A stretch of DNA of 64,000 bases, taken from positions 93,744,001 through 93,808,000 of the forward strand of contig NC_042998.1 in the NCBI RefSeq assembly GCF_006345805.1, in the 5' to 3' direction. Origin of the DNA: Octopus sinensis (taxonomy: Eukaryota). Within the stretch, counting starts at the first letter, position 1, and the number at the start of each line of letters is the position of its first letter. The notes beneath the pieces were generated by a model. It made no database searches and had not been told where the DNA came from. It worked only from the letters and a program-made list of their open reading frames with translations. Of this stretch, positions 1 to 64,000 are shown one piece after another. The position numbers and the translations under genes were made by a program.

Positions 1-67
1 TTCTAATAATTAAAAAGTAGGACAGACTACATACATACATACATACATACATACATACATACATACA

Positions 68-101
<34 letters not shown>

Positions 102-571
102 CATACATACATACGTACATATATACATACATAGGTATATATATATATACATACATATAAATGTATGTATGTACGAATGTACTCAAACATAATAGATGAT
201 ATGTCAGAATACATGGGTGTGTCCTGGACATCGACCGAACGGCGTTCTCAGGTATTAAAATGGATTCAGTGTTAGCTGTCTAAATCGTGTTTGTATGTTC
301 ATTTATGTGTACACACAATCACATAGTCACACATATTTAGCCGAGGAAGAAGGTCGTACGAACGTGTCGAATCCAGTCTGTCGAAACCCCTCCCAACGTA
401 TGTGTTATGTGTGTTATGTGAGTGTGTGTGTGTATGCGTGTGTGTGTTCGTGTATGTATATGTGTATGTATATATGTAGGTATATGTATATGTATGCATG
501 TATCATCCTTTTATTCTTTTACTTATTTCAGTCATTTGATTATGACTATGCTGGAGCACCGCCTTAAACAC

Positions 572-1700
<1,129 letters not shown>

Positions 1701-1876
1701 ATATATATATAATCACGTGATGACGTGACCGACCAGTCCATCAGATGTAGTTACACATCGCTGGTCACAATGCGTTCGCATTGTTTTAGCCTTCGAATGA
1801 CGCCACCCTGCTGGCTAAGCGAGCAGGCCAACCTATATATATTATAAACATATGTGTGTGTATGTGTGCGTGCGTG

Positions 1877-1904
<28 letters not shown>

Positions 1905-1915
<11 letters not shown>

Positions 1916-2130
1916 GTGCGAGTGACCACGTGTGTATCGTTGGCGATTTTATTTCCTCCGTCTTCCCTTCCGTGGATCTTTCCTTTTTCTATGTTTCTGA
2001 CGAAGAGCTCCGCTCGAAACGTTAAATCCTCCTTCTTTCTTTCCTTTCCTGAGCGTCCAATAACACTATACTTGTTCCACATCCTCGCGTTGTTGTGTTT
2101 TCTGTTTGTGTTTTCATGTTTGGATTAACT
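1905..2130 (+). mobile_element. Non-coding HHR-bearing element, family A
   Basis: Inverse copy at 8625-8822 and a truncated copy near 36960-37072; bounded by microsatellites. Confidence 0.65.
1993..2027 (+). ncRNA. Minimal type I hammerhead motif
   Basis: GUUU CUGACGA A GAGC UCC GCUC GAAAC GUU AAAU; loopless palindromic stem III, as in Penelope-associated dimeric hammerheads. Confidence 0.7.
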
Positions 2131-2191
2131 TTATATATATCTACATACATATACATATGTGTGTGTCTCTTTTTTTCTCTCTCTCTCATAC

Positions 2192-2253
<62 letters not shown>

Positions 2254-2705
2254 TCAAATTCTCGCGTAGACTTAAAACAAACTAAATAAAGCCACCATCC
2301 ACACCACACACATACTTGCATACGCCCGTGATGAAGAAGGTCTATCTTAAACGTCTAAAACAAACGCTCTCCTATTTACAGTTAGTCTTCAAACAAAACA
2401 AAAGCTACAATTTGTGATTTGCTCACATTGTAAACACCTCGTTGGACCCAATATTGCACAGACAGCACAGGTATATCCTATGTTCCAATGACCTAAATTC
2501 GATTGCTCTTCTCAGTGACTAGCTTGCATATTTAGATTGAGCTTGTTCTGTGAATGCTTTCAATTGTTTAACTCACTCAAATCTTTTACATCTGATTCAA
2601 TTTTTCGGTCATAATATGTGTATTTTCCACCTTATTTACGTTATCTATATATCTACGTGGCTCACTCACTTGGACGTACGTGAGTTTGAGAGTGTTTGTG
2701 TGTGA

Positions 2706-2739
<34 letters not shown>

Positions 2740-3323
2740 GTGTATGTGTGCATGTACGTGTGCCTGTGTGCGTGTGTGGAACTGAGCCCGTACGCATGCA
2801 CTCGCACACATTTATATGAATATATATTCTTATATAAATATATATACATGTACATCTGCCTATCTATCTATATGTGTGTGTGTGTGTGCGTGTGTACACA
2901 TACATACTCTATATGTATGTGTGTGTAAAAGAATATGCATAAAATATAGTATATGTATAATATATACACGCGCACACATTCACACATGTGTATGAATGTA
3001 TGTCTTTTTACCATACATACATACATACATACATTCATATATACATACATATGTGTCTCTGTGTGTGAGCGCGCACGCATGTGTGTCGGCATGTATGCAC
3101 GTTTGCCAATATGTTTGTGAAGATGGGTGTACCCGACCGTCTATTATTACAATTATTTATTTACTCACCGAATTGTCTATCACAGTTTATCTCTCATTTT
3201 CCTCATTATTATCTTTCGCAGTCACTCTACGTATTGGTTTATCTGTCTGTCATGTCGGTCGGCTTTTGTCTATTTACTTGCTCGTAAACAAATAAAATAC
3301 CTGTCTGCATATCTATTATTCTG

Positions 3324-3364
<41 letters not shown>

Positions 3365-3496
3365 CTGTCCTCGTCTCTCTCATTTTACTCTGCACTTGTC
3401 CTCACAGGTAGATGATCTGATAAACACTAAAGCACGAGCAACCCACACATACACACACACAGAGGCAGATACACAGAGATGCATATACACGCACAC

Positions 3497-3550
<54 letters not shown>

Positions 3551-3741
3551 ATATAATACAAATAAGAAAATGGAGAAACAATTTAGTTTGTTCATCAACT
3601 TTTGGATATTAGAATGTTGAATTATTCAGTTAAAATGAAAACTTAATAGCATACATATATACTTTATAATTCAATACATATAAGATAAGAATATAAATTA
3701 TAAAAATCATAATATAAATTATTGAACTCCTTAAAATCACT

Positions 3742-3874
3742 CCTTACAGCTGTTTCAGCCTATAGTTAAAAATAGTTTTTTAAATTTTTATTGCATATAG
3801 TTGTCAATTATATTGAGGTTGTAGGCATTCAAAAATAGGGTACTTATATATATAACCATAGGCCTCGTCAGAGA
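3742..3874 (-). ncRNA. Type I hammerhead motif with a long stem II loop
   Basis: UCU CUGACGA GGCCUAUGGUUA...UAACUAUAGGCU GAAAC AGCU GUA AGG; 12-bp stem II; palindromic ACAGCUGU stem III. Confidence 0.75.
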
Positions 3875-4129
3875 TTATAAAGAACTCCAAATATATTAAT
3901 ACATGAAACAGGATACGCGTATAATTTGATATATATAAAGATATGAAGAAATATCCATATAGACTTATACATATACATATATACACATATACATGCATAA
4001 GCAGAGTGTATATACTTTTACATGTCTAAAAATACATACATAAACACAATTAAACAATAGGTCCGAGTAAATAGACCATTCGTCATACACATATATATAC
4101 ATATATGCATATGTATGTATGTACGTATG

Positions 4130-4163
<34 letters not shown>

Positions 4164-4174
4164 TGTATGTATAA

Positions 4175-4433
4175 TATATAAATATATGCATATATACATA
4201 CATATATGTACATACCTACATATATATGTATATATACATGCATATATGGGTACAGGGCATCAAAAAAAGAACGTGGACAGAATGAGAAACGAGAACATAA
4301 AAAAACAAAAACATAGAAAACGAACTATTTTTCGAAAAACGAAAAAAAACAGACACGAGACGTACAACAAAAAGAACATTCCCTTCATCAGTTGTCCCCT
4401 GTTTTATCTACTTCGCGTTACGAAGGTAAGGAG
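4175..4433 (-). mobile_element. Truncated family B element with a partial permuted hammerhead (4381-4432)
   Basis: Shares catatatgggtacagg and cccttcatcagttgtcccc with the copies at 665 and 44565; GAAAC mutated to GUAAC; ends in (TA)n. Confidence 0.65.
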
Positions 4434-4476
<43 letters not shown>

Positions 4477-5559
4477 CTAGTATTGGTGTGTTTACGACCC
4501 CGTAACCTGGCAGTTCGGCAAAAGTGACTAGGCTTTAAAAATAAGTCCTAGGTTGTGCTCGATTACATCGACTAGCTATGTATGTATGTATGTATGTATG
4601 TATGTATGAATGTATGTATGTATGTATGTATGTATGTATGTATGTATGTATGTATGCACGAATGGATGGATGGATGGATGGATGAACTTGTTACTGTATT
4701 CTGAATATAAAATTCTGATATTAAATTCTGCTATGAAGATCCGCTATTCCAAAAATAAGAATACATTTTCTAAAAATGTGAAAAGGCCGAACAACAATGA
4801 CGACGGAAAGAAGAAGAAGAAGAAGAAGAAGAAGAAGAAGAAGAAGAAGCAGAAGAAGAAGAAGAAGATCTAAAGTCCACAAATCCTGCCGGACTACCTT
4901 TTTCCAGAGTGCCCCTTTCAACTTCGCAGTCTTCCTGCTCATCACCCCGCCCCCATAGCCATGATGGTTGCGTATTCGTTACACTTACAGAGACGTTTTC
5001 CATCTTATTGCTTTTCTTCTAGCTCCACAATTCACACATTCAACAATACTCTTCCATAACTTTCCTTCTTCACTCCACCGTAGACATATACTTCCCGAGT
5101 ACGAAAATATCTCCGGTGGCTAAGGAATTATAAGGAAAAAAGGTGCATAGAATTCACGTATTTCATTGTTTTCTGTTAACTTACTATGAAGTTTTGAAAT
5201 TTTCTAGTTAGGGGTGATCATATATAACTCTATTCCGTTCTTTCTAGTAATCGACAGAATGGCATTACCTATATTTTCCATTATCCTCGAATAGTGCACC
5301 TATGTGCTATCATCTATCCTCGCTGAATTCTTTAACTTTCTTTAGGGATCCATCCTGATCTTTAGAAACACGCTATTTTGTGACGGTACGTCCCATTCCC
5401 AAGAGCAGCAAGATTAAATTCACTAAGTATCGACCTATCGCTCCCATTTACAATATATCAAAGATAAGAACATTCGTTCACAATCAGCTTTTTCTAAAAC
5501 TTTGTGTCTCTCTCAGAGATCACTAGTAGTGCGTGCGTGTGTGTGTGTGTATGTGTGTG

Positions 5560-5592
<33 letters not shown>

Positions 5593-5984
5593 TGTGGTGT
5601 GTGTGTGTGTGTGTGTGCTGGAGATAAGTTTTTCCATGTCACTGACTAGTGTTCTGTCACACCTTTGCAAAATTCAGTGGTGTAATGTCATCGCACTTGC
5701 AAGCATCACAGCCTTTGACTATGTCTGGCAAGACAATCTCTTTGATACGTCCCCACAATCATACAACACTATTGATCTTTCAGTGACAAGACAAGTTGCA
5801 AAACAACTCGGAAAACACTGAATTGAGTAAAACACTGAATTGCAGTAAAATTAAAGTCAATTAAATTTCATATTAAATTTTACACTTCCATATATTTAGT
5901 ATTTTAACAAGACTGCACCATTACTAAAGTGAACTTTATTTCCTACTAAATGCTAAATGTAGTTATAATGGGCCAGGCTCTCTC

Positions 5985-6265
5985 TCATTTACTACAACGA
6001 GTGTTCCAGCTGATTCGATCAACAGTACAGCCTGCACGGGAATTTAACGCGCAAGTGGCTGAGCATTCCACAGACCAGCGTACCTTTAATGTACACAGGG
6101 AGATTCAGTGTGACACAATGTGACAAGTACTACTCATTTTTATCAGCTGATTGGACTAGAACAACGCGAAATGTCTTGCTAAAGGACACAACACACCGCC
6201 GGGTATCGAACTCGAGACTTTACGAAGGTGAGCCGAATACCCCCAACCGCTAAGTCGTGCGCTTT
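5985..6265 (-). mobile_element. tRNA-derived SINE, diverged
   Basis: B-box-like GTTCGATACC on the minus strand followed by gtgttgtgtcctt...gcaagaca; related copy at 50330-50490. Confidence 0.6.
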
Positions 6266-6769
6266 ATGATTATTTCATGTAATAATTAAGGTTAGAGTAA
6301 TATTGTTCTCAACTGAGTACACAAACAAGAAAATTCCTTCCAGCTTTTACCTTATATCCAGGAAGAGGTAACTATAATTTTAAACGAGGGAGCGGCACTT
6401 TGAACTAATTTCTGATTTTACATTTTGTTTTAAGAAGGAGGAGTTATCCCCATTACACGTAAGAGCTGCCCCGCAAGTGAAAAGTGTTTGAGTGATGTCA
6501 GTTGAATAAGATTAGACGTCCTTTCGGTTGAATATTCAGCTGCTAGACAATTGTAGTCTGTCACACGATCAGTTTATTTTAAATGGTGGGATTATAAGGA
6601 GAAGGATGTGTAACTCGATGTGCGTATGTAAATAAAATAGATGTCGTAATATTAATGGTACAAGATATATAAAAGATGGTCAGTCTAAAAGCCAAAACTG
6701 ATCGCTTTAAATAAGCAATGTCTTAACATGCAGGTACCAGATTCTGTAAAGAGAACTGTCATACTGATT

Positions 6770-7160
6770 TCAAATTTTTGCACAAGGCCAGCAGTTTTAG
6801 AAGAGGAGTTTAGTCGATTACATCGACTCTAAAGTTCAACTGGTACTTATTTCATCGACCCCCGAAAGGATGAAAGGCAAAGTTGACCTTGGTGGAATTT
6901 GAATTCAGAACATGAAGACGGGCGAAATACCTATTTCTTTATTACCCACAAGGGGCTAAACACAGAGGGGACAAACAAGGACAGACATAGGTATTAAGTC
7001 GATTACATCGACCCCAGTGCGTAACTGGTACTTAATTTATCGACCCCGAAAGGATGAAAGGCAAAGTCAACCTCGGCGGAATTTGAACTCACAACGTAAC
7101 GCAGACGAAATACCGCTAAGCATTTCCCCCGGTGTGCTAATGATTTTGCCAGCTCTTCAC
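6770..7160 (-). mobile_element. Two adjacent or nested SINEs, family S1
   Basis: Contains atcgaccccgaaaggatgaaaggcaaagtc(g/a)acctcggcggaatttgaactc, repeated many times in the window. Confidence 0.8.
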
Positions 7161-7333
7161 CTTGCAAGAGAGCAGTCATTCATTGAATGAAAAGTAACAG
7201 AATGGGAAAAGCAATTGCGTATCGGATGAAATGTTTCAGTATATTTTCATTTGACAACAAAAAGGCTGTCTAGCATTCATCTTTCCAGGCCTGATAAAGT
7301 AAGTATCAGGGTGTATTCAAATACATACCAAGC

Positions 7334-7530
<197 letters not shown>

Positions 7531-7571
7531 TTACATACATACATACATACGTACATACATACATACATACA

Positions 7572-7602
<31 letters not shown>

Positions 7603-8199
7603 GTACGTACGTGTCTGTGTGTGTGTGTGACAGGCTTCTACACAGTATCCGTCTAACAAATTTAGGTACCAGTCGGCTCAGGACCATGGTTGAAGGTACT
7701 TGTCTAAGTTGCCCCACCCCAGTGAAACCGAACCCGAATACTTGTGGTTGTAAAGCGAAATTCTAAACCACACAGCTATGCCTGCACCTATACACAATCA
7801 TGTCCTTCTCTTACACATTTCTAAACTAAAAGCAAATTAACGTTAGAAACTGTGAACTACTTAGTGTGAAAACCACAATGGTCCATGCACATCGCAAATG
7901 AAATTGCATAACAAGGAATTTTCCTTTGTCATGTTTGTGCAAATATTTGTGTCCAAATGAAAGCTGAGAATTGAATTCTTTTATTTTATTTTATTTTTTC
8001 AAGAAAAAAAAAAGCAGGTGTTTGTAATATTGATGAATCATGGTTCGTCTTATCGGCTGTCACCTGAAGGGAAGAGAAATTGCCGTTCTTGTTGAGTTAT
8101 TCAGTATAAGACTAAACGAAATAGGACGTGAAAAGTCATTCAACAATGTCTTGCCTACTGATCCTACACCAGTCCTCACGAAACTTTAATCCATATATA

Positions 8200-8490
8200 T
8201 ATATAAATACAAAGTGGGACAAGAACGCAAAACATTCAAATAGATGATACAAAAAACACGGATGGGTCATTCGAAGCCTCTAATCTTCAGTCAAGAACCG
8301 GATCATCCTCGCAATTTCGGATAATTAATCTTGAGATTGCTCCGATCTGGCCAGCTCCCAGAAAAAACTAAGCTACGAGCATTAGATTTCTTGGAAACAG
8401 GATCGAATGTATATGAAACAAGAACAGAAAAACGGACGATGTTACACGAATATAAATACAAAAAACAAAAAATAATACGAAAATATGTAC
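8200..8490 (-). mobile_element. Family C element with a permuted hammerhead (8275-8351)
   Basis: Homologous to 42996-43433; minus strand GCAAU C UCAAGA...CC GAA AUUGC...UCUUGA CUGAAGA. Confidence 0.7.
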
Positions 8491-8723
8491 ATATAGAGAG
8501 AGAGACACACACACATGCATGTATATACGTATATATATATACATATACATATGTATATGTATGTACACATATCTATACATATACACACACACACATGCAC
8601 ACACATATGTATATATATACACACACAATCCAAACAAGAACAAGCAGGAAAAAACAACAATGCGAGGACGTGGAAGAAGTGTAGTGTTATTGGACGCTCG
8701 GGAAAGGAAAGAAAAGAAAGAGG

Positions 8724-8758
8724 ATTTTACGTTTCGAGCGGAGCTCTTCATCAGAAGT
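8724..8758 (-). ncRNA. Minimal type I hammerhead motif (family A copy)
   Basis: CUGAUGA A GAGC UCC GCUC GAAAC GUA AAAU. Confidence 0.7.
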
Positions 8759-8827
8759 ATGGGAAAAGTCCAAAGAAGGGAAGACGGAGAAAGAAAATCG
8801 ACGACGATACACACGCGGTCACATATA

Positions 8828-9120
8828 AATTTGCAGTTACTCTATCCAGATTACAAGTTGAGATTTATACCTGTAATTACTGGAGCATTGGGATATGTAG
8901 CACATTGTCTGAATACCAGTCTTGAGAAATTATGTTTCTCAAAACCAGAAAGGAGAAAGCTGATTCGAAGACTACAGATCCAAGCTATTACTGGAACTGT
9001 TAAAATCTCTAAAACTTTCCAGAAGTTTATCAGTTAAATATATATGAGAATGTCTAGATATGCAAGTATATGCAAGAGAAGACATACATAAAATAAGACA
9101 TACAAATCTACACATATTTA
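8828..9120 (+). mobile_element. 3' end of an RLE-type non-LTR retrotransposon (R4/Dong- or NeSL-like)
   Basis: NLQLLYPDYKLRFIPVITGALGYV...LIRRLQIQAITGTVKISKTF resembles the restriction-like endonuclease C-terminus (P-V-I-x-GALG); a 3'UTR then runs into (CATA)n. Confidence 0.75.
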
Positions 9121-9228
9121 TACATACATACATACATACATACATACATACATACATACATACATACATACATACATACATACATACATACATACATACA
9201 TACATACATACATACATACATACATACA
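9120..9228. repeat. (CATA)n microsatellite, representative of dozens of (TA)n, (CA)n, (CATA)n, (GATA)n, (GA)n, (TAT)n and (GAA)n tracts
   Basis: Direct reading; others include 30-170, 4807-4868, 7340-7600, 21941-22001, 24098-24170, 31950-32040, 42915-42995 and 45780-45935. Confidence 0.99.
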
Positions 9229-10075
9229 TGTAAAGGATATGGGGTGTTTTTGCCTGGATGACTCGAACTAAAAGGTATGTGTTCTGAGTGCTTAAAAAGG
9301 TGCGCCACCAAAATTCCAGTTTGAACAGCAGTGGTTATGTGATTGCCTTGTTCATAACGGCTAAAGGTGGCTTCCCTTTAAGTTGGTAGGTGTAAGTTAA
9401 AGTAGTGAGGAAAGGCAAACAATTAGGCAAATATGACAAGGACATTTAATTTAATTCAATTCAGTCTAATTTAACTACGTAACGAATGGTGAAAAATAGT
9501 AAAAACTAGTCTCTGACAGTTGTTTTTGGGATATCCCAGCTACCGGAGCATCGTATCGAGCTAAGACTTTGTAATGTGGGTATTCTGACATCTGAGAGAT
9601 ATATGTTAAACTGTGGGAGAAAGTTCTTCATCAATTTGTGGTGGTTCATTATGTCCAGGAGGGTGAAATGGGTTCAATTAAATCCAGTTAGATCGGGTAT
9701 TCTGTTGGTAAATCCATGATCAGAAAGGATGTTTAGGTAGTGCACCATGGTGAGAGGAAGGAAAGAATGGTTATGCAGCACTCCATAGTGAAGGAAAAGG
9801 AATGCTAGCAGTTCCAAAGTTGTGCAAATACTGAGAGGAGAAATAAAAAATACATTCAGGTGAAAGAAAAATAGACAGGTAAGAGCTTTGTATTAGATAT
9901 ATACTATTCAGTATAGTAAGGGGTATTCATATCGTATTATTTATTCCTCCCGCTAATTTCTCGGGATTGAATACCCCTCGCTATACTGAATACTATATAT
10001 CTAGTACATATATATACACCGGATTTCCATGCAGTTTCCGTCTATCGGATTCATTTCTAAGACACTGGTCGGCGT

Positions 10076-10597
10076 GCGAAAATGTTTTCCCAGTAGAGTT
10101 CCGGACCCCAGTTATGAACTCATTTGCATACAGCCAATCAGAGCTCAACTATCAAACTAATTTACGAGCGTGTAACAAGGGCGATAAGATAAGGTATGAC
10201 CATGTTTCTCTTCTATTTTAATAATGCTTGTTGTTCTTGTTTCAACCCTGGCTGCCTCTGCATAGTTATTTGTGCTGTTGTTTACTTTGTAAAACAGTAA
10301 GGGGAGAGGGTTGCTAGCACATCACCCTCTACCCACATTTTTCCCATCCACATCTTTACCAAACGGGGCCCTAACAAATTCCGATAATAGGTATAAATGC
10401 AAATCTATCTAATTACTTGTCTCCTAAAATCAGGCATAACCTGGCGATCGGTTGACTTACAACACCATTCTTCGTCTTGAGTTTACTTGGTAAAGTGTGT
10501 TTGTTAACTGGGTAACAAGGTAAATGTGAGCTCTGATTGGCTGTATGCAAATGAATTCATTATTGGGGTCTGGAACTCTCGTGGGAAAAAAATTTGC
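10076..10597. mobile_element. MITE with ~70-bp TIRs, inserted in a SINE remnant
   Basis: TIRs gcgaaaa...catttgcatacagccaatcagagctca and tgagctctgattggctgtatgcaaatg...tttgc; second copy at 60901-61464. Confidence 0.85.
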
Positions 10598-11249
10598 GGC
10601 TCAGGGCTATAGTAGAAGGCTCAAGGTCTCGTGCAGTAGGACTGAACCACGAGGTTGATTAGTAATCTTAACAATACAGCCATGCCTTCGTCCATAACGA
10701 CCTATTCTATTTATCCTTTCAGACACATACTTCCTACACCGCTGACTCGGCTATTTAATAACTCGGTTATATATGCAGTGATACAATCCATCAATAAATA
10801 AAAGAAAATGGTTTTAATCCTACCATCCAACTGCCTCTTCTTTCACTTCCCCACATAGAAACTTAATTTAATAGTACCGTTAATTAATTTTCTATTAATT
10901 TATGAGATAGCACACTATTGTTGTCCCAAAGAGGATTTTTTTTTTCATAAAAGAACCGTGAAAAACTGAAGCGAGTTGAAAACATTATATTAGCTGAATA
11001 CGCAGCAAAACACGATCAAACATGTTTTAGTTATGTAGCTGTTGCTTTAGAAAGAAGATAGCGATAATCAAAATCATTGAAATAAACCATTATTAAGGAA
11101 ATATTGTTTTATGTTGGAGCAGAGCGAGTATTGTGTTTTGTGGAACGTGGAAAACAAACACACACACACACACACAAACACACGCGCGCGCGCGCACACA
11201 CACACAAACACGCGCGCGCGCGCGCACACACTCACATACAATCATATCT

Positions 11250-11460
11250 CTTTTACTCTTTTACTTGTTTCAGTCATGTGACTGTGGCCATGCTGGAGCA
11301 CCGCCTTTAGTCGAGCAAATCGACCCCAGGACTTATTCTTTGTAAGCCTAGTACTTATTCTATCGGTCTCGTTTGCCGATCCGCTAAGTTACGGGGATGT
11401 AAACACACCGGCATCGGTTGTCAAGCAATGTTGGGGGGACAAATGCAGACAGACAAGCAT
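11250..11460 (-). mobile_element. SINE family S2, 3' part
   Basis: Matches 47520-47700 (gctggagcaccgcctttagtcgagcaaatcgacccc). Confidence 0.8.
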
Positions 11461-11802
11461 ACACATACACACGCATACACGTTTTGTATGACAGTTTATT
11501 CAGTTGCACTGGCTGTGGTTGAAAAATCCGTCATGTCAAAAGGTATACATTTGAGAAATACTCACATATACATATACGTGTGTGTGTGTGTGTGTGTGTA
11601 TGAGTATGTGCCTGTATGTATGTATATGTATGTATGTATGTATATGTCTGTTTGTGTATATATGTGTGCATGTGTGTGCGTGTACGTATGTGTCCATTCA
11701 CCTTACTATCTTTATTCTGCTGTAAAATCTTTCGAAATACCTGATTTGCTAATTAGACGATAAATATTTAAACAGTAGTTGCCTTACCTTCTTCAAACAG
11801 TT

Positions 11803-11856
<54 letters not shown>

Positions 11857-12319
11857 TGTCAGTAACAGCAACGACACAATCTGCTGGAAAAATCTCATTT
11901 CACCAATATCCGTCCATCCCTCTTATATCAGTTCACCCTTGATGTAACATACCACTTCTACAAACATGCGAACCACACATTTTAAACTTCTTTGAAACAA
12001 ATCAATATTCCTCTACCCCTAACATACATCTACTCTCTCGACTACATTCGTTATTATTGCAGTTTATTTTTGGAAAGTGATGTCTGCACCTATAAAGAAT
12101 CTATTCTCCCACATTTTGCTTCTCTCACGTGTGTATATATCCAACTAGAAAGACTTGGTATTTTGCTAATGAAATTTCCTGTATCATTTTCAATTAAGGA
12201 GCTTTTTGGGTTAGCTCTTTCCCTTTCGCGTTGACCTTTTCTCTATAGAAACACAACAGTCCTGCATTCCTGCCTGCTACCGAATTGTCACTACTTCTAT
12301 CTCTTACCTTTTTTTCTGT

Positions 12320-12965
12320 TATCTTTTATTTGATTCAGTCACTGGACTGCGACCAAGCTGGAGTAACGCCTTGAAGAACTTTTAGTCGAATGAATCGACC
12401 CCAATGCTCACGTAAATTTTTAAAGCCTGGTACTTATTTTATCTCGGGCTTATTCTATCTTTTGCCGAATCGCTAAGTTATCGGGACGTAACCACACCAA
12501 TACCTATTTCTTTATTACCCACAAGGGCTAAACACAGAGGGGACAAACAAGGACAGACATAGGTATTAAGTCGATTACATCGACCCCAGTGTGTAACTGG
12601 TACTTAATTTATCGACCCCGAAAGGATGAAAGGCAAGTCGACCTCGGTGGAATTTGAACTCACAACGTAACGCAGACGAAATACCGCTAAGCATTTCGCC
12701 CGACGTGCTAACGTTTCTGCCAGCTCGCCACCTTAACCACACCAATACCGGTTGTCAAGCCGTCGTGGGAAACAAACACAGACGCAGACACACAGACACA
12801 CGCTCATACGCACGCGCGCGCGCGCATATATATCTTAGAGGCTTCTTTCAGTTTCCGTCAACCAAATCCACTCACATGGCTTTAGTCGGCCTGATGTTAC
12901 AGTAGAAGACACTTACCCAAAGTGATACGCAGTGGGACTGAACCTGGAACCATGTGGTTAGTAAG
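12320..12965 (-). mobile_element. S2 SINE with an S1 SINE nested inside (about 12502-12735)
   Basis: The S2 sequence is interrupted; taaccacaccaatacc is duplicated on both sides of the S1 insert (target-site duplication). Confidence 0.8.
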
Positions 12966-13439
12966 AGGCTTCTTTATTTCATTACATTTGCCATAAAAGC
13001 TTAATACAGATGAAGCTTTGCGGGCTGGACACAGACACAATGATAATGATGGAATGAAAAAAGAGATGGTTGGTGGAGGAAGCAGCCAACGCCCGCCGAT
13101 TGTTACTTCCCGGTAACATTGTTCTTTTTAAAAAAAAACACAAATGAGGTGTTGAACCTCTTACAATAATTACAAATTGAGGCGCTGATCCTCTTACCGA
13201 TCAAAAAAAGTTCAGAAAATATCCAACTTGAGGTGCTAAGCCTCTTACAATCTCCAAGTTCGAATCGAGGCGCTAAGACCTCTTACTCTGCCTCCCCGAT
13301 TAAGTCTCTTGCCACCTGTAGGCAAGCCTGCAGTCGCAAGCCGGGGTCCCATAAAAGATAATTATATTCTTCCTTAGTAAAGGAATTCATCACCCTGTAG
13401 AAATAATTTTCCTCCATGACCTCCGCAGCCACCCGTGGA

Positions 13440-13820
13440 GGCCAATTACACGACTATGCCTGCACCTATCATCAGAAGACTGATGGAAGCAATCATAAAT
13501 AACTCCACCCATTTGGTCAAATTAAGTTTCTTTCCTTTCTTAATAATGATTTTCTACATTGAGTATTTCGGTGAGAACAGTGGTGTTACCCTTGACATCA
13601 ACAAAGCCTGCAGTCTTGTTAGGAATGTAAATCTTGAAACCAAGTTGTCGCCTAAGGGTTCCATTTCTCAATCATCTTGTGGAGAGTGTACGCATCACGA
13701 TTTACATTTCATCTATTGTGGTGTAATTTAGGGGCTTGGTCGTATCTCCCCCATTCTTTCTTCATTCTATCCCCCCAATGACTTCCTCGGTCACAATACT
13801 GCTAATCCACTGTCTCTGCA
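13440..13820 (+). mobile_element. Degenerate CR1/L2-type reverse transcriptase fragment
   Basis: LMEAIINN...TLDINKACSLV resembles LDISKAFDRV; a frameshifted GVPQGS-like region follows. Confidence 0.45.
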
Positions 13821-14604
13821 CTACGACGACGACGACGATGATGATAATGATGATAACGATGATGATGGCGGTGGTGGTGGTGGTGGTGGTGGTGATGATG
13901 ATGATAATGATGATGATGATGATGATGATGATGAGGAGGAGGAGGAGGAGGAGGAGGAGGGTAGTGGTGGTTTCTAAATTAGGGGCAAGCCATCAGTTTT
14001 CAAGGAAAGTGGTTAGCCGACGCCATCTGGTATGTTATTTTATCGACTCGTCGGAAAGGTGAACGATAAAGTTGATCTCGGCAGGATTTGAACTCAGAAT
14101 TAAAAGGGTTAGAAGAAATGCCACAAAGCATACTTCCGCCCTCTAATGCGTGTTTTGTTTGCTTAACTGTCGCCAAAACAGGTTGAGTCTCCAGTCAACC
14201 GTGCCAAATTGCCGGCGTCCAAACTGCTGCGCCCAATCATCCCATTTCGCTATCCTACACCACTCCTGGTTCTGTGATATTCATATTTAAAACGATCTAA
14301 ATTAAAACTTCCCATCAAAATTCCGAGTTAATTTATGGCAAATATGAGCTTAATAACGATAAATTTCTTTTCCAAAACTATAACTTCACGAAAGTAATGA
14401 AATAAAAGCAGCGTATTCCAAGAAAGGTATGGTAACAAAAGTATTAAACACCTCATGGAGAAGTGTGTATGCATGCAAAAGAGAATTTGTGTGAGTGTAT
14501 ATGTGTTTATTTTGTAGTTGTTTTTCGGAATTCAAAGTGCACTTCATACGTAGATGGTGGAGGTTGAGTCGTCTTAGTAGCAGTATAGGCTCCCGGACAA
14601 ATCA

Positions 14605-15560
14605 ATATACCAGGCCCTGTAGTATTTGTTCATTGACGGCAAGCCACAGTATAGATAGATCAGAATTGGGTCCTTAAGCCTGAGAGGTCAGAGAGGCCCG
14701 CGGGCAAAATCATCGCATTGAACCCTGTAATATTTATTCATTGACGGCAAGGCACAGTATAGATAGATCAGAATTGGGTCCTTAAGCCTGAGAGGTCAGA
14801 GAGGCCCGCGGGCAAAATCATCGCATTGAACCCTGTAATATTTATTCATTGACGGCAAGGCACAGTATAGATAGATCAGAATTGGGTCCCTAAGCCTGAG
14901 AGGTCAGAGAGGCCCGCGGGCAAAATCATCGCATTGAACCCTGTAATATTTATTCATTGACGGCAAGGCACAGTATAGATAGATCAGAATTGGGTCCTTA
15001 AGCCTGAGAGGTCAGAGAGGCCCGCGGGCAAAATCATCGCATTGAACCCTGTAATATTTATTCATTGACGGCAAGGCACAGTATAGATAGATCAGAATTG
15101 GGTCCTTAAGCCTGAGAGGTCAGAGAGGCCCGCGGGCAAAATCATCGCATTGAACCCTGTAATATTTATTCATTGACGGCAAGGCACAGTATAGATAGAT
15201 CAGAATTGGGTCCCTAAGCCTGAGAGGTCAGAGAGGCCCGCGGGCAAAATCATCGCATTGAACCCTGTAATATTTATTCATTGACGGCAAGGCACAGTAT
15301 AGATAGATCAGAATTGGGTCCTTAAGCCTGAGAGGTCAGAGAGGCCCGCGGGCAAATCATCGCATTGAACCCTGTAATATTTATTCATTGACGGCAAGCC
15401 ACAGCACGAATAGATCAGGAATTAAGTGCCTAAGCCTGAGAGAACTGCAGACAAATCAATACACTGAGCTCTATAGTATTTATTTACTGACAGCAAGCCA
15501 CAGTAGATATAGATCAGAATTGGGTCTCTGGGCTTGTGAGGCCCCTGAGAAACTATCCAA
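14605..15560. repeat. 108-bp tandem repeat: 7 near-identical units (14648-15402) plus diverged flanking units
   Basis: agtatagatagatcag recurs at 14648, 14756, 14864, 14972, 15080, 15188 and 15296. Confidence 0.97.
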
Positions 15561-15889
15561 TACACACACGTCCTAAGACGGTAGTAGGTGAAGGAAATTA
15601 AAGTCAGTTATAAATAATATACGACAGTATCAGGATTATGACATTGGCTGCACACTGACAGCTGTGTTGTATATGAAAATTCATAGGATCTCATTCACAT
15701 GACTATGTAATATGTTTCTTAATTTCATCCTCACACGTCTACCTCTATCCCGGCGTATTACACTACTACACTACTACACTACAGACAAGTCGTACCAGTT
15801 CATGTCAAATTGATAGCGATTTATTGTCAGTGTTAACAATTATTACATCAAATTTGAAAAACAACAAAGGTATTCCGTCAATGTCTGGA

Positions 15890-16270
15890 CAGCTCAGAGC
15901 TGCTTTTGATAATATCAAATACATTACTGTCAAATAAATTCACTATAGGGAAAAGAGTTCTAGAGACATACATAGAAGTCATCATTACAGACAGTTCTGT
16001 GAATTTGAACATCAACAAGCAAGTGCAAAGAAGTTTGTTAATGCTATAGATACGTGGTCCCTTGGACGAGTGCTGAAGAGATCGTATATAGATGAAGTAA
16101 CAAACGTTGAAGTCCTTGAACTAACAAAAAGCACCAGAAAACTTTATGCAAGGCTAAGTCCATTGAATACTGAAGAACAGTTTTGAATACTGAAGAACAG
16201 TTGTACAGATGGGAAAAAGAGAGAGCAGACAGAGACAGACAGAGATATAGTGGGACAAACTTTTCAACTT
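15890..16270 (+). mobile_element. Degenerate RTE-type LINE fragment (region C-terminal to RT)
   Basis: NAIDTWSLGRVLKRSYIDEVTNVEVLELTKSTRKL resembles the RTE consensus xAFEMWCxRRxLxISWxDxVTNxEVL; frameshifts and a 20-bp tandem duplication at 16163-16202. Confidence 0.6.
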
Positions 16271-17142
16271 GTTACAGAAAGATCGACCCAGTAACTTATC
16301 ATAAATTGCGTGCTGGCAGGATATGTGGTCCAAGCGATGTGCTGAGTCCTGAACAAGAAATTTCATTTCATGTTGCTTCTATCCATCCGACTGAAAACAA
16401 ATATCAGCAGCTGGATGGGATTAACCCTACAAAACTCATTTGTCCAGGATCTAGTGAGTCTTGTATTCTCAGTCGCTTAAGCGCCTCAGAAAGCGAGATA
16501 AACTCATTCTTAAAGAGCCGGCATTCTTGAAGCATACTTTAACTAAATTTTACATTTACTTACAATTACTTTGTTTAAAATGTGGAAGTAGTTTCTGAAT
16601 TATTCAGACACTATAAAACTAAATTTTTCATCTCCGAAAGGTATTGTTGTGTCTCTACTTTCATAAGCAGAGAGAAGGTTAAGCTTCGCTAGTGAGCTCA
16701 GCATAAAACCAAAATATGACTGAAGGTTGGTGCTCATGAAAATAAAAAAGAAAAAGAAATTAAATAAGGTTAATAATCTATGATTATGAATTTTGCCCTC
16801 ACTTCATATTTGTATATTTATGTTTTTTTTAATGTTACAGCGTATTAATGGCTTCTGGTGTAGGCCCAAGGCCAGTAATTTTGAAATGGTGGAGAGTTAG
16901 ACGATTACTTCGACATTATAAGGATTCTAGAAAGGGATGAAAGACAGCATTTAAACTTACAATATGACGAGCGGGCAGAAATACTGCATGCAACCTTTTT
17001 TATTCATTCATTCATTCATTCATTCCGTCAATGCTCACTCATTAAATTGGCGTACTCATAAGAATGTAGTAATTATGTCCCTTAGACGTTTTTTTAAAGT
17101 TACCTCCCTTGTATAAAGTTTTAAGGGTAATACAATTAATTT

Positions 17143-17824
17143 ACTGTTGTGTCTGGGGAAAGTCATTCTCTTTTAGCACCTTATAATTTGATACACTCAC
17201 TAGTAAAATTTCCACTTATTTCCTTCTTTATTTTGTTAAAATTTTCGTTGCGCCTTGCAACCTTTTCAGTAGTTTTGACTCTAGTTTTGAAAAGGTTGCT
17301 AGACGCAACGAAAATTTTAGAAAAATAAAGGAAATAAGTGGAAATTTTACTGGTGGGTGTGTTAAGTTATAAGGCGCTAAAAGAGAATGACTCTCCCCAG
17401 ACACAACAGTATATGCTTCAACACACAAACTCACATAAAGAATCTTGCAATGAAACAATAAATTTACTGCGTTTTTATATCTAGTTTGCAAGAGTCTTTA
17501 TGTGAATTCGGGTTTTGAAGCAAATTTTGCTGTGTCTGGGGAGAATCATTTTGTCTTTTCGCCCTATTAACAAACACACTCACCGGTTCGATTTCCATTC
17601 AATTAACACATATATTTATCTTTTCTCTTCCAGAGTTTTCGTTGCTTCTTACAACCTTCTCAACAGTTATTGACTCTCAACATCTATTGAGAAGGTTGCT
17701 TGCAAGAAGCAGCGAAAATTCTGAAAGAGAAAAATGAATATATAAATAAATTGAATGGAAATCGAACCGGTGAGTTTGTTAGTTAATAAGGCATAAAGAC
17801 AAAATGACTCTCCCCAAACACTGC
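17143..17824. repeat. Two adjacent, related fold-back palindromes (17143-17410 and 17529-17824)
   Basis: Each begins tgtgtctgggga..tcatt and ends aatgactctcccca.aca; arms over 120 bp with short loops. Confidence 0.9.
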
Positions 17825-17966
17825 ACAAAAATTTAGACTAGATGAATCATCTATTTCATAACAAAAATCACTTGCGAACGCACGACAGTGTCAAATTCCT
17901 GGTGTCGTTCAGAATTTTTCCGCTTGAATAACAACAGCGAAGCAAATTAATATCAATTTAAAAGTA

Positions 17967-19238
17967 TTGGGTCATTCCATAAATAATGCGGTATTTTATA
18001 CTTCTTTTATTTTTCAAAATTAAGATAAACAAAATTCTTTTTTAATCTACAATAAGCTCTCCTTCATTTTCTGCTATGTTCTTCCATCTATCTGGTAAAG
18101 TTGCAAAGACCCTCTTCCAAAATTCACTTGTCCGTGACGAAAAATACTCCGCCAATACTGTTCTGACCTTGTCTACAGAATTCAACTGATTTTGAAGACT
18201 GCAGAATAAATGATAATCAGATGGAGCAATGTCAGACGAATGTGATTGGTGGGGCATCGTTTCCCATTCAAACTGCTCCAGCCTTTGGAATGTCTTCTGC
18301 GCTGTATGTGTCCGAGCATTATCCTGATGGAAGAACACCTTTCGTCTTGAAACCAAAGAGGATCGTTTTTCTTCTAGCGCCGACTTAAGCCGCTGAAGCT
18401 GCTCGCAGTAAATCTCCTTTGTTATCGTTTGGTTTGGGTTTAAAAGTTCAGAGTGGACTAAACTTTTCATATCCAACCAAACAGATAACAACACCTTACG
18501 TGGTGAAGACCTTCTTTAGCCTGGGGTGTCGGTGTTTCTCCTTTCCCTACCCACTGTCTTCAGCGCTGACATTTTTATAGAGAGCCTATTTCTCGTCATC
18601 AGTCACTATTCGGTTCGAAAAAAAGGTTCATTCGCGAGACGTGACAGTAAAGAAGAGTACACATTCACTCTCTGCGCGCGATTAGACTCGAAAAGTCTGT
18701 GAGGAACCCATTGACCCAATTTGCTAACTTTTTCGATAGCACACAGGCGTCGACGAATAGTTGAATAACCAAATCCAAGTTTCTCAGCTAGTTCCTCGAC
18801 AGTTACGATGAGATTTTATTCCACCAGGGTTTGCAGGACGTCCTTGTCGTGCTCTACAGATCTTCCAGGATGAGGTTCGTCTTCTAGGCTGTAGTTTCCG
18901 GTTCGGAATATCTGGAACCACCGTTGACACTGGTTTACACTTATTGTCCAATCCCCATATACTGCATTAATATTCCTTGCACTTTCCATTGCGTTGTTGT
19001 CTTTACTGAACTGGTAAAGCAAAATATGCTGAATATGCTACTTTTTCATTTCCATTATAGCTTTGAAAAAATAATAGTTAAAATCGAACTGCACTCTTCA
19101 AAACTTGCACTAAGAATAAGTACAAGGTAAAATTACTACCTGCTTTTATAGCAAGTTGATGCAGGTAGCTTATCCCGTCCCCCTCCGACTTTTAGTTCAT
19201 GCAATTAAAAGAACTGCATTATTTATGGGATGACCCAA
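17967..19238 (-). mobile_element. Full-length defective mariner transposon
   Basis: 26-bp TIRs TTGGGTCATYCCATAAATAATGCRGT, TA duplication at both ends, 1272 bp; transposase pieces (HQDNARTH...SDIAPSDYHLF) broken by stops and frameshifts. Confidence 0.95.
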
Positions 19239-19419
19239 TATATATAATGTTGGTGTGCTTATATCCATTTATCCAATATCCAAAAATAAAAATGGAAGAA
19301 GAGAAACAAGGAAAGAAAAAGAAAGAAAAAAGAAAAAAGAGAGAAAAAAGAAAAACAGAAAAGAAAGAAAAAGGGGAAAACGTCAATGGAACACCAAGTA
19401 CCTCAATTGGTCGCGCAAC

Positions 19420-20700
19420 ACAAGGTTCAACGGAACCTACTGTAACAAGCCAACACACTCGTGGCATTACCACGGGCGATGGCGAGGTTAAGGCATTGGA
19501 ACAGCCAAGCACCCTCACGGACATCACTTGATATCTCGGAATGGTGAGCTGCCAACGATGCAAAGAACTTCGCTGTTAGCGGCCCATTCCCTCGAAACAT
19601 CTCAAACGCCTGGAAGAGATAATTCACAGATAGGTCCCGATACTTCAGGAGTTTGTTCCGTTCAGCTACGGAGCAGTGACCTTCCCATTTACCGTAGCAT
19701 CCAGGAGGTGGGAGGGACAAAAAGGGTTCACAGAGTGTTACATCCCGGATAGGGCACCTACTTTTTGCTCAGGAGCAAAGGGTAAGACCATCTGGTCTCT
19801 TCCCATCACTTTTGGATAATCCCGTCAGCTCCAGAACTGAGGAAATATTAACCCGAGCCAGGGACCGCTTAATGATTAAGTTGAACTTGGTGTGACGAGC
19901 GAAACGACCAGCATTAAGGCGGCAGCCAGATCGTAAAGGCCTGTGGAACCGTGGGGCCTACTACAGTGACATCTCAGTCCCCTATTGAGTGTAGTGGAGA
20001 TGCAGAGCTCATCAAAGCTGTGTAGACCACCAATGTTGGCCACAGGCAGGGCATTAATCAAGTCCCCCGTGAATTTTGCACTTTCAGAAAGTAGGCGACG
20101 CCTTGAAAATTGATCGAAGAGAGAGTTGAAAGTGGCACTTGAGCGCAGATTGTCCCATACTCTATGCTTCCGTCTATCCTCGCCTGTAACAGGAACTGAC
20201 ATACCTGGCTCTCTTCACTGTAACGGACCTATCTCCCTGTTGGAACTAGTCCATGTTGGAGAGGAAATAAAACAGGGAAGAGACAGAGACGAGCACTTGT
20301 GCAGACCTAGATTCCCAAACCATTTGGACAAAGCAGCCTGGTCGCAGGACTCTGGGAAGAGTCTGACATTGACCAAGCATTAAAGTTTCCTAAAGATTTG
20401 GCCGTCAAAGCATTGGAGAGACGACGAGTATCTATAAGAGGGACTAACTCTGAGAAAATACAATAACTTAGGAATCGACAACTAATACCTAAGTATAAAA
20501 AAAACCTTGACGGGCTCAATTACCTCAAGTTTTTTTAAAAGTTGCTCAAGGTTAGCCATACTGGATTGAAAGATGATCTTGAAAGCTTGGTTTGAAATTG
20601 GGACTTCAAGAGCGCAAGCACCATGATGATGGAGGAAGCGCGATATAGGGAAGAAGTCTGTAAACAGCTTTACAGTCTGCTGATGTGAAGATGGATGGTT
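19420..20700 (-). mobile_element. CRE-clade RLE non-LTR retrotransposon, degenerate 3' portion
   Basis: KYRDLSVNYLFQAFE...GPLTAKF...REGAWLFQCLNLAIARGNATSVL is typical of CRE-like endonuclease C-termini; an RPDGLTL-like motif lies near 19790. Confidence 0.75.
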
Positions 20701-21937
20701 GAGGAGCCAAAGCTCACATTTGGAACTGTTAACACTAAAGCCCCTTCAACCAAATTCCTCAATCATCGTCCTCGCAATTGCAAGGACCTTGACAAATTTA
20801 ATTTTTTATATTTTGTTATTGGTCATTTTATGTAATACTTATAATCTGAATATTGAAACTATTGAATTGATGGGTGATAGAATCCTTAGTCTGTCGGATA
20901 AAATATATTTAGTTGTTATCCAAATTTAACCCCGGGTTAGTCCTGATCGAGTGGACAATAATCAAAAGCATTCCAAGTGTAACCAACGCGTATATTTTAT
21001 TAGGACCACCTTATCCAATCCAATGCATTTTTCCTTTTTTAATATAAGAGGGTATGATATGAAAGCGATTTTTTTCTGCTTGCTGCTGGTCAATCGATTT
21101 TGTACTTAAGTATGTTTCTTGATATTCCAAGTTCTCATCCGATTGAGGAAGTTAATAAAGTACGTATCAGTCAAACACTGGGATATATTTAATTGACTGT
21201 TTCTCCCACGGAAATTTATGACCGTATTTCAGTGTTAAAAATCGCTACTAAAACTTCAACATTCTATTCAGTAGTTTATTCATACAGTCAAACCTGAAGT
21301 TAAATAGAATTTCACTCGATCCTTTTTCTAGAAAATAAGTGTGTTTTTGAGTGGTGGTGGCGGTGGTGGTAGGGCGATGTAAAAAGACGGTATGTCTAAT
21401 TCAAGTTTAATAGTAGTTCCAGAATTGCAATGGGTAAATACTAGTTACCTATCAGAAGTTGTGTTTATTGTTTTAAGGAACCTAATTTCCATTTCCTGTC
21501 TTTTTATTCTGAGTATTTAGTTCAAAATCAAGACAAATATGTCTTAGTTCTGACAAAATTTCTTGGGAATTGTATTTGATTATAAAGGAAGATTTTTTTT
21601 TTTTACCTCAGGGTGAAACAGTAATAATAATGTAACAAGGGGAGTAAATCTCAAGAGGTTTACTGCATTTAATGTCAATTACTTCCCTTTAACAACATTT
21701 TTTTCCCGCCCGCTTTATCACTTTCTTAATTATTGATTATTCCTTATTTATAGTCGTCTGACGATTCAACAATAAAAGCATCCTGTTGACATGTGTAAAT
21801 CCGTTGCACTGCGTAAACTTGTTTGACAGGTTCCATATGTCATTTGCTTGGAAACCATTCAGACTGAGAATGTTTGGTTTCAAAAACATTTAGCATCTGA
21901 TCAATAACTAACGGTCAGGAGCCAAATATTTCCCTAA

Positions 21938-22001
<64 letters not shown>

Positions 22002-22003
<2 letters not shown>

Positions 22004-22175
22004 GGCGTTGAGCTGGCAGAATAGTTAGCACGTCGGACGAAATGCTTAGCGGTATACCGTGTGTCGTTACGTTCTAAGTTTAAATTCTGCTGATGTTGAC
22101 TTTGCTGAGCACTGGGGTCGATGTAATCGACTTAATCCTTTCCCCCAAAGTTGAAGGCTTGTGCTTCCAGTAGAA
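22002..22175 (+). mobile_element. S1 SINE, internally deleted, between (TAT)n tracts
   Basis: Head ggcgttgagctggcagaatagttagcacg matches other S1 copies. Confidence 0.75.
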
Positions 22176-22182
22176 AGGATTA

Positions 22183-22283
<101 letters not shown>

Positions 22284-24095
22284 ATTGAGTGAGAGAGCAG
22301 CGCATACCATCAAAGTGACACTGGGGTAAAATACACGAAGCCCAGTATACCCATCATGACGAGCCGTTTGATAAGGGTACACCAGGCACATGCATCACAA
22401 CCAAATGTGCGCGACATGGGGATCTCATATCAAGATAAACAGCGCATGACCTTGCAAGTGTAAGAATTTTCTTCTGGTCAAGTAGCCCATCCCGCTCAAA
22501 AGGTCTCTGAATAAGGGTTGTTTAAGAATGTTGAACGAACCACCTATGTTTACAAATGTGAATTATCCAAACCTCCAAGAATTCCATTCAACACATGGCT
22601 ATGATGCTCCCCCACTACTTCTCATCGTGGTCAGAGATGTACATATCGTCAGCCACTAAAGGACATGGTCCTGTATATATATATATATATTAATGTTTTG
22701 ACGTATGTTCGTACGTATGTATGTATGTATGTATGTATGTATTTATGTATGTATGTTTTATGTATGTATGTACGTATTATCATGCATATAGTTACATATC
22801 TAGACATGCTCATATATATTTAAATGATAAACTTCTGTAATGCATGTATATATGTATGTATACACATACATATAGTAAACATAAATAGGATTTTTGTTAA
22901 AAGTAAATATCGTTTTATTTTTACACAATATCGTTGAATGGCCTCCTCACATCATTGCCCAAAGCACAGAATTCTTTCTTTCAGATTCTCCCTTTCATTG
23001 TATTGTTTACATAGTTCTCTCCCTTCCACTCACTCACTGCTTCTTATAATTTTACAATTAATTCTGGTTGTTGCTATGAACAACATAAGTAACCCACTAA
23101 AATTACATATAATGTTAATTCGGTTATGTCTTATCACCTACAACAATTTATTCAATCGTAACACATTTTCTTCCTTTATTTACTCAATACCGACTGAATT
23201 TATTAAACTAACAGAAAAAAAAACCGTCAATACTAAGGATATAAACGAGACTCACAACACAACACATTTATTACACATTCTGTAGAAGATATAAATACCT
23301 GTAGATATGTAATACCAGCGCGCTTTTTAAGGTAGTTTAAATCACAGGAGTACATTACAAATTAACAGTATTATTAACTGTATTGTTACAAGCTGGTCTT
23401 CATACTATAGTATGAATTTTGAATTTTCGATTGATTGGTCATCTCAATTTTGAAAAACAAAATGTAAATACTGAAATCATTCTAACACACACACATATAA
23501 TTATTCTTTGGAACATTGGATCTTGAAGCATATAAATTAACAACGTGAAAGCATATGAAAACATATAAACTAATAGCGTGAAAATATTTGGTTAAAAAAT
23601 ATTGGGTGAAAATTTTGGTTTAAAGAAAACGACGAAGGTTGCCCGTGGGACAACCAGCCACGATGAACAGACAATAACATTCATATATAAAATATTACAC
23701 AAATAAACTGCATCAGATCGATCATATGCAATATCAATGGAGAAATTTTTATCAAGAATGAAAAAAAAATATGGCATGCGAATTTAGTACTTTAAAGAAA
23801 ACCTGGTTCTTACACCAAAGAAGTAGATCTCTTCGCAAACCCGGTTTACAATTCGAGATTAGATGTGTTCTTTTATATCTGTTACTACAGTATGGGACAT
23901 ATCCTAAAGTCAGCGGTAAGTCACTACATACTATGTATTGTGTGCTTCTTGTTGTTGCTGTTGTTGTTTTGTCCCTGGTCAGCTTTGGCGGCAGAAAACA
24001 ATGATCAGGGATTCCAGCCATGACCATCACGTCTTTCCAAGAGTACTACCTTGGAACATATTGTTCATTTTATCCAGGTGGGACACGTTATCCAG

Positions 24096-24171
<76 letters not shown>

Positions 24172-24357
24172 TCTCTTTCATGATGGTAGCGTGTAATTTG
24201 AGATTTGGCTATTATTTCTAGAAGGTCGTGGTTGTAAATGTGTGCATCGTGTTTTCTTTTTTAACAATATTTTAATTGTTTAGTGATTTCGCTTGTCGTG
24301 TGTATGAATGAATAAATGAATGAAGGTGTGAACGACACATGTGTGTATTAGTGCGCG

Positions 24358-24402
<45 letters not shown>

Positions 24403-24645
24403 AAGTGCGTGTGTGTGGGTTTTAAAAGAAGGTGACGAACCAACAGGCAGAGATTGCTTGCTTGCTTGATGGATAGATGAATGGATGGTTGTGTGAGGGA
24501 CGGACGGACGGATGGATGGATGGATGGAAGAATGAATGGATAGATGAATGGATCAATGGATTAATAAGTAGGTAGATTGGTAGGTAGGTATGTAGGTAGG
24601 TAGGTAGGTAGGTAGGTAGGTAGGCAGGTAGGTAACCAGCACCCT

Positions 24646-24691
<46 letters not shown>

Positions 24692-24989
24692 TGTTTTATA
24701 CACTATCATAAATCCGCTATGATTATTACCCGGAAAGTAAATATATCTTCGTGCAGTGAACATCCAGAAGCTGCTGGTCCTTTTTCAAAAAAAAATTTTT
24801 TTAAGGGATCTCTATTAATATGGAAGAATGTCCACACAACACAATGATGGCTTTATGAGAAGTATTTCTTTCTACTAAAAAAAAAAAAAAATTATAAGCA
24901 CGGTGGTCAATTCGGTCGAAAGCAGTGTTGTTGCCTTTAACATCGCTAAATCGTCTGTGTCAAATACGCGAATCTCCTGATAAAACTGC

Positions 24990-26110
24990 GTATGGAGTCC
25001 ATCCTTTGCATGTCACTTGGATCACACTACATGAGAGTGTACTAAAAGGACTTCCTCTGATCCACAAACAATCAAGTTTGACGTTCCCAAGGGTTCGGTT
25101 ATGTTCCCTATATTTTCTTTCTTATATATCAACAGCCTCCTTGCTATCACATCCAACAATTTCCATTTCTACGCAGATGATACACTTTTCATTCCTCCCA
25201 AACCTTCTACGTTTAAGCATCATTCACATGTAACTTACACACGCTGCATTAAATCTGCCTTGGCTCCATGAAAAGAGAGCTCAAAAGCATATTCCATTGT
25301 GGTCACGCCTATCTTGTTTCCTCCAACATTAAAAGACAAAATCACATCAAACAACAACAACAAAACATTTTTACCCCCTAATTTTCCTAAACATAAATAA
25401 TACTTAGCTATATGATAAGCCTTGAGGTTACTACAAATATTGGGCATTACTATCACAGAAAATATTCTTGACGAACACATACTCAACATAGCAAAGAGTA
25501 CATCTGAAAGATAGGCCTTCCTCTTCAAAGCCACAAAATACGACAGCCCTCAACAACTAGTTGTTGTTTGTTCCTTTTCGAGCCACGCCTGGCTCATAAG
25601 GGCCGGTTTCCCGGTTTCCTCGCCGGTCCGTCGCAGGTGAGTTGCAAGATGCAGGAGTGAGAGAAAGTTGTGGCGAAAGAGTCAGCAGAAATTCGCCATT
25701 GCCTTCTGCTGGAGCCGCGTGGAGCTTAGGTATTTCGCTCATAAACACACACATCGCCCGGTCTGAGATTCGAAACTGCGATCCCTCTGCTCTAACCATT
25801 AGGCCATGTGCCTCCACTTCAACAACTAGCAACTCATTATAAAAGTAGAGTGAAACCAATAATAGTATACTTGTTTTCAAAGTAGGACTGTGCTACTGCT
25901 GCCAGATGCAATGGTTATCCAACTACTTGGTATCAAATCTCTTACGAATACAATCCTACTTCTAGCCCTCACGTGTACTGCTCATCACACTGTGTTCATC
26001 TACACCACATCAGACAATTTGTACCAATTCCTACAGTTCTTCCTCTCCAAAACATCCATCCTCCGGAATTCTTTCCTGATGCAATTTTTCCTACATCCAT
26101 TGATTTGAAG
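24990..26110 (+). mobile_element. Degenerate CR1/L2-type LINE RT fragment interrupted by a SINE
   Basis: VPxGSV/LFLxYIN-like and YADDT (tacgcagatgataca) remnants; ILGITIT...HILNIAK. Confidence 0.6.
25561..25818 (-). mobile_element. tRNA-derived SINE with an 11-bp TSD
   Basis: TSD tcaacaactag at 25550-25560 and 25819-25829; A-box TGGCCTAATGG and B-box-like TTTCGAATC on the minus strand; (ACA)n tail. Confidence 0.85.
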
Positions 26111-26579
26111 ATCACATAGATTTATTCAAGGCCCACGTTAACCCCATTGATCTGACCGATCCTAGAGAAGACTGCAAAATGTGTGGATACGGACTCACCC
26201 CACTCAATCAAACCAATCAAATAAAGCTAAAAAAAAAATATAACCTAGGAGGCCTGCAAATATGCAGCTCTTCCTGCGGATTATGCGAGTACGAAAGTGT
26301 TTCAGTAACCAGCTGATTTCTTGAGAATTGACATGTTCTACTCTGATTACACTTAGTAGCAAATATACCCAGACCCCTGACACGGAGAGAGATTAGTAGG
26401 TTACTGCTATTAAGCTATCTTCGCTCATAAATCTCACATAATTAAATCCATTAATCACCTACTAAAATCTTATATAGTCCACTCGTAGCTGTTCTCCAGC
26501 TGTACAAGCAAAAGGTATTGTCTATCACACCTGGTGGTCACTGAGCGTCACAAGAATTTCACTTATGAACTAATACCTA

Positions 26580-27483
26580 GGAGGTGGTATCAAAAGGTTC
26601 CCGGACTAGTTATATTCAGTTTTAAAAAATGACTTATTTACTTAAGTTTTAACATCGTCTACAAAATGCCTTGCGCAGCAATGCACCATTTCCAGCGTTT
26701 CCGCCACTTTTGGAATCCGGTCTAGAAGTCGTTTTCCGTAAGGGGGTCGAGGACCTTCTGCAACTCGCTCTGGATCTCGACAGCGGTGTTAAAATGGCGA
26801 CCTTTGAGCTGCATTTTCATCAGAAAAGAGACAGAAGTTCGCAGGTGCACAATCTGGTGAATAGGACGGGTGCGGAAGTGATACCATGTTGTTTTTCACG
26901 AGAAACTCACGGGTGAAGCGAGCTCCATGAAGAATCAATTTCTTCGTGCTCCACAGATCCGGACGCTTTCTCCGAATGTCCTCCCTCAAATGCTTTAAAA
27001 CGTCGCAGTAGAACTCTCAATTGACGGTCTGGCCTTGTGGGGGGGGGCGAATTCTCGATGTACAATACCACATTTCCAGGGGTGACACTCGTGGCAGTCT
27101 TCCAGATCGCTCATCGCCTTCCAGTGACGTTCTACCGCTTTTGAAGTGCCTGTACCACTCGAAACATTGTGTACGACCCATTACTTCTTTGCCATAAGCA
27201 TGCCGAAGCATGCTTAATGTCTCTGTAGCAGACTTCCCAAGTTTAGCACAAAATTTCACGTTGGCTCTTTGTTCCAACTCCCTGCACATGACAAAATCGC
27301 AGACTACAGCATGCACGTGATCATAAAAGCACAAGTTTCACCACTTGCGAAGTAAACACAGCAATTTCACTCAGCACACTGCTTCATGAAAATCACTGTT
27401 ATCTCTCACAGCGCACGCATGCGTGTGCTGCCATCTGTTAGCCTGCTACAGATCTAGTCCGAGAACTTTCTGACACCACCTTG
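26580..27483 (-). mobile_element. Internally deleted mariner transposon
   Basis: TIRs aggtggtatcaaaaggttcccggactag and ctagtccgagaactttctgacaccacct; EQRANVKFCAKLGKSATET...FKSGRTSLEGDERSGR and HPSYSPDCAPANF. Confidence 0.9.
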
Positions 27484-28224
27484 TATAAAACAGTTATCAG
27501 AAAAACAAAACATACTTTGCTGCATCTCACAGACTGCAGCTTTGTTGCCTCTAAATTTTATAAATATTTTCACGAACCAACAAACATTCTAGTGCATGGT
27601 GACTCCACATTCTAAAAATAGTAACCACATATCCCTAACATCATACGCTACCGACTTGAAAAGTAGGACGTTGAGTAACGTATTCACGGGTTTCCATTTG
27701 GTAGGTGTGGTCGATCAGAGGTGACCCAGGGCTAAGCAACAGCTAACTGTTTACAAACATGTTGCTCTTGTTCATTTCTAAACCAAGTCTTTACCAAATC
27801 ATTCTGCTACCCTCCATTCCTGTCTAACCATGATACCACGCTTCATTTCTCCTTAGCCTTTGCCCACATCAGATTAGTTGATTGTTGATTAATCAAAGAA
27901 CTTAACTCCATCCGATTTCTATATTATCAACCTCTTCCCTCGCTAACCCTCCAGTTCTTCAAGCCAACAAAATAGTCGGGATTGATTCCATGGCGACTAT
28001 ATTCCCGATTCCCAAATTTAAAATGGCTCGTCTGTAAAATGAATCTCTTCATTTGCAAAATGAATCTCTTCTAAGTTTTTTCTTCTTCTTCCCTGATACT
28101 ATTCAACTAAGATGTCCCTGAAAGTAACCAACATATCTGCTAAAACAATACGAAGCGCATTGTGACCAGCGATGTGTAGCAACATCTGATAGCCTGGTCG
28201 GTCACGGTGATATATATATACATA

Positions 28225-29114
28225 CAGAGTGTTTCAAAAGATTTGATATCATTTGAAATGTAAATATCACAGAAACTACATAGTCAAAGCAAATGAAATT
28301 AAACAGGCTTAATGTTGAACAACATATAATTTATTCCTCCAAATTTGATTGAGAAATTCAAAGGTATGTGGATTCTATGAACGATTTCACAAATGTTCAA
28401 TATGCGCACTGTTTGAGACACATCACATGTCAAGTCGGTAGTCCAGCTCCTCCCAAACACGCAGCAGCACGTCTTGGGTAACAGTCTCCAGTGCGGTAGT
28501 GATTCTCTGCTCGAGTTCCTCTAGGTTTGCAGGAAGATGGGGTACACAGATCAGGCCCTACAGATAGCCCCATGTTTGCGCTTTTGCTTGCTATCTGCTG
28601 TTATGGCCTGAACAAGCTGCAGCTTGTAGGGTTTCATAAGCAAGCGTTTCCTCAGGACGCGCCAAACTGTCGTTGGAGGAATCTGGGTTTCCAGACCTGT
28701 TCTTCTTATGGACTTCTTGCGGCTTCACAAGAGGTTTTGGCAAACCCACTCGACTGTCTCTTCTGATACCAGTGGTTGTCTAGATCCTTTCACCCTGCAC
28801 AGACAGCCTTCCTCTTTGAATTTTTTGTGCCATGTCCAAATCTGCATTGCTGTTGGTGATTCTTTTAGAGAACTCTCTCACAAAGGCATGCTGCACAGTC
28901 TTATTCGACTGTGTTTGAGCATACTCCAACACACAAAACGCCTTTTCTCTTCCAGTGAATGCCATTTCTATACCTGAAACAATAAACATATCAAACATTA
29001 AACATAAAATTTTGACATGTTTCTACACATGCTGCTAAAATTTGAAGTCGTTTTAACAAGAACTGGGTAAGTTATTAGATTGCGAAATGATATCAAATTT
29101 TTTGAAACACCCTG
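28225..29114 (-). mobile_element. Internally deleted Tc1/mariner-superfamily element (DUF4817-type HTH)
   Basis: TIRs CAGRGTGTTTCAAAA.ATTTGATATCATTT with TA duplication; MAFTGREKAFCVLEYAQTQSNKTVQHAF. Confidence 0.88.
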
Positions 29115-29120
29115 TATATA

Positions 29121-29161
<41 letters not shown>

Positions 29162-29204
29162 CATGTTATTATTTAATTGAACGCCACGCATCTATTCCCA
29201 AGTA

Positions 29205-29247
<43 letters not shown>

Positions 29248-29717
29248 TATATATATATACGACGGGCTTCTTTCATTTTCTATCTACCAAATCCACTCAC
29301 AAGCCTTTGGTTGGCCCGAGGCTATGCTAGAAGACACTTTCCCAAGGGGTCACGCAGTGGGACTGAACCCGGAACCATGTGGTTGGTAAGCAACCTACTT
29401 ATCACACATCCACCTCTTCGCCTATATATATACGTCATCAGTCGTTCATGTATCCGAAAAAGAGGCACACTCTAAAGCATTTGACCAGCAATATATTTTT
29501 TAGGAAGGTAATGTGATGTCCAGTCATAGACCGATCATTGGTCTCGAATCTATAAAGCGCTAACCAGTATAGATGACTCGTCAGACTCAAATGAACGAAT
29601 GACAAGTCACTTATACTGTTAAGTGCTTTATAGGTGCGAAATCAATGATCACTCAACGACAGGCCAAACATTTAACTTCCTAATATATACCAAGGCTACT
29701 GAATTTATATATATATA

Positions 29718-29746
29718 CTAGCAAACGCACCCGTCCCTTGGACGGT
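29718..29746 (-). mobile_element. Helitron-like 3' terminus
   Basis: Minus strand: hairpin CCGTCC-AAG-GGACGG, 9 nt, then CTAG|T. The 5' end was not located. Confidence 0.55.
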
Positions 29747-30264
29747 CTAAGTTGCTTTGGTGGCATTTTTTTCACCAAATAATTGAACTACCGAGAAGGT
29801 TTATGAGTAGCATGGCAATCTATGTTTACGATTAACCTAGGAACGGAAAATCAAATTGAAGGCTGGTTATTATGGAGGTCGTAGTACTTTAATGATCATA
29901 AAACATATAAGTTTGCAAGCGATGCCAAGTAGAGCTACTGAAGTATTTTGGGAGTAGATTACGGATAATGACTACACAATATAGTTGTTGTGTCTAAAGT
30001 AATGTGTGTCTAAAGTTTGGTGAAAATCGGTAATTGTAATGTTCATAAAGTTCATTTAGCGCTTTCATACATTCGTAGTAATCATCAGAATTGAAAATGT
30101 ATTTAATTGACAGTTGAGTTCTTGACAACTGCAGTAAAATTACTAAATCCTTCCTTTTTGTACCTCTTAGAAGGCTCCAACAAGCCGAAGTTTTGGAATA
30201 TGGTTTTGATCAATCTGCATGCAGCTTAAACGTCACGGTTTTCTGGGCGTACCGACATTACTGG

Positions 30265-31172
30265 TGTAAGAAATAGGATCACGCTTGGTCGTATCGTGTA
30301 GGAAATACGATTGCACGCGGTTCTACTCTTAACGAATTATTCAAAGCCATAAAATACATACAAACGATAATAGGACATAAGTGAATTGACACAAGTCTTC
30401 TGTTGGTAGATAAATATTATTTATTTTACATATTTTACAATCATGTGGATTCTAAGAGTTCGTAAGCGTTAGCATGTTTTGTGTCTGTGTGTTCGGGTGG
30501 CGTGAAGCATACCCAAAGGTACTGAACATAGAATTAAGAATGGCATTTAGTTTACTGTTCATAGGGCAAGATGCTGGAATCTACTCGAGAGGCTTTCAGT
30601 GTTTGTATAGATTAGCGTAGCAACAGGTAGTAGCAGAGACAATCGCATATCTCTAAGTTGAGCAGCAGGGGCCTAAGTTAGTTCTTAGAAGAACTGGAAC
30701 CCAAGACTTAAGTGTCTGTGAACCCTGCTTTATATACTGTTCGGTTGGCTCACCGAACTCCAGAAAATGGAATTTTAACCGAAAGTCTTGATTGGCTGAT
30801 TCGCAATTATGGCGCGAAATAAGTCGAGACAATTCGCGTCACGTGTCCATCAGTGGCGCGGACTTCGTAGGGACCCTCGTGTCACATGTCAACCAGTGGG
30901 GCGAAATAAGTCGAGACAATTCGCGTCACGTGTGCATCAGTGGCGCGGACTTCGTAGGGTCCCTCGTGTCACATGTCAAACAGTGGCGCGAAACACGTAG
31001 AGACCACTCGTGTCACCTGTCAGCCAATCAAGTTAGTGTTTAGAACAAGAACAAGTTGACCAAAGATGGTTGTAACCTCAAACGAGATCATTTCTGCCTT
31101 GCCCTTCACACAGTCAAGATATTAACAATCGCTATGGTCATATTTTAAAAAGGCTGAAATTGCCACGCTACA
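30265..31172 (-). mobile_element. Solo LTR (Gypsy-like, 4-bp TSD)
   Basis: TGTA...TACA ends; CTGG duplicated at 30261-30264 and 31173-31176; on the minus strand CCAAT (about 30790), TATATAAAG (about 30730) and AATAAA (about 30420) occur in U3-R order. Confidence 0.75.
30811..31020. repeat. 87-bp tandem repeat (about 2.4 copies) in the LTR U3 region
   Basis: gcgaaa recurs at 30814, 30901 and 30988. Confidence 0.9.
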
Positions 31173-31472
31173 CTGGCATAGATCCTGCCTTTATTTTAAC
31201 CAATTAGCTTACGGTTTACATGTAATGGTTTTATGAGTGAGCAAGCCTAGTTGGTTTCAATCGTTTTTTATTTCAGTTGGCGGGAGTCTTCTGTAATTTG
31301 TTTATATTAATATGTTAACGACATATTTTTTAATCCACATCATTAACTGGTTGTTATATCATTGTTGTTATTTCCGTTCAGAACAGGTTTTAACATTTTA
31401 ATATGTTGCAACCATATAACCTAAAGGTAACCACATAGCCTAAAAAAACTATTAGCAAAAGCAAAATTCGAC

Positions 31473-31886
31473 ATGAACAGGATAAAGCATTCACAGTATC
31501 CAAGTGTAATGATAACAGATGTGAAACGTGTCAATACATGCATACTGGTAGATCCATCAGAACAAAAAAATGGACAGATTTTCGCAAATGTAGATATGAA
31601 CTGGAAAAGCAGAAATTTGATCTATTGTACTAAATACCTGAATTGCGAGGAACTATATATTGGCGAAACAGGGAATGCGTTATCGGAACGCTCACAAGTC
31701 CACAGACAACAAATCCGGAACACTAATGTTCACCAAATACTATTGAGCGAACATATAGAAACACGTGGTTAGAAAATGTTCCTAATTTTTCATTTCCACA
31801 AACTACATAACACAAGTAAGGTTGGAAGAAATATGAAAGAAAAACGGTTTATTAAAATGTTCACACCTGTTCTAACAACCAGTTAA
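31473..31886 (+). mobile_element. Penelope-like element GIY-YIG endonuclease fragment (pseudogenised)
   Basis: SRNLIYCTKYLNCEELYIGETGNALSERSQVHRQQIR...LSEHIE*...KEKRFIKMFTP; one in-frame stop. Confidence 0.85.
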
Positions 31887-32113
31887 TGATGTTTTAACTT
31901 TATTCAACTGATATATTATTCTATACACATTTACACAAATTCGGAAAAGACATACATACATACATACATACATACATACATACATACATACATACATACA
32001 TACATACATACATACATACATACATACATACATACATACATTATATTATATTATATTACGGAGATGTACTCGCATAGCAAGTGATTTGATCTGAGATCGT
32101 GTGCTGAAACGAA

Positions 32114-32287
32114 AACAATTGCAGCGTGGAAGGTGTTTGAAGCCATTTAAGAAACACACAAAAGCCGTTCGATTCACTTCAACATTTAAGTTTATTTTTA
32201 CAAATTAAACTTAAATGTTGAAGTGAATCGAACGGCTTTTGTGTGTTTCTTAAATGGCTTACAAAAACCTTCCACGCTGCAATTGTT
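32114..32287. repeat. Near-perfect palindrome with ~80-bp arms
   Basis: aacaattgcagcgtggaagg...aacatttaagttta and taaacttaaatgtt...ccttccacgctgcaattgtt. Confidence 0.95.
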
Positions 32288-32594
32288 ATATTATATTATA
32301 TTATATTATATTATATTATATATGTATAATGGGATAAGGAAAAGTGACTTGAACTAGTGTAACAGCAAATCTTTGTTGCTCTTATCAAGCTGAGAGAGGG
32401 AGCTGTGAAGGAAGTAGATTCTATAGGTATAATAATTTAAAGTAAAGCTGAACGATAGAATGATGCCTCAACAACGAAGTTGGATCAGTAAATTGAATAA
32501 GAATCTTTAGTTTGAATATTAATAAGAGATGGTTAGTAATAGCAAGAAGTGCTCCTGTGAAGGTTTATTTTTGTTTATTTTCAGGCTCTTAAAT

Positions 32595-33275
32595 AATAGT
32601 TTCAAATTTTGGCGCAACCAGCAACTTGGGGTTAAGGGGATCAGTCAATAACACTGACTCTAGTATTTGACAGATGCTTATTTTATCGACTTCGAAAGGA
32701 TTAAAGACAAAATCGACATGAGCAGAATTTGAACTCAGTTCGTTAAAGAGCCGTAAGAAATGCCCTTAAGCAGTTTGTATGATTCACTATCGATTCTGTT
32801 AGCTTGCCTCTTTAGGCTAAAAAATAATCCTATTCTACTATGGGCACAAGGCTTAACCTATTTTAGAGGAGGGGGGGGGCTAATCGATTATATCGACCTC
32901 AATGCTCAACTGGTACTTATTTTATCGATCCTGAAAGGACGAAAGGCAGAGTCAACCTCGGCAGAATTTGAATTCAGAACATAGAGACGATCGAAATGCC
33001 GCTAAATATTTTTCCCAAAGTAATATTGATTCTACCAGTTCGACACCTTTTTAGGCTCTAAAATAATGATTTCAAACTTTGGCACAAGGCTCGTAATTTT
33101 AAGAGTAGGGGTAAGTCGATTACATCAACCCTTATGCTCAATTGGAGCTTATTTTATCGATCTCGAGAGGATGAAAGGCAAAGTCAACCTCGGCGGAATT
33201 TGAACTCAGAACGTAAAGACGTTCTAATCATTTTACCCGTCATGCTAACGATTCTACAGGTTCGCCGCCTTTTTA
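32595..33275 (-). mobile_element. Three tandem, diverged S1-type SINE copies
   Basis: tttatcga...aaagga..aaaggcaaagtcaacctcggc.gaatttgaactcag three times at about 235-bp spacing, each followed by tttaggctctaaaataat-like sequence. Confidence 0.8.
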
Positions 33276-33391
33276 GGATCTAAAATAATGAAGCCGAAAT
33301 TGCTTTACCTCATGTCTTTGTCATCACATACATATATTCTTATAATGCTGACATTAACCGATGGCGTTCAAAATGTATGTTTATGTACACT

Positions 33392-33446
<55 letters not shown>

Positions 33447-35404
33447 CATATGTATGTATGTATGTATGTATATGAATTACCAATCTTCTATGTATTTTTA
33501 ATTTTAATTTCGAATGCACATAGCCGTTACGTATGATCTGTCTCAAAAATACAGTCATTTCCCCCTCTTGTGAATTTGTAAAATCCCTATATTCTACAAC
33601 CACTACAAAGCTTCTGATTCGCGAACAATGCAAGTCTTCTATCCTGCAATCATTGTAGGTGTTCTCCCCAAAATAAACTCTGACAGAATGTCCGTGGTTT
33701 CAAGTAACCATCAAGCAAAGCCGATCTCTATAACCAAGGACTTTTGTTGACATATGTCTCCATATCTAAACATCTGTTACTACTGTCTGATTTAGACTAA
33801 CAAGTATGAAACTTGTATATCTAAATTTGACTAAGTAACAAGCGAGTTTCCCTACGCTTGCTCGACCAGCTACAAAATACAACTAAAGTTCCCATAAACC
33901 TCAAAGATAATGCAATCTTAAACATACACTTAAGAAGATAAGTATTAACTGGCAAACTTTTAATCAAGTTTTATCCGGATCTAAATATCGACAACCACTT
34001 ATCTATATTTGATTATCTAGTGTGTATACATACACTCGTTTGTAACTGGACTGCGGCCATACTAGGGCACTACAAGAGAAGGGTTTAGCGGAGAAAATCG
34101 ACCTCAATAGTTACATTCTTTTCAAGTCTGGTACTTATTCTATGGGTCGCTTGTGCTGAATTGCTAAATTGTCGAGGACGTAAGTAAACCAACACCGATT
34201 ATCAAGCGGGAATTGAGGGTACCAGACAAACACATACACACATTTATGTGTGCGTATATATATGAATACACACACACACACACACGTATGTACGTATGAA
34301 TACAATTAAGAACATCTCTATGTGAGAAGGGGAGTCCAACGACTGTCTTTTATCTTCAGACAATAAGCCTTTCCTTTTTCTTAATGGCATGCCAACTTTG
34401 GAGAATTCTTGATTCATGAGATGATTATCTCACCTTCTCATATAGTTACTAAGGGACTTCTCTCGGCTTAGTTCATTTTGATACATGCATACATAAATAT
34501 ATCGATACATACCAACATGTATGTGTGTGTGTAATCACACGCGCGCTCATATGCACACATACACACACATATACTAGTTGGTTCACTGACGATTCGGATT
34601 ATAAAACATTGAAGCTGATTTCAACATTGCATTGAAATGAAAATTAATTTATGATAATTCAATTAAATATTTCAGTTCGTTCGTGTCATCATAGATCTGG
34701 TTTACAAGTCCATGTTTAAGGTTTTATTGATTATTTACAGCATCTAATAGAAATAGAACTTGAACTCCAGTAACATCATTTATTCATAGTATATGTGCAC
34801 ACTTCTACAAAAATACAAAAGGAATTGTTATATAACGTAAACATAAAATTAATGGAAACAATTTTCCTATTTCAGGGTTATGTTACTTTCGGAATATTTT
34901 CCCATTATGCACCATTTTGGCTATTTATGAAGGTACCCCTAACAACCGCCTATCTCGGGAATCCGTGGTCCGATTTACGCGAAATTTGTTTTATTTCGTT
35001 TGTATTAATATTTCAGGTGTATCTTACTTTCAGAGTATTTTCCCATTATGAGCCGGTTTGGTTGTTCTAAATGACAGATAAGCACGCACACAATCATGCA
35101 TACAAACAAAACTGGCATAACTACAGATGATAACACCCACTGACTTTGTTACCTCATAACTTCCAGAAAAATGGATACTTTTTAACGAAATTTTCAACAA
35201 ATACCGCTTAGATTATATGGATTCAGAATATATAGGGACTTATGGGAAAGAGTTTTTCGAGGGGGTGGGGAGAGGAGTTTCGGAAAATTCACACGATCCG
35301 ACTTTTTTCCCTCATAACTTTCAGAAAATGGATATCTTTCAATGAAATCTTATACAAATATCTTTCAAATGGCACAGATTACGATTATAAAGAAATTTGT
35401 GGGG

Positions 35405-36517
35405 GAAATTTTTTCCGAGGGGGTGGGGAGAGGAATCTCGAAAAACGAAGTTTCGGATCTGGAATTAATCCGTTTTGACGGGGATTTGCCCACTTTTTTT
35501 CAAACCACAGCCTTGAAAACGAAGTGAGCGGGGAACAACTTATGAAAAAAAGTTTTAAGTTCTTTTTTAAAAAAACCCATTCCTTCATCCCACTCCAGAC
35601 CGATTTTGGCCATTTTTTTTTTCGCACTTCAAAACCATGGAAGGAACCCTTTCGGTAAAAAAATAGAAAAAATAATATTGTTAATATTTTCAGTTGTTTC
35701 TAGCACATCCCAAGACAACTCTCCTCGTTTCTTTCTCACTCTCGAATGTATTGATGTTTTTCAATATTTTTCTCCCAATAAATACATTTATATGCTATAA
35801 AAAATATTGGAAAAATTATGATTTTTTTTTGCAACCCCACTCTCTGCCCCCGATTGTTTCTGTTTATAAATTAAATATTGGAGAGCCTGAGAAGGTCATT
35901 GCTGGCATTTATCCACAGTGGTATGTAAACGATAATTCAGTTTAATAGCATTGTTTCCAGTTAGAAAATGTTTTATCTTGCACGCACACACAGCTTCGTT
36001 TGATTGAGGTGGGAATAAAAATTTAAATTGCAATTTTTTTGTTGTTGCTTACATTCAACCAACGGATCACGCGTGTGTTACTTCGGCATCATTATCCCAT
36101 AAAATGTGTGTAATGGGAGAAAAATATTAAGAAAACGTCAATACATGTGAGAGTGAAAATGGAATGTGGTTTGGGATCTGCTGGAAACAACGGTCAGATC
36201 GCCCTTGAATCATACACCTTTTCCTCTGAAAATATTTACAATTCCCCCTTTCTTTTTTTACCGAAAAGGTTCCTCCCATAGTTTTTAAGTTAAAAATATT
36301 GGCCAAAATCGGTGTGGAGTAGAACAGTGAGGAATTTCAAAAATTTCAAAACTTTATTTTCATATAAAAGATGCTCCCCAAAATTTCGAAGGCTGCGTTG
36401 AAATAAAGAATTGGAAAAATCCCCGTGAAAACGACGTAGTTCCAACTTATTTGGTTTTCTGATCCGAAACTACGTTTTTTCGAAACTCCTCTCCACACCC
36501 CGTCGGAAAAAAAATTT
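35405..36517. repeat. Diverged inverted repeat, arms about 35405-35780 and 36112-36517
   Basis: Examples: accgattttggcca / tggccaaaatcggt, ttcggtaaaaaaa / tttttttaccgaa, gtttcggatc / gatccgaaac, in colinear inverted order. Confidence 0.8.
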
Positions 36518-36726
36518 CTTTAACTTCAGAACGGAAGTCTTCGGACCGTGCTTGCATTTCAGGAAATTCCTACTGGTCTATTGGAACCCACAGGATAAAA
36601 GGGTCACTGGTAATCAATAGCCGAAGGGAGACAACCCCCTGTTGTTGACATTAAATAGCGAGGTCATTTCTTCATCCATATTCTAGAGAGGCCACTCACT
36701 AGAGAGGCTTTAAACCAACAGGTTTT

Positions 36727-36787
36727 GGGATCTGATGATACGCCGTAAAGCTAAGCGCTTCATGGGCGTGAAGCCAAACGTAATCCC
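36727..36787 (+). ncRNA. Type I hammerhead motif, GAAG variant
   Basis: GGGAU CUGAUGA U ACGCC...GGCGU GAAG C CAAAC GUA AUCCC; stems I and II pair perfectly. Confidence 0.6.
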
Positions 36788-36883
36788 ATAAACCAGCCAA
36801 TTCTAAATTTTTTACATTATATACTAGTCCATAACTTAGAGTGTTCTTTTTCGGATTTACGTTCTACTGACTATCGATATATG

Positions 36884-36930
<47 letters not shown>

Positions 36931-37073
36931 TGTGTGTGTGTGTGTGTGTAGTCAATTCAAAAAACAAACAATTAAAAAACACACACAAAAAAAGAAAAAA
37001 AACGAACGCGAGAACGTGCATAAGCAATATATTCTTTTGACGTTCGGTGAAAGGAGAGTTCTTAACATTTTGA

Positions 37074-37116
<43 letters not shown>

Positions 37117-37176
37117 CATATGTATGTATATATACGCATATAAACACACACACACATACACACACACACACACACT

Positions 37177-37232
<56 letters not shown>

Positions 37233-37706
37233 GCCTCATACGCATGTAGTGACAGACATTATGTCACTACTACCTTTCCTCATTTTCTTTCAGCTCTCTT
37301 GTATTGTTGGAGGCGTAGTGGATAAGACGATGAAAGCATACATGTCTATTAGCAACGGATGTTTTGACAACAAATCCAAGCAATGCCTTGAAGTTCTATC
37401 AGCAGTAGCTATAGCGATAGAGTTAATCATGATAGCTATAGCAACAGGCTCAATAACAAGGAGAAATGAAGTTTTAATAAATAAAACAGACAAGATGCTA
37501 AAATAAACAGCAAAAACAACAACAACAACAACAACAACAATAACAACACGGTGAACTAGCTGAGTCATTAGAGTCGGATAGAATCTCACGTGTTGGCATT
37601 TGTTCTGAGTCTTTCTATTAATTAGTGTATGCATGTATGTATGTATGTATGTATGTATGTATGTATGTATGTATGTATGTATGTCAGTATGGATGGATGG
37701 ATGGAT

Positions 37707-38419
37707 CAGTGGTGGCTCGTGTACAGGCACTGTGGAAATGCAGTACCCCATATTTCCACTCGATATAATCGATAACATTCAATATAATGAATCTTTTTTC
37801 TTTAATTCTTTCTTATACTTGTACATTTATATAAAATCCTTAAGCTTAATGTCAGTAGCCATCCCCTAGTTTATGAAAAAAATATAAAAATCCTTGTATA
37901 GAATTGTATACTTCACATTTCCAGCGACGCGATGTTTGGCTGTTGTACGCATGCTCATATGTCCGAGATAGGAAGCTCCTCGCTAGGGAGAGAGAGAGAG
38001 AGAGAGCACTGTCGTTCATGCAAAGCTGATCCTGGTGTGCTGGTGAAAAGTAGTGTTTCTTTTTGACTCCGCGTGTGTTGTGCTTAAAAACATGTTTATA
38101 TTCTTGAATGTGATAAAGTGTAGAATTAGATTATTATCCTGCTTCCAGTTTCAGTGTTGCTGCCAGGATTTGAAAACTAGGGCAGATTTTCCCCACTTAT
38201 TTTGTGATTTAGGGGGTATATTTTGAAAAACAAGGAGGAATTCACGGCGGTGTTCAGTGAACAAATTAAACACACTACTCGGCAGTGGCTAAGACACGAA
38301 CCGATCAAGTTCATGTATAAATATTCTTTTTATATGTTTGTTTCCTTTTACGCAATATTAAAACAGCTAAACATTTTCTGAAGCAGCACCCCACTAATTT
38401 TATCTACGAGCTGCCACTG
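37707..38419. mobile_element. Non-autonomous hAT element
   Basis: TIRs CAGTGGTGGCTCGT / ACGAGCTGCCACTG; 8-bp TSD ggatggat / gtatggat. Confidence 0.8.
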
Positions 38420-38444
38420 GTATGGATGTATGCATGGATGTTTA

Positions 38445-38700
38445 GTAATCCCTCGACTATCGCGGGTGTTACATTCCCAAAACCCCGCGATAGGTGAAAG
38501 TCTGCGAAGCAGAAACTGTACTGTACTGTGTATTTTTTTTATTATCTTTTAAAATTTGTATTATAAATGTATCATAATTTGTATTATAAATGCAAAACAA
38601 CACCACAGGAAAATCGATGTAGACTTAAATAATAAACCACGGTAGGTGAACCGCAATAGGCAAACCATGATAAATGAACCGCGAGATGGTGAAGGATTAT
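38445..38700. mobile_element. Tigger/pogo-like MITE, diverged
   Basis: Ends agtaatccctcgactatcgcgg and ccgcgagatggtgaaggatta. Confidence 0.55.
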
Positions 38701-39763
38701 GTATGTATGTATGGATGGAGGGATGGAAGGATTGATGGAGGGTCGGACGGATGGATGGACACTTTCTTTTTCCCTTTTTAATTTAGAGTTAATCTTGATC
38801 GGTCACCGACATGGTAGCAAAGTTGTAAAGGAAAGTTTCTTGTTTATTCGTAATCTTATTTATCTTAAGAAGGTCTTACCCATCCTTATTGTCTTAGATA
38901 TCGCGATCATTTGTAGTGTGTGAATCAAGGAGTTGCTTACCCTCCTCAAGAGTTCAAGTTCAGTCATGCTTTACTCTAGGCGGGTTGATATGAAGCTGAA
39001 AGTGTATCATGGATACTGGATTTGCAAACTCCTTAGCAAGGGTCTATAGATGTCCTTTTTCTTCAATATTCATCATACCACATTAATGTCTTGAGGGCAG
39101 CTATTTCTAAAACAAAATATATTGGAGAATAAAGCTGATGCTCTAGAAACGAGTACGCAAAACTGCTTACTGGGCAGAGGCAAAAGAGACACTACATGTC
39201 ACACACAAATTTTTATCTTTGTCAGATGATGACAGTCTTGTGGTACCTAACTCGGAATAGGTCTTTCGTCAGTACTTTGTAGAAATGTATGGATGAAGTG
39301 GTGGGTTGGATACGACTGATAAAAATGTCTACCGTGTAAGTTTTTAATGAAGCCCAATAGAAGAAGTAAAATAATGTAAGAGGCTTAAAATAATAGCCAT
39401 AGGTAAACAGAAATACGTGAGATGTCATATGACATAAAAAAAAAGTTAACCTCCCCGCTGAAAGACCGATGTGATCAAGGAAAACATACGTAGCTTTAAA
39501 ATGAAAACTCTATTCACATAACTACACTCCATACAAAACTAGGTGCTGTGTTCAGCTAGGAGAGCGCCATTGGTCTTGAGAAGCATCTATAAACCTGAAA
39601 CAATTTGTTTTCTGGGCCGAAACAGTTAAGAACAATCGGCATTATATAAAATACATCTCAGGGCTCGCACTAATGTGGATCAATCGAGACTGATGCAGTT
39701 ATGAAGGCTAATTAATAGTTGTGTTCAAAGTGACTATCTGCGAGTGACCTTTATGGTCTGTAT

Positions 39764-39964
39764 CAGTGCTTTTCAAACTTTTTGCTGGAGCGGAACCCCA
39801 AGGAAACATTCCACTGGCTCGAGGAACCCCTGTGCAATAATTTAATAGTCTTATGCACACATATCTGCACAGGAGAATTAAAAGCTACTGCCGATTTTAG
39901 CAGTTTTGTAACTTCTTGCGGAACCCCTGGACTGTACTGGCGGAACCCTGGTTTAAAACCACTG
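39764..39964. mobile_element. hAT MITE
   Basis: CAGTG...CACTG ends; perfect 8-bp TSD gtctgtat (39756-39763 and 39965-39972). Confidence 0.92.
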
Positions 39965-40347
39965 GTCTGTATAATTAAACTACATTTGCATGTTGGGCGG
40001 TCGACTAGCAAAATTGATAGCAGACAAACACCTGGTGGCATCTGTTTCGGTTCTTGTGCGTTCTAAATTCAAGTTATCTCCAGATCAACTTCGGCTTTCA
40101 TCCTTCCAAATTCGATAAAATAATGTTCCAATTAAGTACTTGAATCAATTTCACCCACCCACCCATCCTTTCTTTCTTCTTTTTGATGAACACCCGAGGG
40201 ATCATTCACGGTATTCTTTTCCTGCTAGACAAACCCTTACGTTCTTTCGCAGTGGAATAAAATTATCATCAAGGCTCTGCTTAAAGGGTTCGCAACACTG
40301 TGATGAGAATATCACCAGTTAGATTTCTCGGAATATTAATATATAAC

Positions 40348-40540
40348 AGTTGGCAGAGTTGTTAGCACGACCAGACAAAATGCTATGTCGGCATTTCGTC
40401 CGTCTTTACATTATGAGTTCAAATTCCGCCGAGGTCAACTTTCGGGGTTGATAAAAATGTACCAGTTGAGCACTGGGGTCGATATAATCGATGTATCCTC
40501 CTCACCACAAATTTGCTGGCCTTATGCTAAAACTTGAAAC
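40348..40540 (+). mobile_element. S1 SINE, diverged
   Basis: gagttcaaattccgccgaggtcaac...gcactggggtcgat. Confidence 0.75.
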
Positions 40541-40974
40541 TGTATGAAACAGATTTTAGTTGGTATTTCAAATAGCTCTACCTGTTTACAGGTAGCGAAT
40601 TAGCAAAACCATTAGATCGTCGCACAACATACCTTGCAGCATTTGTTCCGACTCATTACGTCTTGTGTTTCCACCATGCTGAGCTTAACTTAGTTTTTCT
40701 TTTTCCGGTGTCGATATAAAAAAAACAACTGTTCAGGGTGGAGACCAGGTAAAATTGTTGGAACGTTAAACCACATTTTGTGTTTATTTATTCCTCGTCT
40801 ATTTATGTTCTGAGCGCTCAAGCAGACATGACGAACTTGTCGTTCTTTGATAAGCTCGTAACGTTGTAAAGGAAGTTACCTGGAATCATTCGATGACCCA
40901 ATGGTGTAGAAAGAATACCTGTTTAGGCTTGTAGCATATCTGTAACAATAGATTGTGTTTTATGCATGCGTAAG

Positions 40975-41006
<32 letters not shown>

Positions 41007-41274
41007 TGCAATTCATCACTTTTTAATAGGGAATGCATACAAGCATTTCATAATTAATTATCTTACGATATCACATCATTGCTTTTTCAATCTTACATAA
41101 CCATTTGTGTGCCTGTGTGTGTGTGTGTGTGTGCGTGTGTGTGTACACATAAACTTATGAAGCTTACATAAAGGTTAGAATATATCTCCATATAAATGAT
41201 TTATTAATCTTTGTATATGCGCAGGCATAGTTTTGTGGTGAGGACGTTCGATTCGCAACTAAACGGTTTTGGGG

Positions 41275-41639
41275 TGCTGGAGCACCGCCTTTAATCGAGC
41301 AACTCGACCCTGGGACTTATTCTTTTGTAAGCCCAGTACTTATTCTATCGGTCTCTTTTGCTGAACCGCTAGGTAATGGGGACATAAACACACCAGCATC
41401 GGTTGTCATGCAATGCTAGGGGGACAAACACAGACACACAAACACACACACACAAATATATATATATACATATATACGACGGGCTTCTTTCAGTTTCCGT
41501 CTACCAAATCCACTCACAAGGCTTTGGTCGGCCCGAGCTATAGTAGAAGACACTTGCCCAAGGTGCTACGCAGTGGGACTGAACCCGGGACCATGTGGTT
41601 GGTAAACAAGCTACTTACCACAAAGCCAATCCTGCGCCT
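41275..41639 (-). mobile_element. S2 tRNA-derived SINE
   Basis: Colinear with 47520-47921. Confidence 0.88.
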
Positions 41640-41641
41640 CC

Positions 41642-41721
<80 letters not shown>

Positions 41722-42078
41722 GGAGTGGCTATGTGGGAAGTAGCTTGCTAACCAACCACATGGTTCCGGGTTCAGTCCCACTGCGTGGCATCTTGGGCAA
41801 GTGTCTTCTGCTATAGCCCCGGGCCGACCAATGAAAGAAGCCTGTCGTATATGTGTATATATATATATATGTATATATATGTGTGTGTGTGTTTGTCCCC
41901 CTAGCATTGCTTGACAACCGATGCTGGTGTGTTTAGGTCCCCGTGAATTAGCGGTTCGGCAAAAGAGACCGATAGAATAAGTACTGGGCTTACAAAGAAT
42001 AATTCCCGGGGTCGATTTGCTCGACTAAAGACGGTACTCCAGCTTGGCTGCAGTCAAATGACTGAAACAAGTAAAAGA
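41722..42078 (+). mobile_element. S2 tRNA-derived SINE, head-to-head with the previous copy
   Basis: Head ggagtggctatgtgg...GGTTCAGTCC (A/B boxes); internal deletion; tail cagtcaaatgactgaaacaagtaaaagag. Confidence 0.88.
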
Positions 42079-42125
<47 letters not shown>

Positions 42126-42262
42126 GGTATGTAGAAAAATACAACATGGACAAGAACGTATAACTCTTAGAAGACGACATAATAAACACGGACAGGACAC
42201 TCGAAACCCTCAGTCTTCAGTCAAGAACCGGATCATCGTAGTAATTTCGGCTGATTAATCTT

Positions 42263-42386
42263 GTTGCTAATAGACATGTATGCTTTCATCGTCTTATCCA
42301 CTACGCCTCCAACAATACAAGAGAGCTGAAAGAAAATGAGGAAAGGTAGTAGTGACATAATGTCTGTCACTACATGCGTATAAGGC

Positions 42387-42456
<70 letters not shown>

Positions 42457-42545
42457 TGTGTGTGTGTGTGTGTATGTGTGTGTGTGTGTGTTTATATGCG
42501 TATATATACATACATATGTATGTGTATATATATATATATATATAT
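42263..42545 (-). repeat. Inverted duplicate of about 37076-37356
   Basis: The unique ~130-bp stretch and the compound microsatellite pattern are almost identical in reverse complement (one substitution seen). Confidence 0.92.
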
Positions 42546-42604
42546 ATACATACGTATAAAAACAGTCACATACGCATATAAACACACATATACACACACG
42601 CATA

Positions 42605-42647
<43 letters not shown>

Positions 42648-42910
42648 TATGAATAAACATATACTCTTTTACACTTTTAGTTGTTTCAGTCATTTGACTG
42701 TGGCCATGCTGGAGCACCGCCTTTAGTCGAGCAAATCGACCCCAGGACTTATTCTTTCTAAGCCTAGTACTTATTCTATCGGTCACTTTTGCCGAACCGC
42801 TATGTTACGGGGACGTAAACACGTCAGTATCGGTTGTATGTATGTGTGTATGTATGTATTATGTATGTATGTATATGTATGCATGTATGTGTGTGTGCGT
42901 GTATGTCTGC

Positions 42911-42997
<87 letters not shown>

Positions 42998-43081
42998 TAA
43001 ACAGTAAAAATAATTACAGACATGGACAAGAACATGAAACACCACAGAGACGACACAAGAACCACAGGACGGGACATTCGA

Positions 43082-43156
43082 AGCCCTCAGTCATCAGTCA
43101 AGAACCAGATCATCTTAGCAATTTCGGCTGATTAATCTTGAGATTGCTCCGATTGG
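43082..43156 (-). ncRNA. Candidate non-circularly permuted hammerhead (family C)
   Basis: GCAAU C UCAAGA UUAAUC AGCC GAA AUUGC UAAGAUGAUCUGGU UCUUGA CUGAUGA CUGAG GGCU. Confidence 0.65.
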
Positions 43157-43846
43157 GCAGCCCGCCAAGGAAATCTAAGCCAAGCGCATTAGATCCCCTG
43201 GAAGAAAGCTTCGAATGTATACAACACGAGGACGGAAAACGAACGAAGTACACGAACAAAAATACAGAATACGTGACACCAATAAGAATACAAAAACGTA
43301 AAAACAATAACGGTAAAAATAAAAAACAAAACAAAACCAGGACGTAGGACAAGGGTCTTTCGACAGGACGAGTTGAGTTTAGGGCTGGCTTATGAAGTTG
43401 TGCCTAATGGCCGCAGGAGACGAACAAATACGTGTTGCTTCGGCGACTGCTGGAACGAAAAGAGCGCTCAACAGTGGCTAGCGGTCACGTGAGAACAAAA
43501 GACAGGAGAAAGGGACAGATGAAAAGAGAGAGAAGGTGGACGAGGGAGGAGAAGAAAGAGACAGATCGAGGGGACTGGAGGTGAGAGAGATAGAGAAACG
43601 TAGAGGGGGGGGGAAAGACGGATGGAGAGGGAAAGAAAGGAAGGGGAATAAGGGAGGAGAGAGAGAGAGAAAGAGACAGATCAAGAGTCGTATCAATGCT
43701 AGAGAAAAAATATACTTATCGTATAAGGACAATTGTGGATACGTAGCCGCCGATTATATAGGTAAACAGTAAAAATAATTACAGACATGGACAAGAACAT
43801 GAAACACCACAGAGACGACACAAGAACCACAGGACGGGACATTCGA

Positions 43847-43922
43847 AGCCCTCAGTCATCAGTCAAGAACCAGATCATCTTAGCAATTTCGGCTGATTAA
43901 TCTTGAGATTGCTCCGATTTGG
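43847..43922 (-). ncRNA. Candidate non-circularly permuted hammerhead (family C, second repeat)
   Basis: Same motif as 43082-43156. Confidence 0.65.
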
Positions 43923-44240
43923 GCAGCCCGCCAAGGGAAATCTAAGCCAAGCGCATTAGATCCCCTGGAAGAAAGCTTCGAATGTATACAACACGAGGAC
44001 GGAAAACGAACGAAGTACACGAACAAAAATACAGAATACGTGACACCAATAAGAATACAAAAGCGTAAAAACAATAACGGTAAAAATAAAAAACAAAACA
44101 AAACCAAGACGTAGGACAAGGGTCTTTCGACAGGACGAGTTGAGTTTAGGGCTGGCTTATGAAGTTGTGCCTAATGGCCGCAGGGAGACGAACAAATACG
44201 TATATATAAAATAATATGTTACAATTACTCAATAGTCAAA

Positions 44241-44299
44241 ATAAAACTCTGAGTTTCAGATGCCGAAGTGGAAATCCACAACACCATGTCTTCGGTTAT
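44241..44299 (-). ncRNA. Degenerate type I hammerhead motif
   Basis: AUAA CCGAAGA CAUGGUGUUGUGGAUUUCCACUUCGGCAUCU GAAAC UCAGA GUU UUAU; U4C change in the core. Confidence 0.5.
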
Positions 44300-44564
44300 C
44301 TGGCCATCTGAAAAAACGCTATGAAAAAATACCGTTATATAAAGGGAAATTACTGTGTTATATAGACGTATGTATGAACTTTTACGGTACGCATGTGTGT
44401 GTATGAGTTTGTATATATATGCGTATATATTTGGCGAAAAATGCGAGTGAAGATGTGTACGTTTTCATAGTGACGTATAAGTACGCACGTGGGTCCGCGA
44501 GCGCACATATGAGCGTATGACTAGACATGTTTACTATGAAATTTTAATCTTACATATATAAATT

Positions 44565-45185
44565 AATAAATAAAACTATGCATATATACATACATATATG
44601 TACGTACCTACCTCTACATGTATATATACATGCATATATGGGTACAGGACACAAAAAAAAACGTCGAACACAATGAGAAACGAAAACATAAACACAAAAC
44701 CAAGGAACTGGACATTTTTCTTAAACAACGAAAAAATAGAGTACAGGACAAATAACACAAGGAAAATTCCCCTTCTTCAGTTTCATCTACTCTGCGTTTC
44801 GAAGGTGAAGGCGATACGCATCTTCGATAGAAACTTTCCTTCCCGCGAAAAGCAAATTAAATAAAATTTGAGATCTTTTTGCGGAGGGGTAAAAATGGTA
44901 ACAAAAACAGGACAGTAACGACAGTACAAAATATAAACAGCAAAAGACAGGACAAGGAGAATAACAAGACAAGAAGGGCTGTTAAGCCGAACGAGATAAA
45001 GTATTACGAACGCTATTTTTGAGAACGGCGAAGGATTAACAGAAAATGCCGTCAACACTTCAAGGAAGCCAGGTCAGAAAGACAGTAGCAGAGCTCTCGT
45101 CGCGGGTCAACGACGGGAGGGAGGAGGAGCAAGAGAAAGGGAGAGAAAAAAAGGGAATAGTTGTGAGGAAACCAGAAAGAATGAA

Positions 45186-45232
<47 letters not shown>

Positions 45233-45300
45233 TAGGGTAGGAGAAAAGGAAACCAGAAAGAATGAAGGCTGAGAAAGGGAGGGGACAGAAAGGTCAAGAG
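44565..45300 (-). mobile_element. Family B element with a permuted hammerhead (44769-44834) carrying a small deletion
   Basis: Colinear with 745-1480; ends in (TA)n. Confidence 0.7.
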
Positions 45301-45304
45301 TATA

Positions 45305-45389
<85 letters not shown>

Positions 45390-45773
45390 CGTGTGTGTAT
45401 ATTTGTATGTAGGTATGTATTCTGCATATTCATGTCTTTGCATGTTCATGTGTGTGTGTATTTGTGTGTGCATGTTTGAGTATGTCTATGTGTATGGGTT
45501 TGTGTGACTACGTCTGTTATGTATGGATGTGTCTCCATATGTGTCCTTCTGTGTGCGTGTGTGTGCGCGCGCGCGTGACGTGCGTGTGTGTGTGTGTATA
45601 TGGTCATGTGTTTCAGTCTTCATTTGTGTATGTATGTGTGTTTGTGCTTGTCTGTCCGTATTACCTATGTACTTATATATCTAGTTATCTATCTGTTCAC
45701 TTACATAACCATTAACCTACATATATACATATGTATACGTCTACATAACAGCCTACAAACAACCCTACCTGCG

Positions 45774-45937
<164 letters not shown>

Positions 45938-46036
45938 TATTAAAAGGAAAGGGAAACAAAACCAAGGCAGGACGAGCGTCTCAGGTCATTTAGAATATTT
46001 AATTAGAATAAGGTGAATCAAAAAGAAATAGAAGAA

Positions 46037-46114
46037 TGTCTTACAGTTGTTTCCGAGATATCCTAGGTAATGGGTCGACACCACACTACACTGGGTATTC
46101 CGTCATCAGAGACA
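46037..46114 (-). ncRNA. Type I hammerhead motif
   Basis: UGUCU CUGAUGA CGGAAUA...UAUCUCG GAAAC AACU GUA AGACA; perfect 5-bp stem I. Confidence 0.75.
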
Positions 46115-46199
46115 AAGTGTGTATGCAGGAAAGTTCCAGACAGAGAATAGCAGTACATAGAAGTACTAGATCTAAAGATAGAAGAATAATAAGATCAGG

Positions 46200-46588
46200 G
46201 GTGCATGATTAAAATCGTCATATGAGGCAGAAGTTACATCAACACTAGATGATAATGCAACCGAAAAGAACTACGTCGGGCTATGTGAAGGCAACTTCAA
46301 AAATCGCCATGCTAAACACATATATTACTTTCGGTACAGAGACAAAAGTAAAGCCACTTAGTCGGCTAGCCATGTATTGAGTTTGAAGTGTAACGCCACA
46401 CCACATACAGTGGGAAATATTTTTAAAATTCACACCATACATCAGTGGATTAAAAAGAAAATAAGCTATGCGTAGCTAAAAGATCACAGTTACTTTTCAG
46501 ATCTAAGCACTCCATCGCACAACTGAATTCTAGATTTGAAATTTACAGCGAATGTAAACATATGGTTAAGTTCCTGTTGGCGAATTGA
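46200..46588 (+). mobile_element. Penelope-like (Neptune-type) GIY-YIG endonuclease fragment
   Basis: VIYEAEVTSTLDDNATEKNYVGLCEGNFKNRHAKH...LNSRFEIYSECKHMVKFLLAN*, with stops and frameshifts; a degenerate HHR core (CUGAUGA...GAAACAGUUGUA) lies downstream at 47238-47299. Confidence 0.8.
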
Positions 46589-47519
46589 AAAATACTACCC
46601 TTTTAGAATTGAGCAGCAGTACCCCAGACACCAGGCTATATAACCTAATGACTTTACGGTCAAAGGGGACATAACCCTAACTCCCCTCACTTTTTCTTTT
46701 TTCGTTTTCCGGTGTTTTCAACCTCCCACCATTCACATCAACTTTCTTCTCGCATTTTCTCGTATTTTCTCTTAGCTTATCGTCCTGTTTTAGCTCGTTA
46801 TGCCATGTTGGCAGAGCTTAAGAATTGTGTCAAAGAACCAGATGTGTTATAAAATGCTTTCTGAGTTGTTTTCATCGCATGAAATTATTAGTAGCTCGTA
46901 AAATATGTACTGTGTTTATTAAATTATATTTATCTTTCACCAGATGATGTACTATTTCTGCTGACATTCCCTTCAAGGCACAGTATACTATATGTGCGCG
47001 CGCGCGTATGTGTGTATGTATTTGCGTGCGCGTGTGTGTAGTTAACGTCATGCGAATTTTATAAACTTGCGAGAGAATGTGAAATATCAATAATTCATTT
47101 TGGAATAGTATAACTCGAAGCAAACACACATAAAGATTTAAACAATACCATGTAGATGTTGGTATTTAAAAAGTTTTCATGATAAACACATTATCTTTAT
47201 TACATTTCATAATAAACACATATCGTTTTATATAACCCTGATGAAGCGATGTTATTCAAGAATTCAGAGTGAAAACTTCTCATAGAAGAAACAGTTGTAA
47301 GATAACGTAAGCGATTACGTAATTCCTGTTCTTTTGTTACTCATATGCATAACGTATTGAGCTTCTAACAACTGGTTATTAGTATTACTATGCCTAAGTA
47401 AAATTGTCACAAACATACACACATCCTCCCACACATGCATACGCACGCACAGACACACACACACACAAACATAAAATAAATTAAGAAAATCCGACTATAC
47501 TCTTCTCTTTCTTTTTTTC

Positions 47520-47921
47520 TTTTTACTTGTTTCAGTCATTTGACTGCGGCCATGCTGGAGCACCGCCTTTAGTCGAGCAAATCGACCCCGGGACTTATTC
47601 TTTGTAAGCCCAGTACTTATTCTATCGGTCTCTTTTGCCGAACCGCTAAGTGACGGGGACGTAAACACACCAGCATCGGTTGTCAAGCAATGCTAGGGGA
47701 ACAAACACAGACACACAAACATATTCACACACACTTATATATATATATACATATATACGACAGGCTTCTTTCAGTTTCCGTCTACCAAATCCACTCACAA
47801 GGCATTGGTCGGCCCGGGGCTATAGCAGAAGACACTTGCCCAAGATGCCACGCAGTGGGACTGAACCCGGAACCATTTGGTTGGTTAGCAAGCTACTTAC
47901 CAAACAGCCACTCCTGCGCCT
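47520..47921 (-). mobile_element. Full-length S2 tRNA-derived SINE
   Basis: Minus-strand head aggcgcaggagtggctg...GGTTCAGTCCC, internal (TA)/(CA) tract, A-rich tail. Confidence 0.9.
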
Positions 47922-48015
47922 GTTTTAATTCACTGGTATACAATATAATCTGAGTGTGTGTGTGTGTGTCTGTGTGCGAGCGTTTGTGCATGTGTGTATG
48001 CGTGTGTGTGTGTGT

Positions 48016-48067
<52 letters not shown>

Positions 48068-48551
48068 TGTGTGTGCATACATGGCAGGAGTTCGTCATTG
48101 AATTGCATTGACTCAGAAGAGGGAAGCATCCACCGCAAATCAGGCGTACTGATGCATTTACTCGGCATCGAAGTCAGAGTCCAAGCTGCAGGCGTGACAG
48201 CGGCAGAGAAATTGTGAGAAAGGCTGGCAGAGGCAATTTATAGTGGGGCGGGGGAGAAGTCGAGATGAGAATGAGAGTCTGTAACCCGTGGTGAAAAAAT
48301 GCAAGGTGCCAATAGAGACAGAAATATGCGTGGAATGCATTATGAACTTACTAGGGCAACATTATTGCATCACTAACGCGCACACACACACACTTATATA
48401 TTTACCAAATTTTCATTAATACATACGTATCATATATCTAATGCCTCATTATTTTTGTTACGATAGTCAGCAAAATCTCGTGTTCAGTTTTTTTCATCTC
48501 GGACGACATTTAACATTTAAATGTAACCTTTTGCTCATGTCTCACCTCCAG

Positions 48552-48695
48552 CAAACACGTGTCCCGAAGGAAAGTTTGGAGATAAGTGTCAGCTAACGTG
48601 CCATTGTTTCAACGGTGATAAAGTCTGTGATGCCACTGGTTGCAGTGATTCCCTTTGTAGACAAGGCTACAGGAATGCACCAGATTGTCAGACAG
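48552..48695 (+). CDS. Exon (phase 1-1), laminin/MEGF-type EGF repeat of an EGF+FN3 receptor-like gene
   Basis: Acceptor ctccAG, donor GTAAG; translates NTCPEGKFGDKCQLTCHCFNGDKVCDATGCSDSLCRQGYRNAPDCQT; 144 nt. Not in the supplied ORF track. Confidence 0.9.
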
Positions 48696-50043
48696 GTAAG
48701 TTATTTATTAATATTTTGTCCGTTTATTTATTAGAAATCCATTATATTATTACACCTGCAGGTAATCCCTTAAGTATACATTGATTGATGTTTATTATAT
48801 CTCTCGAAATTCTAGATCAAATTCAACAATTCAATTTAATATTCCATAACTTATTTTATCGAAACCTGTAAAGATAATATATAAAGTTGCTTCATTGAAA
48901 CCCTAAATAAAGTAATTCATTTGATGTTGGGTCCTTGGTGATGAGTTTAACATAGAGTGAAGCCTTTACAAGAAGCCTGTTACCAGGACCATGGCAGCCA
49001 TGAGACAATTTGAGGATTTGGGTCTGATATCAAGTACTGGAGTGGTTCCTATTAATTCGTAGAAGAAGGCGACCTCAATATTAGAAGCTGCTAGCAAAAC
49101 CACTCGTCAATTTTAACAGTGCCGCTGCTACATTCAGCAATGAATTACTCCTTCTTTGCAACACTTACAATAGCGAGGTGAAGTCGGCCATTTGAGAAAT
49201 GTCTTGGGAGTATGTACAACACTGTACCGGTAACAAAATACGAAGCGCTAGCTTCTTGAAAAATTGTCCGTTAAGCTGCCAAGTCAATGTCTAAGCTCTG
49301 TGTTCAGACATAACTGAAAAAAAAAATAGTATATGAATGACGACAACAAAACACTTCTATACATGCTTCATTGAAGAGGCAATGATTTGAGTTCCTATAG
49401 CAGTTGACAATTCGATACAGCAAAGTAATGGATTGTGAACATGTTCCATAATGTTCATGATCTGTTCTTAAACATTTATCACCGAAAATATTTGGAAAAG
49501 ATAAGAATAAGATATATCTTATAATCAAAATACATGCCGGATGTGGGTATTGATCAATTTATACATATTAAACGACATTGTATGCGAAGAAATAATTAAG
49601 GAAGCTAATTGAAGAGCACTTTTTAAAATACATTCTATTGTATTGAGACTGGTTTTATGTTGTTTGTTATGAATCGATACAAAACCGCTCGACAGAAAGT
49701 AATGCATTTCTCATGTAAACGATATCATACCCTGGGGTGCGACCAGATTATCATATTTGATCCAAGAACCACATCCGGAAAACAATAACAACAACAACGA
49801 TGATGATGATGAGAAGATAATGATGTTGATGAAACACAAATAAATAAATATCAATATGCAGGACATTATCGGCCTTAATTGCTAATCTATATATTTCGCA
49901 AAAGTCATTAACTAAGTCATTCAAATCTTGTTTATTACTCACAGTTTCTTTCTTGCTAAAATTAGACATTGTTTTTGCCATCAGATCATTACAACAAATG
50001 CTGTTTGTATATCTTGATTCCTTTTATTTATTTACATTCTTAG

Positions 50044-50181
50044 TGTGTTCTCCGGGTAGATTTGGTCAAAGCTGTTTATTTTTATGTCACTGCCCAGAAA
50101 ACGATTTCTGTGATCCTGTAAATGGTAACTGCCGTTCGGGTCGATGTCATCGAAATTGGTATGGTAGAGGCTGTCAGACAC
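50044..50181 (+). CDS. Exon (phase 1-1), second EGF-like repeat
   Basis: ttcttAG acceptor, GTAAGT donor; VCSPGRFGQSCLFLCHCPENDFCDPVNGNCRSGRCHRNWYGRGCQT; in frame with the previous exon. Confidence 0.93.
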
Positions 50182-50504
50182 GTAAGTCAATAACTACATA
50201 TCACTCCCTACGATACTTTTATAAAACACTTCATATTCTCTTATTATATAAAATAAAGTCTATCTCGAGGCCTAGACCTCAATTGGCCTGTTACCCGGTT
50301 TTCAAGATGACTATCTGACCGAAATCACAACATCCCCCCACCCCGCTGACAGGGACGCCAGTCCATCACATTTAATGCTGAACTGAGTGACGCAACGCGA
50401 ACTTTTTGCTCAAGAACGCAACACATTGCCCGGGAATCGAAATGCCGATCGTGAGTCCAGTATCATAACCACTAGGCCACGCACTTTCACAGATATTACA
50501 TATT

Positions 50505-50660
50505 TTATTTCTTTACTGCCCAGAAGGGGCTAAACACAGAGGGGAAAACAAGAATAGACAAAGGGATTAAGTCGATTACATCGATCCCAGTGCGTAACTG
50601 GTACTTAATTTATCGACCCCGAAAGGATGAAAGGCAAAGTTGACTTCGGCGGAATTTGAA
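50505..50660 (-). mobile_element. 5'-truncated S1 SINE in intron
   Basis: Matches the S1 consensus; cagatattacatat is duplicated on both sides. Confidence 0.8.
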
Positions 50661-51760
50661 ATCAGCAGATATTACATATTTGAATATAAAGTGTTTTATA
50701 ATAACGTCATTTTATGAGTATATTGCTGGCATATCTATGGCGATGTCTTGCAAACAACTTGCACATGAAAGTGCTACCAATCGTGTACTCCGCACACCGG
50801 AACCCAGCAAGTGTATGGGGGTCATCAGGAGAGAATGCGCGCCGTTTTGAGGCCTACCTCTCGACGGCATCAATGCCTCCCCCCACACACACACACACAC
50901 TGATATGAGGCCCTGCTTGCTAGATCAACTGGTTATCAAATAAAGCTCAATATTTCTCTAACCATCGCTCATCGTCTCTTTCTAACCAAATCCAGTGGCT
51001 AGCCTTCTCCACTGTAGTCATGGTGGTATTTACTTTACAATGAGTTAGACCTAACGATAACAACAGTCGTATATTTGCTGTAAATTTGGTGTTTATGCTA
51101 TAAGTATTTCTTCTAACATCGAAAGAATCTTGCTTTCTTCTGAGTTAGTCACGTTCATAGCTGTTATTCAAATAATTGTTCGGGAGATCAATGACGAAAG
51201 TATCAATTCTTCTTTTGATTTGTCTATATATTTCAGAACGTGTTTCTCGCTCCTGATCACAAATATCCGTGGCCGTCTCGTATATTTTTATACATAGTTG
51301 CCTATGGTTACACCATCTAATGCAGCCATCCTTTCTAAGATGATAGGAAATGGTATGAAAGAGATTTACCAGTTATTTTAGCCGGTCGATCGGCCACGTA
51401 GAAGGTACCTCAGTGGTTCATCTTGTTATAGGAGATGACAGCGGACTTAACTGCGTTTTGACGAGGGGCTGACAATGCCTTTTATTCTTCCAGGATCGAT
51501 AATAAGTATCATTTATGCCATGTGGTCGATCCAATAACGTTCTCCTTCAAATTCGAGACATTCTGCTATGTTATCATCATTGCTATAGGCGGTGTGTTGT
51601 CTCAGTAACAATGAATAAACTCATGTTATAAGTTTTTTTTTATTTCTACGACTGTGATGCTGTGACTAAAAACGTTTCATACTTTACTGAAGAAGTTTCT
51701 TTTACTTTCAAACGTTTTAAATAATTATAAAGTTACCTAATCACTTTCATTCCCTTATAG

Positions 51761-51881
51761 AGTTGTCAACTCTTGTCAATCCTCCCACTGCTAAGGTTTT
51801 GGACTGTCACACAGTTTCGGTTTCATGGAATGCCTGGAATTATGATTCGGACCTAGGCTCTACATCCGTATCCTTTTATTC
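51761..51881 (+). CDS. Exon (phase 1-2), first half of an FN3 domain
   Basis: cccttatAG acceptor, GTACGT donor; QLSTLVNPPTAKVLDCHTVSVSWNAWNYDSDLGSTSVSFYS; phases fit both neighbours. Confidence 0.85.
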
Positions 51882-52915
51882 GTACGTACAACATATTTTT
51901 ACCGTCTGTAAATGCACTAAATGAATGATACATTAGGCATTTCATACGCACAAATAACCCAGGACTACGATTTAAATATCTTTTGTCTCATAGTTATTCT
52001 GTCTTTATTTTTTTATTTTTAATGGTCATGCATTATTTTTCTTGATCTATTTCCATTTTCAATTGAATAAACATTACCATGTTACAAACTAAAATAATTT
52101 TCCATGCTATTACTGATTCAAATGAGCTTTAAATGAACATTATACATTCCTTAAATTCTTTAACTGAAGTAGCTAAATGAAATTCAGATGTTTTTACCTG
52201 GGCAATCCTCTTATAGAGACTACAGATAACCCGAACCAGCAGAATATCAGATAGCTACTTAAAGGATTAGTGATCCGTATTGTGCCTCACTTCTTCTGTT
52301 AAAATACTTAACTATCAACAATCGAGTGCAGCAGCTTAACTCATGATCAGCTCTCCGTAGCTCTATGTAATTAATTCAAGTGGAATATTTCACCATAGTA
52401 AGCAGTGGTAGCACTGTAGGAAATGTACAAGTATTTCGTTAACAAAATACCACTGGATGAAAATGCTACTTCTCAGTGCTCGGTGTCTTCTCTAAGGGAA
52501 ATTTATCTCTCATTTACCTAATACTGGGATTGTACACTGGTCTCAAGGATCTTTGTAACTCAAAACATTCACTTTTAAATAATTTGTGCATAACTAAAAT
52601 TGCAAATTTAGGGCTATGTTCTCTTTAATAGTCCTACTTAATAATAGAATACAGCTGATTCTGTTTCGTTATTCTACAGGAATACAAAAGCAAAATCAAC
52701 TTGTATGGAATATAAATTCAAAATGTTACACACTAAACAAGATAGAGATTCTCATATCTTATTCTTTAAATGGACCTTATCCATAAAGAGGGAGACTGAA
52801 GAGTGACATCGCTCCTTAGTCTTCCCTTATTACCAAATTGCTCGTTTGAGCATTATTTTACTATTTAACATGTTGTCGTCATTGTTACAGTAATGATTTG
52901 CTTTGTTTTTATAAG

Positions 52916-53127
52916 GCTGAAAATGCGCAGCAAATCTGATGTAAACTGGATAAACAAAAAAGATGTACTTCAAAACGAAAACATCTCTAAATACACTGTA
53001 AACGTCACAGGTTTGACTGAGAATTCCCTCTATCAATTCCGGATTGATGTCATCTCTTCATCGAAAAAATTTAATATCAGCGGGCCAATAGGTGTCCCGA
53101 CACCATTCATCTTCGTACTGTGTTCAG
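52916..53127 (+). CDS. Exon (phase 2-1), second half of an FN3 domain
   Basis: ttttataAG acceptor, GTGAGT donor; LKMRSKSDVNWINKK...VTGLTENSLYQFRIDV... carries the FN3 L-x-x-x-x-x-Y motif. Confidence 0.88.
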
Positions 53128-55749
53128 GTGAGTGTTTTTAATATTGGCAAAACAGGAAAACGTGCTTTAATTAAAATACTTGCTGTATACAAATTTTATA
53201 TTCAATTAAGAGAAGCTTGACGTAGTACCAGTAAAAAGTCAAAGAAGACTGCAAGTTTATCTAAGAGTTGCAGTATACTGATGAATGAATATTTTTCAAT
53301 CAGCTTGATAGTCTAGCACTGTCCTAAATATCTGAGTACTTCCTTGTACATATTTGAAATGAACTATTTTATGACCCTGGATACGTAACCCAATATTCAG
53401 AATGTAATTTTGACAATGTTTAATGTGTGAAGTCGCCAAGACAAAAGCTTCAGAAAGTTCTGAGTTCTATTGTGCTGAACGTGTGTTTATGCGAACTATT
53501 TCTATGATAACTACAGTAATTATTTATGAGAGCTGTCAATGTAGATTAAATTATAAAGTTTCCATTGAAGGATGTTTTTGAAGTTTATAGAAACCGTGCA
53601 TGATTGTCATGAGTTATTTAAGTTGTATATGGGTGATGCCTGTCTGCGAAAGTTTAAGGAGGTATGAAGAATGGTATCACCTACATAACAATATGTTTGT
53701 TTGTAGTAACATAACCAAACCTTGGAATAAACCCCACTCAGCTAAGCTCTTGGAGTCAGAGAGTAGAGCATGTAGTGATAAGAGCCCAATCAACTCATGA
53801 TGCAAAGGTGCAGTCTTACTGCAAATGCCTAATCTAGTAATTGATTAAACACTTAGGGTTCATAGGTAGACAACTTTGTTAGATTGTTTGTTAATGATCT
53901 CTTGTATTGATAGCTAGAGTTTTTCTCCAATGTTCTTAGCTAGAGAATTTTCTTTCTTAGACTCGTCTGACTCGTCCAGTTTGATACCACCATTTAGTCA
54001 CTGGGTGCCTTTAGTGTTGTTTACTTTGCTGCAAGCATCCAGGCCACAACCCTCGGTTGTCTCCCTGTCCACATTTTTCCTGCTGACATTGACCTTCAGA
54101 TGTATGGGCTGGGCATTGGGAAATTTTTATGTAAATACTTGGGAACAAAGGGGGTTTAGCTACAGATGTATCTGTGCAGTTTTTAATTTTTGTCTCCTAT
54201 TTAGATATTGACATAAAAAAATATGTAGTGTTATGGTAAAGCACTTGTTAGACAAAATCACGGTAATTATAATAATAATTAACTTCAAAATGTGAATATT
54301 TAAGCAAATTATAAACAATAAACAAAAGTATAATTATCAAAATCAAGAGTATTTTGACATACAATAAAGACAACCACTGCACCTGTAGTATTAGGTAATG
54401 TCCTAATAAGCACATGCACATACACACATACTCATATCCACATACTCGTTTTTGGTATGTGTGTTTGTAAAGGTGGTGTACTTTACTAAATCGTAGTAAG
54501 AAGGTACTGAAAAAGTGCTAATAAAATAAAGAGGATAACAATCAAACAAGTTTGAGAAATGCTAAATTCATCAATCTCATCTATTTAAGAGTACCTACAA
54601 AGATAACTGGAATTAACACTCTTCTCATGACTTACTTAAAAGAAATTGTATTGGCTCTTGCCACAGTTTCCACTTTAATAATAATTCTTTGTTGTATTTT
54701 TAACAGATTATCCGCAGTTCTTTTAAACACCTTTTATATCTCAGCTCAGCTAATCACATTAGATGCTCTTGGACCGCTGACTCCTCTAAATAATCGGAGG
54801 CTTAAATTATATTTTATCTTTGTTTTTTGTCTTGTACGCTTTCGGCTTAATTATCAGAGTGATTGTAAAGACTTTCTCAATTGTCACAGTGTCATACTGC
54901 CATACTACTAGAACTAGATTCGCCTCTGAGCCGGGCCTAATTAATGACTTTCATGTTATTGGACCCGCTCCTTATTTTATAAAATAAGGACAATTGCAGT
55001 TGCTTTTGAGTCTCCTTCCCCGTTTCTGGCTGTTACAGAGAGCTCTAAATGTTGTCTGTCCGGTCAGTAAATTAGAATTATTCCATTTGATCATTATTAA
55101 CTAAACTGATCATATGATTAGCTACAAAATGGGAAACAAATCTGCTAACCAGAACTATACATCAGAAACCTTCCATGAACAGCTAATGAGTGTATGAATG
55201 TAATTAGAAACATTGCGACATTACTTCAGTCGTATCTCTCTCTTCATGCCATGTCATGGGTATCGAATTCCTCGACGGGCATCGTAGGAGCGCCATCGTG
55301 ATATACAACGTCTTGAGTACTTTTTAGACGTAGCATAGCTCTTCTTCCTCCAGATCTAAATAAACTTGATTTTTTTTCCCGGAGAGCAAGAAACAGACGG
55401 AAAGAAAGAGTTGGAGAAGGATCGACTCGAGTATAAGATTCCTGATTTATTTATCGAATACAAATGAATGAAAGGCACAGTTTACCTCAGAGGGATGTGA
55501 ACTCAAATTTCTAGGATCAAAAACGATGACTGCCAAACAATTTATCCACCATTCTGACAACTCAGCCAACTGCCCGTTTATATTTCTTCGTATACAATAA
55601 GTACCTATCATTTCCTTTCTTTTACCACGGGTACTTCATAATGGCATTTCTGTTATTTTGTTTTCTCCGTTTTTTTTTTATATAAAATTTAACTTAAAAG
55701 AAATAAAATGTTTTCTCTTTTACTTCTCTCTTTCTAAATGCGCTTTTAG

Positions 55750-56025
55750 CGTTGGTGGATAAAACTCTGCAGACTATAAATACAACAGATGACGGCAACA
55801 TCGAAATCTTCCTTCACAAGAAATACCAGAGCACTGTTAAAGTGAGCTATGAAGAGACTGGTATTGGAGATTGTGATGATATTTCAGCAAATGTATCCAG
55901 CATTACATTTGATTCAAACTTCGTTGTGTTAAATACCAGCTTATGGCGACATTATACAATTACTGTGGAAATTATGTCTCCCTATAACTTACATTACGTC
56001 GAATCAGTACTAACTGCCGAAATGG
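55750..56025 (+). CDS. Exon (phase 1-1), divergent FN3-like domain
   Basis: Long pyrimidine tract plus ttttAG, GTAAGT donor; ALVDKTLQTINTT...LWRHYTITVEI...VLTAEM; open for 276 nt. Confidence 0.85.
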
Positions 56026-56929
56026 GTAAGTGAATTGGCTATAACACTGGTCAACTTTTTTTTAGCGCCAAAGTAATTAGACTGACTTTAAAGTAAGTTT
56101 GGATGCTAATACTAAATATGACATCAATTTTGCTAGATTGGTCCTTGCCTCTTTACAAAACCAGAAGCCCCATATTTGAGGATTCACCTTTTGAGCCCTT
56201 GTCAGTTTTATAATATGAAGAAGTTGTTGAATTGATTTTTTTAAAGTATTAGGTCGTCTAGTTTATTTTACATTTACTGATGGAATTAAAAACACATTTT
56301 AGTTCTATCTTAAAACGTCAGAAATTATTGACACAAAAATTGAACCACAAATGGTAACACTAAAAGTCATGAAAACCAAACTCAAAATATTTTATGGCAT
56401 CAATAATTGTGTACTAGACAATACAATAATATTGGCTAAACTTTTTGAAAATCCTAAAACCCATACCTATGTTTTGTGGACAACCTCTGCCACCCTAATT
56501 TTAGTAAGAGATTAAATGAAACAAGAATTGTTTTAGGGAGAAAATTCGTTTGAAAATAGTTAATGCCTTATTTTAAATAAAAATAATTCATTATTATTTT
56601 TTTACACACATTATTTCGCAGAACCTCAGAATTTTTAACGGAGCGCTGAAGTGGGGTCCTCAGAAATCACTTTGCGAAATACTGGATTAGAATACGCCGT
56701 AAAAGAAACTAGAGGCTTCAGCTATCATACCTATGGCCTGGTTACACGATATACAAGTAGACATCAATGGAAAATTCTCCTTACACTTACCTAAACACTT
56801 ACCTAAACACCGAACACGTTTAATTTACTTTTTACAAATGATTACTCGTTGTATTTGGAGATTTCATACAACAGTTTTTGTACTTTGAAAAATCCAATTT
56901 TTCAAGGCTGCTTCAAAAATATTTTGCTA

Positions 56930-57134
56930 TGTAATCGGTTGTGTGTTTAAAAAGTTCGTTTTCCCATTACGCAGCTACGGATTCAGACACACTGCGTGAC
57001 GTTTTGAATAAATGTCTTCTACTATAGCCACGGGCCAACAAAAGCTTTATGACTGAATTTTGTAGACGGAAACTGAAAGAAGACCCTTCGTACACACGCA
57101 TATGAATGTGTCTGTCTGAGATGTGTGTGTGTGT

Positions 57135-57174
<40 letters not shown>

Positions 57175-57425
57175 TGTGTGTGTGTGTACCTATGTGTATC
57201 TGAGTCTACTGAACTTTATAGCATGACAGCTATAAATGAGCATCATTATAATATTAGTGGTTTCATTTGTTTCCAGTCTTATGTAAAAACATGTCTAACC
57301 ATAGAGAAGTATTTCCTTGCTTGGAAACAGGTGAGGGTTGGCAGCAAAAAGGACTGTTCGTTTATAGAAAAGCTACCTTCGAAAATTCCGTCTAACTCAT
57401 GTAATGCAAAGAAAAGTAGACGTTA
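56930..57425 (+). mobile_element. Diverged S2-related SINE in intron
   Basis: tgtcttctactatagcc...gtagacggaaactgaaagaag matches the S2 core. Confidence 0.6.
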
Positions 57426-57798
57426 AAGACGGTAATGATGATGATGATTGTGGATATTAATTTTAAATTTATCGCATCATAAACATTACCCTTTTTGCTG
57501 TCTTAACCTTATCTCACCAAAATACATACCCTTTTCACTGACTTTCACACGATATAACCAACAGTAATTTATTATTCGTTTCTAGGGATGTGTTAAAGAA
57601 ATCCTAATCGCATGGGATTAGATAACGTGTCACATTAAAATAGATATGACCTCATTTGTTTCATACAATAGATTTGACTTGAGTGTTTTTCGCACGTACA
57701 TACATGCCCATTCTTATATACATGCGGAATTCAAGAAATTTCTGTTTATAATAGCAACAGCAACAATACGTACCTAGGTATATATGTGTGTGTGCATG

Positions 57799-57871
<73 letters not shown>

Positions 57872-58015
57872 CACCTAAATGTGGATAACCCTTGAGGGTC
57901 GATGGGTTGTAGCCCCAGGAAGACATCTCCTCCAGCTGGCTATTGACACACTATCTGTGCCCTATCAGTATTTGCAAAAGGAAGTCATCGTTCCCATCCC
58001 CAACCTGACGTGATA

Positions 58016-58060
58016 CACACGGACCCGAGTTTCTGAGTATAGACCCGTCATCAGCATGTG
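58016..58060 (-). ncRNA. Minimal type I hammerhead motif in intron (antisense to the gene)
   Basis: CACAUG CUGAUGA CGGGU CUAU ACUCA GAAAC UCGG GUC CGUGUG; 6-bp stem I, GUC triplet, C-A mismatch at the base of stem II. Confidence 0.75.
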
Positions 58061-58249
58061 ACAGCCATCGCTTGGCGATGGGAAGTGGTTCTCAATGCAA
58101 ATATATATACTTTTTCCAGTGACGAAAAGTCACTGACCTCAAAAAAGTGGCTAACCATTAAGGGTTGGCCACATTTTGGTGGCAAATATACTTCACGATG
58201 TCGTGAAGCAACTGTTTATAACTGACTCAGAGATTTATTATTGCATGAT

Positions 58250-58908
<659 letters not shown>

Positions 58909-58909
58909 T

Positions 58910-58948
<39 letters not shown>

Positions 58949-59571
58949 GATAGATAGATAGATAGATGCCAGGCTATGGAACAGAACCAGAAACTAAATT
59001 GTTCCGAAGCTAACTTCTGAACCACACAAGCTCTGTAGATTTACTTTCGATATAAAGTCGATATCTGCTATCTTTGAAGCACATTTTCAGTCCTTAACCC
59101 TGATGAATAACGAGGTTGGTTATATCTACATTTCTGTGTTGCTGTCATTCCCAGAAAATTGATTTTTGAGGCTTCTCTTTAGTTATATACAACTTTCTGT
59201 AAATACATTGTCGATCCCTGAATGAATAATGGACATAATATTTTGTAGATTAGTATAGTCAATTCCGCTTAAGTGCGTTGCATTGGAGAACGAAATTATC
59301 ATCTGAATTTGCAATTAAGCGGAATCAACTGTACATCTAATTTTTTATTTCTATTTTGTCTTAATTCAATTCATCATTTTAATTCATTTAAAAAAAAGGT
59401 ATGCGCTTTAGCAGAACTGACTGAAGTGCATCTAATTTTTATGAATTTTTATTCATCAACAGCAAAAAATTATTTTGGCAGTAATAATCAATTTCCTTTT
59501 AATTTGAGTCTACCTTCTTGTCTATGATAAAACTTATGTGTTTTAAATTTGAAAACACTTTGTTTCTGCAG

Positions 59572-59865
59572 TGCCAACAGGAAAAATAAAAGATGTCAGA
59601 ATAATAAGTCTATCAGCAAATCACGTGACCATTGAATGGGACAATTTACCTTGCGCTGAAAGAGGCGGCGTTCTCATTCGATACGAAATTGTTATTCAAT
59701 CACATGACATAGCAGCAGCACATTCAACTTTGAAGACGAAATACCAGTTTTTGGTTATTCCTGATTTAAAACCGTTCACAAAATACGGTATTAGTATTCG
59801 GTATGTGAACTCAGTAGGAGCCGGAGGTTTCAGCGAAGAACTAAAATTTCAGACGTTACAAACAA
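59572..59865 (+). CDS. Exon (phase 1-1), FN3 domain
   Basis: ttctgcAG acceptor, GTAAG donor; VPTGKIKDV...IEWDNLPCAERGGVLIRYEI...DLKPFTKYGISIRYVNSVGAGGFS is a canonical FN3. Confidence 0.93.
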
Positions 59866-59899
59866 GTAAGAGTTTATTTATGTACAGTTAGACGGCATG

Positions 59900-60055
59900 T
59901 GTGTAGAATCGTTAGCACGCCGGGCGAAATGTTTAGCTATATTGCATCCATCCTTACGCTCTGGGTTCAAATCCCGCCGAGGTCAATTTTGTCTTTCAGC
60001 CTTTTGTGGTCGATAAAATAAGTACCAATTGAGCACTGGAGTCGATGTAATTGAC
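59900..60055 (+). mobile_element. S1 SINE fragment
   Basis: gaatcgttagcacgccgggcgaaatg...gggttcaaatcccgccgaggtc. Confidence 0.75.
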
Positions 60056-60438
60056 AACTATTCTTGGGTATGAGTATTAAAAAAATCTGCATCCCTCTGT
60101 TGAGCCAGTGTGGAAGAATTGGCTCATCAAACCAGTATGAGGTGGAGAGAACATGCTAAAGCCTTCGTCCTGAAGTGGACTGAACATGGGCAATCTAATC
60201 CATGTTAGCGAAACAGTTGCTTAAAAAAAAAATAAAGTAGAAGGTCAAATACCTTAGTGTATCTCGACTCAGGTTCAACTCTCAAGATGTTCTAAGTGCA
60301 GATTCAACAAAGATCACATCAAGCTTTTATTCCTTCTCGATTTTTGAAGTAGCATCTACCAATATAAAAAAAACTCTTCCTAGATATCAATATTTACGCC
60401 GGCTGAAGTTACAGGATCCACAAATTGCCTCCACAATA

Positions 60439-62040
60439 CCAGGTTGCATCAAAAGTTTTTCCATATTTCAAATTTTAATTAATAGTACAATCAAATAACA
60501 TATGAAAAGCGTTTATTCATCGAAATATGTCCCACCATATTCCATTGTCTGTTGTCATCGTTGTGCTAGAATCTCAATTCCACGCTTACACCATTTGGCT
60601 GGTTTAGAAGCAAAAGACTCCCTGCGCCCATTTTCCTCCTCATCCACATTATTGAACCTACATACGTGTAGGAAATGAGCCATGGCTAAGAAAAGATAGT
60701 GCACGTCTTCGACTGCCAAATGCCGGGTAACGGGCTTTCAAAACATCATACGCTCATTGCAGTTATTGAGCATAAAGTTAGTGTTCACAGCATTACTATT
60801 TGCGACAAGTGCAACACACCCTCGAGATTCCAACAAACACACAACATGACCTGTTCAAACCGCCCTTGTTTGACAACAGGTTCTGAAGCCTGGCCGGGAC
60901 GCGAAAGTTTTTTTTCCCACGAGAGTTATGAACTTATTTGCATACAATCAATCAGAGCTCAACTATCAAACTAATTTATGAGCGTATAGCAAGTGATAGA
61001 CGATAAGATAAGGTCACTTGGGTAAGGAATGACCATGCTTTTTTCTATTTTAATAATGCTTGTTGTTCTTGTTTCAACCATGGCTGCCTATGCGTAGTTA
61101 TTTGTGTGGTTGTTTACTTTTAAAACAGTAAGGGGAGAGGGTTGCTAGCACATCACCCTCTACCCACATTTTTCCCATCCACGTCTTCACCATATGGGAC
61201 CCTAACAAAATCCGATAATAGGTATAAATGCAAATATATCTAATTACTTGTCTCCTAAAATCAGAAATAACTTGGTGATCGGTCAACTTACAGCATCGTT
61301 CTTCGACTTGAGTTTACTTGATAGAGTGTGTTTTACCGAGAGATTGGTTGTTTTTTTAACACATTCACGAATGTTATGACAACAAGGTCAAGGTAACCTC
61401 TGATTGGCTATATGCAAATGAGTTCATTAATGGGGTCCGGAACTCCCGTGGGGAAAAATTTCGCGGCCGGGACGAAGCCACTGATCTCTCTAATTAGGAT
61501 TGCGAAAATAGATTCATTTTTCACCCCTAGTCATAATTCGACGACAAAACGGGCATCTCGAGGATTTGCCAGCAATTGTTTGTAAATGTTCACGTGTCAT
61601 TATACAGGTGTCGATTGATGGTGTTTTGTGAAGAACCAAGTCTGCCGACAATGTACGAGTTCTTGTGCTCGGATGTTCAACCATTTCAAGGCCTCATTAT
61701 CCACAATAGATCTCCGTAATCTTGGCTTCTCATCGAGGCTGGTGTCACCTTCTTGGAACGTTTGAACCAGTTTTGTGCCACATGTTCGTTGACAGTTCCT
61801 GGTCTTTCCACATCATTTATTTCTTTTGCCGCTGCTTTTGCACTTAGTCCTTTTCCCCATAGGTAGCATAAAATGGCTCTAATAGCGATTTTTCACTGCT
61901 CATTATCAGAGCTGTGAACTAAAGACTAAACAATTCAGTAGCAATTGGACAAGTTGTATCAAATTAACAATGTTATACGGAGATACAAGTTGCCAAAAAT
62001 CATCAGTGAAAATCCGAAAAAAACTTTGGACTTAATCTGG
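60439..62040 (-). mobile_element. Old mariner transposon interrupted by a MITE
   Basis: Imperfect TIRs (ccaggttgcatcaaaagttttt / aaaaactttggacttaatctgg) with TA flanks; remnants AQNWFKRFQEGDTSLDEKPR and FASKPAKWCKRGI...GTYFDE*. Confidence 0.8.
60901..61464. mobile_element. MITE (same family as 10076-10597) with a 9-bp TSD
   Basis: ggccgggac duplicated at 60892-60900 and 61465-61473; ends GCGAAA...TTTCGC. Confidence 0.88.
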
Positions 62041-62703
62041 TAGATTGTGCATGATTAACTAAGAGGCAGGTCAGTTGTATATTGCATTTTGCACTACTTT
62101 GTGTCGATAATAAAGACTTAGCAACTCTCTACGGCTGAGTTTAGCTTCAACTTTTGCAATTATCAATGCATTCTATATCATGGACCCTGGCGAGTTGTAA
62201 AGAGTAGATTATGAACGATTTGTTTGTAAAATTCACATTACATGTCAGTTTACTGAAATGAAGGGTATAAACTTGGCCTCTCGTTTTGGTGGCATATGAA
62301 TCATTTACTCCCTAAGCAAATAAGGAACAATATATTTAGCAGATAAAGGAAGAATAGCATCAGCTTGTACAAGACACCCGTCTGTCATACCTTTTCCAGC
62401 GAAACATTCGTCAATGTTATAGTGTTACTGCTGCTTACAGCAACGAGTTATTTCTACCCTCCAGCACCTATATACACCAAGTTAGAGTGGAGTATTTAAG
62501 AGAAGAGTTAAGAAACCAATAATACAACAAAACGCAGTTGTTCACTCTATTTTTATCCAATAATTCTATCAGCTCAGCAATCTGTAATGTCTAATCCTTT
62601 ATGCTATATTTTTCAATATTTTCTTTCTGTCAATATAATCGACTTGTCACTTCCCCACTCCGAAACTGCTGGCCTTCTGCCAAAATTTGAAACCAATGTT
62701 TAA

Positions 62704-62923
62704 CCCGTTAGCATTTAAACCGGCCACATCAGGCCTAAATATTCCACCTACTGCATGTTCAAACCAGCCAAATCCAGCCTCTCACACCTACTCTACTATG
62801 TCAATTTTAAAATATACAAACACACCATCGAAATCTTGAAGCTACGAGACAGTGCATGATTAATAGAAAACAATGTGAATAAATAAGCATTACATTTGAC
62901 AGAGTAACATGAATGCTAAAGGG
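62704..62923. mobile_element. piggyBac-like MITE
   Basis: TTAA on both sides; TIRs CCCGTTAGCATT / AATGCTAAAGGG. Confidence 0.85.
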
Positions 62924-62924
62924 T

Positions 62925-63308
62925 TAAGGCAAACAGCTGGCAGAACTACGTTCTGAGTTCAAATTCCGCCGAGGTCGACTTTGCCTTTCATCCTTTCGGG
63001 GTCGATAAATTAAGTACCAGTTACGCACTGGGGTCGATGTAATCGACTTAATCCCTTTGTCTGTCTTTGTTTGTCCCCTCTATGTTTAGCCCCTTGTGGG
63101 CAATAAAGAAATAAGAACCATTAGCACGCCGGGCAAAATGCTTAGCGGCATTTCGTCCATCTCCATGTTCTGGGTTCAAATGCCGCCGAGGTCATCTTTG
63201 TCTCTCATCCTTTCGGAGTCAATAAAATCAGTTAAGCACTAGGGTCGACTTGACTGATTTAGCTCCTATCCTGAATTTGCTGCCTTTGTGCTAAAATTTG
63301 AAACCAAT
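62925..63308 (+). mobile_element. Nested S1 SINEs abutting the last exon's acceptor
   Basis: A young S1 3' part (about 62947-63115) is inserted into the head of an older S1 copy. Confidence 0.8.
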
Positions 63309-63333
63309 CTTCCTTTTCTGTCAATTCTTTCAG

Positions 63334-63554
63334 TTCCAGATGCTCCCTTACTGAGTGACATAATTACGAAAGAGAGAGGGGCAACAGTGACATGGAAACG
63401 AAGTAAACATCCAAATGGTATATTAACCGTGTACATGGTAAGATGCATCCAAACAACCGATCCTACTCAAGTAATAGATATCATTCATCCGGCTTCAAAA
63501 GATGCTGCAGTTACCTTCTATGGTTTACAACCATATACTAATTATTCAGTAAAG
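63334..63554 (+). CDS. Exon (phase 1-0), FN3 domain; gene continues beyond the window
   Basis: ttctttcAG acceptor, AAG/GTATAT donor; IPDAPLLSDI...VTWKRSKHPNGILTVYMV...GLQPYTNYSVK. Confidence 0.9.
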
Positions 63555-64000
63555 GTATATAGTAAACATGTTCTTCAGCCTTAATTTTAACCTAGAAGTT
63601 ATTATCTCCCCTCTAGTGATAGATTCACAACGTGTATATATTAAACATATCAATGAATAGTAATTTCTAAAGTAGAAATTATTCGCTCATTACCTGTCCA
63701 TTTCGTTTTACTTTTTGTGGGAATTTTTCTGACTCATGTCACAAATAGTGCAGCTACCTTTGAGGAAGAATATATCACAAAGATCTATGTAGTTTAGTAA
63801 CATACTGAATCTTTATATTATAGTTACCTATCACTATATATTATGTAGTAAATAATTTATATATTATGCTATATAGTAGAGTATTATTTCTGCATTCCAC
63901 TGAGTCTCAAATTTATATGTAAATAATCACAAACAAAATACATTTTCAGTACTCATCATTATAGATCTCATCACCCAAAAAGAATATATGTTAAGGAAGA

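Follow-up and report, generated by a model that had tools for sequence, protein, structure and literature searches.

Within the 64,000-nucleotide (nt) stretch of Octopus sinensis DNA analyzed here (contig NC_042998.1, positions 93,744,001 to 93,808,000; referred to below as the window), two nearly identical repeats beside a TA microsatellite each carry the conserved segments of a hammerhead ribozyme in an unfamiliar order. This raises the question of what kind of element was inserted at this locus, which strands form its ribozyme, and whether its RNA is cut. We regard it as reasonably probable that the insertion belongs to a tandem family inserted into (TA)n, likely of the retrozyme type, whose units carry a predicted split type-SGC hammerhead that is likely closed by a four-way junction. 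The insertion and the other copies of this family, designated family C with subfamilies C1 to C4, are located in the window as follows.

42996..44201, minus strand: whole insertion, subfamily C1; 1.57 head-to-tail units, 5′-truncated at 44201, with the family-fixed 3′ end at 42996
42996..43761, minus strand: complete 766-nt noncoding unit, with the predicted cut 146 nt before its 3′ end
43761..44201, minus strand: truncated second unit, taken for the second direct repeat in the preliminary description
43142..43906, minus strand: predicted 765-nt unit RNA between the two predicted cuts, deduced from the structure
43755..43760, minus strand: UAUAUA directly past the unit 3′ end, likely the annealing site for a nicked (TA)n target
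42914..42995, no strand assigned: (TA)41 microsatellite target at the 3′ junction
42137..42263, minus strand: separate C3 copy, starting 1 to 2 nt past the predicted cut (junction read by eye)
8203..8466, minus strand: older C2 copy

The preliminary description had interpreted the locus as 440-bp direct repeats flanking a spacer of about 325 bp. The near-identity of the repeats is real: the alignment of 42990-43433 with 43755-44201 contains 442 matches, 2 mismatches and 3 one-base indels, the units are 99% identical, and about 326 nt separate the repeat copies. They are not terminal repeats, however, the supposed second repeat being the truncated second unit. Among the family insertions measured, the 3′ end is fixed, but the 5′ ends are scattered and the lengths vary between 0.19 and more than 3.2 units, which rules out a fixed 440-bp pair of long terminal repeats (LTRs) around a spacer (the length table comprises 34 rows and 33 distinct insertions, one being listed twice and one being the window locus again, walked incorrectly; five of the 34 rows run off their loci or into N). 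A plant LTR retrozyme was rejected as well, as the repeat length is not fixed and the block order is not SCG. The element had also been placed inside (TA)n, which holds for the 3′ end with its (TA)41 tract, whereas the 5′ side has just (TA)4 at 44201-44208. Its description as noncoding stands, since no reading frame of at least 120 amino acids (aa) overlaps 42996-44201.

A 20-mer from the motif has 5,139 exact matches in the 2.72-Gb assembly, and a C1-specific 37-mer has 749. Subfamily C2 is older, C3 is young with a unit of about 850 nt, and C4 is old and about 70% identical to C1. The family combines partial head-to-tail insertions, a fixed 3′ end, 5′ truncation and a microsatellite target, all of which are marks of Penelope-like insertions (PMC8557442). 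The element is almost certainly a mobile nonautonomous retroelement, and the proposal that it is a young one is supported. That the tandem arose by local duplication at the DNA level or by an assembly error, and not by retrotransposition of a multimeric or circular RNA, is very improbable: the 99% identity of the units would fit it, and no read or contig among the contigs of four runs spans the whole stretch, but tandem layouts with 2 to 4 motifs recur at other loci at a spacing of 764-785 nt, and many dispersed loci share the unit and its 3′ end, have unrelated 5′ ends and are usually flanked by (TA)n on both sides.

The predicted ribozyme elements of the two units, all on the minus strand, are listed below.

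43074..43218, minus strand: predicted split-core hammerhead, copy 1
43218-43204, 43201-43165 and 43088-43074, minus strand: copy 1, P0′, hairpin P5 and P0, respectively
43162-43158 and 43130-43126, minus strand: copy 1, stem II 5′ strand and stem II 3′ strand
about 43156-43151 and 43111-43105, minus strand: copy 1, 5′ strand and 3′ strand of the I-II helix
43148-43143 and 43122-43117, minus strand: copy 1, stem III 3′ strand and 5′ strand
43141-43136 and 43103-43098, minus strand: copy 1, stem I 3′ strand and 5′ strand
43142, 43125-43123 and 43097-43091, minus strand: copy 1 core, C17, GAA and CUGAUGA
43839..43985, minus strand: predicted split-core hammerhead, copy 2, with the stem II 5′ strand at 43928-43924, C17 at 43907 and CUGAUGA at 43862-43856

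In both copies, the AUC cleavage block is followed by GAA-A and then by CUGAUGA, with a stem I and a stem III of 6 bp each, so that the permuted hammerhead was found on the minus strand of both repeats with stems I and III and the core as first described. Copy 1 is one base shorter than copy 2 in a strand of the I-II helix and one base shorter in P5. The predicted cuts (C17 at 43142 and 43907) lie 765 nt apart, and the modeled structure matches the cut positions and the spacing proposed earlier. The hammerhead core consensus is present (C3-U4-G5-A6-N7-G8-A9, G12-A13-A14, A15.1-U16.1 and H17), and all core bases are retained in the young subfamilies. The block order, S-G-C, is not a circular permutation, the orders CGS, GSC and SCG corresponding to types I, II and III. 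A descriptor of this layout gave 4 matches in 464 kb, comprising the window and 40 stretches picked without regard to the motif; two of these were the window element's own copies, and there were no matches in 8 dinucleotide shuffles or in the reversed sequence. A search against Rfam yielded no hammerhead among the 150 matches listed of 162 over the window, and none over 43000-44200 at E values up to 10. Unconstrained RNA folding revealed no extra stability relative to shuffles (z of 0.37 and 0.69), as expected for a pseudoknot, and thus lends the predicted structure no support. The linker past stem I (43136-43129, minus strand) forms an 8-nt palindrome in C1 to C3, not in C4, and could allow dimer contacts.

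Given the S-G-C order and the missing Rfam match, identity with a type I hammerhead was rejected. A more specific version of this idea is that CUGAUGA and a GAA 11 nt downstream constitute a minimal type I hammerhead of the ordinary Penelope kind that acts as a dimer, the upstream matches being accidental. Indeed, C1 and C2 do have a GAA past the core, and motifs of this kind occur in the window (family A, at 1997 on the plus strand and 8754 on the minus strand). Nevertheless, this GAA reads GAG in the young C3, the next base is U and not A15.1, and C4 is without a stem II in that form. Such a ribozyme would also leave unexplained the covariation of four upstream helices and the pile-up of insertion junctions described below, and we give it hardly any credence.

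The decisive point of the layout is the partner of the stem II strand that precedes GAA. The preliminary description had paired it downstream (AGCC/GGCU), at the cost of a 5-nt insertion after the core. An upstream strand at 43162-43158, located 20-21 nt before C17, pairs perfectly with the five bases preceding GAA; its first base is G10.1, and the upstream stem II always opens with the G10.1-C11.1 pair. We compared both partners in 25 aligned copies from the four subfamilies (28 were extracted, and a duplicate C1 row, a near-identical C3 row and the decayed C2 copy of the window were excluded). The four helices of the upstream layout were 95.0% paired, versus 20-48% in slid controls; pairing amounted to 98.7% for stem I, 93.6% for upstream stem II, 98.4% for stem III and 88.8% for the I-II helix that joins the free strands of stems I and II. 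By comparison, the downstream stem II was 77% paired, and its G10.1-C11.1 pair failed in 10 of the 25 copies. Furthermore, if CUGAUGA is led directly into a stem II strand, no pairs are possible at 0-1 nt in any of the family C rows compared.

Changes on both sides affected 8 of the 21 pairs of the four helices, namely one in stem I, three in stem II, three in stem III and one of five in the I-II helix. The stem II changes are those of C4, where three of five pairs differ on both sides (GGCUG/CAGCC became GGGCA/UGCCC); they represent a single branch, C1 to C3 versus C4, and are not three independent draws. Stems I and III are likewise changed on both sides in C4. A tally as high as that over the four helices was reached by 77 of 500 shuffles, and therefore the case rests on the cross-family pattern as well. 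A helix of at least 4 bp could be formed upstream and downstream, respectively, in 17 and 17 of 18 C1 copies, in 30 and 31 of 37 C2 copies, and in 13 and 12 of 13 C3 copies. As both helices are possible there, C1 to C3 alone leave the choice undecided; it is C4 that decides, with 15 upstream and 0 downstream helices in 24 copies, even though C4 is decayed and the upstream stem II reaches 4 bp in just those 15.

A stem II 5′ strand that precedes the cut implies that the core is opened between A9 and G10.1. We therefore considered how this opening might be closed. Constrained folding with the ribozyme body masked predicted that the strand past CUGAUGA pairs about 70 nt upstream, forming a helix, P0, around the hairpin P5. 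In C1, P0 comprises 15 bp (43218-43204 with 43088-43074), and P5 is a long hairpin that ends beside G10.1. P0/P5 was the minimum-energy fold for the majority sequences of C1, C3 and C4, among which the sequence has changed; for the C2 majority sequence, P0 was not the minimum-energy fold. According to these models, the core is likely interrupted at the A9-G10.1 link, with a four-way junction closing it. The hammerheads of Penelope-like elements (PLEs) usually have an extra base at the 9/10.1 link (PMC4209133), which makes it a plausible site of opening. The core insertions covered by PMC3088659 lie at other places, and none of those it presents is of the split A9-G10.1 kind.

The split layout is not restricted to family C. 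Family B, whose strand order had been described as the same, in agreement with our results, has three copies in the window.

945-1060, minus strand: family B copy, split layout with stems unrelated to those of family C
about 4360-4470, minus strand: family B copy, split layout, unrelated stems
44750-44870, minus strand: family B copy, split layout, unrelated stems

In the assembly, family B has 3,920 pattern matches, and some loci (L139 and L243) contain its units in tandem, at 833-861 nt each. An invariant upstream strand, 25-28 nt before H17, complements the strand preceding GAA, and stems I and III covary, as does the I-II helix; the search pattern itself fixed the stem II 3′ strand, so that covariation of stem II within this family is not obtainable. 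At the position of P0/P5, a conserved 5-nt complement and a hairpin were recognized by eye, while folding preferred a local hairpin. The copy at 44780 is missing the 5′ strand of stem I. In another family B copy (L010:180-300), the upstream part repeats the 3′ part in reverse-complement orientation, and this inversion begins a few bases past the predicted cut; the arrangement is typical of inverted Penelope insertions.

A further family, of Naiad type, has a third, unrelated upstream stem II of 6 bp, again offset by 21 nt. In 17 of 30 loci, the C-terminal fragment of the protein lies upstream of the motif, and the family is decayed, with 35-77% identity to the query fragment and many stops. 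A pattern derived from the published end of Naiad_Ovul had 294 exact matches in the assembly; in PMC8557442, this element is marked just as 'HHR_half_core'. We then inspected by eye about 300 nt at the 3′ ends of the 47 Naiad consensus sequences in the supplement of that paper. Five of them carry the split layout, two from Octopus (Naiad_Obim and Ovul) and three from Acropora (Amil, Aacu and Anas), with mismatches in Aacu. Six nematode ends (Naiad-1, -2 and -3_Nbra, Hcon, Hpol and Asuum) contain instead well-paired, uninterrupted type-CSG hammerheads, a type for which PMC10085705 reports just two metagenome sequences. Within the approximately 300 nt viewed, the remaining 36 ends have neither the split nor the type-CSG layout. 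According to PMC8557442, Naiads are without canonical hammerheads, and eight 'half cores' are listed there.

These comparisons bear on an alternative reading of the motif as a type-SGC hammerhead without a split core: the strand past CUGAUGA would form stem II, with a bulge of 5 nt, and might alternate with the upstream strand in this role. Most C1 to C3 copies do allow a downstream helix of 4 bp, and family B allows a G-U-rich downstream helix of 4 bp after one extra A. Such a helix is, however, absent from all 24 C4 copies and, by eye, from the three Acropora Naiad ends; its pairing falls short of that of the upstream stem (77% versus 93.6%), and P0 already takes up the strand that it would need. 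We consider this alternative decidedly unlikely. Judged from the aligned sequences, the upstream strand is very probably the true partner of stem II, provided that the fold is a hammerhead, and the downstream stem II of the preliminary description is probably wrong.

We next asked whether the genome itself records cleavage of the RNA. On a cleaved RNA, a reverse transcriptase starting at the fixed 3′ end can proceed no further than the first nucleotide past the cut (+1). A TATATA lay within 10 nt of the predicted cut in 192 of 2,505 minus-strand copies (7.7%), compared with 58 of 3,581 (1.6%) in a control window at +17 to +28 and 6 of 725 (0.8%) in one at −26 to −15 (Fisher P values of 1.5 × 10−31 and 2.6 × 10−15, respectively), with the proviso that the three junction patterns cover different subfamily mixes. 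The junction count relied on a 20-mer starting at +3, and minus-strand counts, one per place, were used because plus-strand counts repeat places. A hand count of 45 distinct listed places assigned 20 starts to +1, 2 to +2, 17 to +3 and 6 to positions upstream of the cut, although TA microhomology blurs +1 and +2, and the A residues of the TA flank inflate the +3 class. One copy of 147 nt starting at the predicted cut lies 46 kb from the element (locus L165). In a subset of family B junctions, 15 of 23 places were at +1 or +2 and 8 upstream, a less clean distribution that has no denominator. At two cut-site 5′ junctions (G000:C2:3193494 and G000:C9:51449547), the first bases past the cut are duplicated over a short length, as if the reverse transcriptase (RT) had reprimed at the end of the cut RNA.

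A further alternative holds that the fold derives from a hammerhead but no longer cuts, or cuts too slowly, the junctions arising from RT stalling or from microhomology of AT-rich bases with (TA)n. The downstream control window also contains a microhomology hotspot, and eight of nine predicted Xenopus retrozymes are reported to remain uncleaved in vitro (bioRxiv 10.64898/2026.07.22.740005). Moreover, read-through across the cut is common and was exact in 99 of the first 100 listed of the 749 matches (one substitution, no excess of indels); such exactness speaks against imprecise template jumping, but it fits circles and uncut multimers alike. On the other hand, AT-rich bases continue upstream of the cut and are rarely used as junctions, the number falling from 20 at +1 to 2 at −1, and several +1 junctions carry untemplated bases and not microhomology. 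The retention of the core in the young subfamilies and the covariation of the stems also speak against a dead ribozyme, and we consider this alternative unlikely. The pile-up of 5′ ends at the predicted cut thus makes cleavage at AUC in vivo quite likely, as far as genomic junctions can tell. As for RNA, no records holding the element were listed. In run X2, whose assignment as RNA is a guess, one contig ends at 43141 and another starts at 43905; we gave these no weight, as contigs cannot show RNA ends.

The layout that we propose, stem II 5′ strand, cut site, GAAA and CUGAUGA, corresponds to type SGC opened between A9 and G10.1, and it suggests the following cycle. A tandem copy would be transcribed from the minus strand, and each unit would cut itself after AUC, at a site predicted from the structure and indirectly reflected in the genomic footprint, thereby releasing a 765-nt RNA. 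The cut is spanned by some 30 bp in stems II and III, the I-II helix and P0, which may hold the ends together so that they can be ligated into a circle. The enzyme would probably be RtcB, the more efficient ligation route for other animal retrozymes (PMC7229834). A Penelope-like RT/GIY-YIG protein acting in trans might then nick (TA)n and prime at the UAUAUA behind the fixed 3′ end. If the template is a cut RNA, the RT would reach its end after 146 nt, producing short insertions whose first base is at the cut; if the template is circular or an uncut multimer, synthesis would go on and yield lengths between 0.3 and more than 3 units, with ragged 5′ ends. Copies of both kinds are seen, and the 1.57-unit copy in the window could exemplify a product templated by a circle or a multimer. 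To a circular RNA intermediate as such we give about an even chance.

A partial search for an autonomous element with RT and GIY-YIG domains that shares the 3′ end or the Penelope LTR (pLTR) of the unit found none. The PLE hits near family C copies are few and represent insertions into TA runs. This is the case for the remnant at L140, which was rejected as a partner after its full locus had been read; those at L017, L026, L203, L210, L225 and L286 seem to be neighboring or host elements, judged from strand and TA flanks. A GIY-YIG search of the genome gave 147 matches among 150 scored, mostly from a young Neptune-like family with proteins of 775-781 aa that contain RT and GIY-YIG domains (the RT scoring just under the Pfam cutoff) and with TA runs at the ends. 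One apparently full young Neptune-like element (L121, G000:C1:207473000-207482500) has an upstream frame of 479 aa, an RT and GIY-YIG frame of 781 aa, and pLTRs of 1.15 kb that are 99% identical and carry an ordinary type I hammerhead. The eight Neptune-type loci compared had no detectable sequence in common with the 766-nt unit. The Naiad-type family is unlikely to move the young C1 copies because of its decay.

Several other features were observed in the window and near it. Family A comprises minimal type I Penelope-style hammerheads with one extra A before stem II, at 1990-2035 (plus strand) and 8715-8760 (minus strand). The copy at 8754 is antisense beside a reading frame at 8456-9037, whose end recalls what we take to be a restriction-like endonuclease retroelement. 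Another type I family, with an 8-bp stem II and a long stem III, occurs 20-30 kb before the window (L167:8180-8330, plus strand, with an inverted copy at the same locus). A tandem array at 14615-15442 holds 7.7 copies of a 108-bp unit with 97% matches, and 31409-31880 (plus strand) encodes the decayed C-terminal part of a Neptune-like GIY-YIG element. The frame at 18042-18515 (minus strand) resembles what is presumably a fragment of a mariner-type transposase.

Collectively, the balance tilts somewhat toward an active animal hammerhead that lies outside the six permutations of 2023, with a catalytic strand interrupted between A9 and G10.1 and restored through a four-way junction, that drives retrotransposition of thousands of repeats through circular RNA and that, together with the type-CSG motif of nematodes, would be the ribozyme that Naiads seemed to be without. 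If this is correct, the hammerhead fold is broader than current descriptors and Rfam models detect, and, as the motif has no Rfam match, ribozyme counts in animal genomes would be underestimates. Noncircular permutations would then move from metatranscriptome contigs to an animal genome, with high copy numbers and a genomic footprint of cutting. The absence of hammerheads from Naiads has been used to suggest that hammerheads may merely parasitize Penelope-like elements (PMC8557442); the argument that Naiads spread without a hammerhead would be undone. What the window locus newly contributes is a young, intact tandem member with two predicted ribozymes, a compensatory test within the family that argues against a downstream stem II, and a junction count with control windows. 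The literature accessible in full text, thin on subscription papers, yielded no split-core or permuted hammerhead in retroelements, and the supplementary alignments of PMC10085705 could hold variants.

The closest ribozyme is type SGC, represented by HRIMA-1 and its variants and validated in vitro, with occurrences reported from metatranscriptomes only (Eckert et al. 2023, PMC10085705). Like the type-SGC RNAs of that study, the window motif has the S-G-C order, the full core consensus, a short linker between the 3′ strands of stems I and II, and an extra helix that joins the free strands of these two stems. It differs from them in that their CUGAnGA leads directly into stem II (with 0-2 inserted nt), whereas here A9 leads into a separate closing helix, and the stem II 5′ strand and the helix extension lie upstream of the cut; Eckert et al. 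assume that CUGAnGA and the neighboring stem strands are uninterruptible (PMC10085705). None of the type-SGC RNAs that PMC10085705 describes comes from the genome of a known organism, in contrast to the thousands of copies in an animal genome found here.

As an element, the insertion resembles the animal non-LTR retrozymes in consisting of noncoding tandem units with one hammerhead each (Cervera and de la Pena 2020, PMC7229834) and in being dispersed as monomers to multimers (PMC7229834; Li et al. 2026, bioRxiv 10.64898/2026.07.22.740005). For those retrozymes, PLE-driven mobility and circular RNA have been proposed (PMC7229834; bioRxiv 10.64898/2026.07.22.740005), and both would apply here by analogy. 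In PMC7229834, however, they have type I ribozymes and RNAs of 170-400 nt, unlike the noncircularly permuted hammerhead, the 766-nt unit and the (TA)n target of the window element; an animal retrozyme consensus can reach 972 bp (bioRxiv 10.64898/2026.07.22.740005). The insertion shares (TA)n targeting and partial tandem insertions with the Naiad PLEs (Craig et al. 2021, PMC8557442); unlike the Naiads described there, it lacks a reading frame, and we could not link it to any Naiad by sequence. Like the minimal type I motifs of PLE pLTRs (Cervera and de la Pena 2014, PMC4209133), its hammerhead lies near the end of a Penelope-type repeat, and for those motifs cleavage followed by circularization has been proposed to explain head-to-tail copies (PMC4209133). 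The pLTR hammerheads have a vestigial stem III and need dimers (PMC4209133), whereas the window motif, with its stems of 5-7 bp, could fold as a monomer according to the model. By its sequence, then, the window element is like both an animal non-LTR retrozyme and a type-SGC ribozyme, yet it fails one defining feature of each, the type I ribozyme of the former and the uninterrupted passage from CUGAnGA into stem II of the latter.
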